DNA from: Gemmatimonas sp.
GTDB lineage: Bacteria > Gemmatimonadota > Gemmatimonadetes > Gemmatimonadales > Gemmatimonadaceae
Reading direction: 5' to 3'
Assembly (NCBI GenBank): GCA_965279375.1
Contig: OZ257156.1
Coordinates: forward strand, 1,568,001-1,632,000
DNA: 64,000 nucleotides
The position numbers and the translations under genes were made by a program. Of this stretch, positions 1 through 64,000 are shown piece by piece; positions within the stretch are counted from its first letter, which is position 1; the number at the start of each line of letters is the position of its first letter. The notes under the pieces are model-generated. The model was given only the letters and a program-made list of their open reading frames with translations, made no database searches and was not told where the DNA came from.

Positions 1-1
1 G

Positions 2-3000
2 GGCAGTCCGGGCGATTCCACCTCACAGGCACTCGCACACGCACCGGCACCGGCGCAGGTGCACGGGCCGTCCGCCATGGAGTCGATCGCGGAGCCAAGC
101 ACTGCTTCGACGCTGAGCGATGCTGCGGCCGTTGGGACTGCGGAATCATCAGCAGTCGTCCCCACGCGCGCGTCCTACGTGTCCGCAAGCGCATCGCCGA
201 AGTCGTTTCCGCTCAGCGTGTCAGGAATCTCCGCGCCCCTGACGGTGAGCGCGAACGACCATATCGGCGTACAGCGCGCGCTTGGCGATCTGCGGGTGGA
301 TCTCGGACGAGTCACCGGCGCCGAGCCGCTGCTGCGCGTCGCTGCTGGTGCGGCGCCCGACTCGATCGTCGGCGGCGCGATGGTGATCGTCGGCACCATT
401 GGACACAGTACGCTGATTGATCGACTCGTGCGCGAACGCAAACTCGATGTCCGCTCTATCACCGGGAAGTGGGAGACATTTCTCACGCAGACGATCGAGC
501 GACCACTTCCCGGAGTTGCGCGCGCGCTGGTGATTGCGGGCAGCGACAAGCGCGGCACGATCTACGGCATCTACGATCTGTCGGCGCAGATCGGTATGTC
601 ACCGTGGTACTGGTGGGCGGATGTCCCTGTCGTGCGTCGCACACAGCTGCATGTCGCGGCCGGCGTCCACACGCAGGGCACGCCGGCGGTGAAGTATCGG
701 GGAATCTTCATCAACGATGAAGCGCCGGCGTTCTCCGGGTGGGCCCGCGAGCAGTTCGGCGGCATCAATCACAAGGCGTACGAGCGTGTCTTCGAGCTGC
801 TGCTGCGGCTCAAGGGCAACTACCTGTGGCCCGCCATGTGGGGCAGCGCCTTTGCCGATGACGACTCGCTCTCTGCTCGGCTCGCCGACGAATACGGCGT
901 CGTGATGGGCACGTCGCATCACGAGCCGTTGACGCGCGCGCAGGCGGAATGGCCACGCTATGCCAAAGGAGAATGGAACTACGAGCACAACGACTCCACG
1001 CTGCGCGCGTTCTGGCGCGGTGGAATCGAGCGGATGGGCACGCGCGAGAACATCGTGACCGTTGGCATGCGCGGTGATGGCGATATGCCGATGACCGAAG
1101 GGAGCAACATCGCGCTGCTGCAGCGCATTGTGTCCGATCAGCGCGCCATCATCGCTGATGTCACGCGAAAGCCCGCGTCGGCGACGCCGCAGATCTGGGC
1201 GCTCTATAAGGAAGTGCAGGACTACTACGACAAGGGCATGCGCGTCCCGGAGGACGTCACGCTCCTCTTCTCGGATGACAACTGGGGCAACATTCGTCGT
1301 TTGCCCACCGCGAAGGATCGCGGCCGAAGCGGTGGCTTTGGCGTGTACTACCACTTCGACTACGTTGGTGGCCCGCGCAACTACAAGTGGCTGAATACCA
1401 ATCCCATTGCGCGCGTTTGGGAACAGCTGAATCTCGCGTATACGTCGGGCGCTGACCGGGTGTGGATCGTGAATGTTGGCGATATCAAGCTGATGGAGTA
1501 CCCGATCCAGTTCTTCCTCGACTATGCGTGGAACCCTTCTGCAGTCCCCGCGTCGCGCCTCCCCGAGTACGGCACGCAGTGGGCCGCGCAACAGTTCGGC
1601 GAAGAGCAGTCAGCGGAGGTCGGCGCCATCATCCGTGAGACGCTGCAGCTCATCGCGCGCCGCAAGCCCGAATTGCTCGATGTGGATACGTACAGTCTGT
1701 TGAACTTCGGGGAGTCTGATCGTGTGCTGGCCGAGTATGCCTCGCTCGAGGCGCGCGCGGATAGCGTGATGCGCAAGCTTCCCTCAACGCATCGTGATGC
1801 CTTCTATCAGCTGGTGCAGCATCCGCTGCAGGCCGCGGCCAACATCACAGAGCTGTACGCCACCGTGGCGCGCAATCGCCTGTATGCGCAGCAGGGGCGT
1901 GCGGCGACGAACATGCTCGCCGATCGGGCGCGCATGTTGTTTGAACGCGACGCGGAGATCTCGCGGAAGTACAACACCGAGCTGTCCGGCGGGAAATGGA
2001 ATCACATGATGGATCAGACCCACATCGGCTACACGTACTGGCAGGAGCCGCCGCGCAACACGATGCCTCGCGTGGATGTGATCCAGCTGCCACTGGCCGC
2101 AGGTATGGGCGTGGCCGTCGTGGAGGAGAATCGGCCGCCGCTACCGTCGCGGAACGGTGGAGGTCCGCCGGGAGGCGTTAGCGCACGCGCATTGGCGATG
2201 CCTCCGTTCGATCCGTATCAGCAACAGCGGCACGCGTTCGACGTGTACAATCGCGGACAGACTCCGTTCGAGATGTCGGCACGCAGCGATGCGTCGTGGC
2301 TGGTCATCTCACCGTCGAGCGCGACGGTGCGCACGGAGCAGCGAGTCACAGTGCAGGTTGATTGGAGCAAGGTTCCAACGGGCACACAGCGCGCCTCCAT
2401 CATGATCACCGGCCCGTCTGGCGCAACAACCGTGGTGCAAGCGGTTGTGAACAATCCTGCCACGCCGCGTCCTGCGGACGTGCGTGGCTTTGTAGCGAGT
2501 GCCGGCATCGTATCCATGGAGGCAGAGCATCGTACGCGCACCGTGAACACCAGCGATGTCACGTGGGAAGTGATCCCTGGCCTCGGACGCACGCTCTCAG
2601 GCATGCACGTGATGGCCGCGACTGCGCCGAGCCGTCTGCCGTCGGCCGCGAGTGCTCGCCTCGAGTACGACGTGACGGTGTTCGACTCGGGGACGGTTTC
2701 GATCCAGACCTATCTGTCGCCGACGTTGAACGTCACGGGCGCCGCCTCGGGACTACGGTACGGGATTTCCATCGACGACGAAGCACCACAACTTGTGAAC
2801 ATCACGGCGGATTCGTCGAATGGCGCGTGGGAACGAGCGGTGGCGAACAACGCGCGCGTGCATGTCACGAAACATCGGGTGGCGACGGCCGGCGTGCACA
2901 CCATCAAGTACTGGTTTGTCGATCCTGCAGTCGTGCTGCAGAAGCTCGTGCTGTCGTTTGGTGAATTGCCACAGAGCTATCTCGGACCACCAGAGAGTTT

Positions 3001-3037
3001 CCATCGCGCCGGAGTCGGCGGGGGAGAGAAGCGATGA
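2..3037 (+). CDS. Glycoside hydrolase family 115 (xylan alpha-1,2-glucuronidase); probably 5'-truncated by the window edge
   Basis: GH115 motifs IAGSDKRGTIYGIY, VKYRGIFINDE, GNYLWPAMW, GTSHHEP, GMRGDGD, DDNWGN, YYHFDYVGGPRNYKW, WIVNVGDIK. The frame is open from position 2, so the true start may lie upstream. Confidence 0.93.
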   Translation, partial: GSPGDSTSQALAHAPAPAQVHGPSAMESIAEPSTASTLSDAAAVGTAESSAVVPTRASYVSASASPKSFPLSVSGISAPLTVSANDHIGVQRALGDLRVDLGRVTGAEPLLRVAAGAAPDSIVGGAMVIVGTIGHSTLIDRLVRERKLDVRSITGKWETFLTQTIERPLPGVARALVIAGSDKRGTIYGIYDLSAQIGMSPWYWWADVPVVRRTQLHVAAGVHTQGTPAVKYRGIFINDEAPAFSGWAREQFGGINHKAYERVFELLLRLKGNYLWPAMWGSAFADDDSLSARLADEYGVVMGTSHHEPLTRAQAEWPRYAKGEWNYEHNDSTLRAFWRGGIERMGTRENIVTVGMRGDGDMPMTEGSNIALLQRIVSDQRAIIADVTRKPASATPQIWALYKEVQDYYDKGMRVPEDVTLLFSDDNWGNIRRLPTAKDRGRSGGFGVYYHFDYVGGPRNYKWLNTNPIARVWEQLNLAYTSGADRVWIVNVGDIKLMEYPIQFFLDYAWNPSAVPASRLPEYGTQWAAQQFGEEQSAEVGAIIRETLQLIARRKPELLDVDTYSLLNFGESDRVLAEYASLEARADSVMRKLPSTHRDAFYQLVQHPLQAAANITELYATVARNRLYAQQGRAATNMLADRARMLFERDAEISRKYNTELSGGKWNHMMDQTHIGYTYWQEPPRNTMPRVDVIQLPLAAGMGVAVVEENRPPLPSRNGGGPPGGVSARALAMPPFDPYQQQRHAFDVYNRGQTPFEMSARSDASWLVISPSSATVRTEQRVTVQVDWSKVPTGTQRASIMITGPSGATTVVQAVVNNPATPRPADVRGFVASAGIVSMEAEHRTRTVNTSDVTWEVIPGLGRTLSGMHVMAATAPSRLPSAASARLEYDVTVFDSGTVSIQTYLSPTLNVTGAASGLRYGISIDDEAPQLVNITADSSNGAWERAVANNARVHVTKHRVATAGVHTIKYWFVDPAVVLQKLVLSFGELPQSYLGPPESFHRAGVGGGEKR

Positions 3038-4797
3038 ATGCGAGCATGAAGGTGCGTGGCACAATCGCCGCGATCGTTGCGACGGCGGTTGCGGCAATCG
3101 GCGCCTGCACCTCGACCGGGGCACCCGCTCCAGCGTCGCCGTCGGCGCAAGTCGCCGGTCGCGTAGCGCAGTTCGACTGGTTCGAGTACACGGGACGTGA
3201 TTCCGTATACGACGCGTTTCCGGCGCGTGCGAACGAATATCAGAATCCCATTCTGGCCGGCTTCTATCCGGATCCAGCGATCACGCGCGTTGGCGATGAT
3301 TTCTATATCGTCAATTCCACCTTCGTCTACTTTCCCGGGATACCGGTCTTTCACTCGCGCGATCTCGTCAACTGGACGCAGATCGGCAACGTGATCGATC
3401 GACCGACGCAGCTCGAGTTCGACACGCTCGGAATCTCGCGCGGTATCTTCGCGCCGACCATCGAGCATCACAACGGCACCTTCTACGTCCTCAACACCTG
3501 CGTCGATTGCGGTGGCAATTTCATCGTCACCGCAAAGAATCCCGCAGGGCCGTGGTCGGATCCGGTGTGGCTGCGCGAAGTGGATGGGATCGATCCGTCG
3601 ATCTTCTTCGACGATGACGGAAAGACGTATGTCATGAACAACGGCCCACCGATCGGCACACCGTTGTACGACGGGCATCGCGCGATCTGGATTCAGGAGT
3701 TCGACCTCGCGCGGATGACGACGACCGGGCCACGCACGTTGATCGTGAACGGTGGCGTCGATCTCTCCAAGAAGCCGATCTGGATCGAAGGGCCACATCT
3801 CCTGCGCAAGGACGGCTACTACTACCTGACCGCGGCAGAGGGCGGCACGGCCGAAGGGCATTCGCAGGTGGTGCTGCGCAGTCGCAACGTGCGCGGCCCA
3901 TTCGAACCGTACGCAGGCAATCCCATCCTTACGCAGCGACAGTTGCCGCGCGATCGTCGCTTCCCAGTGACGTCGGCAGGGCACGCCAATCTCGTGACCA
4001 CGCCCAAGGGCGATTGGTGGGCGATCTTCCTCGCGACGCGACCGTACACGGGCGACTACTACAACGCGGGGCGCGAAACCTTCCTGCTTCCAGTCACGTG
4101 GAAGGATGGCTGGCCGATCATCACTGCGGACACGCAGGCTGTTCCGTATGTGCATCGCAAGCCGGATCTCGCGCCCACGCCGACGCCCAAGTTTCCAACG
4201 CACGGCAACTTCACCTTGCGTGACGAGTTCGACGGACCGGCGCTCGCGCCATACTGGAATCTCATTCGCACGCCCAAGGAACGGTGGTACGACTTCACCA
4301 CGGCGCGCGGTGCACTGACTCTGCGCGCGCGTCACGTCGATCTGGGAGCGTTCCGTCAGCCATCGTTCGTTGGACGCCGCCAGCAGCATACGAATGCCAC
4401 GGCGACGGTCGCCATGCGCTACGCGCCGAGCGTTGATGATGATCGTGCCGGACTCACGGCATTCCAGAACGACAATTTCTATTATCTGCTCGCCAAGACG
4501 GTGGTGAACGGACAGGTCATGGTGCAACTGACTGCGCGCACAGGGCAGTCAGCGCAGGCGCTCAACAACGGGAAGGCGCGCGTACTTGCGTCTGCGCCGC
4601 TGACGTCGACGGGTTCCGGTACGGTGTACCTCCGCATCGTCGCGCGCGGCGCGCGTTACGACTTCTACTACGCCACCGCACCCAACGATTGGCGGCTGCT
4701 CATGGGTGATGTGGATGGCACCGTGCTGAGCACGAAAGTTGCCACAGGCTTCGTCGGTGTGATGTTCGGCTTGTACGCCTATTCCGCGACTCCGTGA
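3034..4797 (+). CDS. Glycoside hydrolase family 43 (beta-xylosidase/arabinofuranosidase), predicted lipoprotein
   Basis: NPILAGFYPDPAI, GIFAPTI, GIDPSIF, WIEGPHL, AAEGGT, GRETFL, C-terminal beta-sandwich ending GFVGVMFGLY; lipobox-like AIGAC; ATGA overlap with GH115. Confidence 0.92.
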   Translation: MNASMKVRGTIAAIVATAVAAIGACTSTGAPAPASPSAQVAGRVAQFDWFEYTGRDSVYDAFPARANEYQNPILAGFYPDPAITRVGDDFYIVNSTFVYFPGIPVFHSRDLVNWTQIGNVIDRPTQLEFDTLGISRGIFAPTIEHHNGTFYVLNTCVDCGGNFIVTAKNPAGPWSDPVWLREVDGIDPSIFFDDDGKTYVMNNGPPIGTPLYDGHRAIWIQEFDLARMTTTGPRTLIVNGGVDLSKKPIWIEGPHLLRKDGYYYLTAAEGGTAEGHSQVVLRSRNVRGPFEPYAGNPILTQRQLPRDRRFPVTSAGHANLVTTPKGDWWAIFLATRPYTGDYYNAGRETFLLPVTWKDGWPIITADTQAVPYVHRKPDLAPTPTPKFPTHGNFTLRDEFDGPALAPYWNLIRTPKERWYDFTTARGALTLRARHVDLGAFRQPSFVGRRQQHTNATATVAMRYAPSVDDDRAGLTAFQNDNFYYLLAKTVVNGQVMVQLTARTGQSAQALNNGKARVLASAPLTSTGSGTVYLRIVARGARYDFYYATAPNDWRLLMGDVDGTVLSTKVATGFVGVMFGLYAYSATP

Positions 4798-5918
4798 CCG
4801 ATAGCCTCATCGCCGCAACGCCTGAGAGAGTACCGCAGTCGAATAGTCGAGGCTTCACGCAGCGCGAGTTCGGCGCGGATCTGTCCGGTCGCGCGGTCGA
4901 ACTCACCACGCTACGGAACGCGTCGGGTGCCGAAGTGTCGTTCCTGTCGCTCGGCGGGATCGTTCAATCGATTCGCATGCCGGATCGACATGGCAGTCTC
5001 GATGAGGTCGTACTCGGCTTCGACGATGTGAACGGATATCTGTGCGACACGCGCTATGTCGGCGCGTTGGTCGGTCGGTACGCGAACCGGATCGCACTCG
5101 CCACCTATCCATCGAACAACGGCGTCGTGCGTCTCGAAGCGAACGAGCCGCCGCATCATTTGCACGGCGGTGTGCACGGCTTTCACTCCAAGCACTGGCA
5201 CGTCGAAACGTTCAAGACCACAACAGTCGTTGGTGCGCGGCTGATGTACGAAAGCCCGGACGGCGATCAGGGGTATCCCGGCGCGCTGTCAGTGGTTGCC
5301 ACGTACACCTTGTCGGACGACAACATCTTCGCCATCGAGTACGACGCCACCACCACTGCAGCGACGCCCGTCAACCTGACGCATCATGCGTACTTCAATC
5401 TGGCGGCGACGAGTGCGGCGACCGTGCTCGACCACTCGCTGCAGGTCTACGCCACGAGATTTCTTCCAATCGATCAGACGTTGATTCCGATCGGTGAGCT
5501 TCGTCCGGTTTCGGGTACGCCGTTCGACTTCACTTCGGCGACGCGCGTCGGCGAACGCATTGGACTGGATGACACGCGCGACGATCAGCTGATGTGGGCT
5601 CGTGGCTATGATCATTGCTACGTGGTGGCGCGAGACGGCAACAGGCTCGCGCGGGCCGCGCGCCTGCATGAGCGCGCGAGCGGGCGAACGCTCGAGATCC
5701 ACACCACGGAGCCCGGCATTCAGGTCTGCACGGGCAACAGCTTTGATGGCACGCAGCCACGACGAGGCGGTAACGGACTTGAGCGGTATGCCGGCATCGC
5801 ACTGGAAACTCAGCACTTCCCTGATTCGCCCAATCGCGCCGACTTCCCGTCAACGATGCTGTCGCCAGGCGATCGCTATCATTCTCGCACGGAGTATCGC
5901 TTTACGGTGAGCGAGTAG
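4794..5918 (+). CDS. galM: Aldose 1-epimerase (mutarotase)
   Basis: GRYANRI, HLHGG, GYPG, NLTHHAYFNL, GYDHC, ALETQHFPDSPN; GTGA overlap with GH43. Confidence 0.92.
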   Translation: MTDSLIAATPERVPQSNSRGFTQREFGADLSGRAVELTTLRNASGAEVSFLSLGGIVQSIRMPDRHGSLDEVVLGFDDVNGYLCDTRYVGALVGRYANRIALATYPSNNGVVRLEANEPPHHLHGGVHGFHSKHWHVETFKTTTVVGARLMYESPDGDQGYPGALSVVATYTLSDDNIFAIEYDATTTAATPVNLTHHAYFNLAATSAATVLDHSLQVYATRFLPIDQTLIPIGELRPVSGTPFDFTSATRVGERIGLDDTRDDQLMWARGYDHCYVVARDGNRLARAARLHERASGRTLEIHTTEPGIQVCTGNSFDGTQPRRGGNGLERYAGIALETQHFPDSPNRADFPSTMLSPGDRYHSRTEYRFTVSE

Positions 5919-6981
5919 CCGCGGGCTCACTGTTCTCGCGCTGGGCTTCGGTGGTCACGCCGCACGTTGGGCAGTACTGGAAGAAGGCGTTCTTGTGCGT
6001 GCCGCAGCTCTGGCAATCATCGTACAAGTGCAGGCCGCAGTACACACAGAACGATGAGGGCGCAGCAGGCGCACCGGCGATCGGGCGCTCGCACCCCGGG
6101 CAGACCTTGTTGTTCATGCGCTGCAACGCCAGCTCGAAGCCAAGATGGCGACGGCGTTCGCTTTCGGTCTGCTGCTCGATCAGGCGGCGCTTCTCGAGAA
6201 AGCGCTTCATCGCGCGCACGGCTTCACGCGCTACGAGCGCTGTGAGAATGATCCCCACCCCGTAGCGCACATAGCCGCCGTAGCTCGGCAGATACGGCAC
6301 CAGCTCGACGAAGAACGTGAAGGCCGAGAAGATCACGACGCCGCGTGCGAGCGGCCAGTACTCGCTCTTGCGCTTGCGGCGAATCAGCCACGCCGACAAC
6401 GCGAGCAGTGGCAGCGTAAGCGCGAGTCGGATACCGAAGACTCCCATCTCCTGCCGAAAGAGCGCCTGCTGGAAGCGCGATTCCACCGCATCGGTGCGCT
6501 TCTTGTCTGCGAGATCCTGCGCTGACAGTGCCTGGTTGACGTCCAGGAGGCGCGCGTCGAGCTGCTCGATGTCGCGCTGCGCACCGCGTGCGCTCGCGCC
6601 CAGCGTGTCGAGGGAGCGCGTACGCTGGATGACTTCGGGATCCTGCTTGGGATCGGTCGTCGCGGTGCGTGCAGCGACCCACGCCTCGAACTCGGTGCGC
6701 GCCGCGCTGTAAGCTTGCTCGGTGGACTGCGCGAGCAGTCGGGAGCGCTCTTCCTGCGCGGTGATCTCGCGCTGCAGATTGTTCAGCGAATCGCGGCGTG
6801 CACGCGCGTTCTGCACTTCCGCTGGCGCCATGAACTGCTCGCGCGTGAGCGACTGCGAGACGCCCGGCAGATCGGCGATGATCCGTCCACCCAGTCCGCT
6901 GAGAAAGCCTGCGAATGCCACGGAAACTAGCCACATCGCGATGGCGAAGAGTCGTTCCGGCACCCACAGGCTTTTCAGCAT
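5902..6981 (-). CDS. Membrane protein with coiled coil and C-terminal double zinc ribbon
   Basis: N-terminal TM, ~140-aa coiled coil, 3 TM helices, then CPGC, CVYC, CQSC, CPTC. Confidence 0.75.
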   Translation of the reverse strand: MLKSLWVPERLFAIAMWLVSVAFAGFLSGLGGRIIADLPGVSQSLTREQFMAPAEVQNARARRDSLNNLQREITAQEERSRLLAQSTEQAYSAARTEFEAWVAARTATTDPKQDPEVIQRTRSLDTLGASARGAQRDIEQLDARLLDVNQALSAQDLADKKRTDAVESRFQQALFRQEMGVFGIRLALTLPLLALSAWLIRRKRKSEYWPLARGVVIFSAFTFFVELVPYLPSYGGYVRYGVGIILTALVAREAVRAMKRFLEKRRLIEQQTESERRRHLGFELALQRMNNKVCPGCERPIAGAPAAPSSFCVYCGLHLYDDCQSCGTHKNAFFQYCPTCGVTTEAQRENSEPAATRSP

Positions 6982-6989
6982 CTACTACC

Positions 6990-8363
6990 TCACTTGAATG
7001 TCACTCGCTCGATGCGCGTGATGGTTCCTTCGCGCGCGCCCAAGAATACTACGCCGCCGGCTCCGAATCCGACGAGGGTGCGATCGGGAGGCAACTGCAC
7101 GCGCTGCGTCACGACGCCTTTGCCGTCGATCAGGTCGTACACCAGACCGCCGGGAGCGGGCTTGGTCGAGGTCGTCTGCACCCAAAGCCGTCCGTCCATG
7201 TCCGCGCGCACGCCGTTGGAGAAGAAGGGAGGCTGGTAGTCGGGCAGCTCGTTCGGTGACACATACGAAACGTTGATCTTGGGGGCGGTCATCGCGCCCG
7301 CAGGCGCACTTGCACCCGGCGGACCGGAACCCGGCGGGCCACCGCGCACTTCGAAGCGCATCGTGGGCGCGCCGCCAGCGGGTGCCGCGCCACCCGCGGG
7401 CACTGCGCCACCCATCGCTGCGCTGATGGCGGCCATGCCGCCCTGGCCCGGCGGTGCCGCTGCGATCATGCGATCGCGCTGGGCCTTCACCGAATCGATC
7501 AACGCCGCCTTCTGCTCATCGCTCAAACGCTTCCAGTCGAAGGCGATCTTGGGAGACGTGCTGCGTACGCCGTCGGGCGTCATCCACTCAACGTGATAGT
7601 CTCGGCCACGCACGACTGCGATCGTGCCATCAGAACGCATGGCCCATTCATCGACGACGGGGAGAGGGTTCACCTCGATGTTGATGGACATGCTGCCATC
7701 GTCGCCTCGGGACACCTGTGTGCTCGTCTTGGGAATCTTCACGAACGCGACCGTGTCCACTTTGCGCGTGGCGATATCGACGCGCACGATTGCCATCGTA
7801 TCAGGCACTGCGGGTGCCGCGATGGCACCGGACGCGCCGGGCGCACCGGGCCCCATGCGCATCTGTACATTGGGACTACCGCGATAGACCAGATGGCCAA
7901 CGCCGTCGTAGGCAGCGCCGCCAAACACACTGCCGGTCAACATCATCGCGTCCTGCGCGCGCGGCACCGACATCACGCGCCCGATCTTTCCGTTCGGATC
8001 GATCACGAGCATCGAGAGTGATGCCGCATCGACGAACAGTGTCGAGTCGCCGCGGAACGGAATCAGTGTTCCGGAGCGCGGGCCGTACGCATTGGCCGTG
8101 CTGCTGGTGGAGTCCGCAACCACCGCCACCGTCTTGAGTGTGGAGTCGAGGAGCAGCACGCGACGATTGGTGGCGTCGTTCACCAGCAGACGACCGCCAG
8201 GCAGTCCGCGCACGTTGGTGATGCTGCCGAGTGAGTCGGTCGTGGAAGCGAGTGCCGCACTGACGGGCACGATATCCGGGCGAGTCTGCGCAGGCAGTAC
8301 AGCGGGAAGAGCGACCGCGCCGAACAGCAGCGCAGGCATACCAACGAGTCTGTGAGTGGTCAT
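6990..8363 (-). CDS. Secreted hypothetical protein, probable 6-bladed beta-propeller with a Gly/Ala/Pro-rich insert
   Basis: Signal peptide, short beta-rich repeats (GRLLVND, DGTIAVV, ADMDGRLWV), low-complexity insert; co-oriented downstream of the barrel gene. Confidence 0.6.
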   Translation of the reverse strand: MTTHRLVGMPALLFGAVALPAVLPAQTRPDIVPVSAALASTTDSLGSITNVRGLPGGRLLVNDATNRRVLLLDSTLKTVAVVADSTSSTANAYGPRSGTLIPFRGDSTLFVDAASLSMLVIDPNGKIGRVMSVPRAQDAMMLTGSVFGGAAYDGVGHLVYRGSPNVQMRMGPGAPGASGAIAAPAVPDTMAIVRVDIATRKVDTVAFVKIPKTSTQVSRGDDGSMSINIEVNPLPVVDEWAMRSDGTIAVVRGRDYHVEWMTPDGVRSTSPKIAFDWKRLSDEQKAALIDSVKAQRDRMIAAAPPGQGGMAAISAAMGGAVPAGGAAPAGGAPTMRFEVRGGPPGSGPPGASAPAGAMTAPKINVSYVSPNELPDYQPPFFSNGVRADMDGRLWVQTTSTKPAPGGLVYDLIDGKGVVTQRVQLPPDRTLVGFGAGGVVFLGAREGTITRIERVTFK

Positions 8364-8412
8364 GGTTGTCTGTATGAAGAATGCAGCGTAGAAAGAGTCG
8401 TTGTTGCTGGCG

Positions 8413-11400
8413 TTATCGCATGATCATGATGGTCTGCGCTCCGCCACCGCCGGCGCCGAACTGCATCGCTCCGCCCATGCCGCCCGGGAGCATGATGCCT
8501 CCGCCGCCACCGGCCGTGCCGGAGCGCACCGATGCGAGGTAGCGCTTGTCGAGCGAGCTGGCGACGAAGGGTGGCAGGCGACGACGCTGCTCCGGCGTGA
8601 GCAGTGCCTGAATGGTCGGTGCGATCTGCATGAGCATGTCGATCGATGCTTCGCGCGAGCGACGATACTGATCGTAGACTCGATCATGATCGTAGCGGTC
8701 GGGCAGCAGCGAGAACTGCTTCATGATCGGCGACCAGATGCTGTCGAGGCGCACCGTGTAGCGGCGGTTCATCGACGCGAGACTGTCCGCCTGATCCGAC
8801 GACAGCTTGAGCGTGTCCTGATCGCGCAGAATCGTGGCCATCGGATTGGGCACGCCACCGTTGCCGAACTGCGCCTTGAGGAGCTGCTCGGTGGGCTTGG
8901 AGCCGCGTGTGGTGCGGCCGCGATCGAGGTTCTGCGTCAGGGCCTGCCGCTCGCGCGTGGGGCCAATGTCGTAGCGCAACATCGCCTGCACCGTCACCGG
9001 CGTACGGAACGTGTTGAATGCCGGGTTGGTCGCACCGAAGCGCTGATTGACTTCGTACTTGTAACGCTGCGTGCTGGCATCGAAGCCGCGCACGTACAGC
9101 AACGATTGGTCAGGGAACGGCGTTTGCCCCCAGCCACGCAACTTGTTCTCGCCGTGCAGCAGCAAATCGGCCGCGCCGAGCGGATTGGAGATGTTGAAGG
9201 AGAGCGTGGCGCGCTGCGGCAGTCGAACCTTCAGCGGATTGAAGGAGATGGACAGATTCGCCGTGGACGTCCACGGGCCTTGGCAGCTGTTGCGCGCGGC
9301 GATCGTACCGGCCTGACGCGAGAGACAGTCACGTGCGGCACGCGAGCCGCTCGCCAACAGCGCCTGCATGCCGGCGGCGACCGCCGGGTCGGACGCGGTT
9401 GTGGGCGTATAGATGAACGCCCGATCGTTCGTGAAGCCATCGCCGTTGATGTCGCCGGCAACCGTCGGTGTGAAAGGCGTGCCCGAGCGGAATTGGCCGA
9501 ACCAGCCGATGCGAATGAGGTCGAACGCGTTGTACGACAGATTGTAGATGAGCTGATGACGCGAGTCGAAACTGGAGCGGCCCCACTCCACGCCGGTCGG
9601 ATTGCCGGCGGTGCTGCTGAAGCCGCGGAATTGTTCACGCACGTTGCTGTACGTGTAGTTGAGGCTCCAGCTGAAGTTGGTGCTGAAGTTCATCGGCGAC
9701 AGACGCAGGCTGAGCTGTCGGCTCATCGAGTTGAGATCGGAGCGCTGCTCGGTGACGCGACCAAACGCCTGCGCCACTCGCGCGTCGCCCGCTGCGATGG
9801 CACCCGTCAACGGCACGATGCTCGTCGGCAGCACGAACACCGGCCGCTGCCCCTCGTTGCCCAATGCGAAGCGCTGCACGGCCGCAAAGTTGCGATCGAC
9901 GATGCTGCCCTGTCGCGTGTTGTACGAGAACGTCCCGTCGATCGTCGCGGTGAATCGATTGCGCAGAATCGGGCCGTTCCACTGCAGGTTGGATCGCACG
10001 CTACTCGGCGCGGCCCAATCCTTCGCGAAGAGCGTGACGTTGGGGGCGCTGTTGTTGAACACCGTTCCACCGCTGCCGTTGGCGCAGGTGGAGGGAATAC
10101 GCGACGGATCGACGTACGACGCCCAGTCGGCGGTCGGTGTAGCGGGACCGACGCAGATCAGCTGCTGAATCGCGCCGGGGAGTCCCGTGTTGTCGATGGC
10201 GCTGCCGACAAGTGCAGCCTGCGGCGTGTTCTGGAAGACGCCAATACCGCCGCGTACGACGGCGCGCGGACCGCGGAACGCACCTTCGAACGCACCGATC
10301 TGCGCCCCAGTGCCGTACGTGTACGCAAATCCGAGTCGCGGGCTGATGTAGACGCCATTGGGCACGCGATCGTTGCGTACGCCGAAGACGCGCTCGATCT
10401 CCGCGTTGCGAGACGGCGTGTCGAGGAAGCGATTGGCATCGAGACGCACGCCGTACTGGAGCTGCAGATTGCTCGACTTGCGCCACGAGTCACCGAGTGA
10501 GAACGCGCCGATGGCGATGTTCGACTGACGACTGCGCGGAATGAGCGTGCGCGTGAACGACGACGGCAGCCCTGCCTGCAGATCGGCAAGCGAGTTGTAG
10601 TTGAACGTGCCGAGGCGATTGATCGTCTGATCCTGCGAGTTGCCGTCGAGGCGCGCCTCGGCGCTGAACTTGAGACGGTGCTTGTTGTTGGCGCTGAACC
10701 ATGAGAGCGTGTTGAGCGCGTTGAGGCTGGTGCTGCTCTGCGAGGTACCCAGGAACTGATTGCCGCCAAACGACAGCGACTGCACACCGCTCGTGCCATC
10801 CGCGAACGTCGAGTTCACGCGCACGCGGCCGCCGGGGAGATTCACGTATGGCGTGCCGTCGTTCTTGCTGCCGCTCAGGCCGACGGACGTCTCTGTCAGC
10901 ACGCCGATGCCGCGCAGCGTGAAGTAGCCGCTGTGTCGCCCCTGCACGCCGCCGTTCAGGCTGGTGCGATCGCCTGCAGCCGTCGGAAGTGAGGTGGTCA
11001 GCGATGTCGCCGGATCCTGCTTGTTCCAGCTTCCGTTGAACGTCAGGTTGAGCGCCTGCCCGCTATTGGACGTGGGCGGCGTGAAGTCGATCGCACCGAA
11101 GAGCGATCCCTGATCGCTCAGCCGGCTGCCGGGCAATCCGCCGAAGCTGGTCGGCACACGACCGTTCTGCAGCAACGACACGAGGCGCTGGACGGAGTCC
11201 GATGCGATGCCCGAGGTCTGCAGGCCGGTAGGATTGGTGTTGAGCAGCGTGAGGAGATCGCTGCTGCGGCGCCCGAGCTGATACGACACGTTGTAGAACG
11301 CCTTGTCGATCACCAGCGGGCCGGAGACCGAACCGCCTAACGACAGGTTGCTGAACTCCTGTCCGAGTGCGCGCGCCGCGCGATCGGTCCACTGCAGCGC

Positions 11401-12165
11401 CGGCGCATCCACCACGGTGCTTAGCCCACGCCCGATGAAGTTGGAACCCGGACGCGTGCGCAACGAGAATTGCCCGCCGCTGAAGCCACCGCGAGACACA
11501 TCGTACGGCGAGGTGTTGAGCGCTGAGAGCACCGACGCATCGCGTGGGAGCCCTGCGCCACCGAAGTTCAGGCCGTTGAGCGTCGTGTTGTTCTGGTCTG
11601 CGCCAAGCCCGAGCACGGAGAAGCCGTTGGCGCCGCCGTCCTGCCCGGGCACCAACTGCACGCCGGGCAGCGTCGCAGCCATCGCGGCAAGATCGCCGAT
11701 CTGATCCGGCGGGAGCGCGGTGTTCTGCACAATACGCTCGGTTCCCGCGATGTCCGGTGGCGATGGGTCGTTGCGCGAGACCTTATCGCGCGCCGCCGTC
11801 ACCTTCACCTGATCGAGCACGGCGCCGACCTTGGTGAGCTTGGCATCCGCCACGAGAATTTCTTCGTCTGCGGCCCGCTTGATCTCGAAGCGCTTGGACG
11901 CGTATCCCAGGATGTTCATCGAGATCATGTAGTCGCCATCGCCACCCGGGAAGGTGACGGTGAAGCGACCGGCTCGATCGGTGCGCGCCGTGCGGTTCAC
12001 GTTCCCCGAGATCGAGGTGACGACCACGGCCACCCCTTCCAGCGGCAGGCTGTCGTTGCCGATCACTCGGCCTCGAATCACGTCGACGTTCTGCGCAGCG
12101 AGTGTTCGAGATGGGGCGGCAAGCGCCGCGAGCATCAGGGAAAGCAGGAGCAGCAAGCGTCGCAT
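8413..12165 (-). CDS. TonB-dependent/Oar-like outer-membrane receptor with N-terminal carboxypeptidase-regulatory-like domain and C-terminal helical extension
   Basis: Signal peptide from ATG 12165; IRGRV..PLEGV..TDRAGRF domain; plug (LPGV..NNTTLNG..GGFSGG..TRPG); amphipathic barrel strands (LQYGVRLD, ISPRLGFAY, VVRGGIGVF). Confidence 0.8.
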   Translation of the reverse strand: MRRLLLLLSLMLAALAAPSRTLAAQNVDVIRGRVIGNDSLPLEGVAVVVTSISGNVNRTARTDRAGRFTVTFPGGDGDYMISMNILGYASKRFEIKRAADEEILVADAKLTKVGAVLDQVKVTAARDKVSRNDPSPPDIAGTERIVQNTALPPDQIGDLAAMAATLPGVQLVPGQDGGANGFSVLGLGADQNNTTLNGLNFGGAGLPRDASVLSALNTSPYDVSRGGFSGGQFSLRTRPGSNFIGRGLSTVVDAPALQWTDRAARALGQEFSNLSLGGSVSGPLVIDKAFYNVSYQLGRRSSDLLTLLNTNPTGLQTSGIASDSVQRLVSLLQNGRVPTSFGGLPGSRLSDQGSLFGAIDFTPPTSNSGQALNLTFNGSWNKQDPATSLTTSLPTAAGDRTSLNGGVQGRHSGYFTLRGIGVLTETSVGLSGSKNDGTPYVNLPGGRVRVNSTFADGTSGVQSLSFGGNQFLGTSQSSTSLNALNTLSWFSANNKHRLKFSAEARLDGNSQDQTINRLGTFNYNSLADLQAGLPSSFTRTLIPRSRQSNIAIGAFSLGDSWRKSSNLQLQYGVRLDANRFLDTPSRNAEIERVFGVRNDRVPNGVYISPRLGFAYTYGTGAQIGAFEGAFRGPRAVVRGGIGVFQNTPQAALVGSAIDNTGLPGAIQQLICVGPATPTADWASYVDPSRIPSTCANGSGGTVFNNSAPNVTLFAKDWAAPSSVRSNLQWNGPILRNRFTATIDGTFSYNTRQGSIVDRNFAAVQRFALGNEGQRPVFVLPTSIVPLTGAIAAGDARVAQAFGRVTEQRSDLNSMSRQLSLRLSPMNFSTNFSWSLNYTYSNVREQFRGFSSTAGNPTGVEWGRSSFDSRHQLIYNLSYNAFDLIRIGWFGQFRSGTPFTPTVAGDINGDGFTNDRAFIYTPTTASDPAVAAGMQALLASGSRAARDCLSRQAGTIAARNSCQGPWTSTANLSISFNPLKVRLPQRATLSFNISNPLGAADLLLHGENKLRGWGQTPFPDQSLLYVRGFDASTQRYKYEVNQRFGATNPAFNTFRTPVTVQAMLRYDIGPTRERQALTQNLDRGRTTRGSKPTEQLLKAQFGNGGVPNPMATILRDQDTLKLSSDQADSLASMNRRYTVRLDSIWSPIMKQFSLLPDRYDHDRVYDQYRRSREASIDMLMQIAPTIQALLTPEQRRRLPPFVASSLDKRYLASVRSGTAGGGGGIMLPGGMGGAMQFGAGGGGAQTIMIMR

Positions 12166-12305
12166 GGAGCGGCAGTCGGTCAGAGAGGGCACGTGGCGCA
12201 CCCGGGACAGGGTGCTGCCGGGGATACGCGCAGGGTAGGGCTCTCGTTTCGACACAGCCCGCCCGGGAACGGTTCACTCGGATTCTGAGGCAGCTGCAGC
12301 GCTGG

Positions 12306-12379
12306 CTCCGGTTGCCAGTCACGGTGTCTGCAGTTCGGTAACCGGAGACAGCCGGATGGAGCGAACGACGTATCCGGCT
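12306..12379. other. Two adjacent hairpins just downstream of murB
   Basis: ctccggttgcc(12306-16)/ggtaaccggag(12337-47) and agccggat(12350-57)/atccggct(12372-79); no U-tract. Confidence 0.4.
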
Positions 12380-12384
12380 ACCGG

Positions 12385-13326
12385 TTAGAACTCGCCGATG
12401 AAGCCGATTTCCGTTTCCAAATGATGCCCGAACTTCTCGCGGACGGCGGACTGTGCGTGTGAGATCAGCGCCCGAACATTAGCCGCCGTCGCGGCGCCGA
12501 GGTTTACCAGAATGTTCGCATGGATGTGCGAAATCTGCGCATCACCCACACGGAATCCCTTGAGGCCGCACTGATCGATCAGTCGGCCTGCGCCAATTCC
12601 TTCGATCTTCTTGAAGATCGAACCGGCGCTTGGATGAATCGCCAGCCACGGATGACGCGAGCCGCGCCACGACAGATTCTCCTGCAGAATGCGATGCAGA
12701 TCTGCGGGATCTGCTGGCGTCAGGCGAAACGACGCCGAGAGCACGATGTCGCGGGTGTGGTGAAAGACCGATTGGTCGTAACCGAATCCGATATAGTCGG
12801 CGCGTACTGTCTTGCGCGTACCGTCCTCCGCCAGAATCTCGCAGGCATCGAAGACATCGGCGATGAACATCGTGCGTTCACGCTCGGGGGCTGGCGACAG
12901 GAAGTGCAGATTCTGCCACAGCGCACCACCAACCGTGCTGGGAATGCCAACGAAGTGCTCCAGCCCCGACCATCCCTGACGCACGGTCTCCAGCACGAGA
13001 TCCTGCACCACCGCACCGCTTTCACTCCACAACACGCCGTCCGCGCTCAGCGTGTGCGCCGTTGCGCGATTGCGAATCACGAGTCCGCGGAACCCCTTGT
13101 CGCCAACGAGGATGTTCGCGCCGAGTCCGAGCACGAACCACGGCACGCCAAGTGTCCGCGCGGCGGTGACGGCTGCGGCGAGATCATCGGCGCTGGTGGC
13201 CTCGAAGAGCACATCGGCCGGGCCGCCGATGCGAAAGGTGGTGTACTGGGCGAGCGGTGCGCGCAGCTGTAGTCGTGCGCGGTCGAGCGTGCCGGAGAGT
13301 GCGTCGGCGAGCTGTTCGGGGGTCAT
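12385..13326 (-). CDS. murB: UDP-N-acetylenolpyruvoylglucosamine reductase (divergent)
   Basis: TTFRIGGPA, LGLGANILV, GLEHFVGIP, PSAGSIFK, AGRLIDQCGLKG, HANILVN, LETEI; start taken at ATG 13326, after the M28 stop. Confidence 0.88.
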   Translation of the reverse strand: MTPEQLADALSGTLDRARLQLRAPLAQYTTFRIGGPADVLFEATSADDLAAAVTAARTLGVPWFVLGLGANILVGDKGFRGLVIRNRATAHTLSADGVLWSESGAVVQDLVLETVRQGWSGLEHFVGIPSTVGGALWQNLHFLSPAPERERTMFIADVFDACEILAEDGTRKTVRADYIGFGYDQSVFHHTRDIVLSASFRLTPADPADLHRILQENLSWRGSRHPWLAIHPSAGSIFKKIEGIGAGRLIDQCGLKGFRVGDAQISHIHANILVNLGAATAANVRALISHAQSAVREKFGHHLETEIGFIGEF

Positions 13327-13343
13327 GCCGAAAAGTAGTCGCG

Positions 13344-15068
13344 CTAGCGTGTGCCGCGCTTGAGCGAGGCTCGCTTGAGCGCCTGTTCGCGGCGCGCACG
13401 AAACTCCGAGCCCGCAGTCCAGGTCGGCCACGTCGTACCGTTGGCGACATCACAGGCGACGCGGAAGGTGAGCCGCGTGTCCTCGACGATGCCGGTGAGG
13501 TCCCAATCCGCCTTCACATCATCGCTGGGCTTGTGGTAGTCGCGGGCGATGTAGTCGCCCCGCACCTTGGCCTCGTAGCCGGCAGGCTTGTCGAGATAGT
13601 CGGTGCCGGGGAACAGAAACGACATCGCCGGTACGCCCTGTCTGGCGAACTCGAAATGATCCGCGCGATAGAAGTAGCCTTTCTCCGATTCGGGATCGGG
13701 CTTGACGAGACGATTGTCCTTCGCCGCTTCACGCACGAGAATGTCCTCGAGCGACGACTGGCCCACGCCGAGGCTGACGATGGACTTGGTGCGCCCGTAG
13801 GCGTTCATCGCGTCCATGTTGATATTGGCGAGCGTCCGTTCGAGTGGATACAACGGATGCGCACCGTACCAGCGAGAGCCGAGCAATCCAGCTTCCTCAG
13901 CAGTCACCGCGAGAAAGATGATCGAACGTTTGGGAGGTGTGCTGAGGGCAGCGAATGCGCGCGCTTGCGCGAGGAGCCACGCCACACCCGTCGCATCGTC
14001 GAGCGCGCCGTTGTAGATGGAGTCACCGTTGATGGCGCGGCCGATACCGAAGCCATCCCAGTGCGCGGACATGACGACGAACTCGCGCTTGAGGGTCGCG
14101 TCTGATCCGTCGAGACGCGCAACGACATTGCGCGACTGCATACGACGCACCGTGTTGCGCACGTTGAACGACGCAGTCGATCCCAGTGTGACCGGCGAAA
14201 AGGCGCGAGTACGCGCCTTACGCTCCAGCGCGTCGAAATCCTGACCAGCCGCTGCCATCAGCCGCTTGGCTACGTCGAGCTGAATCCACCCTTCGACGCT
14301 CGCGTGCGCGGGACCGTTGGCGATCTCCAGCTTCTCGCGCGCATTGCTTTGCACGGTGGTCCATGGATAGCCCGCCGGTCCTGTCTGATGCACCAGCAGT
14401 ACTGCGGCCGCGCCTTTGGCTGCGGCGATCTCGAACTTGTAGGTCCAGCGACCGTAGTACGTCATCGCTCGGCCGCGAAACATCGTGCTGTCGAGCTGTG
14501 TGGTGTCGCGAGGGTTGAGGACCGGTGGATCGCCAACCAGCATCACGATCGTCTTGCCACGTACGTCAACGCCCTTGAAATCATCCCACTGGTACTCGGG
14601 GGCTACGACGCCATAGCCGACGAACACGATGTCGCTCGGCTTCACGGAGACCAGCGTGTCCGGGCGCAGCGACCACGCGACGATGTCGTCGAGCGGAGCA
14701 AGTGATGTCGTCGAACCCTTGCTGGAGATGCGGGTGGTGACGGCAGATGTGGTTCCGACGAGCGGCACCATCTGGATGTAGCCGCCGCCCGGGTTGCCGG
14801 GCTTGAGACCGATGCGTCGAAACTCTCGCTGCAGGAAGGCCACGCTGGAGTCTTCGCCACGAGTACCCGGCGCTCGCCCTTCGAACGGGTCGGAGGCAAG
14901 CGTCGAGATATCACGGAGTATGGCTGGCGCGGTGATCGACGCGGCTGCGCGCGCGATCTCAGCGGTTGTACCACGCTGTGCGCTCAACTCTGCACTCAGC
15001 AGACCGGTCGCGGTGCAGAAGATGGCAGCGCAGAGAGTGCGTCGCGGCAGCATGGCGATACGAGGCAT
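13344..15068 (-). CDS. M28 family peptidase with PA domain, secreted
   Basis: LASDPFEGRAPG, FVGYGVVAPE, SAHWD, NGALDDATG, TAEEAGLLGS, NINMD, RADH, DYHKPSD. Confidence 0.9.
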   Translation of the reverse strand: MPRIAMLPRRTLCAAIFCTATGLLSAELSAQRGTTAEIARAAASITAPAILRDISTLASDPFEGRAPGTRGEDSSVAFLQREFRRIGLKPGNPGGGYIQMVPLVGTTSAVTTRISSKGSTTSLAPLDDIVAWSLRPDTLVSVKPSDIVFVGYGVVAPEYQWDDFKGVDVRGKTIVMLVGDPPVLNPRDTTQLDSTMFRGRAMTYYGRWTYKFEIAAAKGAAAVLLVHQTGPAGYPWTTVQSNAREKLEIANGPAHASVEGWIQLDVAKRLMAAAGQDFDALERKARTRAFSPVTLGSTASFNVRNTVRRMQSRNVVARLDGSDATLKREFVVMSAHWDGFGIGRAINGDSIYNGALDDATGVAWLLAQARAFAALSTPPKRSIIFLAVTAEEAGLLGSRWYGAHPLYPLERTLANINMDAMNAYGRTKSIVSLGVGQSSLEDILVREAAKDNRLVKPDPESEKGYFYRADHFEFARQGVPAMSFLFPGTDYLDKPAGYEAKVRGDYIARDYHKPSDDVKADWDLTGIVEDTRLTFRVACDVANGTTWPTWTAGSEFRARREQALKRASLKRGTR

Positions 15069-15506
15069 CTACTTCCGTTTGTTGATCGTTGTGACTTCGA
15101 TGACACCCATCTCGTGGCCGGGGCCTCGCATCTGGATGGCACGGTTCTGGTCGAGGAAGCGCATTTCCACGACGGCCGCTGCCTTGACCGTCTTCAGGTC
15201 TTCAACGGAAGGCTGCCGAGTGTCATCAATGTAGACCACAACGTCCGTGGCCCCGCCTGTCGCGCCATCCATTCCGCTCGCCACCGTGCGGCCGCGCGAC
15301 GGGCTGAGCCACATCGGGCGCATAGTCCGGATGGCATCGTAGACCGTGTTCACACTGGCCGGCGCTTCTGCGAGATCATCCTTGGTGAGGCGCGCCCGGT
15401 CGCCGCGCTGCTTCGACTGTGCCTGCGCCTCGTGCGGCGCAGCCAGCAGTGCTACTGCCACGAACAGTCCGGCCAGAGAGAATCGACGCAAGCGGAACGG
15501 GCGCAT
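15069..15506 (-). CDS. Small secreted protein resembling a stand-alone TonB receptor plug domain
   Basis: Signal peptide (..AQAQ); VVVYID..L..V....V.E.RF.....A....G....GVIEVTT plug-type C-terminus; no barrel follows. Confidence 0.6.
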   Translation of the reverse strand: MRPFRLRRFSLAGLFVAVALLAAPHEAQAQSKQRGDRARLTKDDLAEAPASVNTVYDAIRTMRPMWLSPSRGRTVASGMDGATGGATDVVVYIDDTRQPSVEDLKTVKAAAVVEMRFLDQNRAIQMRGPGHEMGVIEVTTINKRK

Positions 15507-15541
15507 GGCAAGCCTCGCGGAGGAAATGAAGGTGCGTTGAA

Positions 15542-16108
15542 TCAGCGCTTCGGATTGGAGCTCGCGGCGCCTTCGAGAAGTTTGCGTCGCTGCGGTACGA
15601 AGGACGAGGGTAGCCAGCTCTTTTGGTCGCTGTCGACGCCAAGCTTGGTGCTGACGACTTCCACGCGGTCCGGCACGACGCGCACGAGTACGACGCTGGT
15701 GTCCTGGTCCGCGTAGAACGGTGTCCACGCTGGATTCCAGTGCGCACGCTTGGTTGCACGATCCCTCACGAGATACGCCCGGCCGGTGATGGCCACGTAG
15801 CTCAGCCGTTCGCGATCGAAGTAGTGCAGCGCCGCTCGTGAGTTCGCGCGCAGCTGTTGCACTTTGCGCGTGCGCGGATTGGTGGCAAACCACACCACCC
15901 AGTTGGAGTCGGGCTCCACGGGCTGGACCGTGCGTGACTGCGGCTGACCGCTGCCGTCGACGGTGATGAAGGTCGCGTAGGTTGCGGAGGTCACGATGGA
16001 GCGCGCGGCTGCGGGCAGGTCGACCGTCGTCGGCGGCGCTGATTGCGCGACGAGCGACGACGCGAGCAGGGTGCCGCTCAACGACAGCGTCAGGGTAAGG
16101 CGATTCAT
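15542..16108 (-). CDS. Pyridoxamine 5'-phosphate oxidase-like FMN-binding protein with signal peptide
   Basis: FITVDGSGQPQSR, VWFATNPRTRKV, YVAITGRA. Confidence 0.8.
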   Translation of the reverse strand: MNRLTLTLSLSGTLLASSLVAQSAPPTTVDLPAAARSIVTSATYATFITVDGSGQPQSRTVQPVEPDSNWVVWFATNPRTRKVQQLRANSRAALHYFDRERLSYVAITGRAYLVRDRATKRAHWNPAWTPFYADQDTSVVLVRVVPDRVEVVSTKLGVDSDQKSWLPSSFVPQRRKLLEGAASSNPKR

Positions 16109-16159
16109 GTGCTCCGCCGTGGATACGTGCGGTGATCGAGATGACTGCTCACCGCTGGA

Positions 16160-18454
16160 CTAGAACGCCAGCATCTGCGTGAACTTCACGATCAGCGCTC
16201 GTCCCGTCACCGGGCTATCCGGCGTGAGGATGCGCTGGTCGTTGTAGACGATGAACAGGTCGCTGAGCGGATGATGGATGATATTGAAGCGCACGTTCGC
16301 GTTGAACTGCTTGCTCGTCTCGTCGTACTGCGAGAGCGCGTCCACGAACATGTTCGTGGTGAACGAATAGTTCACGCGCGCCGTCACGACGTTGTTGACG
16401 AAGGCGAGGTTGGGCTGGGTCAGCGTCGCAGCGGTGCGCTGCACACCCAGCGTCGCACGCAGCTTGTAGTTCGCGCGCAGCGTCATCGAGCCGTTGATGG
16501 TGCGCTGTGTGCCGTTGTACAGCCCGCCAAAGAGGTAACGAACATTGGCGGAGATGGCTCGGCTCTGGTCGGTTATTCCATACAGCGACCATTCATTCCA
16601 CGCATAGCCGCCTGCGGCCAGCGGCGCGCGCATGTTGCGGTTGGGGCGGAATGGCGCGTCGAGGCGATTGAAGGTGGGATTGACGGCGACCTCGAAGACC
16701 GCGCCGTTGTTGAAGAACCACGACTGCCCAGAGTGCAGCTTCTTGCTGACGACGCGCCCCTGCAGATCCTCCTGGTAGTCCCACGTCACGTGCGGGTGCA
16801 GCTCGCGAATGCCGTGCGTACGCAACCATGCAGAACGCGGGCGAATGCCCGTGTCGAGCAGATACTTGCGCATGTCTGTGCGGCGATAGAATCCGAGATC
16901 GTTCTGGAAGCCGGCGCCCAGCTGCATCACGCCGCCTTTCACGTGCAGGAAATTGCCCTCACGATTGAGCGTCGTACGCCATGCATAGTCACCCTTGGTG
17001 ATGCCGGGCGTTTCGGTCTTCACGACGTACGAATTCCAGTCGAGCGTCTTGAAGAGTCGGACGTTGTTGTCGATGCCGTACACGCGATTGATGTAGTCGC
17101 CGCGGCGGTTGCGGATGCCGGTGTCGGCGCCGCCCAGATTCGCACGTTGCATCGCGAACACCCCGACGTCGCTCCCCGAGCGACCGAGGTTCTGTCGGAA
17201 GCGCAGCACACTCGAGTTGGCGCGTGGATTCAGCTCGTCGCCTCGCTCGGAGATGGAGAGCAACCCCACACGCGTGCCCTCGGTGAGCTTACCGGTGAGT
17301 CGCACCCCGCCATCGATCGGGATCTGCAGCCCCGACGAGCTCAAGCCGATGCGGCGTGAGAAGAAGAGCAGGTTGTCTTCGTCGGGCGTTGGCGTCGGGT
17401 TCACGCGATTGTTGCGCGCGGCATCACCCACGTAGAACACGCCCGAATTCTCGAGGAAGAAGTCGCGCTTCTCCGGGAAGAACTGTGAGAACTGCGTCAG
17501 GTTGACCTGCTGCTCGTCCGCTTCGGCCTGGCCAAAGTCCGGATTGATCGTGAGGTCGAGCGTTAAACCCGGAGTGAGCGCTGCCTTGAGGTCCGCCCCG
17601 ATCGCTGCGTTGTTGGCAAAGGTCGGATTGGGGCGAGCCTTGGTGCCGAGATCGCGCACGGTGTTGCCGACGATGAACGGCTTGATGCGCAGGTCGCGCC
17701 CCGACTTACCCGTCTGCAGGCCGGCAAGATTGCCCGCCAGCGAAATGCGATTGAGGTTGAACGCGCGCGGCACCGGCGACCAGAAGTCGATCTCGTTCTT
17801 GCGGCGCACATGGCGCGAGAAGTTGATCCCCCACTGTGTCGCACCGGACTTGTCGAAGCGCAGCGCGCGAAAGGGAATACGCAGCTCGGCGGTCCAGCCG
17901 CCCTCGTAGCGGTGCGTGTGCACTTCCCAGACCGCGTCCCAGCTCTGGTTCACTTCGCGTCCTTCGAGCGCGACCTGTCGGTCGTGCCGCGCGCCTTCCA
18001 CGTTCGTGCTGAACACGTAGCCGTTGCGACGGTCGCCGAACGTGTCGAGCAGCAGTTCGAAGTCGTCCTGGTCTTCTTCCTTGAAGTCCTTTTTGATATC
18101 CGTCACCAGCAGCGACTTGGGGTGCGAGTCGTGCATGTTGGCCGCGACGTACAGGTTGTCATCGTCGAACGCCACCCACACTTCCGTTGCTTCGGTGGCG
18201 GGCTGTCCGGTGAGTGGCTCGCTCTGCACGAAGTCCGCCGCCGGCTTGGAGGACTTCCACACCAGTTCATCGAGCACGCCATCGACCTTGATGGCGCCGG
18301 TGGTCTTCGTGGCCGTCACTTCACGTCGGGCATCCTGCACTGGGCGCGATATGGGTTGCTGCGCCACGCCGCGCTGCGGAAGCAGCAGGCATACAGCGAT
18401 CAGAGCGACCTGTGTGGTGCGGCCGGTGGCGATGACGGAAATCGGCGAGGGCAT
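16160..18454 (-). CDS. CBM9-like/DUF5916 outer-membrane protein
   Basis: IKVDGVLDE..W, GWTAELRIPF..LRF, LDLTINPDFGQAEAD, FPEKRDFFLE, FFSRRIG; C-terminal Phe. Confidence 0.85.
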   Translation of the reverse strand: MPSPISVIATGRTTQVALIAVCLLLPQRGVAQQPISRPVQDARREVTATKTTGAIKVDGVLDELVWKSSKPAADFVQSEPLTGQPATEATEVWVAFDDDNLYVAANMHDSHPKSLLVTDIKKDFKEEDQDDFELLLDTFGDRRNGYVFSTNVEGARHDRQVALEGREVNQSWDAVWEVHTHRYEGGWTAELRIPFRALRFDKSGATQWGINFSRHVRRKNEIDFWSPVPRAFNLNRISLAGNLAGLQTGKSGRDLRIKPFIVGNTVRDLGTKARPNPTFANNAAIGADLKAALTPGLTLDLTINPDFGQAEADEQQVNLTQFSQFFPEKRDFFLENSGVFYVGDAARNNRVNPTPTPDEDNLLFFSRRIGLSSSGLQIPIDGGVRLTGKLTEGTRVGLLSISERGDELNPRANSSVLRFRQNLGRSGSDVGVFAMQRANLGGADTGIRNRRGDYINRVYGIDNNVRLFKTLDWNSYVVKTETPGITKGDYAWRTTLNREGNFLHVKGGVMQLGAGFQNDLGFYRRTDMRKYLLDTGIRPRSAWLRTHGIRELHPHVTWDYQEDLQGRVVSKKLHSGQSWFFNNGAVFEVAVNPTFNRLDAPFRPNRNMRAPLAAGGYAWNEWSLYGITDQSRAISANVRYLFGGLYNGTQRTINGSMTLRANYKLRATLGVQRTAATLTQPNLAFVNNVVTARVNYSFTTNMFVDALSQYDETSKQFNANVRFNIIHHPLSDLFIVYNDQRILTPDSPVTGRALIVKFTQMLAF

Positions 18455-18658
18455 GGGCAGCGGCGAGGAGAAGGCCAAGACGGTTCGATCTTCGACATTC
18501 TACCGCAGAAAGGTCCAGTCCGCCGTGCTTGGCGTAACGATGCCCGGGCACGAACGACCCGCCATGACGCCCACGGCGGCCACCCCCAATCGCCCGTACA
18601 TTTTCCGGGCAATTGCACTGGCAACACCCACGGTCCTGTTCACGATTGGAGTCTGTTC

Positions 18659-21600
18659 ATGTCACGCCTGGCACCTCGGTTCCTTCTGCTGGCGGCGCTG
18701 CCGATCGCCAGCCTTTCCTCGCAGGGCAGCCCACGGACGGGAGGCTCGACGCGCGCGCCGAGTCCTGATGCATCGACAGCGTCGATGTCCGACTCGACGT
18801 TTGCTGGTTTGTCCTATCGCAACATCGGGCCGGCCAACATGTCGGGGCGCATGAGCGACGTCGAAGGCATCCCCGGCGATCCAAGCACCCTGTACATCTC
18901 CGCCGCATCCGGTGGCGTCTGGAAGACGACGAACGGTGGCGTGACGTGGAAGCCGCTCTTTGACAAGCAACCGGTGCAGTCGATCGGTGACATGGCCGTC
19001 GATCCGACCAACCCCGACGTGATCTACGTGGGCACCGGCGAGGCGAACGTGCGCAACTCTGTCTCGTTCGGGCAGGGTGTCTACAAGTCCACCGATGGCG
19101 GTCGCACGTGGAAGCTGTTGGGGCTCACGGACTCGCGTCACATCTCGCGTATCGTCATCAACCCCATCGATCCGCGCAAAGTGTACGTGGCAGCGATCGG
19201 CCACGCCTTTGGCCCCAATGAGGAACGCGGTGTCTTCATGAGCGAGGATGCCGGCGAGACGTGGAAGAAGGTGCTGTACATCGACAACGTGCATGGCGCG
19301 TCCGACATCGACATCGATCCGAAGAACCCGAACCTGCTGTACGCCGGCATGTGGCTCTTCGATCGCAAGCAGTGGACCTTCACCTCCGGCGACGAAAAGG
19401 GTGGCATCTATCGCTCTGCCGACGGCGGCAAGACATGGACGAAGGCCACCAAGGGGCTGCCCAAGCTGATGGGACGCATCGGTATCAAGGTGGCGCCATC
19501 ATCGCCCAACATCGTGTACTCCGTCGCTGAAACGCGCGAAGGGTACGTCTTCAAGTCCACCGACTACGGCGAGACGTGGACCAAGACCAGCGACAATGCG
19601 CACACGCTTGGTCGTGGCTTCTACTACGCCGATCTGCGCGTCGATCCCACCAATGAGAATCGCGTCTACACGCTGGGCATGTCGTTCAGTGTATCGGTGG
19701 ATGGCGGGCTGACCTTCAAGCCGATGACGGGCAACTTCCACGGCGATCATCAGACGATGTGGATCGATCCGAAGAACACGCGTCGCATGTTCATGGGTGA
19801 CGATGGCGGCTTGAACGTCAGCTACGATCAGGGTGGCGCGTGGCAGTGGTTCCCCAACTTGCCGGTCGGCCAGTTCTATCAGATCAGCTACGACATGCGC
19901 GAGCCGTACTACTCGGTGTCGGGCGGCCTGCAGGACAACGGCACATGGGTGGGACCGAGTCGTTCGCGCGGCGGGTCCATTTTGTCGGAGTCGTGGCGCT
20001 TCATTCAGGGTGGCGATGGCTACTACGCCGTGTCGCATCCGGACGATCCCGATCGCTTTCTCTCCGATCTGCAGGCCGGTGGCATCGTCGCGACGAATCT
20101 GCGCACGTTCGAGCAACGCGAAGCCAGTCCGCAGGTGAAGCGCATGGACGGCTATCCGGCCGACTCCAACAAGGTGCGCTTCAACTGGAACGCGCCGATC
20201 GTGAAGTCGCCGCACGATGGCAAGATCGTCTACTTCGCGGGCAACATCGTCTTCCGCTCCAGCGATTGGGGGACTACGTGGACCGCGATCTCGCCCGATC
20301 TGTCGAAGAACGACAAATCAAAGCAGGGAGACGCCGGTGGTCCGATTCTCAAGGAGAATACTGTCGCCGAGTACTACGGGACCGTGTTCTCGCTCGAGGA
20401 ATCGCCGGTGAAGAAGGGCGTGATCTGGGTGGGCACGGATGACGGCAACGTGCAGGTGACGCAGGATGACGGAAAGACGTGGACGAACGTCGCGCCGAAC
20501 ATTCCGGGCGTCGGCATCAACGCCGTCGTCTCTGCTGTTGAACCGTCGCACACCGATGCAGGCACGGCGTACGTGGGCATCGAGCGGCGCATGATGGACG
20601 ACTTCAAGCCGTATGTGTTCAAGACAACGGACTTCGGCAAGACGTGGACGAACATCACCGGCAACATGCCCGTTGGCGCGTACGTGCAAGTGGTGCGCGA
20701 AGACCCGAAGAATACGAACCTCGTCTACGTCGGTACTGAGCTTGGTCTCTACGCCAACTGGAACGGCGGGCGCGGCGACTGGACCAAGCTGCACCTCGGC
20801 AATCTTCCCAACGTGGCCGTGCACGAAGTGCGCGTTCATCCGCGCGAGAACGATCTGATCGTGGCCACGCACGGGCGTGCGATCTGGATTCTCGACGATG
20901 CCGCGCCCATTCAACAGATGACCGCGCAGATCGCGGCCAAAGCGGCGCATCTGTTTCCGCTGCGCGCCGCCACGCGCGTGAACACCGGCGGCGGCGAGTG
21001 GAACTGGGGCAGTCTGGCCTTCAAGGGAAAGAATGCGGAGTACGGGGCAACGATCTCGTACTGGATGAAGGACAAGCCGGCGTCGGACTCGCTCGTCAAG
21101 ATCGAGATTCTCAAGGAGGGCGCCGTCATCCGCACGCTCAAGAAACCGTCGGCCGCGCAAGGGTTCAATCGCGTGACGTGGGATTTGCGCTACGATGCCC
21201 CCAAGGTGTTGAGCGACATGCCGGCCGATTCGTCGGAAGCGGGTGATTGGCGCTCGCGTCCCGTGGGCGCGCAGGCGCTGCCCGGCAGCTACGCTGTGCG
21301 GCTGACGGTGAACGGTCAGTCACAGGAGCAGCCGCTCACCATTCGCATCGATCCGTCGAGTGGCATCACGATGGCCACGCTGCAGACGCAATTCACGCAG
21401 GCACAGCGGCTCAACGAAGTCATCACCAACCTCATCGAAACGGAGCGCGCTCTCGTCGCCTTCCGCGGCCAGATCGAGGAACGCAGCACGTCGGGTGTTG
21501 AGATGCGCGGCATCGTCGCGGCCAAGTCGCTGGTGACCGCGGCTGGCGAAGAGATCGGCAAGCTCGACTCGGTGCGACTGCAGGTCACGCGGCCTCGCCT

Positions 21601-21859
21601 CGACAAGGTGCCCTTCTACTCCGAGGGGCCGCGGCCTCTCGAGCGCGCGATGAATCTGATGGGCTCGATCGACAGTGGCCTCAATCCCACGATCCCCGGC
21701 CAACTCGAGTACGCTGGCGACGCGCGCCGAGACGCGCAGACGGTGATCGAGATGGTGGAGCGGCAGGTCGACGCCACGGTCAAGCGCATTAACCCGCTGT
21801 TGCAGGCGCTTGGACTACCGGCGCTGGCGCCGCCGGCCAAGAAACCCAACGCGATGTAG
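18659..21859 (+). CDS. Secreted VPS10/BNR-repeat (sortilin-like) glycosyl hydrolase-like protein
   Basis: RNIGPANMSGR, repeated S/TxDGGxTW Asp-boxes, GGLQDNG, GGDG, RFNWNAP, VATHGRAIWILDD; start at ATG 18659 (signal peptide). Confidence 0.85.
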   Translation: MSRLAPRFLLLAALPIASLSSQGSPRTGGSTRAPSPDASTASMSDSTFAGLSYRNIGPANMSGRMSDVEGIPGDPSTLYISAASGGVWKTTNGGVTWKPLFDKQPVQSIGDMAVDPTNPDVIYVGTGEANVRNSVSFGQGVYKSTDGGRTWKLLGLTDSRHISRIVINPIDPRKVYVAAIGHAFGPNEERGVFMSEDAGETWKKVLYIDNVHGASDIDIDPKNPNLLYAGMWLFDRKQWTFTSGDEKGGIYRSADGGKTWTKATKGLPKLMGRIGIKVAPSSPNIVYSVAETREGYVFKSTDYGETWTKTSDNAHTLGRGFYYADLRVDPTNENRVYTLGMSFSVSVDGGLTFKPMTGNFHGDHQTMWIDPKNTRRMFMGDDGGLNVSYDQGGAWQWFPNLPVGQFYQISYDMREPYYSVSGGLQDNGTWVGPSRSRGGSILSESWRFIQGGDGYYAVSHPDDPDRFLSDLQAGGIVATNLRTFEQREASPQVKRMDGYPADSNKVRFNWNAPIVKSPHDGKIVYFAGNIVFRSSDWGTTWTAISPDLSKNDKSKQGDAGGPILKENTVAEYYGTVFSLEESPVKKGVIWVGTDDGNVQVTQDDGKTWTNVAPNIPGVGINAVVSAVEPSHTDAGTAYVGIERRMMDDFKPYVFKTTDFGKTWTNITGNMPVGAYVQVVREDPKNTNLVYVGTELGLYANWNGGRGDWTKLHLGNLPNVAVHEVRVHPRENDLIVATHGRAIWILDDAAPIQQMTAQIAAKAAHLFPLRAATRVNTGGGEWNWGSLAFKGKNAEYGATISYWMKDKPASDSLVKIEILKEGAVIRTLKKPSAAQGFNRVTWDLRYDAPKVLSDMPADSSEAGDWRSRPVGAQALPGSYAVRLTVNGQSQEQPLTIRIDPSSGITMATLQTQFTQAQRLNEVITNLIETERALVAFRGQIEERSTSGVEMRGIVAAKSLVTAAGEEIGKLDSVRLQVTRPRLDKVPFYSEGPRPLERAMNLMGSIDSGLNPTIPGQLEYAGDARRDAQTVIEMVERQVDATVKRINPLLQALGLPALAPPAKKPNAM

Positions 21860-21881
21860 GCGGGACGTTCCCTGCATCACC

Positions 21882-21907
21882 GGCGCGCAGCACCTCCGCT
21901 GCGCGCC
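21882..21907. terminator. Hairpin between convergent genes, putative bidirectional terminator
   Basis: Perfect 10-bp stem ggcgcgcagc-acctcc-gctgcgcgcc; no U-tract. Confidence 0.5.
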
Positions 21908-22471
21908 CTACTCTGTCTGAGAACGACCGCACGCCGAGTTGGCAGCATCCCGCCGAGCCGTTGGTGCGACGTGAGTTGCGGTTGCAGGCGGCGTTTGCGT
22001 GAGCACGTTGTCATCCGCAAGCTGCGCATTACGAAACTTCGCGTCACGGTGCAGCGTGGCCGTCGGCTGTTCAAGCTCCTCGGAACGGTGCGTGCTGGTT
22101 GCTGCGGAGGACGGATTCGACAGCCAGTGGGCGCACCAGCTGAACCCCGCTGCAACCATGCCAACCAGCGCGGCGCCGAACCAGATGGCCTGACGCGCGT
22201 CGGGATCCATGGGATCGAAGAGCGGTAGCGAGACGAGCAAGGCCACCGCTGCGATCCCGGCGATCCCAATGGCCAACGACGCCCAGCGGGCGCGCCGCAG
22301 CACGCCGACGGCCCCGATCAGCGCGGATGAGCCGATCACCAACTGCAGCACACCAAACAATAGCGAGCCTGGCTCGGTATCTCGGAATTCATTCGGCACC
22401 TGCCGAAAGGCATTGCCGCCAATCAGCACGAGCGCTGCGGCGACCAGGTAGGCGCCCATCCGTCTGAGCAT
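21908..22471 (-). CDS. Hypothetical membrane protein (4 TM plus disordered tail)
   Basis: Four hydrophobic segments; GAGGAG RBS upstream on the minus strand. Confidence 0.6.
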   Translation of the reverse strand: MLRRMGAYLVAAALVLIGGNAFRQVPNEFRDTEPGSLLFGVLQLVIGSSALIGAVGVLRRARWASLAIGIAGIAAVALLVSLPLFDPMDPDARQAIWFGAALVGMVAAGFSWCAHWLSNPSSAATSTHRSEELEQPTATLHRDAKFRNAQLADDNVLTQTPPATATHVAPTARRDAANSACGRSQTE

Positions 22472-22492
22472 TGCTCGACTCCTCGATCGCGC

Positions 22493-23722
22493 TCAGTACT
22501 CGTTGAAGATGCGCTGGATCTCGCGCGGATCCTTCGTCTTGGTCAGCGCGACCATGAGCAGAATGCGCGCCTTGGTGGCTGTCAGGTGGAGTGCGGTCAC
22601 GCCCGGCGGTACCGGCGCTACGGCGGGACGTGCGGTGGATGTGCCGGCAGAATCACGACGCGTTGTGGTGTCCACGCGCGCAGGAGGCGGCGGACCATCA
22701 CCGCCTCCACCGCCGTTCACGTTCTCGCCAGAGGTGAATGACGTCACCACCACCACACCGGTCTGACGCAACGCGCGGTACGTCGCATTCTCAGCGTTCG
22801 TCATGCCCGTCGTCGCGACGACCACGCCCTTTGGATTGGTCGTGAATGTCTGCCCCGTGCCTCCGGGATACGACATCGTCAGCTCGACTTTCGGCAGCGT
22901 GTCGACGCCGGCGAGATCGAACTCGCTGCGTTCGCCGAAGCGACGTACCGGCGCAAAGAAAAACTCCGGCCCCTGCGATGCAACGACGCCGAGCATTCCC
23001 ATGTCGCCGGTGCTGAAGCCACCGGTGCGCTGATACAGCTTGCGTGATTCACGCGCCGACAGAATCCGGTCGTCCATCACCACCATCACGCCCTTCTGCA
23101 CGGCCTTGGGCGACGCGGCCGTGCGCACAGCTGCGAGCAGATTGATGGGGCCATCGGGGCTGATGCCCGTGGCTGGACGCTGCGCGCCGACCACGACCAC
23201 CGGTTTGCTGGAGCGCACGGTGAGGTAGAGAAAGAACGCGGTCTCTTCCAAACGATCGGTGCCGTGCGTGACCACCACGCCCGCCAGATCGCTGCGCTGC
23301 AACACCACGTTAATCCGCTTGGCCAGCTGCACCCACATCTCCGGCGTCACCAGCGTGCTGGCCACGTTCGAGAACTGCTCCGTCTCCACGCGTGCGTAGC
23401 GCGAGAGCTCCGGCACGGACGCCGTGATCTGCTCCGCCGTGAGCGTCCCCGCCCGATACCCGCCGAGCGTGCCGGGGGCATCCTGCACGCCGGCGATCGT
23501 GCCGCCTGTGGCGATGACGAGCACCTTGGGCGCGTTGGGGCTGGGCACGACAGCCGCTGCGCGCGCGGCGGTGCCGGCGGCCGGTGCGGGCGCGGCGGGA
23601 CGTGCCGCGGTCGGTGTGGCTGGCTGTGGGGAGGGCGCGGGAGCGGCATTGGGGCGCGCGCAGGCGACCAGCGCGAAAGCAATCAGTGCGACGGGCGTGC
23701 GGGCAGCGCGGATCAGGCGCAC
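22493..23722 (-). CDS. L-asparaginase (type II-like), predicted lipoprotein
   Basis: ATGGTIAG, HGTD.LEETA, KPVVVVGAQRP, DGPINL, KARILLM; lipobox ALVAC; GTG start at 23722 is inferred. Confidence 0.85.
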   Translation of the reverse strand: MRLIRAARTPVALIAFALVACARPNAAPAPSPQPATPTAARPAAPAPAAGTAARAAAVVPSPNAPKVLVIATGGTIAGVQDAPGTLGGYRAGTLTAEQITASVPELSRYARVETEQFSNVASTLVTPEMWVQLAKRINVVLQRSDLAGVVVTHGTDRLEETAFFLYLTVRSSKPVVVVGAQRPATGISPDGPINLLAAVRTAASPKAVQKGVMVVMDDRILSARESRKLYQRTGGFSTGDMGMLGVVASQGPEFFFAPVRRFGERSEFDLAGVDTLPKVELTMSYPGGTGQTFTTNPKGVVVATTGMTNAENATYRALRQTGVVVVTSFTSGENVNGGGGGDGPPPPARVDTTTRRDSAGTSTARPAVAPVPPGVTALHLTATKARILLMVALTKTKDPREIQRIFNEY

Positions 23723-23858
23723 AGCGGGCTCCGGGAGTGTGGTGGTGCGAAAGTCGATACGACCTACGAAAGCATGTGTCCACACCACTGCGCCAGAGTC
23801 TTCGACGAGATAAGCGCCGAGATCGCGGGCGTGTCCGCCAAGCAACCCGACGGAACTG

Positions 23859-25271
23859 CTACTGCACTCGTTCGAGATTCCGCTTTTCGAGCGCAGCACT
23901 CAGTCGGAGCGCTGTCGGCGAGGTGGCCAACCCACCCAGCGAGGTACACCGATGCTCTCGCGGCATGCGCTCGGCCACACGCTTCGCGGCGTCCACCACT
24001 TCGTCGAAGGGGATCATCGCATCGAAGCCGGCCAGCGCCATGTTGGCGCACGAGACGGCGTTGCTGGCCGCGATGACGTTCTTGCCCAGACACGGAATCT
24101 CGACGCGCGCAGCCACAGGATCGCAGATGAGCCCGAGCATGCTTTGCAGCGCCATCGATGCCGCGCCCGTGGCTTGCGTGAGCGTGCCGTCGGCCAATGT
24201 CACCAACGCCGCCGCCGACATCGCTGCCGCCGAACCGCCCTCGGCCTGGCAGCCACCCACCTCTGCCGCAAACGTCCACGGCTCGGCGATAAACACGCCA
24301 ATGAGCCCAGCCGCCAGCATCGCGCGCGCCATGTCGTCCTCGGAACGCCCCATCGCTTCACCCATCGCGACGACGGACGCAGGGAGTGCCGCGCAGGCGC
24401 CTGCCGTGGGTGCAGCGACGATCACGCCCATCGCGCTCTTCACTTCCATCAGCGCGGTGGTGTAAAGCACCGTGCGGTTGAGTGCGCCCGCGTCGAGCAG
24501 GCGACCGTCTTGCATCGCCTTGGCGAACAACCCGGCCTGCGGACCCAGCAGACGATCCTCGTAGCTCGTTCCCGCAACGCCCTGCGCGATCGACCGGCGC
24601 AGAATGCGCACGATGTCACGCATCATCGACAACACGCTGTCCGCGTCGAGTCCACCGCGCGCCATCTCGTACTCCACCGCCCATTGCCACAGCGGACGCT
24701 CGCGACCGGCATCAAGCGCGGTCAACTCGGTGCAGCTGCGGAAGGGCAGTATGGCATCAGGCAACGACTGTACGGGCAACACCTGCTGCAGCACGCGATG
24801 GCCGTCGCCCACAGGCCACTCCACACTCGAGCCGCCATCCAGCGACACACGCGTACCGTCGATCTCGAGCACCTCGATCATGCCGCCGCCAGTCGAGATC
24901 GCGATCATCGTGTGTCGCTCGCGCGCGTTGGAGAGCGTGAGGCGATACGTGTTGGGGTGCGGGTCATGCAGATCAGCGTAGCGGAACTCGGCGACGATGC
25001 CGGCATTGCGGAGATGCACCGCAGACAGCGGCAATCGCTCGTCGGCCGCGTCCCATCCGAGCAGCCCACCAAACAGCCCCATATCGGAACCCTGCCCCTG
25101 ATGCGTGTTGGGCAGCGAGCCGAGGTTGTCGAACTCGATGAGGATGTGGGTGATGTCCGCACCCATCAGGTCGCGCGCGAGTCGACCGATGCGAAGGGCC
25201 GCCGCGCAATGCGAACTCGACGCACCGCGCATCACGGGGCCGATGACGTCATTGAAGATGCTGACTGCCAT
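23859..25271 (-). CDS. Fe-S L-serine dehydratase, fused beta+alpha subunits
   Basis: N-terminal IGPVMRGASSSH, HPNT, STGGG (beta); IVAAPTAGAC, GGCQAE, LGLICDPV..VEIPC, TSLGGLA (alpha). Confidence 0.88.
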   Translation of the reverse strand: MAVSIFNDVIGPVMRGASSSHCAAALRIGRLARDLMGADITHILIEFDNLGSLPNTHQGQGSDMGLFGGLLGWDAADERLPLSAVHLRNAGIVAEFRYADLHDPHPNTYRLTLSNARERHTMIAISTGGGMIEVLEIDGTRVSLDGGSSVEWPVGDGHRVLQQVLPVQSLPDAILPFRSCTELTALDAGRERPLWQWAVEYEMARGGLDADSVLSMMRDIVRILRRSIAQGVAGTSYEDRLLGPQAGLFAKAMQDGRLLDAGALNRTVLYTTALMEVKSAMGVIVAAPTAGACAALPASVVAMGEAMGRSEDDMARAMLAAGLIGVFIAEPWTFAAEVGGCQAEGGSAAAMSAAALVTLADGTLTQATGAASMALQSMLGLICDPVAARVEIPCLGKNVIAASNAVSCANMALAGFDAMIPFDEVVDAAKRVAERMPREHRCTSLGGLATSPTALRLSAALEKRNLERVQ

Positions 25272-25448
25272 GGCGTGGCTCCGCGCAAAGGTCGCTGTCG
25301 AAGGGGAACGGATGGGGCAGAAGGTACGGACTCCATCCCGCGCGTCCAGAGGCGCGGGCAACGTATGGTGGAGTATCGCCCCGCCGCCGTAACGTATGCG
25401 TACTACAGGATGCGTTTCAGCCATGGGCCCCACTCACCCACGCTTCCC

Positions 25449-27104
25449 ATGTTCTCCGTCTTGTCGGCTGTCCTGCTCGGATCGATCATCGGGTCGTTCG
25501 TCGTCAACTCGGCCATCGACACGTATCCTCGTCAGCCCGTTGACGTGGAGCACTACCGCTTCGCGTTGACGCTGGCCGATTCGACCGACAGAATCGAGAG
25601 TGTCGCGACGATTCAGCTGCGCATGCTGACGGCGGGCGTGCGCACCGTGACGCTTGATCTGGCGGACGCCACGCCCGAGCGAAAGGGACGAGGGATGCGC
25701 GTGACATCCGTGCTGCGTCAGGGCAATGCGCTGCCGATGACGCATGGCGCCGACCATCTCGTCGTCACGCTCGATCATCCCTCTACGGCCGGGGAGTGGA
25801 TCGAGCTGGTGGTGCGCTATGCGGGCATTCCCGCTGCGGGATTGCAGATCGCGCCGGACAAGTTCGGCCATCGCGCGTTCTTCTCCGACAACTGGCCCGA
25901 TAAGGCGCGTCAGTGGCTGCCCACGATCGATCATATCTCGGACAAGGCGACGATGGAGATGGATATCGTCGCGCCGAATCACTATCAGGTGGTCTCGAAC
26001 GGGAAGCGCAGCGAGACGACGGAGCTTGCGAATGGCACACGTCGCACCGTCTGGCGCGAGTCTGCGCCGATCGCGCCGTGGCTCTTCGTGTTGGGCGTCG
26101 CGCGCTTTGCGGTGCAACACGTGGGCAGCTATGCAGGCACGCCGATCGAAACGTGGGTGCTCGCGCAGGATCGCGATGCGGGCTTCTACGACTTTGCCAT
26201 CCCAACCCACGACGCGCTCGCCTTCTACAGCGATCGCATTGGTCCGTTCGCGTACGAGAAGTTGGCCAATATTCAGTCGAGCGCGACGAGCGGTGGCATG
26301 GAGGCGGCATCGGCCATCATGTACAACGCGGCGAGTGTCACGGGCACGCGCACCGTGCGCTGGCGCAATGTCGTGATTCACGAGATCGCGCATCAGTGGT
26401 TCGGCAACGCGGTGACGGAGCACGACTGGAACGATGTCTGGCTCAGCGAGGGATTTGCCACCTACTTCACGCTGCTGTTCATCGAGCATGCGTACGGGCG
26501 CGACGAGTTTGCAGACGGACTTCGTGCGTCACGCAAGACGGTACTCGACTTCGACGCCAAGTCGCCCGCGTATCGCATCGTGCACGAGAATCTGGCGGAC
26601 ATGTCGCAGGTCACCTCGGCGATGACGTATCAGAAGGGGAGCTGGGTGCTGCACATGCTTCGCCAACGTATGGGCGATGATCGCTTCTGGGCCGGCATTC
26701 GCGACTACTACGCGCGCCAAATGAATGGCAGCGCCACCACCACCGACTTTCGCGTAGCGATGGAGCGCGCGTCAGGGCAGGACCTCGCGCCATTTCTGCA
26801 GCAGTGGCTCTACCGCGGCGGTGTGCCTCGCCTCGATGTGCAGTGGCAGTGGGATGCAGCGTCCAAGCAAGTCACGGTCGCGGTGACGCAGACGCAAGCA
26901 GGGGAGCCTTTCCGCCTGCCGATCGAACTTGGCGTGACGGTTGCAGGCGGTCCGCAGCGCGTCGAACGCGTCGAACTCACTGGTCGATCGGGCCGCTTCA
27001 GCTTTGCATCGGCGCAGGAGCCACTGTCTTTGGTACTGGACCCTAACGTCACGCTGCTGATGGAGGGTCGGATCAGTCGCGGGCCCGCGAATGCGCGGCC
27101 ATGA
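25449..27104 (+). CDS. M1 family aminopeptidase
   Basis: ARQWLPTIDH..DKA, GGMEA, HEIAHQWFGN, WLSEGFATY, YQKG..VLHMLR. Confidence 0.9.
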   Translation: MFSVLSAVLLGSIIGSFVVNSAIDTYPRQPVDVEHYRFALTLADSTDRIESVATIQLRMLTAGVRTVTLDLADATPERKGRGMRVTSVLRQGNALPMTHGADHLVVTLDHPSTAGEWIELVVRYAGIPAAGLQIAPDKFGHRAFFSDNWPDKARQWLPTIDHISDKATMEMDIVAPNHYQVVSNGKRSETTELANGTRRTVWRESAPIAPWLFVLGVARFAVQHVGSYAGTPIETWVLAQDRDAGFYDFAIPTHDALAFYSDRIGPFAYEKLANIQSSATSGGMEAASAIMYNAASVTGTRTVRWRNVVIHEIAHQWFGNAVTEHDWNDVWLSEGFATYFTLLFIEHAYGRDEFADGLRASRKTVLDFDAKSPAYRIVHENLADMSQVTSAMTYQKGSWVLHMLRQRMGDDRFWAGIRDYYARQMNGSATTTDFRVAMERASGQDLAPFLQQWLYRGGVPRLDVQWQWDAASKQVTVAVTQTQAGEPFRLPIELGVTVAGGPQRVERVELTGRSGRFSFASAQEPLSLVLDPNVTLLMEGRISRGPANARP

Positions 27105-27128
27105 GCTGAGCTGCGATGTGGCGTACTG

Positions 27129-27300
27129 TCACCGCAGCCCGAGCTGCTCCAGCGACTTCCTGAACTCCGGATTCTGGGCCACCGAATCGAGTCCAGGCGT
27201 TCGCGCCACGATGGGACCGATGGCATCGCGCACGATCGCCGACTGCTGCGCCTTCCACAGCCCGTAGCGCGCAACCGATTGACCATGTGGCGTTCGTGCG
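27129..27300 (-). pseudogene. Orphan 3' fragment resembling the C-terminal cap of a TPR/TolB_N kinase-type protein
   Basis: ...PGLDSVAQNPEFRKSLEQLGLR-stop resembles the P..D.LR.DPRF..L...LGL ending; no credible start. Confidence 0.4.
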
Positions 27301-27316
27301 TATGCGGCGCGCCGCC

Positions 27317-30190
27317 TCACCGCCTCTCGACAGTTGCCACATGCCGGCGCACATCCGCCTTGCGACTCACCTGCGTCGTATCGGCATCCTGCCACAACTG
27401 CAACAGGCGTTGCCACGTCGCATTCGCGAGCGGCACCTGGCCGCGCTGCTCGTACCACCCGGCGAGTCGGGTCAACAACTCCGGCAACTCGGCCGCATCC
27501 GGTTCAAACCGATGGATGTCCGCGGACGACAGATAGTCCTCAGCGGCGCGTATTGCGCCGGACAGGTCTCCGGCCGCCGCACGAGCGCTGGCGAGCGCCG
27601 GCAGCACACAGAGCGCGCAGTCACGCGCAGCAGCAGCCGCTCGCGTCAACAGTGCCGCGCCTTGTTCAGCGTTGCCAGCCGCGGCGAGCATTAGCCCCTG
27701 CACGTACGCGCTATCCGACAACGTCGCCCCCGATGTGAGCGCACGGCGAGCGACTCCGGCGGCAAGATCGTTCAGGTTCGAAGCGAGCAACACAGCGACC
27801 AGTGGCCCAACCGCGCGATCGGCGTCGGGTACACGTTCGATCGGCATCCGCTCGAGTGCTCGTTGCAGCGTCGTGCGTGCGGCCGAGCCATCGCCGCGAT
27901 AGCGCAGCGCGAGCCACGCCGACGTGACGGCCCCCGACAGAAACCGGTGAGACGAGTTCACCGACAGCGCCAGTGTCATCGATTCGGCCAAATGCGACTG
28001 TGCACGAAGCACGCGGCCGCGCAACAGTTCGATGCGCGCGAGCGTCTGTAGCGCATCCACACGCTGCAGTCCGCTGACATCGCTCGCGAGACGTACGATC
28101 GCCAGCGACTCGGCTCGCGCCCATTCCTGTGCAGACACCGCCAGATAGATCGGCGTCAGTCGTACGACTGGATGCCCGGGGAATCGCCGTGTCGCCTCCT
28201 GCATGACCTGCGATGCCTCGGCATGACGACGCTGCATCGCGAGCTGCTCAGCCAGCGTGAGGTACGCGTGCACGAGCGTCGAGTCGGCCGCGATCACACG
28301 CTTGAACAGCGACTCCGCTTGCACATGCGCCCGCATCGAGACGTACGTGAGCGCGAGGTTGTTCATTGCGGCAATGTCTTGCGGATACACCTGCAGCAGC
28401 GTGCGATATGAAGCCACGGCCGCTTTGTAGTCAGCGGTCGCATTGCGGTAGTAGCTGCCTTCGAGCAGATATCGCTCACGGAAGCCCAGCCGATCGCGAT
28501 GCTCGAATGCGTGACGCAGCGCCACCTGCGCCCGGGCCGGCTCGTCCATGCCGACCCAGGTGGAGCCCAGCATGCGCCACGCCGTGGCGAATCCGCTGTC
28601 GAGCACGACCGCGCGCTGCAGACGTTCGAGGCCACGTGCGCGCTCACCATCATCCAACAGCCGCACGCCTTCCCCGTACTCCCGAAGTGCCGCCAGTGAC
28701 GCCGTGGTCACGCGGGCGAGTGGCGACGGCGCCGGCTGCGCGGCAAGCGTGCTGTAGGCGCGTGAGGTGAGTGCCCGGGACAAGCGTTCAATTGCCGGCA
28801 GCAGTCCGGCCTCGTCTTCAGCCGTCTCGCGCACCGACGCCAATGCGTTTCCATCGCGCACATCGACCAGTCGCGCGGTAAGTAGCCACGTTCCGGCGAC
28901 CCGGCTGACGTCACCTGCCACGATCGCCTTCAGTCCTTCCCGTACGGCGATGGCGCGCACCAGCGAGTCATCGATCAACGCGTCGTCCGGGTGCAGCGAT
29001 CGGCGCACCGCGTTACGCACCTGTGCGCCCGTGAGTACACGAACGCGTGAGTCCTGTGCGAGATCGACGCGCAGCGCGGCGGATACGACCGCACCAAGTC
29101 CGTCACCGGCGTCGCTGAAATCCGTCACGATCAGGCGATCCGCAGACGCAGCCGCCACCGCGGCAGAGGGCGCCGGTGGCAACCCGGACGCAGGAGCCGA
29201 TGCGTTTCGCGAACGAACGACGACGAACACCGCGACTACTGCCACTGCCGCCACGGCCAGCCACGATGCTGACAGGTGGCGATCGCGACCCGGCAACGGC
29301 GCGGATGTCGTCGCATTTGCGGAGAGCGCACCGCCCGCCTCACCCGCCGTCCCTGACTCACGTGCGGCCGTGTTGGCACGGAGACTTTCTGCAACACTCG
29401 GCACAGCGGGGCCGGGCACGGCCTCCGATTCGAACGCAATGCCGCTTGCCGCCTCCGCCTGTCGACGCGCTCGTATGGCCGCGACCAGCGCAATGGTCTC
29501 GGCCGACGGAGGCACCCCCAATCGCGACTCGAAGTCCCGCATCGCCCGATCTGCGATGCTGAGCGCCTCCCCCGCGCGTCCGCGCTCCTCGCTCAGTACC
29601 AGCAACAGGCGGAGCGCGTCTTCATCATCGGGTGCGATTTCATTCCAACGCGCGGCCGCGCTGATCGCGTCATCGATGCGACCTGCCTGTCGTGAACTAT
29701 TGGCCAAGCGTTCGGCGGATTTCGCGGCGAGAGTTCGGAGATGCCGCCGAGTGCGATCCATCCACTCTTCAAATTCCGGAGACGTGTCGCGAGGGTAGAG
29801 TCCATCGAGGAACTCGCCCTGGTACAGTGCCAGCACACGCGCATCATCACCCGACGCTGCCGCGCTCTCGAGATCGACGGCGTCGCAGAGCAGCATCGAG
29901 GGAGACAGGCTCAGCCGTCCGTCGGCGCCAGAAATGATGGCGGCTTCGCCGAGGCGCTGCCGCAAATGATGCAAAGCCTGTCGCAACGCTGAACGGGCCT
30001 CGTCCTGTCCCGCTTCCGGCCAGAAGTACGCGATGAGGCGGTCGCGCGACTGCGCAGAGCGCGAAGACGAGAGTGCGAGGTAGGCGAGCAGCGCCAGACG
30101 TTTCGGCTGCATGGTGAGCAGTGGCGCGATTGGCGATACGCCCTCGCGCAGTTCAGCTCGTCCAAGCGTAAAAAGCGTAATACTCGTCAC
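27317..30190 (-). CDS. SARP-type wHTH/BTAD transcriptional regulator with TM, TolB_N-like and TPR domains
   Basis: LFTLG..QPKRLALLAYL..RDRL...FWPE..ARSALRQALHHLR, LYQGEFLDG, FEEW, LGVPPS.ET; TM; TTASLAALREY; TPRs; WQDAD end. Confidence 0.85.
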   Translation of the reverse strand: MTSITLFTLGRAELREGVSPIAPLLTMQPKRLALLAYLALSSSRSAQSRDRLIAYFWPEAGQDEARSALRQALHHLRQRLGEAAIISGADGRLSLSPSMLLCDAVDLESAAASGDDARVLALYQGEFLDGLYPRDTSPEFEEWMDRTRRHLRTLAAKSAERLANSSRQAGRIDDAISAAARWNEIAPDDEDALRLLLVLSEERGRAGEALSIADRAMRDFESRLGVPPSAETIALVAAIRARRQAEAASGIAFESEAVPGPAVPSVAESLRANTAARESGTAGEAGGALSANATTSAPLPGRDRHLSASWLAVAAVAVVAVFVVVRSRNASAPASGLPPAPSAAVAAASADRLIVTDFSDAGDGLGAVVSAALRVDLAQDSRVRVLTGAQVRNAVRRSLHPDDALIDDSLVRAIAVREGLKAIVAGDVSRVAGTWLLTARLVDVRDGNALASVRETAEDEAGLLPAIERLSRALTSRAYSTLAAQPAPSPLARVTTASLAALREYGEGVRLLDDGERARGLERLQRAVVLDSGFATAWRMLGSTWVGMDEPARAQVALRHAFEHRDRLGFRERYLLEGSYYRNATADYKAAVASYRTLLQVYPQDIAAMNNLALTYVSMRAHVQAESLFKRVIAADSTLVHAYLTLAEQLAMQRRHAEASQVMQEATRRFPGHPVVRLTPIYLAVSAQEWARAESLAIVRLASDVSGLQRVDALQTLARIELLRGRVLRAQSHLAESMTLALSVNSSHRFLSGAVTSAWLALRYRGDGSAARTTLQRALERMPIERVPDADRAVGPLVAVLLASNLNDLAAGVARRALTSGATLSDSAYVQGLMLAAAGNAEQGAALLTRAAAAARDCALCVLPALASARAAAGDLSGAIRAAEDYLSSADIHRFEPDAAELPELLTRLAGWYEQRGQVPLANATWQRLLQLWQDADTTQVSRKADVRRHVATVERR

Positions 30191-30221
30191 GAAAGCCCAC
30201 GGCCAGCGCAGAAAGGTCCAG

Positions 30222-30241
30222 CGTTACCTCGTTTGGTAACG
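30222..30241. promoter_or_regulatory. Palindromic operator candidate CGTTACC-N6-GGTAACG
   Basis: Perfect 7-bp inverted repeat in the divergent intergenic region between the BTAD regulator and the PEP-CTERM gene. Confidence 0.5.
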
Positions 30242-30310
30242 GTGGGATGCACTCCTGGATAACGATGCGAACTCAGGATTCTCCAAACGTCTTCACGGAG
30301 AACATTCACC

Positions 30311-31342
30311 ATGGGTCGCGTCATGATTCACCAGAGAAATCGTCTCACGCTCCGCCAACTCGTCGTTGCTGCGGGACACGTCGTGCTGATTCTGTCTGCC
30401 GCGCCGCTGCGGGCGCAAGGAAGCGTCTACACGCTTGGGGCGGGCTCGTGGAGGGCCGGTACCGTGGCGTCCGGTGGTTTTCGATGCGGCGTTGTCGGCA
30501 TCGATCCGGTGCCGGGGCCCACATCCACGGCAAGCTGCAAAGGAGGTCCGCAGTTCAGCGGTCTCGGCACATCGTTGATCGGCCGCTTCGAGAGCCTCTT
30601 TCAGACCGACGCGTTTGCGTCGGCGGTGAACGGCTCGCTCAAGTCCAGATCATCCGTCTCGTGGTTTGCGAAGAAGTACGACGCCTCACCGGCGTTTACC
30701 TTTCCGGAAACGGGTGCCGTGGGCGAATCCACCGCTCGCTGGGACGATCGGGCGCAATTCAATCCCATCGGACCGGGCGGTGGTTTGCCAGCTCTCAAAT
30801 TCATTGACATTCTGTTTCGAGTGGACGGACAGATCACGGGCGTCGAAGGGCTCAACTACCTTCTTCCCGGTTTCGGCACGGCGTGGGTTGGCACCAGCAC
30901 AGGTCAGGTGAACTTCGCCGGAGGCACGCAGGCCAGTAGCTTCTTCGCGAACCAGACGACGGTGATTGGAGCACGGCCCTCAAACCGGCCGCCCATTCCG
31001 CAGTTCCAAACGCTGCGCATCGGCGTAAATGGGCTGAGCAGCGATCCCTTCCGGGTCCTCCTCAGCACCCAAGCGAACGTTTCGATGTTCAACGAGTTCT
31101 TCGTCGATGAGCTCTTTCAGGGGTCCATGGACTCCGCCTTCGACAACACCGTGACGCCGGTTTCCTATTCGCTCTGGGATGACCTGGGCGCCGACGTCAC
31201 GGGTCAATACGCGGTGACGTTCGACAATGGGATGACCTTCGAGTCACAGTCGGTCGTGCCCGAGCCGTCGACGCTGCTATTGCTGTCGGGCGATTTGCTC
31301 GTGCTCGTCATCGGCTGGCGCCAGAAAGTCCGTCCGGCATGA
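30311..31342 (+). CDS. PEP-CTERM sorting-domain surface protein
   Basis: Signal peptide (AAPLRAQ), Ser/Gly/Thr/Phe-rich body, C-terminal VPEPST + hydrophobic stretch + basic tail. Confidence 0.85.
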   Translation: MGRVMIHQRNRLTLRQLVVAAGHVVLILSAAPLRAQGSVYTLGAGSWRAGTVASGGFRCGVVGIDPVPGPTSTASCKGGPQFSGLGTSLIGRFESLFQTDAFASAVNGSLKSRSSVSWFAKKYDASPAFTFPETGAVGESTARWDDRAQFNPIGPGGGLPALKFIDILFRVDGQITGVEGLNYLLPGFGTAWVGTSTGQVNFAGGTQASSFFANQTTVIGARPSNRPPIPQFQTLRIGVNGLSSDPFRVLLSTQANVSMFNEFFVDELFQGSMDSAFDNTVTPVSYSLWDDLGADVTGQYAVTFDNGMTFESQSVVPEPSTLLLLSGDLLVLVIGWRQKVRPA

Positions 31343-31391
31343 CGCCGCAGTCAGGTGGCTCAGCGAAAGGCGAGCGCGTCATCTCTGCTTG

Positions 31392-32684
31392 TCACTTGTA
31401 CAGCAGATACCTCCTGCTGCGCTCCTCGAACTGGGCCACCTCGTCCCGCCACGAAGCGAAGATTTCCTGCGGCGTGCGTCCCGCCTGAATCATCTGTTTG
31501 AGTCGCGGTGTCGCCGTCAGTCGCTCAAGCACCGCGTCGTTCCACACCAGTTTGTCGGCGTGGAGCGCGTTGACCGCCCACAGCAACGCCACGCCCGCGC
31601 GATACGGTCGGAACAGGTTGCGGTCGAGCACGTGAATGGCGATGCCGGCGAGTCGCTCGCCCGCCAACTCCGGCGGCTTGCCGTGAAAAGGCTGCTGCAC
31701 CGGAGTGAAGGTGATCGTGTCGAAGCGCACGCCTGGTAGCCCGAGCGCGTTGAGCATCACGATGGCACGCTGGTTGTCGAGCCACGGTGCGCCAATCACT
31801 TCAAATGGCGTCGCGCTCCCTCGCCCTTCGCTCACGTTCACCGCTTCGAACAGGCACGTGCCGGTGTACGCCAGGAGTGACTGCAGCGTGAGGAGGTTGG
31901 GCGATGGCTTCCGCCATTCAAGTCCCGTTTCATCGTACCACATGCTGCGACGCCACCCGACCATGGGCACAATGTTCAGTGGCACGGTGCGGCCGCCCTG
32001 CAGCAGACGTTCGCCATTGTAGAACTTCGCCAGCTCGCCCATGGTGAGCCCATGAATGACTGGCACGGTGGCGTACGCACCAAAGCGAAAGCGATGTGCC
32101 GCGTCGGTCACGAAGCCGTCGGCGCGCAACCCGCTGATCGGATTGGGGCGATCGAGTACCACCACGTCCAATCCGTACTCGGCCGCCGCGTCCATCACGA
32201 AGCCAAGGATGTTGATGTGCTCGTAGAAGCGTGCACCGACTTCCTGAATATCGAACACCACCACCTGCGCATCGGCAAACATTTCGCGCGTCGGGCGATG
32301 TACGTCGCCGTAGAGGTTGTACTTCGCGAGCCCCGTTGTGGCATCGATTGCGCGCTCGTCGTCGCGCTTGGCCGAGTAGTCGTTGGAGCGAATGTCGTGA
32401 TCCATGCCGAAGAGCACGCGCAGTGGAGCTCCCGGGAGCGCGAACAATACGTCGGCGAGATGTTCTCCATTGGCGAGCCGACCGCTGTGATTGGTCACGA
32501 GCGCGAGTCGCTTGCCCTTGATGAGATGCCCGAACTCGCGGAGCAGGCGGTCGGCACCAACGGATACGGCGACAGGTGCGGGCATCGTACCGGAGACATC
32601 GCGATCGAACGGCTGCGCGGACGCCATGTCAGCGTGCATGCTCAAGACAGCCGTCGTGACGATTGCGAGCAGCCGAAGCCGCAT
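31392..32684 (-). CDS. namZ: Exo-beta-N-acetylmuramidase (DUF1343)
   Basis: LVTNHSG, FDIQEVGARFY, VLDRPNP, HGLTMGELA, PSPNL, VSEGRG..PFE..GAPW. Confidence 0.88.
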   Translation of the reverse strand: MRLRLLAIVTTAVLSMHADMASAQPFDRDVSGTMPAPVAVSVGADRLLREFGHLIKGKRLALVTNHSGRLANGEHLADVLFALPGAPLRVLFGMDHDIRSNDYSAKRDDERAIDATTGLAKYNLYGDVHRPTREMFADAQVVVFDIQEVGARFYEHINILGFVMDAAAEYGLDVVVLDRPNPISGLRADGFVTDAAHRFRFGAYATVPVIHGLTMGELAKFYNGERLLQGGRTVPLNIVPMVGWRRSMWYDETGLEWRKPSPNLLTLQSLLAYTGTCLFEAVNVSEGRGSATPFEVIGAPWLDNQRAIVMLNALGLPGVRFDTITFTPVQQPFHGKPPELAGERLAGIAIHVLDRNLFRPYRAGVALLWAVNALHADKLVWNDAVLERLTATPRLKQMIQAGRTPQEIFASWRDEVAQFEERSRRYLLYK

Positions 32685-32969
32685 GTGGTGACGCCCGCTC
32701 ACCGCGTCACCCTACTCAGCATAAAGCGGGGAACTGCACGCCACTTGCCGACGCGCCGGGTCAAGTGCGCGAACGTTCGCGAGATGTCGCATCGGGATGG
32801 GTAGTTCAATCGGAGGGAGAGTATCTGTCGAGCATACGGCGCGATCGCCGATCTCGCCAGCGCTGCGCGACGGGTAGTTGCTCGGCGCGCGTACCTGCTG
32901 TGCCCAATCACTCACTTCGAGAGTAGTTTCCGACGTCACCGCTCCATTCTGCCCTCGCACCGCGCCGTC

Positions 32970-33530
32970 ATGCCCTGGTATCTCTACTTCAAGATCTTCC
33001 ATCTGGTCGGCATGGTGTCGTGGATGGCCGGCCTGTTCTACCTGCCGCGCCTGTTCGTGTACCACGCTGAAGCGCGCGAACTGGCCGAGTCGTCACGTGG
33101 ACCGGTGCAGCAGCAGCTCGCGCTGATGATGGGGCGGCTGCTCAACATCATCATGACGCCGGCGATGATCATGACGTTCATCGGTGGCGTCGGCATGCTG
33201 ACGCTCAATCCAGATCTGCTGCGCCAACCGTGGATGCACGTGAAGCTCACGCTCGTGATCGGGCTGGCGGGCTATCACGGCTGGTGCTCCGCGACGCGCA
33301 AGAAGCTTGCACGGGGCGAAGTGGCTGGCACCGCAAAAGGCTATCGCATGGCGAATGAAGTGCCAACGGTCGCGCTGGTGCTCATCTGCACCTACGTGGA
33401 GCTCAAGGACTCGATCGGACTGCTGGGCGGACTTGGTGTGTCGGTCGTGATGATCCTGCTGTTGGGCATCGGCATTCAGGCGTATGCGGTGTTTCGCAAG
33501 AAGGCCGAGGCCGCGGGTCGCGTCGTGTAA
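32970..33530 (+). CDS. hemJ: Protoporphyrinogen oxidase HemJ
   Basis: K.FH....SWMAGLFYLPRLFVYH, IMTPAM, WMHVKL, R.ANEVPT. Confidence 0.88.
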   Translation: MPWYLYFKIFHLVGMVSWMAGLFYLPRLFVYHAEARELAESSRGPVQQQLALMMGRLLNIIMTPAMIMTFIGGVGMLTLNPDLLRQPWMHVKLTLVIGLAGYHGWCSATRKKLARGEVAGTAKGYRMANEVPTVALVLICTYVELKDSIGLLGGLGVSVVMILLLGIGIQAYAVFRKKAEAAGRVV

Positions 33531-33556
33531 CTCGCCCCGCGTCGTGCTGTCACGCC

Positions 33557-34687
33557 CTAACTGTGCGTTTCGGCAACCGCGATCGCCATAGCCCGCGCCA
33601 AGCGCCGCACCCCCTCGATCAACACCGGTGTGTCGTAATGCGCAAAGCTCAGTCGCAGCGTGTGTGCGAACCCATCGCGGCTGATGAACCGCGAGCCCGG
33701 GTGAAACGTGACGCCCTCCGCTCGGGCGAGCGGAAGCAGCGCAGCCGCACTCAGCTCCGGCGGCAGTTGCACCCACACGAAGTAGCCGCCACTCGGCTCA
33801 TCGAACGACACCGTCGGCAGCAGCTCGCGTAGCGCGTGGCACAACGCAGCCGACCGTTCGGCGTACACACGGCGCAGCGCATCGAGGCCGCTGTCGGCCA
33901 GTCCGAGGTCGATCATGCTGTGCATCACGCCCGACACATAGGGATTGAGCCCGCCGCCGCTCTGTACCACCCCTGACTGCGTGAGATGGTAGAGCAGCGC
34001 GGGCGCTCCCTGAATCCACCCCAGCCGCAATCCGGGCGCGCAGATCTTGGAGAAGGAGCCGAGCGAAAGCACCCGCGCCGAGTGGACGTGTGAGGCGAGC
34101 GGCGGCGGCGGTACGACGCCGAAGTCGAGCAGGTGATAGACCTCGTCGGCAACGATGAGCAAGTCGTGTGCGCGACTGACCGCCATCAGTTCTTCGCGAC
34201 GCACCGCGGACATCGTGACACCGGTCGGGTTCTGGAACGATGGGATCGTATACAGCAGCGACGGACGATGCTGCGTCAGCGCTTGCTGTAGCGCGTCGAT
34301 GCGGATTCCCTCGGCGTCGATGGGAATGCCGACCACGTTGAGCTGGTGGTCGCGAAAGACGTCGAGCGCGAGAAAATACGTGGGTTCTTCGACGAAGATC
34401 GTGTCGCCCGGGCGCGTGCAACGCGTGCATATCAGATCAAGCGCTTGTGACGCACCGGCTGACGCGATGAGATCGTCGACGGCGACGGGCATGGCGTAGC
34501 GTCGCGCGAGAAACCCTGCGAGCGATTCGCGGAAGCCGGCGTCGCCTTCATCAGCGCCGTACTGCAACACGGTCGCGTCGCCGCGCGCGAGACAGTCATT
34601 TGCGGCCGTTCGCAGCGCCTCCATCGGCAACAGCGACAGCGAGGGCTGGCCGTTGCCGAAGTCGATCGGGGCTACGTCGTGCGACAC
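33557..34687 (-). CDS. PLP-dependent aminotransferase class I/II
   Basis: LQYG..G, GASQALDL, VEEPTY, FQNPTG, ADEVY, GSFSKI.APGLRLGW, GGYFVW, LRLSF; start uncertain (34687-34768). Confidence 0.88.
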   Translation of the reverse strand: MSHDVAPIDFGNGQPSLSLLPMEALRTAANDCLARGDATVLQYGADEGDAGFRESLAGFLARRYAMPVAVDDLIASAGASQALDLICTRCTRPGDTIFVEEPTYFLALDVFRDHQLNVVGIPIDAEGIRIDALQQALTQHRPSLLYTIPSFQNPTGVTMSAVRREELMAVSRAHDLLIVADEVYHLLDFGVVPPPPLASHVHSARVLSLGSFSKICAPGLRLGWIQGAPALLYHLTQSGVVQSGGGLNPYVSGVMHSMIDLGLADSGLDALRRVYAERSAALCHALRELLPTVSFDEPSGGYFVWVQLPPELSAAALLPLARAEGVTFHPGSRFISRDGFAHTLRLSFAHYDTPVLIEGVRRLARAMAIAVAETHS

Positions 34688-34895
34688 GGCTGCGGCTCGG
34701 TCGTGGTGGGCGCCCTCGAGAGGCGGTGCAGGGAAGAGATCACAGCACGAAAGATGCGGCCACGACAATCACTCGGCGAGGTCCGTCCGCATTCCGGCCG
34801 GCGCCTGCATACGCGATCGCCTGCGCAGTCGCATCGTTGACGAACGACGGCGGTGGTTTGCGGGACTTGGTCATGCAGCGCATACTCTGGCTGTC

Positions 34896-36467
34896 ATGAT
34901 CCGCCCCATCGTCGACGCACTCCCCACGCGCTTTCGCTTCGCGAGCGGCGACAGCGCCCGCGGCAGTGACGACATTTCCGTCACGCTGCAAGCGCGCCTG
35001 CGCGTGATCGCCGTGGTGGGCGTTGCCACACTGCTCGCCGTATTCGTGACCTACAGCGTGCGCTTGCTGGCACTGAGCGGCGACGCACGTGCGTCCATGG
35101 AGTCGGGCCGGATCGCCAACGGCGTGACGATACTTCCGGTCGCGCTGCTGGCCTGGTGGCTGCGCAAGAGCCAACCGCGAGCGCTCGGTCAGCTCCGATG
35201 GCTGGAAGTCGCGTTCTTCTTCGGCTTCAGCATCTTCTTCGCCCTGTTGATGGCGAGCGACTTCCCGTCGATCGCGCCCGTCATCGACAGGGCGCCGCTG
35301 GATCTCGGCCTGAGTCAGGCCGCGTGGATGTCGTTCCTGATCGTCGCGTACGGGTTGCTCATCCCCAATCGTTGGCAGCGCGCCGCCGGGATGATCGCGT
35401 TCATGCTCGGGTTGGTGGTGGTGGTCGACGCGTGGAGACTGAGCCAGTACAACATCGCCCCGCCCGTTGCGGCCACGTACCTCAGCTCGCAGTGGACACT
35501 GCTGCTCGGCTTCACCGCGATCGCGCTGTTCGGCGCGTACCGGATCGAAGCGGCCACCACCGTGGCACGCGATGCGATTCGCCTCGGGCAGTACGTGCTG
35601 GTCGAGCAGCTCGGCGCAGGCGGAATGGGCGAAGTGTACCGCGCCGAACATCGACTGTTGCGACGTCCGTGCGCGATAAAATTGATCCGGCCGGAGCATG
35701 CGGGGAATCCGGACGTCTTGCGACGCTTTGAGCGCGAAGTGCAAGCCACCGCGACGCTGACGCATCCCAACACCGTTGCGATCTACGACTACGGCATCGC
35801 CGATGACGGTACGTTCTACTACGTGATGGAATACCTGCCGGGTGCAACGCTCGAGCAGGTGGTGCAGCAACACGGACCGATGTCAGTCGAACGCGCCGTG
35901 CATGTGCTGCGGCAGGTCGCCGGTGCGCTGCACGAAGCCCATCGTGCAGGCCTGACGCATCGCGACATCAAGCCTGGCAACGTGATGCTGGGGGAGCGCG
36001 GTGGAGTCCCCGACGTTGCCAAGCTGCTCGACTTCGGACTCGTCACGGCGCACGACGCCAGCGGTCGCGTGGCCGGCGACGTCACCGGCGGCACCACCGG
36101 CAGCATCACGCAGTCGGGGATGATCCTCGGTACGCCGGCGTACATGTCCCCCGAACAGTGCGCCGGCGATGCACAGCCCGGGCCGGCGAGCGATCTATAC
36201 AGCCTCGGCGCGCTCGGGTTCTTCCTGCTGACGGGACGATCGCCGTTCGACGGGCGTGCGCCTCTGCAGATGATGCTGGCGCATCTTGGCGAAGCACCGC
36301 CGTCGTCGCGAGCGATTCGGCCGGAGGTTCCCGCCGAACTCGACGCATTGTTACAGCGGTGTCTGGCCAAGCGGCCCGAGGATCGCTTCGAGAGTGCGCG
36401 GGCGCTGGAGTCCGCGTTGGTGGCGGTGGTCAATCCGGCGCGAACAGCTCCTGCAGGGGTAGCGTAA
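34896..36467 (+). CDS. Ser/Thr protein kinase with N-terminal multi-TM domain
   Basis: About 6 TM helices, then LGAGGMGEVY, AIK, HRDIKPGN, DFG, GTPAYMSPEQ, DLYSLG. Confidence 0.92.
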   Translation: MIRPIVDALPTRFRFASGDSARGSDDISVTLQARLRVIAVVGVATLLAVFVTYSVRLLALSGDARASMESGRIANGVTILPVALLAWWLRKSQPRALGQLRWLEVAFFFGFSIFFALLMASDFPSIAPVIDRAPLDLGLSQAAWMSFLIVAYGLLIPNRWQRAAGMIAFMLGLVVVVDAWRLSQYNIAPPVAATYLSSQWTLLLGFTAIALFGAYRIEAATTVARDAIRLGQYVLVEQLGAGGMGEVYRAEHRLLRRPCAIKLIRPEHAGNPDVLRRFEREVQATATLTHPNTVAIYDYGIADDGTFYYVMEYLPGATLEQVVQQHGPMSVERAVHVLRQVAGALHEAHRAGLTHRDIKPGNVMLGERGGVPDVAKLLDFGLVTAHDASGRVAGDVTGGTTGSITQSGMILGTPAYMSPEQCAGDAQPGPASDLYSLGALGFFLLTGRSPFDGRAPLQMMLAHLGEAPPSSRAIRPEVPAELDALLQRCLAKRPEDRFESARALESALVAVVNPARTAPAGVA

Positions 36468-37008
36468 AGCCGGGAAGCAGCGTCTCGCCCGTGAGCGCAT
36501 CGGTCGCGCCGAGCACCGACACGCTGCCATCCGCGCGGTAGACCACCACCTGTTCGCGCGCGGGATCGACACTCCACACCAGTACTGTTCCGGCTTCGAG
36601 CCAATCGCTGACCTTCGCGGCGACGGCTCCCGCTCGGTCATTGGGCGAGCGCACCTCAACGGCGAGATCGGGCGCGAACTCCGGAAAGCCGTCGGGCATG
36701 GGTCCGGCGAAACGCTCTCGCGACACGTAGGCGACGTCCGGCGCACGCACGGTGTCCGGGTTACGCGCGAGAGTGAAGCCGGGATCGGCGGTGGCAAGGC
36801 GGCCTCGCGACTGTGACCAGCCGAACTCCTCACGTTCACGCGCGAGATGATTGCCGAGCGCGATGCCAATTCGCAACGTCAACGAGCCGTGCGGAAAACC
36901 GGCGGGCTCGTGCACCAGCAGCTTGCCACGCACCAGCTCCACGCGCTTGCCGGGCAGCTCGTAGCCCAGCAGTTGCTCCGCGGTCATCCCCAAGGCAGCG
37001 GCAACCAT
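36430..37008 (-). CDS. Uma2 (DUF820) family endonuclease-like protein
   Basis: ELVRGKL..P..H, VRAPDVAYV, APDLAVEVRSP, VWSVDP, LLPGFTL.L.ELF. Confidence 0.9.
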   Translation of the reverse strand: MVAAALGMTAEQLLGYELPGKRVELVRGKLLVHEPAGFPHGSLTLRIGIALGNHLAREREEFGWSQSRGRLATADPGFTLARNPDTVRAPDVAYVSRERFAGPMPDGFPEFAPDLAVEVRSPNDRAGAVAAKVSDWLEAGTVLVWSVDPAREQVVVYRADGSVSVLGATDALTGETLLPGFTLPLQELFAPD

Positions 37009-37148
37009 TGCAGGCCTCCGTAGTCTCGATCGGGTTCGCGTCATGAACACACGGTACGCCCTCGCGTCACCGCGCCGTCATCGCCCTGCAACCGAAAGCT
37101 ATTGTCGGGGCGCGCCGAGTCTACACGAGACCATGTCCCGCGCCGCCG

Positions 37149-39584
37149 CTACTTGGTGACGGGCGTCGGCTCACCTCGAACGGCTCGCACGATCGCCGCC
37201 CATCTCGGGTCGTCGTGCAGCGATGCGATGCCTGGGTTTGGAATGTTGTGAATGACGTTGGATTCGCGCTCGGCGACGGACTTCTGCAACGCCTGCATCG
37301 CGCCCTCACGATCTCCAAGCCGCGCCAGAAACACAGCCCGATCGGACAACGTCAGCACGCCAGCAGGCAACCGTCTCACCAGAGCAAGCGCTGCCGGCCG
37401 CCCTGCCGCCTCGCCACTCAACCCACCGATCAGCGTGCTGCAGTCGTCCGCGGTCAGGAGCTGTGTGCACACGCGAATTGCATCACTCATGCGACCGCTG
37501 GCGAGATATGCGCTCGTCAGGTTGGCCTTCCAACGCGCTTCGTTCGGCGCGAGTGCAACTGCGCGTTCGGCGCTGGTGATGGCACTGTCGCTCATGCCGG
37601 CATTGACAAAGAATCCCGCGCGTGCTGCGTGCACGACAGGCGCGAGCCGGTCGAGCTGCACCGCCTGTCGGAACGCCTCACCCGCCTCCGTCTGTCGACC
37701 CAGTCCCTCCAGCGTCTCGCCCTTGAGAATCCACACAAACGCGGACGTCGAGTCGGAGGCGATCACGCCGTCGAGCGCACGCAACGCATCCGCCATTCGA
37801 AACTGACCGAACAGCACGCGCGCAAAGGCCAATCGCACGTCGACCGCCGAACTATCCAGAGCCATTGCGCGCTGCACCGCAGACATCGCCTCGGCGAGAT
37901 TCTCCATCGACGTGTGGACGGTATCGCTGTACGCCGACCGCAGATACACCGACTCGGCGCGACCTGCCCACGCCCGCGCATACGTCGAGTCGAGCGCAAC
38001 GGCTTGGGCAAACAGCGATTGCGCCTGATTCAGATTCGCCAGACCACGTTGGCGCAGCAGGGCACGCGCGCGCAGCTGCGCGTCGCGGGCAGCGGGCGGA
38101 ACCTTGTCATCGCGCTCGACGGCCGCGCGCTGCGCGGGACTCAACGTGACCGCCAGCGCGTCGGCCACTCGCACCGCCACACTCGCCTGCACCTTGAACA
38201 CGTCGCGCAGGCGTTCCTCAAATGGTTGGCTCCACACGCGATCACCTGCTGACACCTCGGTGAGCAGTGGCACCACCTGCACGCGCGCATTGCCGTCGAT
38301 GGAGTCGCCAGCAGCCCGCGCCCACTGCACGGTGCCCGTGAGCACATACTGCGCATCCAGCGACGCGGCCAGTTCGCGCGGTCGCATGCCGGCCACGGTC
38401 GCGCCGCGCACGCCATCGCGGCCGATCACGCGAACGCCCGGCAACTGCGCGAGCTGATTGGCGATCTCCTCACTCACGCCGTCGGCGAAGTACGCGTCCG
38501 ACGGATTGCCGAGGTTCTCGAACGGCATGACGACGACGGTGCGCTTGGTTGGATCGATGGTGGGGCGCACCATGTAGCGAAGCGCGACGACCAGTGCGAT
38601 CGCGAGGGTGACGAGCGCTGTGGCACGAACGGCGGTGCTGAAGCGCGGCTTGGCCGCAGCGGCGGGCGACGACGCAGTGGTGACCGACGCGGGCCGTGGC
38701 ACTGCAGCCGGTGCCGACGTGTTCGCCGAATCAAGCGCGGCGAGGATCGCACCCGCCGATGCGGGACGATCGGCTGCGGCCTTGGCGAGGCACTGCATGA
38801 CGATCGTACTCACCGCGTTCGGAACGGGTGGCGCGATGTCGTTCAGGTTTTTCGGCGTTTCGGCGATGTGCGCCGCAATCAGCTGCGATGTGCCCGTCTT
38901 GCCCGCAAACGGATGCGCGCCGCTGAGCACCTCGTACGCCACGACGCCCCACGCATAGAGATCCGCGCGCGCATCGACCGATTCACCGACCGCCTGCTCC
39001 GGCGCCATGTACGCGGGCGTGCCGATGCTGCTGCCGACCTGCGTCAGCGTACCGTCAGGTGACGCAGGCGCGGCGCCGTCGAGCGTGCGCGACGCACTGA
39101 TCGCCTTGGCGATGCCGAAGTCGGTGACGACCGCTGTACCCGCTGAGAGCAGGATGTTGTCGGGCTTGATGTCGCGATGGATCACCCCTTCGCCGTGCGC
39201 ATACGCCAGCGCGCGCGCGACGTCCCGCAGCACATGGAGGCGATCGGTCAACGGCAGCGCAACGCCGCTCGCAAGCTGCGCCCGCAGCGACTCGCCTTTG
39301 ACGAACGGCATCGTGTAGTACGACACGCCGCCCGACGTCCCCGCGGACAACACCGGGACGATGTTCGCCTGCTGCAATCGCGCCGCTGTCGCAATCTCGC
39401 GCGTGAAGCGCTCGGCGCTGACACTCGCCGAGAGTTCCGGCGCGAGCACCTTCACCACCACCTCGCGTCCCAGCGCGTTGTCGCGCGCTACGAACACGCG
39501 CGACATGCCGCCGCCGCCGAGTTCGCGCTCGAGGGTGTAGGCGTCGCCGAGGGTGGTTTGGAGCTGAGCGCGGAGTTCGCTCAC
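37149..39584 (-). CDS. Ser/Thr kinase - TM - TolB_N-like - TPR protein
   Basis: ELGGGGMSRVF, HRDIKPDN, TDFGIAKA, GTPAYMAPEQ; VVMPFENLG..YFADG..EEI; TPRs; DDPRW cap. Confidence 0.92.
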   Translation of the reverse strand: MSELRAQLQTTLGDAYTLERELGGGGMSRVFVARDNALGREVVVKVLAPELSASVSAERFTREIATAARLQQANIVPVLSAGTSGGVSYYTMPFVKGESLRAQLASGVALPLTDRLHVLRDVARALAYAHGEGVIHRDIKPDNILLSAGTAVVTDFGIAKAISASRTLDGAAPASPDGTLTQVGSSIGTPAYMAPEQAVGESVDARADLYAWGVVAYEVLSGAHPFAGKTGTSQLIAAHIAETPKNLNDIAPPVPNAVSTIVMQCLAKAAADRPASAGAILAALDSANTSAPAAVPRPASVTTASSPAAAAKPRFSTAVRATALVTLAIALVVALRYMVRPTIDPTKRTVVVMPFENLGNPSDAYFADGVSEEIANQLAQLPGVRVIGRDGVRGATVAGMRPRELAASLDAQYVLTGTVQWARAAGDSIDGNARVQVVPLLTEVSAGDRVWSQPFEERLRDVFKVQASVAVRVADALAVTLSPAQRAAVERDDKVPPAARDAQLRARALLRQRGLANLNQAQSLFAQAVALDSTYARAWAGRAESVYLRSAYSDTVHTSMENLAEAMSAVQRAMALDSSAVDVRLAFARVLFGQFRMADALRALDGVIASDSTSAFVWILKGETLEGLGRQTEAGEAFRQAVQLDRLAPVVHAARAGFFVNAGMSDSAITSAERAVALAPNEARWKANLTSAYLASGRMSDAIRVCTQLLTADDCSTLIGGLSGEAAGRPAALALVRRLPAGVLTLSDRAVFLARLGDREGAMQALQKSVAERESNVIHNIPNPGIASLHDDPRWAAIVRAVRGEPTPVTK

Positions 39585-42004
39585 TGTTCAATCGACTTCA
39601 TGATCGCGTCGGCGCGCGGATCCTTGCGCAGCGCGTCGTAGCGTTCGGCGCGGTTGTACATCTGCAGCCAGCTATCGGGTTGTTTCACGGCGCGCTCAAG
39701 CATCGCCAGCGCGGCGGTGTGATCGCCCAGCTGTTCGAGCGTTGCCGCCAGCACGCCCATCGGTGGTGTCTCGCCGCCATTGACCGTGCGCAGGTGTTCC
39801 ATGGCGCGACGCGCATCTGCTGCGCGACCCGCGCGCGCGAAGACGTACGCGAGAATTCCTTCGGTCTGGTTCGGTCGGTCCTTCGGGAGCTGGTCGAGAT
39901 TGCGCTGCAGCGCGGCGATCGCGTCGTCGTGGCGGCCAAGAAAGCTGAGCGCCTCGCCGCGTGCGTCCCACGCCAGCGCGTACGTCGAGTCCATCGAGAG
40001 GATCGATCGCGTCGCGGAGTCAGCTTCGCGATAGCGTCGCTCTGTCATCATCAGCTGCGCCCCCCACGTCCGCGCGATCAGCGATGCGGGCTCCGCTGCC
40101 TGCGCACGAACGGCGCGATCTCGAGCTTCGGCGAATCGCCCCATGTGCACCAGATTCAGCGCGTGCCAGCCCCACAGGATGGCGATGCTGGAGTCGAGTG
40201 CCTGCGCGCGTCGGTAACTGGCATCCGCGAGACGATTCTCGAATACGCCCATCTGCGCGGACGCGATCGCACCCCATGCCTCAGCGACAGTGGAGTCCAG
40301 GGCGATGGCCTTTCGTGCGGCCTCAATCGCCAGCGGCGAGGTCGTACGAGCCGTGCCCTGTTCGTAGAACGGGATCGATGCCAGCGCCAACCCCAGCGCG
40401 GCGTGAGCGCGCGCAAACTTCGGGTCCCGTGCGACCGCTCGCTCGAATAGCGCGATCGACTGACGCACCGTCTGCGCGGTTCGGCGCCCGAACATCACCT
40501 GCCCTTGCAGATACAACGCGTACGCCTCAGGGTCGGCCGTCTCTACGCGAGTGGCCTGCGCCGCACCGGTACCTCCCAGCGCGCCGAGCAACTTGGTCGC
40601 CACCGCGCGCGCGATCTCATCCTGCAACGCGAAGACATTGGTGAGTGGCCGGTCGTACTTCTCCGTCCACGTCACCGAGCCATCGCTGGCCGACACGAGC
40701 GAGACATTCACGCGCACCTGTCCCGCCGCGCGCTGCACACTGCCGGTGAGCAGCGAGCCCACGCCGAGCTCGCGCGCGATCGCGCTTTCGTCCATGCCGC
40801 GCGCCTGCAACGCGCCGGCGCTCGAGCGCCCGATCACCCGCACGCCCGTCTTCGACAGCGCCCGCGTCATCTCCTCGGCCAGTCCGACGCCGAAGAAGTC
40901 GTCGGCCTTGTCGCCACTGAGATTCGCGAGCGGCAGCACGGCGATGGAACGGTTCGGTGCAGCCGGTGCCGCGCTCGCGACGACGGTCGACGTCGGCAGG
41001 TCAGCGCTGCGGGACTTCACCACTACTGCCACTACGACCGCAACCGCCAGCACACCGCCCGCGATCAGCACCGAATTACGCCGACCACCTGCGGGTGCGG
41101 CCGTGCTACCCGTGCGCGCACCCGTCGCTCCACTCGGCGTCGCCACTCCATCGAGGATCTGCAGGACTTCTTCCGCATTCGCCGGACGCCGCGCCGCGTC
41201 CTTCTCGAGACATCGCAGCACCAGATCGCTCAATGCTGCCGGCAGCGCGGCGTTGCGCTGCGTGAGTGGCAATGGCACTTCGGACAGATGCGCCGCAATC
41301 ATCTGCGCCGCATTCGCCTTGCCCGCAAATGGATGCGCGCCCATCAGCAGCTCGTACGCCAGCACGCCCCACGCGTAGATATCCGCGCGCTGATCCACCT
41401 CGGCGCCGATTGCCTGCTCCGGGGCCATGTACGCCGGCGTGCCGATGGACCCACCCGCCTGCGTGAGCGACGCACTCGTCGCTGCAGGGCCTCCGTCGCC
41501 GATCGTGCGCGACGCGCTGAGCGCTTTGGCGATGCCGAAGTCGGTCACCACCGCCGTGCCACCGGAGAGCAGAATGTTCTCCGGCTTGATGTCGCGATGC
41601 ACCACACCCTGCGCATGCGCATACGCCAACGCGCGCGCCACGTCTCGCAGGATGCTCAGTGACTGCGAGACCGTGAGCGGCGAGCCGCTCGACAACCGGG
41701 CGCGCAGCGACTCGCCCGTCACGAACGGCATCGTGTAGTACGGCAGCGATCCCGAACTGCCGGTGCTTAGCACGGGCACGATGTTCGCCTGCTGCAACCG
41801 CGCGGCCAGCTTCACCTCACGCGCGAAGCGTTCGGCGCTCACGCCTTCGGCCAGCTCAGGGGCGATGACCTTCACCACCACCGCGCGTCCGAGCGCGTTT
41901 TCGTGGGCGACGAACACGCGTGACATGCCGCCGCCGCCCAGCTCGCGCTCAAGGGTGTAGCTGTCGCCGAGGGTGGTCTGAAGTTGGATGCGGAGGTCGG
42001 TCAT
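39581..42004 (-). CDS. Ser/Thr kinase - TM - TolB_N-like - TPR protein (tandem paralog)
   Basis: Same kinase motifs (HRDIKPEN); SIAVLPLANLS, PEAYALYLQG, TPRs, DALRKDPR. Confidence 0.92.
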   Translation of the reverse strand: MTDLRIQLQTTLGDSYTLERELGGGGMSRVFVAHENALGRAVVVKVIAPELAEGVSAERFAREVKLAARLQQANIVPVLSTGSSGSLPYYTMPFVTGESLRARLSSGSPLTVSQSLSILRDVARALAYAHAQGVVHRDIKPENILLSGGTAVVTDFGIAKALSASRTIGDGGPAATSASLTQAGGSIGTPAYMAPEQAIGAEVDQRADIYAWGVLAYELLMGAHPFAGKANAAQMIAAHLSEVPLPLTQRNAALPAALSDLVLRCLEKDAARRPANAEEVLQILDGVATPSGATGARTGSTAAPAGGRRNSVLIAGGVLAVAVVVAVVVKSRSADLPTSTVVASAAPAAPNRSIAVLPLANLSGDKADDFFGVGLAEEMTRALSKTGVRVIGRSSAGALQARGMDESAIARELGVGSLLTGSVQRAAGQVRVNVSLVSASDGSVTWTEKYDRPLTNVFALQDEIARAVATKLLGALGGTGAAQATRVETADPEAYALYLQGQVMFGRRTAQTVRQSIALFERAVARDPKFARAHAALGLALASIPFYEQGTARTTSPLAIEAARKAIALDSTVAEAWGAIASAQMGVFENRLADASYRRAQALDSSIAILWGWHALNLVHMGRFAEARDRAVRAQAAEPASLIARTWGAQLMMTERRYREADSATRSILSMDSTYALAWDARGEALSFLGRHDDAIAALQRNLDQLPKDRPNQTEGILAYVFARAGRAADARRAMEHLRTVNGGETPPMGVLAATLEQLGDHTAALAMLERAVKQPDSWLQMYNRAERYDALRKDPRADAIMKSIEQ

Positions 42005-42146
42005 GGCACGGGGAGCCTACCGACCGAGGCGGGCGCGGGCAAGCGAGCGCGCGGCGTCGTGCCGACCTTTTTCGCCGAGGGCCAAAGGACGACGTACCTT
42101 CTCTACCATCACCACAACACGCCTCGTCACCGAGACCGCGATCCCC

Positions 42147-42662
42147 ATGCCCCAATTGACCAACTTCCCCTGGCGCGCTCGCGTCGCCCTTTCTGCCGCG
42201 CTGATCGGCCTCGTCTCCGGCCGCGCGCACGCGCAGTCGCCCACTGCGCCCGACGCACGCGCCGCCGTCATCGCCGTCGCCGATTCGGCGCTGGCTGCCA
42301 TCACCCGCGGCGACGTGGTCGCCTTCACCGATCTGATGGTGCCCGAGGCGGTGATGTTCCCCACGTCCACACGCAACGGCGTCACCGGCTACGGCGTGCG
42401 CACGCGCGAAGCGCAGCGTAAGGATCCGATGAACGGCTACGTCGAGCGCGGATTCAAGGCGCAGGCGATGGTGAACGGCGGCGTGGCGATGGTGTGGATG
42501 CCGTACGACTTCTACAACAAGGGCGTATGGTCCCACTGCGGCGTCGACGTCTTCACTTTGGTCAAGCACAACGGCGCGTGGCGCATCGCGTCGCTGGCGT
42601 GGAGCGCCGAGCAGCCGCCGGCGTGCGAGAAACACCCGTCGGGACCGCCAACGAATCGATAG
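42147..42662 (+). CDS. Secreted NTF2/SnoaL-like protein
   Basis: Signal peptide; AMVWMPYDFY..G..SHCGVDVFTLVK..G.WRI. Confidence 0.8.
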   Translation: MPQLTNFPWRARVALSAALIGLVSGRAHAQSPTAPDARAAVIAVADSALAAITRGDVVAFTDLMVPEAVMFPTSTRNGVTGYGVRTREAQRKDPMNGYVERGFKAQAMVNGGVAMVWMPYDFYNKGVWSHCGVDVFTLVKHNGAWRIASLAWSAEQPPACEKHPSGPPTNR

Positions 42663-42713
42663 TGGCGCGCGTGTACGTATAGCGCTCCCCACATCCAAGG
42701 TTACGATAGGCTG

Positions 42714-43391
42714 ATGATGAGTTCACGCTCCGCGCGCCTGCTGGCGCTCGCATCCCTCGGCGGGCTCGGTGCCTGCGCATCGGCTCCGACTCGAGCGCCG
42801 GTACTGGCCGCCGGCGCCGGCGTGGTCGTCGCGGGCTCGCCCGCACTGGCCGTAGCGCTCGCTACGGCCGACAGCGCCGCGCGCGCCTTCGCCCCGGCTG
42901 ATGTCGACTTCATGCAGGGGATGATCCCGCATCACGCGCAGGCCGTGATCATGGGACAATGGGCGGCGACGCACGGCGCGCGCTCGGACGTGCAGCGGTT
43001 GTGCCTGCGCATCGTGGCCGCCCAGAGCGACGAGATCGGCATGATGCGACGCTGGCTGCGTGAGCGAAAGCAGGATGTGCCCGATTCCAACGCCACACGC
43101 CACGTGATGAAGATGGCTGGCATGTCGCACGAGATGATGATGCCCGGCATGCTCTCGGACGAGGAGATGGCGCAGCTCGACAAGGCGCGCGGGTCGGAGT
43201 TCGACCGACTCTTCTTGAACGGCATGATCCGCCATCACCAGGGCGCCATTGCGATGGTCGAGACGTTGCTGAGCAATGGCAACGCCGGACACGACGAGTC
43301 CGTATTTCGTTTTGCCAACGACGTGGTCTCGGATCAATCGGCCGAGATCGTCGTGATGCGCCGCATGCTGGAAACGGTTCCCTCCCCCTAA
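42714..43391 (+). CDS. DUF305 ferritin-like lipoprotein
   Basis: ADVDFMQGMIPHHAQA, Q..EI..M..WL, MPGML, FDRLFL.GMI.HHQGA; lipobox LGAC. Confidence 0.9.
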   Translation: MMSSRSARLLALASLGGLGACASAPTRAPVLAAGAGVVVAGSPALAVALATADSAARAFAPADVDFMQGMIPHHAQAVIMGQWAATHGARSDVQRLCLRIVAAQSDEIGMMRRWLRERKQDVPDSNATRHVMKMAGMSHEMMMPGMLSDEEMAQLDKARGSEFDRLFLNGMIRHHQGAIAMVETLLSNGNAGHDESVFRFANDVVSDQSAEIVVMRRMLETVPSP

Positions 43392-43405
43392 CTCTGGATC
43401 GGACG

Positions 43406-45346
43406 ATGCGCCGTACTGCTGTCGTAGTGGCTTCGCTGGCCGTAGTTGCCGTGGCCTGTTCACGCGCGACACAGCCTGCGGCCGGTGGACCGCCGTCACC
43501 CGCGGAGGGGACGACCATTACAGGCGATGTGTCGCTCGCCAAGTCGCCGCCTATGAAGTATCCGGACAGCGCCAAGCCGCCCAATCCGGATCCGCGCATC
43601 GGCCTCAAGCCGGGTGAGGCGGCATCAGAAGCGGGCGAAGCGTCGTTCAACATGAAGCTGCTCTCGAACTCGCCAGCACCGGCCGGCTTCACGGGACGTG
43701 GTGCGACGGGATCGGACCTCGCCTTCAGCGGCAACTACATCATTCAGGGCAACTACCGCGGCATCATCATCTGGGATGGCACCAACCCGCGCGCGCCGAA
43801 GCTCGTCTCGTCGTATCTCTGCCCCACGAGCCAGGGCGACCCGACGGTGTACGGCAACCTGCTGTTCGTCTCCGGTGAAGGCTTGGGCGCCCGCAACGAC
43901 TGCGGCTCCACACCCATCACCGATACGGTCAGCCTCGAGCGCTTTCGCGGTGTGCGCATCTACGACATCGCCGACAAGGCCAAGCCGCGCCTGATCACCA
44001 ACGTGCAGACGTGCCGCGGGTCGCACACCAACTCGCTCCTGCAGGACCCGAGCGACAAGAACAACATCTACATCTACGTGAGCGGCTACTCCTCCATTCG
44101 CTCACCCAGAGAACTGGCGGGATGTCAGGACGCGCCTGCCGGCGACTCGGCCAGCGCGCGCTTCCGCATCGAAGTCATCAAGGTGCCGCTCAAGAACCCC
44201 GAGCGCGCCGCCGTCGTGAACTCGCCGCATCTCCTGGCCGACCTCGCGGGCCGTACGGTGCATGCGCCGCCGCCGAGTGACACGGGCGCGCGTGGTGGAC
44301 GCGCGGGCCGCGCTGGTGGTCCTCCGGGCGCACCGGGCGCGCCGGCTGTCGCAGGTCGGGCCGGTGGTCCGCCGGCTGGTGCACCGGGTGGTGGAGCTGC
44401 GCGCGGCGGCGGCGTCGGCCAGAGCGGTTGCCATGACATCACCGCGTATCCGGGCTCGGGCTACGCCGGCGGTGCCTGCGCAGGCTACGGATTGCTCTTC
44501 GACGTGCGCGATCCCAAGAACCCCAAGCGTCTCAAGTCCGTCGCCGACTCCAACATGTCGTTCTGGCACTCGGCGACGTTCACCAACGACGGCAGCAAAC
44601 TGCTCTTCTCCGACGAGTGGGGCGGTGGTGGCGCGGCGCGCTGCCGCGCGACCGACAAGCTCGAGTGGGGCGGCAACGCGATCTTCACCGTCGAGAACGG
44701 CGAGCTCAAGTTCCAGAGCTACTACAAGATGCCCGCGCCACAAACCACCGAAGAGATCTGCACCGCGCACAACGGCTCGCTGATTCCGGTGCCGGGGCGC
44801 GATATCATGGTGCAGGCGTTCTACATGGGCGGCGCGACGATCTTCGACTTCACCGATCCGGCGCACCCGATCGAAATCGGTTTCTACGATCGCGGTCCTG
44901 GCGGCGGCTACTGGAGCACGTACTGGTACAACGGTGCGATCGTGTCGTCCGACGAACAGCGCGGCCTCGATGTGCATGAGCTGACGCCGAGTGGCTATCT
45001 GTCGCAGAACGAGATCGATGCCGCCAAGACGGTGCGCTACGAGCAGTTCAATGCGCAGGAACAGCCGCATACGGTGTGGCCGCCGAGCTTCCCGTTGGCG
45101 CGCGCGTATCTCGATCAGCTGGAGCGCAACAGCGGCCTCAACGCCAATCGCATCGACGAGATTCGTCGTGGCTTGACGGCGGCGGAGAAGGGCGGCTGCG
45201 GCAATCGCAACACGGCGCTGGCGGCATTGGTGCCGCAGATCCAGGCCGAGCTCGCAAGTGCAGCGGACAAGGGTCGCGTGGAGCTGGTGGCCAAGGCGAT
45301 CGCTGCGTTGTCCAAGACGACCTGCGTGCCCGCGCCGATTTCGTAA
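43406..45346 (+). CDS. LVIVD-repeat-type lipoprotein (usual partner of DUF305)
   Basis: SDLAF.G..QGNY.G, VQTCRGSHT, CHDIT, FWHSATF, DEWGGG, C.AHNGSLIPVPGRDIMVQ. Confidence 0.8.
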   Translation: MRRTAVVVASLAVVAVACSRATQPAAGGPPSPAEGTTITGDVSLAKSPPMKYPDSAKPPNPDPRIGLKPGEAASEAGEASFNMKLLSNSPAPAGFTGRGATGSDLAFSGNYIIQGNYRGIIIWDGTNPRAPKLVSSYLCPTSQGDPTVYGNLLFVSGEGLGARNDCGSTPITDTVSLERFRGVRIYDIADKAKPRLITNVQTCRGSHTNSLLQDPSDKNNIYIYVSGYSSIRSPRELAGCQDAPAGDSASARFRIEVIKVPLKNPERAAVVNSPHLLADLAGRTVHAPPPSDTGARGGRAGRAGGPPGAPGAPAVAGRAGGPPAGAPGGGAARGGGVGQSGCHDITAYPGSGYAGGACAGYGLLFDVRDPKNPKRLKSVADSNMSFWHSATFTNDGSKLLFSDEWGGGGAARCRATDKLEWGGNAIFTVENGELKFQSYYKMPAPQTTEEICTAHNGSLIPVPGRDIMVQAFYMGGATIFDFTDPAHPIEIGFYDRGPGGGYWSTYWYNGAIVSSDEQRGLDVHELTPSGYLSQNEIDAAKTVRYEQFNAQEQPHTVWPPSFPLARAYLDQLERNSGLNANRIDEIRRGLTAAEKGGCGNRNTALAALVPQIQAELASAADKGRVELVAKAIAALSKTTCVPAPIS

Positions 45347-45364
45347 GCGGCTGGGCTAACGGTT

Positions 45365-45400
45365 GGTTGCATGAATAGTTGCACGAACGGTTACACGAAC
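45365..45400 (+). repeat. Three imperfect 12-bp tandem repeats
   Basis: ggttgcatgaat / agttgcacgaac / ggttacacgaac. Confidence 0.6.
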
Positions 45401-45435
45401 GCCGGGCTCCGTGGTACAGGGGCCCGGCGTTCGTG
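45394..45435. terminator. Hairpin between convergent genes
   Basis: cacgaacgccgggc ... gcccggcgttcgtg, 14-bp perfect stem. Confidence 0.65.
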
Positions 45436-45458
45436 CGTCATAGTCCAATCGCCCTCGG

Positions 45459-46601
45459 TCAGCCGCCCCAGATCTGTCCAAACACGCGCTTGAAATTTCC
45501 GCCGAGGATGCCCTCGATCTGCGTGTCGGTGTACTTGCGACGAATCAGCCCTTCGGTGAGATCGAACATGCGCTTCGGGTGATCGACGCCCTCGATATCG
45601 ATCTTCTCGCGGAAGCCGTACACACCCTTGTAGCTCGCCTTGAGCGCCTTGTACTGATCCGGCGGCATCTTGTCGTATCCGTAGAGATCGATATCGCTGC
45701 CAACGCCGAGATGCTCCGGGCCAATGAGCTTGCCCACGTGGTCGAAGTGATTGAGCAGATCTTCGATCGTGGTTGGTTCGCTGCCTTTGACAAACATCCG
45801 CACGCCGGTAATCCCGACTACGCTGCCCGATTTCCCGGCTGCCTTAAAGACCTCATCAGGCTTCGTGCGCGGATGCCCGCTCGCGAGCGCGCGGGCATTG
45901 GAGTGCGTGATGAGTACCGGCGCCTTGGATACCTCGAACGCATCGAGCGAGGTCCTATCACCGCAGTGTGACACGTCCACCGCCATGCCGACCTTGTTCA
46001 TGCGTTCGACGATCGCCACGCCGTAGTCGGAGAGTCCTTCGTCGCGACGTTCGGTGCTGCCATTGCCGATCATGTTGCGCGCGTTGTACGTCAGCTGCGA
46101 TACACGCTGGCCGAGCTTGAAGAACTCGTCTACATCATTGGGCGTCCGGAAGTGCTCGGAGTTCTGCAGGCCGAGCAGAATCCCGACACGTCCCGACGCC
46201 TTGATGCGGTCGAAATCTGCCGCGGTCGTCACGCGCCCGAACCATTGATCGTGCATCGTGACGAACGAGTTGTGCATCGAGAGGTAGCGGTACGCCTGCT
46301 GATACGCGTCCGGACCGCCGAGCCCCACGGCGATATGCAGGGCATTGATCCCCGATGACTTGAACACTTCGAAGTCCGCGGCCGTGAATGCGCTCGGTAC
46401 CGTCAGCCACTTCTCCATGAGCGGAAAGTTGAGGCTCAGCGGGCTGAGCATGTCGATGACGGTGCTGCGCCGTACGAGCTCGATGGCGCGCGCCGAGTAC
46501 TCGGTGGTGCTATGGGCGAAGAGCGAGAAGCGCTGGCGATTGAACGCCGGGGCGGCGACCGCGAGCGCGGCAGTGGAGAGGAAGGAGCGTCTGGTCGTCA
46601 T
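45459..46601 (-). CDS. M19 membrane dipeptidase, Tat-exported
   Basis: TRRSFL; QLTYN..N..G, GLS.YG..V..MN..G..VDVSH, THSN, GVGSD, LGGNF.RV. Confidence 0.88.
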   Translation of the reverse strand: MTTRRSFLSTAALAVAAPAFNRQRFSLFAHSTTEYSARAIELVRRSTVIDMLSPLSLNFPLMEKWLTVPSAFTAADFEVFKSSGINALHIAVGLGGPDAYQQAYRYLSMHNSFVTMHDQWFGRVTTAADFDRIKASGRVGILLGLQNSEHFRTPNDVDEFFKLGQRVSQLTYNARNMIGNGSTERRDEGLSDYGVAIVERMNKVGMAVDVSHCGDRTSLDAFEVSKAPVLITHSNARALASGHPRTKPDEVFKAAGKSGSVVGITGVRMFVKGSEPTTIEDLLNHFDHVGKLIGPEHLGVGSDIDLYGYDKMPPDQYKALKASYKGVYGFREKIDIEGVDHPKRMFDLTEGLIRRKYTDTQIEGILGGNFKRVFGQIWGG

Positions 46602-46644
46602 GGCTCGAAGCGTGGGGGAATCTGATCGTCGGCTCGATGCCGAC

Positions 46645-48297
46645 CTACCGACAGCCGGGCATCCTGAACGCCCCAATCCGCGACGAGTACGCCGTCGCAT
46701 CCTTCTTGAGGTAGTCGCCCACGTACCAGATCGTACAGTCGTCCACCGGGTCGACCGCCGTCTGCGTGTAGTCTTCCCAGCGAAGCGTGGACTGCTGCGA
46801 CGCTTCACCGTTCACCAGCACTTGCTCGCGCAGTGTCAGTTGGCCAAGCGGATCTGTCGCGAGTCGTCCGGCAAAGCGCTGCCCGGCGAAATTGGGTGTT
46901 CCGCCAAACGAATAGCCGATGCCGATGTTGCCACGTGCGTCCATCGCGGGACTCGCCATCCAGCGATAGAAGCCGTCGGGCGCATACGTACCCTGTTGAT
47001 GCAAGCGCAGCGTGCGAGACGCATCACGTGCGTCGAGGCGCAGCTCATACCAGCGCACGCCACCGCCGCGGGCTGCCGTGTTGACCGAATGCACCGCCAC
47101 GATGGACTCGCGGTTGCCGATGCGTCGATAGACCACACGCGCCATCAGCTTGTCGCCCTGTGCATCCAGTTTGCGCTCCACACCCGGCTGTGGTACGCAG
47201 CTGGTTAACTGTCCGTCGCAGAGATAGTGGTACGGCGCGACGGGAATCTTCACCGGTCCGGTGAGCGCCGTCTTGCTGGGGTCGGCCCAATCCACGTGAT
47301 ACGACCACGCGTAGATGCCGTCGTCGTCCATGACCTTCTTGAGCTGCGAGCCACCGGCAGCGAGCATGATGTTGGGCGCACCAGTCGGTGGCAGCTGCCG
47401 TCCATCGAGATCGACGTTGTTGAGAAAATTCACCCCATCGATCACCACGCACTGCTCCGTGGCGCTCTCGCCCTTGAGCATACGCGCGCGATCGACGACA
47501 CAGGCGTGCTTCTCGATCACATCGTCGCCGGTGCTGGTGGGCACGTAGTAGCCATCGGGCCACACGGCCGGGCGCGGATAGTCGGGGAAGAGCGGCCGCA
47601 CGAATTCGTAGCGATAGTACGGGCCAAACGGATCGGGGCCGGTGCTGATTGCGTAGCACATAGCATACGAGCCGCTGTCCGGCGGTGTCGTCGGACGTGC
47701 CGCAGGCGCAGGAGCAGCTGGCGCGGGAACGGTCTGCGCGGTTCCAGCTGGCGGTGGAGCCATGACAGGCGGCTCGTACAGTCGCACCGCGGCGCCGGGC
47801 TGTCCTGGGTTGCCAATCATGCTCAACGACGCCGGCTCTCCACCGCGCGGAGTGCGCGGCTCATTCGCACGACGCGGCCCGCGCGTGAAGATCGGCAGCA
47901 CGATCAGCCACCGATCCGCCAGCTGATCGTACCGCACGACGGCATCGCCGCTGTTGCGCAGCTCGCACGCCCCACCAAAGCCGCGAAAGACGTTGTTGGT
48001 GGGCACGGGGCCATACAGCACGCGCCCAGTCGTGTCGAAGAGCTTGCCACGCTTGGTGAAGATCGCCATGCGGCTGTTCACCGTCTGCACGATGTGATCG
48101 CGACCCACGGCGACGCTGTTGTCCGATGGATTGCGCAGCGAAGTAGTCCCCTGCGGTCCAACAAACCCGACGCCCAACCCATCGAACGAGGCGATCAGTC
48201 GCGCAGGCGCTCGACGACCTTGCGACGTTTGCTCGACACTCAGGGCAGAGACGCCTACCACGGCGAGCGTGCACACACCAATCAGAAGAGGACGCAT
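46645..48297 (-). CDS. Secreted hypothetical protein (Cys-containing, probably beta-propeller)
   Basis: Signal peptide; PSDNSVAVG, YDQLADRW, PDYPRPAVWPDGYY, GGVRWYE, RWMAS.AMD..GNI, RWEDY...VDP.DDCT.W. Confidence 0.65.
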   Translation of the reverse strand: MRPLLIGVCTLAVVGVSALSVEQTSQGRRAPARLIASFDGLGVGFVGPQGTTSLRNPSDNSVAVGRDHIVQTVNSRMAIFTKRGKLFDTTGRVLYGPVPTNNVFRGFGGACELRNSGDAVVRYDQLADRWLIVLPIFTRGPRRANEPRTPRGGEPASLSMIGNPGQPGAAVRLYEPPVMAPPPAGTAQTVPAPAAPAPAARPTTPPDSGSYAMCYAISTGPDPFGPYYRYEFVRPLFPDYPRPAVWPDGYYVPTSTGDDVIEKHACVVDRARMLKGESATEQCVVIDGVNFLNNVDLDGRQLPPTGAPNIMLAAGGSQLKKVMDDDGIYAWSYHVDWADPSKTALTGPVKIPVAPYHYLCDGQLTSCVPQPGVERKLDAQGDKLMARVVYRRIGNRESIVAVHSVNTAARGGGVRWYELRLDARDASRTLRLHQQGTYAPDGFYRWMASPAMDARGNIGIGYSFGGTPNFAGQRFAGRLATDPLGQLTLREQVLVNGEASQQSTLRWEDYTQTAVDPVDDCTIWYVGDYLKKDATAYSSRIGAFRMPGCR

Positions 48298-48465
48298 GGC
48301 GCGAATGTAGCGTTCCCCTGCGGGCCCTCGCCATGCGTGCGCCGACGGTGCAACCTTCCCGAGCCCCACTACGGGAAATACGTTCGCACAACGCTGTCCG
48401 ACGGAACGAACCACGTCAGCGCCACCGTTTGCCACAACGCAGTGCCCTCCCACGACCGAACCGCC

Positions 48466-49827
48466 ATGCTCCTGCGCTCTCGCCTTCCGCTCGTCGCCGC
48501 GACGCTCCTGTCAGCTACCGCCGCCGTCACCGTCGCTACCGAACGCGCCGACGCGCAGGCCGTCAGCATGCAGAGTGCCGGTTCGCCGGAACTCATCAAA
48601 CTGATCGAGTCCAAGCTCCCCGCCGTGATGCCCAAGGTCGTCGCGTGGCGCCGCGACCTGCATCAGCATCCGGAGCTCAGCTTCGAGGAAGTGCGCACCT
48701 CCGCGATCGTCGCCAAGCACCTCCAATCGCTCGGCATCGAAGTCCAGACCGGCATCGGCAAGACGGGCGTCGTCGGCATCCTGCGCGGCGGCAAGCCGGG
48801 ACCGGTGATTGCGCTGCGCGCCGATATGGACGCGCTCCCCGTCACGGAGCTGGTGGACCTGCCGTTCAAGAGCACGGTCAAGACGCAGTGGCAAGGACAG
48901 GAGGTCGGCGTGATGCACGCCTGCGGTCACGACAATCACGTCGCGATTCTGATGGGCGCGGCCGAAGTGCTCGCTGGCATGAAGGCGAGCGTACCCGGCA
49001 CAGTGAAGTTCATCTTCCAGCCGGCCGAAGAAGGGCTCGGCGGCGCCAAGGCGATGCTGGCCGACAACGCCTTCGCGAACCCGGCACCAAGCGCGGTGTT
49101 CGGATTGCACGTGTGGCCCAACCGCGTGGGCTCCATCGCGATTCGTCAGGGTCCGATCATGGCCGCGGCGGGCAACTTCAAGATCATCGTGAAGGGACGA
49201 CAGACGCACGGCTCGCAGCCGTGGTCCGGTGTCGATCCCATCGTCGTCTCCGCACAGGTCATCCTTGGCCTGCAAACGATCGCCAGTCGGCAGGTTAACG
49301 TTGCGTATCTGCCGAGTGTGTTGACCGTGGGGCAGATCACGGGCGGCAATCGCAGCAACATCATTCCGGATAGCGTCGTGCTGGTGGGCACGTTGCGCAC
49401 CTTCGACGACAACATGCGTGCCGACATCGCTGCGCGCATCAAGCGCACCGCCGAAGACATCGCACACTCTGCGGGTGCGTCGGCCATCGTGACGATCGAT
49501 CAGGCTGGACTCGTGACGTCGAACGACACCACGCTCACCGATCGCATGCTTCCTACGCTGCGTCGCGCGGCCGGGGCGAACGGTGTGCAGTTCATCAATC
49601 CGGTCATGGGATCGGAAGACTTCCCCGAGTTCACGCGCAAGATTCCGGGCGTCTTCTTCTTCCTCGGTGTCACGCCCAAGGATCGCGATCTCAACACCGT
49701 GGCCGTCAACCACTCGCCGCTGTTCTTCGCTGATGAAGGCGCGCTGGAGATCGGCGTGCGGGCCATGGCCGGGATGGCGATGGACTATCTCTCGATGAAC
49801 GCGGGCAAGAAGGCCGCCAACAACTAG
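48466..49827 (+). CDS. M20 family amidohydrolase
   Basis: RRDLHQHPELS.EE, LRADMDALP, MHACGHD.H, FQPAEEG, GSEDF, NHSP.F; signal peptide. Confidence 0.92.
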   Translation: MLLRSRLPLVAATLLSATAAVTVATERADAQAVSMQSAGSPELIKLIESKLPAVMPKVVAWRRDLHQHPELSFEEVRTSAIVAKHLQSLGIEVQTGIGKTGVVGILRGGKPGPVIALRADMDALPVTELVDLPFKSTVKTQWQGQEVGVMHACGHDNHVAILMGAAEVLAGMKASVPGTVKFIFQPAEEGLGGAKAMLADNAFANPAPSAVFGLHVWPNRVGSIAIRQGPIMAAAGNFKIIVKGRQTHGSQPWSGVDPIVVSAQVILGLQTIASRQVNVAYLPSVLTVGQITGGNRSNIIPDSVVLVGTLRTFDDNMRADIAARIKRTAEDIAHSAGASAIVTIDQAGLVTSNDTTLTDRMLPTLRRAAGANGVQFINPVMGSEDFPEFTRKIPGVFFFLGVTPKDRDLNTVAVNHSPLFFADEGALEIGVRAMAGMAMDYLSMNAGKKAANN

Positions 49828-49960
49828 CATCAGTATCACGTCTCGGACCCCGCCCACGGTCGGCGGGGTACCGGGCTGCAGCGTCACTGCCACAACGTCC
49901 TTCACCCGATTCTGCATGCCTGTTTCCAGAGCGGCTCACGCGCGCGGTTCGCGTCGCCGA

Positions 49961-51367
49961 ATGTCCACCTTCATGCTTGGCCTCGCGCTTGGTGTTGTAT
50001 CGCCGCTGAGTACGCCCAGCACGGTGCTCGCCCAGTCCCGCGCAGAACTCAACAAGGTGCTGCAGCGCAAGGTGCTCGCCAACGGTCTCGAAGTGATCGT
50101 CGTGGAGAACCACGGTGTGCCCATCGCGACCCTCGAGATCGATGTGCGCAACGGTGCGTTCACGCAGACGCCCGAGTATGCAGGGCTCGCGCACATGTAC
50201 GAGCACATGTTCTTCAAGGCCAACAAGGACCTGCCGAGTGCCGATGCATTCAACGATCGGTCGGCGGAGCTGGGCGCCAAGTACAACGGAAGCACACAGG
50301 AGGAGCGCGTCAACTACTTCCTCACGTTGCCCGCAGATTCGCTGAAGGGTGGCCTGCAGTTTCTCGCGAGCGCACTGCGCGGTCCGCTGTTCCTGGAAGA
50401 AGAGCTCAAGCGCGAGAAGGAAGTCGTGCTGGGCGAGTACGATCGCAACGAAGCGCAGCCCGGTTTTGACTTTCAGCAGAAGGCGACCGAGCTGTTGTAT
50501 CCGGGGCAGTTCAGCCGCAAGAACACGATCGGCGATCGCACAGTGCTCAAGAACGTCACGCCCGAGCAGATGCGCGTGATTCAGAAGCGCTACTACGTCC
50601 CCAACAACTGCTCGCTGATCGTGACCGGCGATGTGAAGCCCGATGTAGTGTTCGCCTACGCCGAGCAGATCTTCGGCGATTGGGCGCGTGGTGCGGATCC
50701 GTTCGTGGCCGATCCCATTCCGCCCATTCCTGCGCTCGATGGCAACAAGGCGCTCATCTCCGAAGAGCCGATCAACGCCGTCGCGGTGCTGATTCAGTGG
50801 CAGGGGCCGAGCGTTGGGAAGGATCCCGGCGCGACGTATGCAGCCGATGTGTTCAGCGATGTGCTGAATACGCCGGGCTCCACGTTCCAGAAGAACCTTG
50901 TCGACACGGGACTCTGGCAGGGCGTTGGTGTGAACTACTACACGCTCAATCAGGTGGGTCCGATTTCCATCAGCGGACAGACCACGCCCGACAAGTTTCG
51001 CGCGGCGATGGCTGCACTGGAGCGCGAGATCGCGCGTTTCACCGATCCCACGTACATCACCCCCGCTGAACTCGAAGCGGTAAAGTCGCAGCGCACCGTG
51101 TCGAGCGCGTTCGGCATCGAGAAGGCGTCGGAGATTGCACACACGATCGGATTCTGGTGGAGCGTCGCCAATCTCGACTACTTCATGGGCTACACCGATC
51201 AGATGGCCCAACAACGCATCACGGATCTCATGCGCTACACGAGCACGTACATCGCCGGCAAGCCGCGAGTGACGAGCGTCCTGCTGCCCCCCGAAGCCAA
51301 GCGCGCGATCGGGTTGACGCAGACCGAATTGCTCACGCCGTTCAAGCGTCCGGTGGTACGTCCATGA
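49961..51367 (+). CDS. M16 peptidase, catalytic subunit
   Basis: LANGL.V, GLAHMYEHMFF (HxxEH), EKEVVLGE, YYVPNN..L.V.GD; start at 49916 or 49961. Confidence 0.9.
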   Translation: MSTFMLGLALGVVSPLSTPSTVLAQSRAELNKVLQRKVLANGLEVIVVENHGVPIATLEIDVRNGAFTQTPEYAGLAHMYEHMFFKANKDLPSADAFNDRSAELGAKYNGSTQEERVNYFLTLPADSLKGGLQFLASALRGPLFLEEELKREKEVVLGEYDRNEAQPGFDFQQKATELLYPGQFSRKNTIGDRTVLKNVTPEQMRVIQKRYYVPNNCSLIVTGDVKPDVVFAYAEQIFGDWARGADPFVADPIPPIPALDGNKALISEEPINAVAVLIQWQGPSVGKDPGATYAADVFSDVLNTPGSTFQKNLVDTGLWQGVGVNYYTLNQVGPISISGQTTPDKFRAAMAALEREIARFTDPTYITPAELEAVKSQRTVSSAFGIEKASEIAHTIGFWWSVANLDYFMGYTDQMAQQRITDLMRYTSTYIAGKPRVTSVLLPPEAKRAIGLTQTELLTPFKRPVVRP

Positions 51368-52800
51368 ACACGACTCCGAAATCCTTCATCGTGCGCACTG
51401 CGTTCAGTGCGCTGACGTTTCTCTCGCTCGCTGCCGCTCACACTACGGCGCTGCATGCACAGGCGACAACCAAGCGCCCCGCAGCGCCGGCGAAGGCGCC
51501 TGCCAAAGCACCGGCCAAGGCGCCTGCCAAGACCGCGGCGGCCGAAGCCGAAGAGATCGGTGGCGACACGCTCACCGTGCGCTTCGAAGTTTCGGGTATT
51601 CCGGTCATTCTGCGTCGCGTCTCCGCAAATGCAGTCGTCGCTGCGAATCTCTACCTGCTGGGTGGTGTGCGTCAGCTCACGACGGCCAACGAAGGCATCG
51701 AGAGTCTGCTCCTCGAAGCGAGCGAGCGCGGTACGCAGAAGTATCCGCGCGACCTGCTGCGCACCAAGATGGCGCGTTTGGGCAGTGCGATTGGTGTGAG
51801 CCCCGGCCTCGACTGGACGACGGTTGCGCTCCGATCGACGGTGGCGGGCTTCGATTCCACGTGGGCCATTCTTGCCGATCGCATCATCGCGCCGCGACTC
51901 GAATCGGCCGATGTGGAACTCGTGCGGGAGCAGTTCGTCACGGGACTCAAGCAGCGCACCGATAGTCCGGACGCGCTGCTTGATCATCTCGCCGACAGCA
52001 TCACCTACGTTGGGCATCCCTACGCGCTCGAACCACTCGGCAGCGAAGCATCGCTGAGCAAGCTCACCATCGCTGACCTGCGCGCGTATCACGCGCAGCA
52101 GATGGTCACGTCGCGGATGATGCTGGTAGTCGTGGGCAACGTATCGCGTGCCCGCGTGGAACGTCTCGTGCGCGAATCCATCGGACGACTGCCGCGCGGT
52201 ACGTATAGCTGGAAGGTGCCGCAGCCGCCGGCCGCGTTGCCGACGGCGTACGTACTGGTCAAGCGCACGCTGCCCACGAACTATCTGCAGGGCTACTTCC
52301 AGGGACCGTCCGCCACCTCCAAGGATTACGCCGCATTGCGTCTCGCCTGCGCCGTGTTGTCGGGGCGGCTCTTCTCCGAAGTGCGACAGAAGCGCAATCT
52401 CACGTACGACGTTGGTGCGCCGTTCGTGGAGCGCGCGTTCGCGTCGGGGGGGCTGTACGTCACCACCACCGCGCCCGATGAAGTGCTGACCATCATGCGT
52501 CAACAGATCACCGAGTTGCAGGAGGGATACATCACCCCTGAGGGACTCGAGCGGTTGGTGCAAGGCTTCATCGTCACCTATTTCCTGGACAACGAGACGA
52601 ACGCCGACCAGGCCAACCTGCTCGCGCGAGCGGAGTTGTATCAGGGCGGTTTCGAGAAGTCGTCGAAGTTCGTGGATGAGCTGCGCGCGGTGACGCCGGA
52701 AGACATTCACAACGCGGCACGCACGTACATGACCAAAGTCCGCTGGGCATATGTAGGCGATCCGAGCAAGGTCACGCCCGCGCGCTTGATGCGCTTTTAA
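51364..52800 (+). CDS. M16 peptidase, non-catalytic partner subunit
   Basis: No HxxEH; GHPY, LVVVGNV, SGRLFSEVRQKRNLTY (R/Y motif); ATGA overlap. Confidence 0.85.
   Translation: MNTTPKSFIVRTAFSALTFLSLAAAHTTALHAQATTKRPAAPAKAPAKAPAKAPAKTAAAEAEEIGGDTLTVRFEVSGIPVILRRVSANAVVAANLYLLGGVRQLTTANEGIESLLLEASERGTQKYPRDLLRTKMARLGSAIGVSPGLDWTTVALRSTVAGFDSTWAILADRIIAPRLESADVELVREQFVTGLKQRTDSPDALLDHLADSITYVGHPYALEPLGSEASLSKLTIADLRAYHAQQMVTSRMMLVVVGNVSRARVERLVRESIGRLPRGTYSWKVPQPPAALPTAYVLVKRTLPTNYLQGYFQGPSATSKDYAALRLACAVLSGRLFSEVRQKRNLTYDVGAPFVERAFASGGLYVTTTAPDEVLTIMRQQITELQEGYITPEGLERLVQGFIVTYFLDNETNADQANLLARAELYQGGFEKSSKFVDELRAVTPEDIHNAARTYMTKVRWAYVGDPSKVTPARLMRF
51484..51531 (+). repeat. 4 x 12-bp coding repeat (APAK)
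   Basis: gcgccggcgaag gcgcctgccaaa gcaccggccaag gcgcctgccaag. Confidence 0.8.
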
Positions 52801-52818
52801 TGTGCTTCTGATTCGGCG

Positions 52819-53577
52819 TTGAGCACGCTTTCCATCGATCTCGCCTACACGCGCCACTCCGATATCGGAGTGGCGCTGTTGCATCGGGATGCGCACAACC
52901 GCACACGCGCGCGTGCGCTGCGCATCGACCTTCCCGATCCACCGGATGTCGCACGCCTCGCCGACTGGATCACGTGCACCGCCGACGAGCACGATGTGCG
53001 CTGCCTCTGCATCGACGGACCGCTGGGCTGGCGCGACCCCGAGCGTGCGGCGGCGCACGGCGCAGTGCATTCGCGCGTGAGCGAGCGGCGGCTCAATGCA
53101 CCGGGCAAGACCGGTGCGCCCGGCACCTGCAAGCCACAGCTTTATCTGCCATTCATTGCGTTCTCCATCGCGCTGTTCGAGCGGCTCACTCAGCAGGGTT
53201 GGGTGCTTCCCGATGGTACGCACCGCAGCGCGCACGACCGTTTGGCGCCCCAACGCCTCATCACGGAGACGTTTCCGACGGCAGCGTGGCGTGCATTCGG
53301 CTTGCCGCCGCTGCCCGGCAAGGCACGAGCGGCCAAGGACCCATCCATCCTGAGGGCGGCGCTCGCGACGCTCCACGACACGCTTGGCGTCGAGCTGGAC
53401 GGCATCGCCACGCACGATGAGGTGCAGGCCGTGATCGGCGGGCTGGCCGGGCTGGCCTGGGAGGCCGGCGACGCCGATCAGGTACGACTGGAGGGACTTT
53501 CCCCCGAACGTCTCGACGGGACGTGGCGCGAGGGTTACATCATGATTCCTGCTCCGTCCCCGCCGATTCGACCGTGA
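52819..53577 (+). CDS. DUF429 family protein (predicted RNase H-fold nuclease)
   Basis: SIDLA, IDGPLGW, R..ER.L, ETFP, HD..A; TTG start. Confidence 0.65.
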   Translation: MSTLSIDLAYTRHSDIGVALLHRDAHNRTRARALRIDLPDPPDVARLADWITCTADEHDVRCLCIDGPLGWRDPERAAAHGAVHSRVSERRLNAPGKTGAPGTCKPQLYLPFIAFSIALFERLTQQGWVLPDGTHRSAHDRLAPQRLITETFPTAAWRAFGLPPLPGKARAAKDPSILRAALATLHDTLGVELDGIATHDEVQAVIGGLAGLAWEAGDADQVRLEGLSPERLDGTWREGYIMIPAPSPPIRP

Positions 53578-53590
53578 TCTTCTCGCCGTG

Positions 53591-54355
53591 ATGTCCGACT
53601 CGTCCCAGCCCCTGAATCGCCGCCGTTTCGTCTCGATGGCCGCTGCCGCCGCGGCCACGGCCTCGCTGACGCCTTCACTCGCGCAGGCCCTCTCAGGCGC
53701 TGACGACGCCAGCGCGCCACACGGTGCGGGTGGCATCGTGCTCTTTCAGGGCGACTCGGTCACGGACAACGGACGCAGTCGCACTCGGCCCATGGCCAAC
53801 GACGCGAGCGCCTTGGGGAACGGCTATCCGCTCATGGTCTCCAGTCAGGTGCTCCGAACGGATTCGGAATCGCCGTGGCAGTTCTTCAATCGCGGCGTCA
53901 GCGGCAACAAGATCCCCGATCTCGATGCGCGCTGGGACGCCGACTGTCTGGCCATCAAGCCAGACATCCTGAGCATCCTGATCGGCATCAACGACTACTG
54001 GCACACCAAGACGCTGGGCTACAAGGGCACCACTGCCGAATTCGAGTTGGGCTTCATCGCGCTGATCGATCGCACGAAGAAGGCGCTGCCGTCGGTGCGA
54101 CTGGTCATCATGGAGCCGTTCGTGCTCAAGGTCGGCGCCGTGGACGACAGCTGGTATCCCGCATTCCCCGAGCGCCAAGCCATCGTCGCCCGCATCGCCA
54201 AGACCGTCGGCGCCAAGTACGTACCACTGCAGGAACCGTTCGATCGCGCCGCAAAATCAACGGGCCCTGCGCACTGGGCTGCCGACGGTGTGCATCCCAC
54301 ACCAGCAGGACACGCGCTGATCGCCGAACGCTGGCGCGCAGCCGTCAAGCTCTGA
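53591..54355 (+). CDS. SGNH/GDSL esterase, Tat-exported
   Basis: NRRRFV; FQGDS, NRGVSG, LIGIND, DGVHP. Confidence 0.9.
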   Translation: MSDSSQPLNRRRFVSMAAAAAATASLTPSLAQALSGADDASAPHGAGGIVLFQGDSVTDNGRSRTRPMANDASALGNGYPLMVSSQVLRTDSESPWQFFNRGVSGNKIPDLDARWDADCLAIKPDILSILIGINDYWHTKTLGYKGTTAEFELGFIALIDRTKKALPSVRLVIMEPFVLKVGAVDDSWYPAFPERQAIVARIAKTVGAKYVPLQEPFDRAAKSTGPAHWAADGVHPTPAGHALIAERWRAAVKL

Positions 54356-54386
54356 CACTTACCCCGCACACCTTCCCCCTCCCGTC

Positions 54387-55904
54387 ATGTCGAACGACTA
54401 CTCGCGTCGCGATTTCGTCAGCGATTCCACGAAGCTCGCCTTCGGTGCCATGATCGTCCCCCGCTTCGTGCTCGGCGGACCTGGCTATCGCGCACCAAGC
54501 GCCAAGCTCAACATCGCCTGTGTCGGCGTGGGTGGCATGGGCATGAGCAACATGTCGATGATGCTCGACGAGAACATCGTCGCGGTGTGCGACGTGGATT
54601 TCGCGTACGTTGAGCGTTCGCTCAATAGCCGCCTCAAGCCAGCGCGTGGCGAAGTCACCGCGCAGAACGTCAAGCTCGGCGAAGCGTTCGCCAAGGCGAC
54701 GCGCTACACCGACTTCCGCGTGATGCTCGAGAAGCAGAAGGATATCGACGCGGTGGTGATCGCCACGCCTGACCACATGCACGCCACCATCGCCAACATG
54801 GCGATGAAGATGGGCAAGCATGTGTACGTGCAGAAGCCGCTCACCTACTCGGTGTACGAAGCGCGCCTGCTCGCCAGGACGGCCGCAGAAACGAAGGTCG
54901 TTACGCAGATGGGCAATCAGGGCCACTCGGCGGAAGGCACGCGTCGCATCAACGAGATCATCGCGTCTGGGGTGCTGGGAAAGATCCACGAAGTGCACGT
55001 GTGGACTGACCGTCCTGTGCGCTATTGGGCGCAAGGCATTCCGCGTCCGATCGCACCGGGCACCGTGCGCCCGTTCCAGGCCGCCGAGAACCCCAACATT
55101 CCGCGTCAGTGGAATCAGGGCACCGTCGATCGTGCCGTGCGTGATGCGATGGCCATTGCGCCGTCGTCGCCACCGCCGGGACTCGATTGGGATCTCTTCC
55201 TCGGTGCGTCACCGGATGTGCCGTATCACCCGGCGTATCACCCGTTCGCATGGCGCGGCTGGATCGATTTCGGCGTTGGCGCGATCGGCGACATGGGCGC
55301 GCACCTCATCGATCAGTCGTTCTGGGCGCTCGGTCTCGACTATCCCACCAGCATCTCGGCGTCGTCATCGCCGTGGGGCGGTGGTGCACAGACGCCGGCC
55401 ACGTACCCGATGGCGACGATGGTGCAGTACGAGTTCGCTGCACGCGGCAAGGAACCGCCGGTGAAGATGCATTGGTACGACGGCGGCCTGATTCCGCCGC
55501 GTCCGGATATGCTCCCCACCGATGCTGCGCTCTCGCAGGGCGACGGTGGTGGCGGACTGTTCATCGGCGAGAAGGGCATCCTCACGCACGAGACGTACGG
55601 CGCGAATCCCAAGATCTACCCGGAAGCGACCGCCAAGAAGGCCGAAGCAGTGCCCAAGACATTCCCGCGCGTCACCGTGCCACACGAAGTGAACTGGATC
55701 CAGGCGTGCAAGGGCGAAGCGAAGGCGAGCTGCCCGTTCGACTACGCCGCCAAGCTGACGGAAACGATGCTGTTGGGCATCGTGGCGCTGCGCACCGGTC
55801 AGGGAAAGAAGCTGCTGTACGACGGACCGAACATGAAGGTCACCAACATCCCCGAAGCCAACCAGTATCTGACGCGCGTCTATCGCAAGGGCTGGGAGCT
55901 GTAG
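54387..55904 (+). CDS. Gfo/Idh/MocA oxidoreductase, Tat-exported
   Basis: SRRDFV; GVGGMG, IATPDHMH, HVYVQKP, TQMGNQ, GDMGAH. Confidence 0.9.
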   Translation: MSNDYSRRDFVSDSTKLAFGAMIVPRFVLGGPGYRAPSAKLNIACVGVGGMGMSNMSMMLDENIVAVCDVDFAYVERSLNSRLKPARGEVTAQNVKLGEAFAKATRYTDFRVMLEKQKDIDAVVIATPDHMHATIANMAMKMGKHVYVQKPLTYSVYEARLLARTAAETKVVTQMGNQGHSAEGTRRINEIIASGVLGKIHEVHVWTDRPVRYWAQGIPRPIAPGTVRPFQAAENPNIPRQWNQGTVDRAVRDAMAIAPSSPPPGLDWDLFLGASPDVPYHPAYHPFAWRGWIDFGVGAIGDMGAHLIDQSFWALGLDYPTSISASSSPWGGGAQTPATYPMATMVQYEFAARGKEPPVKMHWYDGGLIPPRPDMLPTDAALSQGDGGGGLFIGEKGILTHETYGANPKIYPEATAKKAEAVPKTFPRVTVPHEVNWIQACKGEAKASCPFDYAAKLTETMLLGIVALRTGQGKKLLYDGPNMKVTNIPEANQYLTRVYRKGWEL

Positions 55905-55921
55905 TCAGCAGCAACCGCAAG

Positions 55922-57508
55922 TTAGCGGCGTTCCAGTTTGTCGACGCGTGCTTCGAGTGTTGCGAGGCGCGCGTCGATCGAACCGGAAGGCGCGGGGGCC
56001 GTCGTGACGACGGAGCTCGCAATGATAGCAGGCCGCGTCGATACCGATGCGGCCTCTGTCGTTTGCGCCGACGCGTAGCCACCGAGCCGCCGACCGACTG
56101 CACTCAGCCACAGGACGCGAAACAGACGTTCGTCCGCCGGCATCTTGAGCGGATTGCGCAGTAGCAGCACGACACTGATCCCGAACCAGATCATCGCGAC
56201 GAATAGCAGCGTGATGCCAAGTCCCGGGTCATAGTGCTGGCCGTTTCTCTCCTCTCGCAGCGCGAAGCGTCCTGCGAACGAAGCTGCAGCACCGAAGAGA
56301 AGCACCAGAGCTGTCCGACGGGTGCGCTTCCGCTGCGCCACTACGGTGGCATCCGCGCGCAGCTGCTGGCGACGTTCTTCCCGCTCAGCCATCACCGCCA
56401 GCAGACCGCGATGAATGTCATCGCCGCTGAATCCCGCCGCGCGAATGCGTCTCACTTCGGAACGCGATTGCAGGAAGCGACCGAAGAGCACGGCAATCAT
56501 CACCAGCGAGGGAAGCACGCCAGCCAGCGTACCCGGCGTCAGCATCAGGCTGAACGAGAACAGCAGCATGAACATCAGAAACGCCGCAAGGATCTGCACC
56601 ATCGACATCTCGTTCGCGAGCAGTCGAATGGAGAGTGGAATTTCGGGCGCTGCCGCCTGCGCTGCGTCCAGCGCTTCGATCAACGCGGAAGCATCCGCAA
56701 AGCGATCGTCGCGTTCCTTCGCCAGACACTTGTCTACGGACGGTCCCAGCGTGGGCGGGAGATCCGGCCGAATCGTACCCAATGGTGGCAACAGCTCCGT
56801 TAGCTGCCGCACGAGAATGCGCGCCGCGCTCTCGCCCGCAAATGCCACGTTCCCTGTCGCGGCAAAGTGTCCGACTAACCCCAGCGAGTAGAGATCGCTG
56901 CGTCCGTCGATCTCTTCACCGGTCGCCTGCTCCGGACTCATGTACTCGGGCGTGCCCACCACTTCGCCAACACGCGTCATTCCATTCCGCGCAGCGGGCG
57001 CTGCGCCAATCGCGCGTGCCACACCAAAGTCCATCAATAGCGCGCGGCCCGTCACGCGCTCCAGCATGATGTTGTCCGGCTTGAGATCCCGATGCACCAC
57101 GCCGCGGCCGTGCGCGTACGCCAGCGCGTACGCGACGTCGAGCAGCAGACGAATCGTTTCACGCGCCGACAGCGGCCCGGCGCGCTTCACACGCTCCGTG
57201 AGGCTCTCGCCCTCCACGAAACCCATCACGAACGCCAGCGAGTCGCCCTCGGCTTCCACCGAATACACCGGCACGATGTTCGGATGCGAGAAGCTCGCCG
57301 CCATGCGCACTTCACGCAGAAAGCGCTCGCGCAACAACGGGTCGCTCGCGAATTCCGACGGCAGCTCCTTCACCGCCACCAGCCGGTCCAGCGTCAGGTC
57401 GCGGGCGAGATACACGGCGCCCATCCCACCACGGCCGAGCAGTCGCTCGATGCGGTAACGATCGGCGAGTCGCGACTGGAGATCTGGCAACGTGGAATCA
57501 GTGGGCAT
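55922..57508 (-). CDS. Ser/Thr kinase with C-terminal TM helices
   Basis: LGRGGMGAVY, VAVK, HRDLKPDN, DFG, GTPEYMSPEQ; 4 hydrophobic segments after the kinase domain. Confidence 0.92.
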   Translation of the reverse strand: MPTDSTLPDLQSRLADRYRIERLLGRGGMGAVYLARDLTLDRLVAVKELPSEFASDPLLRERFLREVRMAASFSHPNIVPVYSVEAEGDSLAFVMGFVEGESLTERVKRAGPLSARETIRLLLDVAYALAYAHGRGVVHRDLKPDNIMLERVTGRALLMDFGVARAIGAAPAARNGMTRVGEVVGTPEYMSPEQATGEEIDGRSDLYSLGLVGHFAATGNVAFAGESAARILVRQLTELLPPLGTIRPDLPPTLGPSVDKCLAKERDDRFADASALIEALDAAQAAAPEIPLSIRLLANEMSMVQILAAFLMFMLLFSFSLMLTPGTLAGVLPSLVMIAVLFGRFLQSRSEVRRIRAAGFSGDDIHRGLLAVMAEREERRQQLRADATVVAQRKRTRRTALVLLFGAAASFAGRFALREERNGQHYDPGLGITLLFVAMIWFGISVVLLLRNPLKMPADERLFRVLWLSAVGRRLGGYASAQTTEAASVSTRPAIIASSVVTTAPAPSGSIDARLATLEARVDKLERR

Positions 57509-57590
57509 TGTGCCTATGTTATCCTGTGAAACTGGTCCCGTCGAGGAATCAGACCTCGCGCACCTTCGTCACCTCGCTCTCCGATCCTCC

Positions 57591-58430
57591 ATGCTCACTC
57601 CGCCAGTCGATCATGTCGTCGTGTCCTCCGTCGATGGTGCACGCGCGGTCATTGCCCTCGATGGCGCCCACGTCGTCTCATGGATTCCAGCAGGCAGTGA
57701 GAGCGATCGACTATTCGTCAGCGCGCGCTCTGGGTTTGGCGAGGGCGTATCAATTCGAGGCGGCATCCCGCTGATCTTTCCGCAGTTCGGTGCCGATGGT
57801 CCGCTGCAACGGCACGGCTTTGCGCGCAATCGTCGCTGGGTGCTTGTGGCGCAGCAGAGCGGTGGGGCGGAAGCAGTTGCGCGCTTTGCGCTCATTGACG
57901 ACGAAGTGACGCGCGCGATCTGGCCCCACCCATTCCATGCACAGGTGACGGTGCGCGTGAAGGGACCGCGGCTTTCCGTCTCGCTGGAGATTGCGAACTC
58001 CGCGAGCGAGCCAGCGACCTTCACTGCGGCGCTACATCCATACTTCGCCGTCGCGAACGCATATGCCACACACGTCGTCGGCCTCGAGGGCCGTCAGTAC
58101 CGTGACGCGCTGCGCGAGCGCTCGGTGCATGTCGAGGAGTCCGCATCGCTCGCGATCTCCGGTGAAATCGATCGTGTCTACTTCGATGTGGCGAACGCGA
58201 TCGAGATTCGTGAACCCGATCGTGCATTACGCATCGAGAAGGTCGGGTTCCCAGATGCAGTGGTGTGGAATCCTGGCCCGGACGGCACACGCGGCCGTGC
58301 CGACTTCGAGCCGGGTGACGAGCTGCGCATGCTCTGCGTCGAGGCGGCAGCCGTGCAGCATCCCATCACGCTGGCGCCCGGTGCGCGATGGGAAGGCACG
58401 CAGATCATGACCGACATTGGTGGGAGCTGA
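57591..58430 (+). CDS. D-hexose-6-phosphate mutarotase (YeaD-like)
   Basis: GAHVVSW, IRGGIP.IFPQF, HGFARN, ALHPYF, EIDRVY, VVWNPG, MLCVE. Confidence 0.88.
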   Translation: MLTPPVDHVVVSSVDGARAVIALDGAHVVSWIPAGSESDRLFVSARSGFGEGVSIRGGIPLIFPQFGADGPLQRHGFARNRRWVLVAQQSGGAEAVARFALIDDEVTRAIWPHPFHAQVTVRVKGPRLSVSLEIANSASEPATFTAALHPYFAVANAYATHVVGLEGRQYRDALRERSVHVEESASLAISGEIDRVYFDVANAIEIREPDRALRIEKVGFPDAVVWNPGPDGTRGRADFEPGDELRMLCVEAAAVQHPITLAPGARWEGTQIMTDIGGS

Positions 58431-58431
58431 C

Positions 58432-58618
58432 GGGGATTCGAATGGGATACGAGATGATGAACTGCTCGGCCACGGATAGAAACCGATAGAAACAGAAACG
58501 GCGCACGAATACTGCAAACAGCAGTTATTGCTCTTGTTGTATCCGTGCGCTGTTTCCGCGCGCTTCAGCTCTTATCCGTGGCCGAGCAGTTCGTCCGTTC
58601 ATATCCCCACCCATCCCC
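58432..58618. repeat. Long imperfect inverted repeat (MITE/REP-like fold-back)
   Basis: gaactgctcggccacggata (58459-78) / tatccgtggccgagcagttc (58573-92) is a perfect 20 bp; inner arms 58495-512 / 58539-556; terminal ggggat/atcccc. Confidence 0.75.
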
Positions 58619-60210
58619 TACATAGCCGACTTGACCGGCGCCTTCCTCGGAAACAGCCCCGCGCGATTCGCCGTGTGGTACACGAACGATGCGATGACCG
58701 CCGCGTTGAGCTTCATGTCCGCTTCCTGCACGCGCTCGTAGGTATCCATGTTGGAGTGATGCGTACGCGTGCCGTACTCCACGTCGTCCTGAATGAACTG
58801 GAAGCCCGGAATGCCCACGCCATCGAACGACAAATGATCGGTGCCACCCGTGTTGGCCAGCGTGACCGCCTTCACGCCCTTGTCTTCGAACGGCTTCATC
58901 CACGCACGAAAGATCGGCGCGGCCGCAGCGTTCCCCTGCTCGAACACGCCGCGAATCGCGCCCGTGCCGTTGTCAAGGTTGTAGTACGCCGACAGCTTGC
59001 CGGCTTCAGCCTTGGCCGAGTCGCGCGTGCCAAAGTGATCGCGTACGTACGCGCGTGAACCGAGCAACCCCTGCTCCTCACCCGTCCAGAGCGCGATGCG
59101 AATCGTGCGCTTGGGCTTGAGTCCGGTCGCCTTGAGAATGCGCACGGCTTCCAGCATCGCCGCCGATCCCGCGGCGTTGTCCGTCGCACCCGTACCCGCA
59201 TGCCACGAATCGAAGTGCGCACCCAGCATCACCACTTCGTCCTTGAGCTTCGGATCCGTTCCCGGAATCTCGGCGATGATGTTGAACGAGTTCAGGTCGT
59301 TGTCGTAGAACGTGTTCTTGACCTCGAGCTCCATCTGCACCGGCGATCCCTTTTCGAGGTTGCGCAGAATGCGGCCATAGTGCTCGATCGCCAGCACGAT
59401 CAGCGGCGTTCCGTACGGAGTTTTTGGATCGCGCGATTGTCCATTGTTGGTGAACACCGTTCCGCCATCACCACGTCCCGGCTCCAGCACCGCCGCAACA
59501 TGCTCATCGGCGATGAACGCCTGACGCCGCGCTGCCGTCGCCTGTGAGGCGCGTTGTGCTTCCAGCTGTCGCAGGCGCGCGCTGTCCTGCGCCGTCACCG
59601 GCGCAGACGCCGTCGCTCGCGGACCAACCTGTCCCTGCGGCGCGGGCGCCGGTGCCGCCTCCATGCGCGCCAACTCCTCATCCGTGCGACGTGATGCCAG
59701 CGGCGCGAAATTCGGGGTCACATCGCGCATCGGCGACAGCATGACGATCTTGCCGGTCAGCTTGCCGCGGTACTTCGCGTAGTCCGCTTCACTGTCGATT
59801 TTCACGTAGACCACGTCGCTCTTCACCAACCCGTTGGTGCCCGGAGTCCACGCCTGCGGATAGCCGATCGCAGCAAAGGCCACGGGCGATGTGACCTGTG
59901 CGTAGAACTTGTCGTTCGTCCAGCCGCGCCCGAACGGACCCCACGTCTCCAGTCGCGCGTTGGAAACACCCCACGACTTGAGTTGCGCGATCGTGTAGTC
60001 CGCCGCGCGTCGCGTTACCGGTGATCCCGTCAGTCGCGGGCCATGCACGTCGGTGAGGTACGACATCAGCGACATCACCTGCGAGCGATTGAACGCTTCG
60101 TCGCGGATCTTCGAGACGGCGACGCCATCCACCGGTTCGTCGGTCTGCGCAGCGAGTGGTGTCGAACAGACCGCGAGCGGAACGCTCAGCGGTAGCGCCA
60201 GCGTCATCAT
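58618..60210 (-). CDS. M28 peptidase (carboxypeptidase Q-like), secreted
   Basis: LTDVHGPRLTGS, LGAHFDSW, GATDNAAG, WTGEEQGLLGS, YYNLDNG, GGTDH, THH..D; start uncertain. Confidence 0.9.
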   Translation of the reverse strand: MMTLALPLSVPLAVCSTPLAAQTDEPVDGVAVSKIRDEAFNRSQVMSLMSYLTDVHGPRLTGSPVTRRAADYTIAQLKSWGVSNARLETWGPFGRGWTNDKFYAQVTSPVAFAAIGYPQAWTPGTNGLVKSDVVYVKIDSEADYAKYRGKLTGKIVMLSPMRDVTPNFAPLASRRTDEELARMEAAPAPAPQGQVGPRATASAPVTAQDSARLRQLEAQRASQATAARRQAFIADEHVAAVLEPGRGDGGTVFTNNGQSRDPKTPYGTPLIVLAIEHYGRILRNLEKGSPVQMELEVKNTFYDNDLNSFNIIAEIPGTDPKLKDEVVMLGAHFDSWHAGTGATDNAAGSAAMLEAVRILKATGLKPKRTIRIALWTGEEQGLLGSRAYVRDHFGTRDSAKAEAGKLSAYYNLDNGTGAIRGVFEQGNAAAAPIFRAWMKPFEDKGVKAVTLANTGGTDHLSFDGVGIPGFQFIQDDVEYGTRTHHSNMDTYERVQEADMKLNAAVIASFVYHTANRAGLFPRKAPVKSAM

Positions 60211-60466
60211 TCGAATGGCGAACCGGTGTGCCACGCTGTGGGCACCGTGCGCGCCAAATTCGGAGCCGCGCGCGCGCGACCGCGAGAGACCTGCAATGAG
60301 CGAGACCATACCAACTCCCGGGCAGTTTCGGAGAATGCAGCGCCGCTGCGGCGTGTAACCTGCAGCGAACCAGACACTCCGCCTACGATGCACCCGGGAC
60401 GTTCGTTGAGCTACTGCGGATTGCGCTTGTCAGAGTGGCGCGGTCATCGCTCCGCGCCTGTGCTCG

Positions 60467-61078
60467 TCAGATCGAATCCGCCGATGACGCGCGCGTGGAT
60501 GGCGTCTCGCGTACTGCGCGCGCCGGGACCACCTGTGCATCGTTCACCACGTAGGCAAACTGTAGCGCATCACGTGGTACCAACACGCGCGCACGCCACG
60601 ACCCATCGCCCTCATGTGCCAGTGCGGTGGCGCCACGCTGCCAGGCGTTGAACTCACCAACGACGCTCGCCGAACGCACCTCGGGCCCGCGGAGAACGAA
60701 CTCCACAATGCGCAGCGTGTCCAGCAATCGCTCGCCCAGCGTGTCCGCACGCGCTGCACCCGACGTGTGCGCATGCGGGACTACGGAATCGCCGAGTATC
60801 AACGCCGATCCCACGAGTCCCCCCACCGCGCTGTGGCGCTCCACGCCGCGCAGCGTGATCATCGCCACCATTGCGGCCACCATCGCCATGCCGCCCATCG
60901 GAGTGAGCAATCCACGGCGCATCCAACGCGACGCACGCATGGGCGCCTCCATCAGACGTGGCGCCGGCTCGCGACGCACGCGGTCCATGATCGCCGAGCG
61001 CTGCGATGCGGAGCTCGATGCCGGGTGCCGCAGCGCGTCGCGCACCCACGGCGTGAGATGTTCGCGTGGTTCACGCAT
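60467..61078 (-). CDS. Putative anti-sigma factor with TM and C-terminal CBM48/AMPK-type glycogen-binding domain
   Basis: Overlaps the sigma gene stop; short N-terminal helix, TM, then VEFVL..P....VVGEFNAW..L....G.W...Y..N. Confidence 0.7.
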   Translation of the reverse strand: MREPREHLTPWVRDALRHPASSSASQRSAIMDRVRREPAPRLMEAPMRASRWMRRGLLTPMGGMAMVAAMVAMITLRGVERHSAVGGLVGSALILGDSVVPHAHTSGAARADTLGERLLDTLRIVEFVLRGPEVRSASVVGEFNAWQRGATALAHEGDGSWRARVLVPRDALQFAYVVNDAQVVPARAVRETPSTRASSADSI

Positions 61079-61718
61079 GGAGATGCTCCGAAAGCAACGC
61101 ACGCAACTGGGCACATGCCCGTTGCACACGCATTTTGAGGGCGGACACGCCGACGCCGGTGATGGTCGCCATTTCGTCGTAACTCAATTCATCAGAGAAG
61201 CGCAGCACGATCGCTTCCCGTTGCGCCGGACCCAGCTGCGCGAGCGCATGCGCCAGTTCTGCACTGCGTTCGGCGCGTGCCAACGTCTCGCTCGTGCTGT
61301 CATGCGGGCTGTCGGACTCGGCGAGTGTCGTCGGGTCCGGGCCCTCCCACTTCATGCGCCGTGTGGCGTGCGTGCGCGCCTGATTCACCACGATGCGCAA
61401 CACCCACGCGCCAAACTTGTCGCGCTCGCGGTAGCTGCCGAGGTGACGATACGCGCGAACGAACGAGTCCTGCACCACATCCTCGGCGTCGTCGCTGTCG
61501 CCCATCAGGTGCGTGGCCACGCGCAGACAGCGGGCGTGATGTCGATCCACCAGCAACGAGAACGCCTCGGCGTCGCCCGCCAGCACGCGGCGAACGATCG
61601 CGGCGTCCGGCGGTGACGGCGGGGAATCCGGCTGCGATTCCGGCAGCGATTCCGAAGGTGTGAGCCGGTGCGGGGCCATCGCTGGCTCCGACTCCGGCGG
61701 GACATCCGACGAGGTCAT
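61071..61718 (-). CDS. ECF RNA polymerase sigma factor
   Basis: GDAEAF..LV.RH, DAEDVVQD.F, F.AW..RI..N, REAIVLR..ELSYDE.A..G..LKMRV.RA. Confidence 0.92.
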   Translation of the reverse strand: MTSSDVPPESEPAMAPHRLTPSESLPESQPDSPPSPPDAAIVRRVLAGDAEAFSLLVDRHHARCLRVATHLMGDSDDAEDVVQDSFVRAYRHLGSYRERDKFGAWVLRIVVNQARTHATRRMKWEGPDPTTLAESDSPHDSTSETLARAERSAELAHALAQLGPAQREAIVLRFSDELSYDEMATITGVGVSALKMRVQRACAQLRALLSEHLHA

Positions 61719-61913
61719 GCCCACTAACTCGGGGTGGTGCGGGAACGTCACATCGCGGCTGCGGGTGACGACGGGGAGGGACGGATCGACTCGCTCGACG
61801 GCACGTGCACTCGTAACTTCGCGCGCATCGATCCACAGGGAAGCGGGTGACGGATGTTCTCCCTCATGCCCGCGCGTGACTGCTACCCCGAGCCCCCCGC
61901 CAGGATGCCCTCA

Positions 61914-62900
61914 ATGCCAATCAAGACGTTCCGCGCGATCGGTCTGCGCCTCGCGGCGCCTCTGATGCTCACCGGCTGCGCCGCCGCCGGCTCGTCGCCC
62001 TCCGCGACGGCCTCGTCACGCACCGCGGCGCCGCAGGCTGTGGCCGTGCAGGCCATCTCACGATTGGGGGACACGCTGCGGACGTTCCCACTCTCCGCCG
62101 AGGTGCGCACGCGATACGAACGACAGCTGGCGGAGGCGCAGCGAGCCTACGAGCACACCCCCACCAACGCCGACTCCATCATCTGGTATGCTCGGCGACT
62201 CGGGTATCTCGGGCGGCTGCGCGAGTCGATCGAGGTGTACGGGCGCGGCATCGCGCTCTATCCCGACAACCCGTGGTTCTATCGGCATCGCGGGCACCGC
62301 TACATCTCCGTGCGCGACTTCGATCGTGCGATCGCTGATCTCGAGCGCGCGGCGAAGCTGGTGCAGGGGAAGCCGGACATCGTGGAGCCTGATGGACAGC
62401 CCAACGCGGCCAACACGCCGATCGGCACGCTGCACTCCAACATCGACTACCATCTCGCGCTCGCGTACTACCTCAAGGGCGAGTACGCGAAGGCGTTGCC
62501 CGTGTATCGGCGCGACATCGCGACGGCCAACAACGATGACCGACGCGTGTCCACGACGCATTGGCTGTACATGAGTCTGCGCCTGCTCAATCGGCCGGAG
62601 GAAGCGGCGCAGGCGCTCGCCCCCATCCGGCGCGACATGAACGTGATCGAGAACGGCGTCTATCATCGCCTCGTGCTGCTCTACAAGGGACAGCTCTCCC
62701 CCGATTCCGTGTTGAGCGTCGGCCCCAACGGCGAGATGTCCGTGACCGATGCCACGGCCGCGTACGGCCTCGCCAACTGGCATCTGTACAACGGACGTCG
62801 CGCGCAGGCCGAGCCGTTGCTGCGCCGCATCATTGCCGGCGGGCAGTGGGGCGCGTTCGGGTTCATCGCCGCCGAAGTGGAGCTGGCGCGCCTGCGCTGA
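61914..62900 (+). CDS. TPR-repeat lipoprotein
   Basis: Lipobox LTGC; helical repeats (YRHRGHRY..FDRAIADL.RA, YHLALAYYLKG.Y). Confidence 0.75.
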   Translation: MPIKTFRAIGLRLAAPLMLTGCAAAGSSPSATASSRTAAPQAVAVQAISRLGDTLRTFPLSAEVRTRYERQLAEAQRAYEHTPTNADSIIWYARRLGYLGRLRESIEVYGRGIALYPDNPWFYRHRGHRYISVRDFDRAIADLERAAKLVQGKPDIVEPDGQPNAANTPIGTLHSNIDYHLALAYYLKGEYAKALPVYRRDIATANNDDRRVSTTHWLYMSLRLLNRPEEAAQALAPIRRDMNVIENGVYHRLVLLYKGQLSPDSVLSVGPNGEMSVTDATAAYGLANWHLYNGRRAQAEPLLRRIIAGGQWGAFGFIAAEVELARLR

Positions 62901-62914
62901 CGTGTGCGTCGAGG

Positions 62915-63262
62915 TCAGGCGCGCTTGTAGTCCACCAGAAAGTGCATGACACCGGCGGGCGAGGAGAATTCCGTCGGTGTCGCCTGTCCGGACAGATCGT
63001 AGCAGATGCGCAGCGTGTCGCCGTCGAGCGCAAAAATGGCGGGGAAAGTCTTGCCTGCGTTCGGCCCTTCAACGCCGGTCACCGACATGGACATGGGCGA
63101 CGTGCTCGCGTCGATCGACACCGTGCCCTTGTCGATCGTTGGCCCGACCGTGACGACGTACTCGCCGCCGGTGACGGTGAGTTGCATTGCCTGGAGCACT
63201 GGTGGCGGAAACGGTTGACCGGCCATGAGAGCCGTGGTGGGGACCCAGGTACCATCGATCAT
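62915..63262 (-). CDS. TIGR03067-type domain protein
   Basis: GTW....G...ID....P....G.N.GK...IF.LDGDTLRICY....PTEF. Confidence 0.75.
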   Translation of the reverse strand: MIDGTWVPTTALMAGQPFPPPVLQAMQLTVTGGEYVVTVGPTIDKGTVSIDASTSPMSMSVTGVEGPNAGKTFPAIFALDGDTLRICYDLSGQATPTEFSSPAGVMHFLVDYKRA

Positions 63263-63427
63263 TGCGAGTGTCTCCGAGCGGATGGAGTGCGTGCCGGTGT
63301 GAGTCCGGCGGTTGGAGCATCCATGGTAGGGAACCGAGGCGGCGCGCGCGTCACCCGAATGGGTGATTCTGCGCCGTGTGCACGCCGTGCGATCAACTAT
63401 TTGACGCAGCGTCGCGACGATCATCGG

Positions 63428-63471
63428 AAAAAAGCGACCCCGGTGCCAGCTCTTGCGAGCTAACACCGGGG
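63428..63471 (-). terminator. Rho-independent terminator
   Basis: CCCCGGUGUUAGCUC-GCAA-GAGCUGGCACCGGGG followed by UCGC-UUUUUU; fully paired only on the minus strand (two G-U pairs). Confidence 0.85.
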
Positions 63472-63547
63472 ATCCGTCTCCCGGTAAGGAGAAGCTGTGC
63501 TATTTCACTGCAACTGCGCGCTTCGCTCGAAAAACAGTTCCTTCTGC
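63428..63547 (-). ncRNA. Candidate sigma54-dependent small RNA (~120 nt)
   Basis: Lies between a -24/-12 promoter and a strong terminator; several stem-loops; no credible ORF with an RBS. Confidence 0.6.
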
Positions 63548-63557
63548 GAATGCGCGT

Positions 63558-63573
63558 TGCAAGCACAATGCCA
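63558..63573 (-). promoter_or_regulatory. Sigma54 (-24/-12) promoter
   Basis: TGGCATTGTGCTTGCA matches TGGCAC-N5-TTGCW with one mismatch and exact GG-N10-GC spacing. Confidence 0.75.
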
Positions 63574-63718
63574 CGAAGTCATTTCGGGACGACCCGTAAC
63601 TGTTGAGAAATTCTTGCCGTCTTCGATCACACAAAAGGCGAGTTTTTGTCTGCACTCACGACGCATACACACGCTTATGGAAGAGCCCGCTGTGTCCATA
63701 CCCGTGCGTCCATGCATA

Positions 63719-63746
63719 CAAACTGTTGCGCGACTGAAACAGTTTG
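63719..63746. promoter_or_regulatory. Palindrome CAAACTGTT-N10-AACAGTTTG (enhancer-binding-protein site or hisIE terminator)
   Basis: Perfect 9-bp AT-rich inverted repeat ~150 bp upstream of the sigma54 site, right after the hisIE stop. Confidence 0.5.
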
Positions 63747-63751
63747 CGCAT

Positions 63752-64000
63752 TCATCGTGCGCGTGATGCAAGTACTCGACGAACATCGTCCAACGATCCA
63801 CCGACGGCGCGCAATGCGACGAGCGCGTGATAGATGAGGTCGGCAACCTCCTCGCTCGCGCGCGGCAGGTCTCCGTCGGTGCACGCCACAGCAAGCTCGA
63901 CCGCTTCCTCACCCAACTTCTTGAGTCGCAGGTTACGGTCGCCCAACAGCTTGCGTGTATAGCTCGGTCTCGAGCTCTGAAGTGAGCTGTCGTTTGCTTC
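63752..64000 (-). CDS. hisE: Phosphoribosyl-ATP pyrophosphohydrolase (3' part; probably bifunctional HisIE)
   Basis: SYTRKL..KKLGEEAVE..EEVADLIYH..V; the frame runs off the window edge. Confidence 0.9.
   Translation of the reverse strand, partial: EANDSSLQSSRPSYTRKLLGDRNLRLKKLGEEAVELAVACTDGDLPRASEEVADLIYHALVALRAVGGSLDDVRRVLASRAR

Follow-up and report, generated by a model that had tools for sequence, protein, structure and literature searches.

We examined a window of 64,000 nucleotides from Gemmatimonas sp. (genome G000, a complete assembly of 5.31 Mb, 99.95% complete by estimate) and focused on the sequence that follows hisIE. Read along the minus strand, the order is hisIE, the element described here, a TIGR03067-domain gene, a convergent TPR gene, an ECF sigma factor gene, and a gene, weakly matching the glycogen-binding end of GlgB, that probably encodes the corresponding anti-sigma factor. 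The element is present once in G000. An original prediction had proposed a sigma54-dependent, trans-acting sRNA at this site, and the sequence features that it listed were all found in place. As we now read them, in window coordinates, the features are:

63752 to 64000, minus strand: 3' end of hisIE, with the stop codon at 63754-63752; the gene runs past the window, and the full protein, which was read, has a PRA-PH Pfam match.
63719 to 63746, no strand: 9-bp inverted repeat just 3' of the hisIE stop codon (arms 63719-63727 and 63738-63746), restricted to G000.
63577 to 63583, minus strand: the one AATGACT unit that remains of the TGAC repeat found upstream in the family, shifted out of phase by 3 nt.
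63558 to 63575, minus strand: ambiguous promoter site, both sigma54-like and Pho-box-like.
63493 to 63567, minus strand: variable 5' domain, a long imperfect hairpin in G000 (minus-strand z -3.4, plus-strand z -3.1).
63519 to 63528, minus strand: motif A, GAGCGAAG(C/U)G, with one varying position in 14 homologues.
63475 to 63492, minus strand: hairpin P2, CUC(C/U) paired with GGAG, bearing the invariant motif B, ACCGGGAGACG (63485-63475).
63428 to 63471, minus strand: GC-rich 3' hairpin followed by U6, with compensatory changes; probable intrinsic terminator.

The inverted repeat also folds as a minus-strand RNA hairpin with one G-U pair in the centroid structure. The TIGR03067-domain gene (62915-63262, minus strand), preceded by a small hairpin at about 63348-63363, stands between the element and the TPR gene in G000 only, among the loci compared. 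Two coding readings were rejected. The start of an 89-residue plus-strand open reading frame behind TAAGGAG (63497-63766) is not conserved in the homologues, and an RTG in the 3' hairpin, present in 11 of the 14, is buried in the stem and its frame is not conserved.

Thirteen of 87 Gemmatimonas genomes, all of one clade, carry the element downstream of hisIE, as does one metagenome contig (L120). HisIE was detected in 81 of the 87 genomes, leaving 68 that bear hisIE and lack the element. An initial reading of 30 HisIE loci and 18 named loci found seven that bore it; G097 was added by pattern, L120 by a metagenome scan, and five more by a covariance model, all downstream of hisIE. A second covariance model returned the same 13 genomes at E<=6e-18 and everything else in the 87 genomes weakly, but it was built from the same 14 sequences and so recovers these by construction. 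The weak matches included G044 and G076; the four that were inspected, in G084, G089, G090 and G050, were unrelated hairpins. In 401 genomes of the family, a strict pattern matched once, in G000 itself. The model, which scored 22-41 candidates per genome, did not find the element in 150 family and 150 phylum genomes, since its one weak family and two weak phylum matches were a bare terminator and unrelated sequence on reading. Viral contigs gave no matches. Three metagenome matches were obtained, of which L121, a near-duplicate of G097, and L122, which is without motif A, were excluded from the counts. Rfam gave nothing above the gathering threshold at the locus (best E 0.16) and no match at E<=1 at six homologous loci, which bears out the earlier view that the element falls outside any Rfam family.

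In a HisIE tree of 42 rows the carriers form one side of a branch (support 79/88, not starred). Four-fold degenerate sites of hisIE have a mean identity of 41% among the carriers, and none of 48 columns is invariant. Against these saturated third positions, GAGCGAAG and ACCGGGAGACG are invariant in 14 of 14 homologues, although the homologues are kin and amount to about seven independent lineages.

The 15-pair GCAA hairpin at 63471-63438 stands far from shuffled sequences (z -7.6), and U6 follows at 63433-63428, 4 nt past the stem. The original prediction held that the terminator favours the minus strand, and the fold energies of both strands agree: -33.0 kcal/mol on the minus strand versus -25.7 on the plus strand, with -52.6 versus -44.3 for the 120-nt fold. 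In addition, the sense strand was the more stable in 9 of 9 homologues tested. On a consensus structure drawn by eye on a MAFFT alignment, 94.6% of cells pair and 11 cells are changed on both sides, values reached by none of 500 shuffles in a test that kinship inflates. When the structure was slid along the alignment as a control, pairing fell to 38-63%. The compensatory changes are confined to the 3' hairpin, so the conservation and covariation of stems that the original prediction had suggested looking for in relatives were found there. U-tails are weak or variable in several homologues (3-7 T per 12 nt). We conclude that the 3' hairpin and U6 are a probable intrinsic terminator.

In P2 three pairs do not vary, and a single change, from C-G to U-G, is seen in the five group-2 genomes. 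Of the two stem-loops drawn earlier ahead of the terminator, UCUCC/GGGAGA is present, at 63492-63477, whereas AACUG/CAGUU is displaced once upstream bases are included in the fold. An alternative ACCG/CGGU hairpin is broken in group-2 genomes. Taken together, the alignments and folds establish a conserved, structured, non-coding element on the minus strand. We hold with good confidence that it is a real, clade-restricted structured RNA that is probably transcribed, and its 14 candidate sequences likely constitute a new, narrow sRNA family.

The fold also bears on where such an RNA would begin. The original prediction placed the start at 63547, but the segment 63547-63476 is no more structured than shuffles (z -0.06), whereas the non-terminator part folded from 63558 gives z -3.1. 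This signal persists for starts from 63590 to 63556 and is gone by 63552. The best fold pairs the spacer and the -12 half of the sigma54-like site with 63514-63496, and a start at 63547 would cut off this long 5' stem and lose the significant fold, which makes that start unlikely. In most homologues the 5' domain is no more structured than shuffles. A27 and T31, four bases apart in an ungapped column, are invariant in 8 of 8 group-1 homologues and resemble a -10 element. The G000 hexamer CATTGT (63570-63565) aligns with this column, and the predicted start would accordingly lie near 63557. The -10-like hexamer fails in three of the five group-2 homologues, whose repeat array (see below) lies about 190-220 nt upstream. 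Predicted 5' stems cover the -10-like column in several homologues, so that the start may lie further upstream, which leaves room for an origin by read-through.

The element could thus be a structured 3' UTR and terminator of the his operon, with any sRNA processed from read-through transcripts. It always follows hisIE on the same strand, its terminator is the only one found in 62900-64000, and the long hairpin takes in the supposed promoter bases, as expected of transcription from upstream. On the other hand, the distance between the hisIE stop codon and motif A ranges over 173-396 nt, the fold of 63580-63752 is unremarkable (z -0.29), two invariant motifs are more than a terminator requires, and so many genomes of the genus do without the element after hisIE. 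An exactly phased repeat of the DNA type is conserved upstream as well. We consider an origin in the his 3' UTR quite unlikely.

This repeat, TGAC-N7-TGAC at an 11-bp period, lies upstream of the element on the transcribed strand in 13 of 13 homologues. In G000 the array is degraded, and one out-of-phase unit is left. Pho boxes are marked by an 11-bp period and a -10 spacing, and the same periodicity occurs at pho-locus promoters across the 20 genomes read. We built a Pho matrix from 39 sites at the pho loci of 20 other genomes, G000 excluded, with patterns picked after TGAC had been seen. Applied to G000, it ranks the promoters of pstC, the pho-locus TonB gene and udk-phoBR first to third and also finds DUF47-pit; the DUF47-pit and phoBR sites lie outside its training patterns. 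Upstream of the RNA, the RNA strand outscores the opposite one under this matrix in all 14 homologues, with three-unit arrays at p<=0.018 in 8 of 14. A third Pho-like unit in phase is present in 7 of 13 homologues, compared with a background of 2% per site. The G000 "sigma54" site itself also fits two Pho-like units, CGTGGCA-N4-GCTTGCA, with a marginal score (7.1, p 0.068). A reverse matrix made from the RNA's own arrays scored three of four pho sites negative and showed no intergenic enrichment (40/299), and hence the RNA's array is not a plain Pho box. G000 encodes nine strong OmpR-type matches. We conclude from sequence that an array of the OmpR/PhoB type is the conserved promoter feature and that the activator is probably of this type. 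PhoB itself (G000:C1:4561275) is the leading single candidate, a possible regulator that we put forward tentatively.

The Pho matrix also points to a candidate Gemmatimonas Pho box, a 7-nt unit CGT(G/T)(A/G)C(A/C/G) at an 11-bp period. Candidates at G000:C1:4560524, 4564420, 4567414, 4571419 and 4581424 precede udk-phoBR, a TonB receptor, a secreted protein, pstC and DUF47-pit, and further ones stand at TonB-like genes at 3227112 and 2899136.

The original prediction had read 63573-63558, TGGCATTGTGCTTGCA, as a near-consensus sigma54 promoter, and a GG-N10-GC site is indeed present in G000, about 12 nt before the proposed start. It is the sole match in the window, yet 12 of 100 shuffles also yield one; genome-wide, G000 has nine sites of this form. 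The site scores 6.5/8 (p 0.014 within its spacer) and is one of 40 intergenic sites of this kind, the majority of which face a gene, and G000 encodes RpoN and 10 strong matches to enhancer-binding activators of sigma54. Four homologues also have a strict site, 170-237 nt ahead of motif A, and 8 of 23 non-carrier genomes have one within 130 nt after the hisIE stop codon. Together with the degraded repeat array, these points favour a sigma54 polymerase that would start a 120-nt RNA at 63547 in G000, possibly from a site overlapping a sigma70-type promoter. Overlapping sigma54 and sigma70 promoters are reported for GlmY (PMC3162934).

Several observations stand against this account, beyond the loss of the 5' fold. 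The canonical proximal site is found in 1 of 14 homologues, namely G000; in four the proximal site has another base in place of the -25 G, and in five there is no site. Sites with this replacement show no intergenic enrichment (13/119, versus 10/31 for canonical sites), and in G062, G071 and G072 the proximal sites coincide with units 3-4 of the 11-bp array. The 9-bp palindrome, the candidate for an enhancer site 80-200 bp upstream, is not conserved, being absent from the 13 other homologues. We judge sigma54-driven or dual transcription from 63547 to be unlikely. A sigma54 promoter does not hold as a family feature, and the label is specific to G000 and doubtful.

Other sigma54-like sites mark this chromosomal position. 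In non-carriers (L014, L016, L024, L026, L027 and L028) the sites after hisIE precede small membrane or lipoprotein genes, and in G053, G086 and G017 (L152, L153 and L154) a gene for an acidic protein of about 135 residues, with its own GG-N10-GC, directly follows the RNA hairpin. The position after hisIE is a hot spot for differing genes.

We also considered the neighbouring ECF sigma factor, because its gene lies downstream of the element both in the window and in 12 of the 13 other loci, immediately so in G085 and G061, and its promoter likewise contains TGAC. The RNA could then be a cis-acting leader, or be driven by this sigma factor. However, the ECF gene has its own promoter past the hairpin, TGTGAC-N17-GAGTT (window 61752-61716, minus strand), which lies 6 nt before the ATG and is conserved across the genus loci read. 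The N17 spacing is not kept upstream of the RNA, and the ECF promoter was rejected as the promoter of the RNA. Of the 87 genomes, 49 have the anti-sigma gene, and ECF upstream regions read elsewhere are without the RNA. The genes downstream of the element differ between loci, with convergent genes intervening in six, which is evidence against a leader. We regard both forms of this explanation as extremely unlikely. As to the sigma factor gene itself, the sequence suggests an autoregulated, leaderless transcript with its true start at 61718. G053 has kept a decayed ECF promoter with no adjacent ECF gene.

Motif A is identical in sequence to the apex of certain G000 attC sites. Outside the window, at G000:C1:1246147-1394000, lies a chromosomal integron with an integrase and roughly one hundred attC sites, some 105 bp long, with the apex GAGCG(C/A)AGCGA; 101 attC matches of at least 45 bits were found in G000, most at 1.25-1.39 Mb and a few elsewhere. 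Sites with this apex occur in 37 of 87 genus genomes. The element might therefore derive from, or act as, an attC-like DNA hairpin, and its long hairpin does fold almost equally on both strands. The 55 nt before motif A resemble an attC 5' arm in G097 (0 of 200 shuffles) and marginally in G000 (p 0.05). Gemmatimonas attC sites and the element thus share an 11-nt apex and, in one or two homologues, 5'-arm similarity, but 12 of 14 homologues lack the arm similarity, and attC-HMM scores are at control level, G097 excepted. The symmetric AAC/GTT boxes (RYYYAAC, GTTRRRY) that mark recombination sites were not found in the element, which is single-copy and has no 3' arm, and motif B and the terminator are without attC counterparts. 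We find an attC identity or origin very unlikely.

A more elaborate history combines several of these features: an sRNA induced through PhoB on phosphate starvation and independent of Hfq and ProQ, arising from an attC apex in one clade, whose Pho array in G000 drifted into a working sigma54 promoter. What makes such drift conceivable is that both motifs have an 11-bp geometry and that few bases separate them, and we offer the combination as a long shot.

With respect to function, the original prediction proposed that an anti-Shine-Dalgarno tract blocks ribosome-binding sites. The tract does resemble the 16S 3' end of G000, but it is paired in P2 and varies among homologues (CUCC or CUCU, with loop UU, AU, AA or CU). 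Scans by duplex energy and exact seeds across about 4,250 crudely called G000 genes gave no mRNA targets beyond background and no enriched class of ribosome-binding-site targets, and the proposal is not supported in this form. Hfq, ProQ and a clear KhpA/B were not found in G000, nor was 6S RNA by Rfam. G000 does have csrA, adjoining a flagellar hook-associated-like gene. We rejected a CsrB/RsmZ-type sponge, because the single conserved GGA is paired in P2 and multiple loop GGAs are absent. By analogy with known riboregulators, we favour an Hfq-independent RNA with two invariant target-recognition modules; protein binding is also possible.

The element can be compared with three groups of known RNAs. 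Hfq-independent anti-SD sRNAs carry C/U-rich loops. Like them, the element has a C/U-rich tract resembling the 16S 3' end in a host whose genome yielded neither Hfq nor ProQ; unlike them, it holds the tract in a stem, and the tract varies. Qrr and Pxr are sigma54-dependent sRNAs. With these and with GlmY, NrsZ and CrcZ/CrcY, the element shares an intergenic position, a terminator end, structure and, in G000, a sigma54-like site upstream. It differs in having no Rfam similarity, a sigma54 site that is not conserved in the family, and a host in which Hfq was not found. The third group is the Pho-regulon sRNAs. According to PMC10294691, PhoB binds direct repeats, the pho boxes, and PhoB binding upstream of esrL was not detected in K-12. 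The upstream direct-repeat array of the element resembles such PhoB-bound boxes, a likeness to EsrL that concerns the promoter only, and the RNA's units read GATGACG, in contrast to the genus pho units CGTGACA/CGTTGCA. Within the accessible part of the open-access literature we found no sRNA family or Pho box for Gemmatimonas, and a search for motif A returned only unrelated papers.

We infer transcription of the RNA, its start and the identity of its regulator, and propose the following model. A trans-acting minus-strand sRNA of roughly 130-145 nt would start at or upstream of about 63557 and end at the U-tract at 63428. In the family, an OmpR/PhoB-type response regulator would bind two to four direct repeats at an 11-bp period and bring in sigma70 polymerase; in G000 decay of the array would have left two degenerate units, which can also be taken for a sigma54 site. 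The RNA would comprise a freely evolving 5' domain, two recognition modules (motif A, and the P2 loop with its 3' arm) and the terminator. Terminator-ended sRNAs generally act by base-pairing, and this one would most likely regulate a few mRNAs by pairing through both modules, without Hfq or ProQ. Taken as a whole, a lineage-restricted trans-acting sRNA under an OmpR/PhoB-type activator is our best explanation, and we give it about an even chance. From the original prediction of a trans-acting sigma54 sRNA, the conserved, structured, minus-strand non-coding element stands; the sigma54 site, palindrome, start and anti-SD tract do not stand as features of the family.

The narrow range of the element limits its importance. 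The derived Pho box, and the overlap of Pho repeats with the sigma54 consensus, are useful cautions for promoter prediction. Because Hfq, ProQ and a clear KhpA/B were not found in G000, a candidate family with a covariance model offers a way into the RNA regulation of a phylum that has been little studied.
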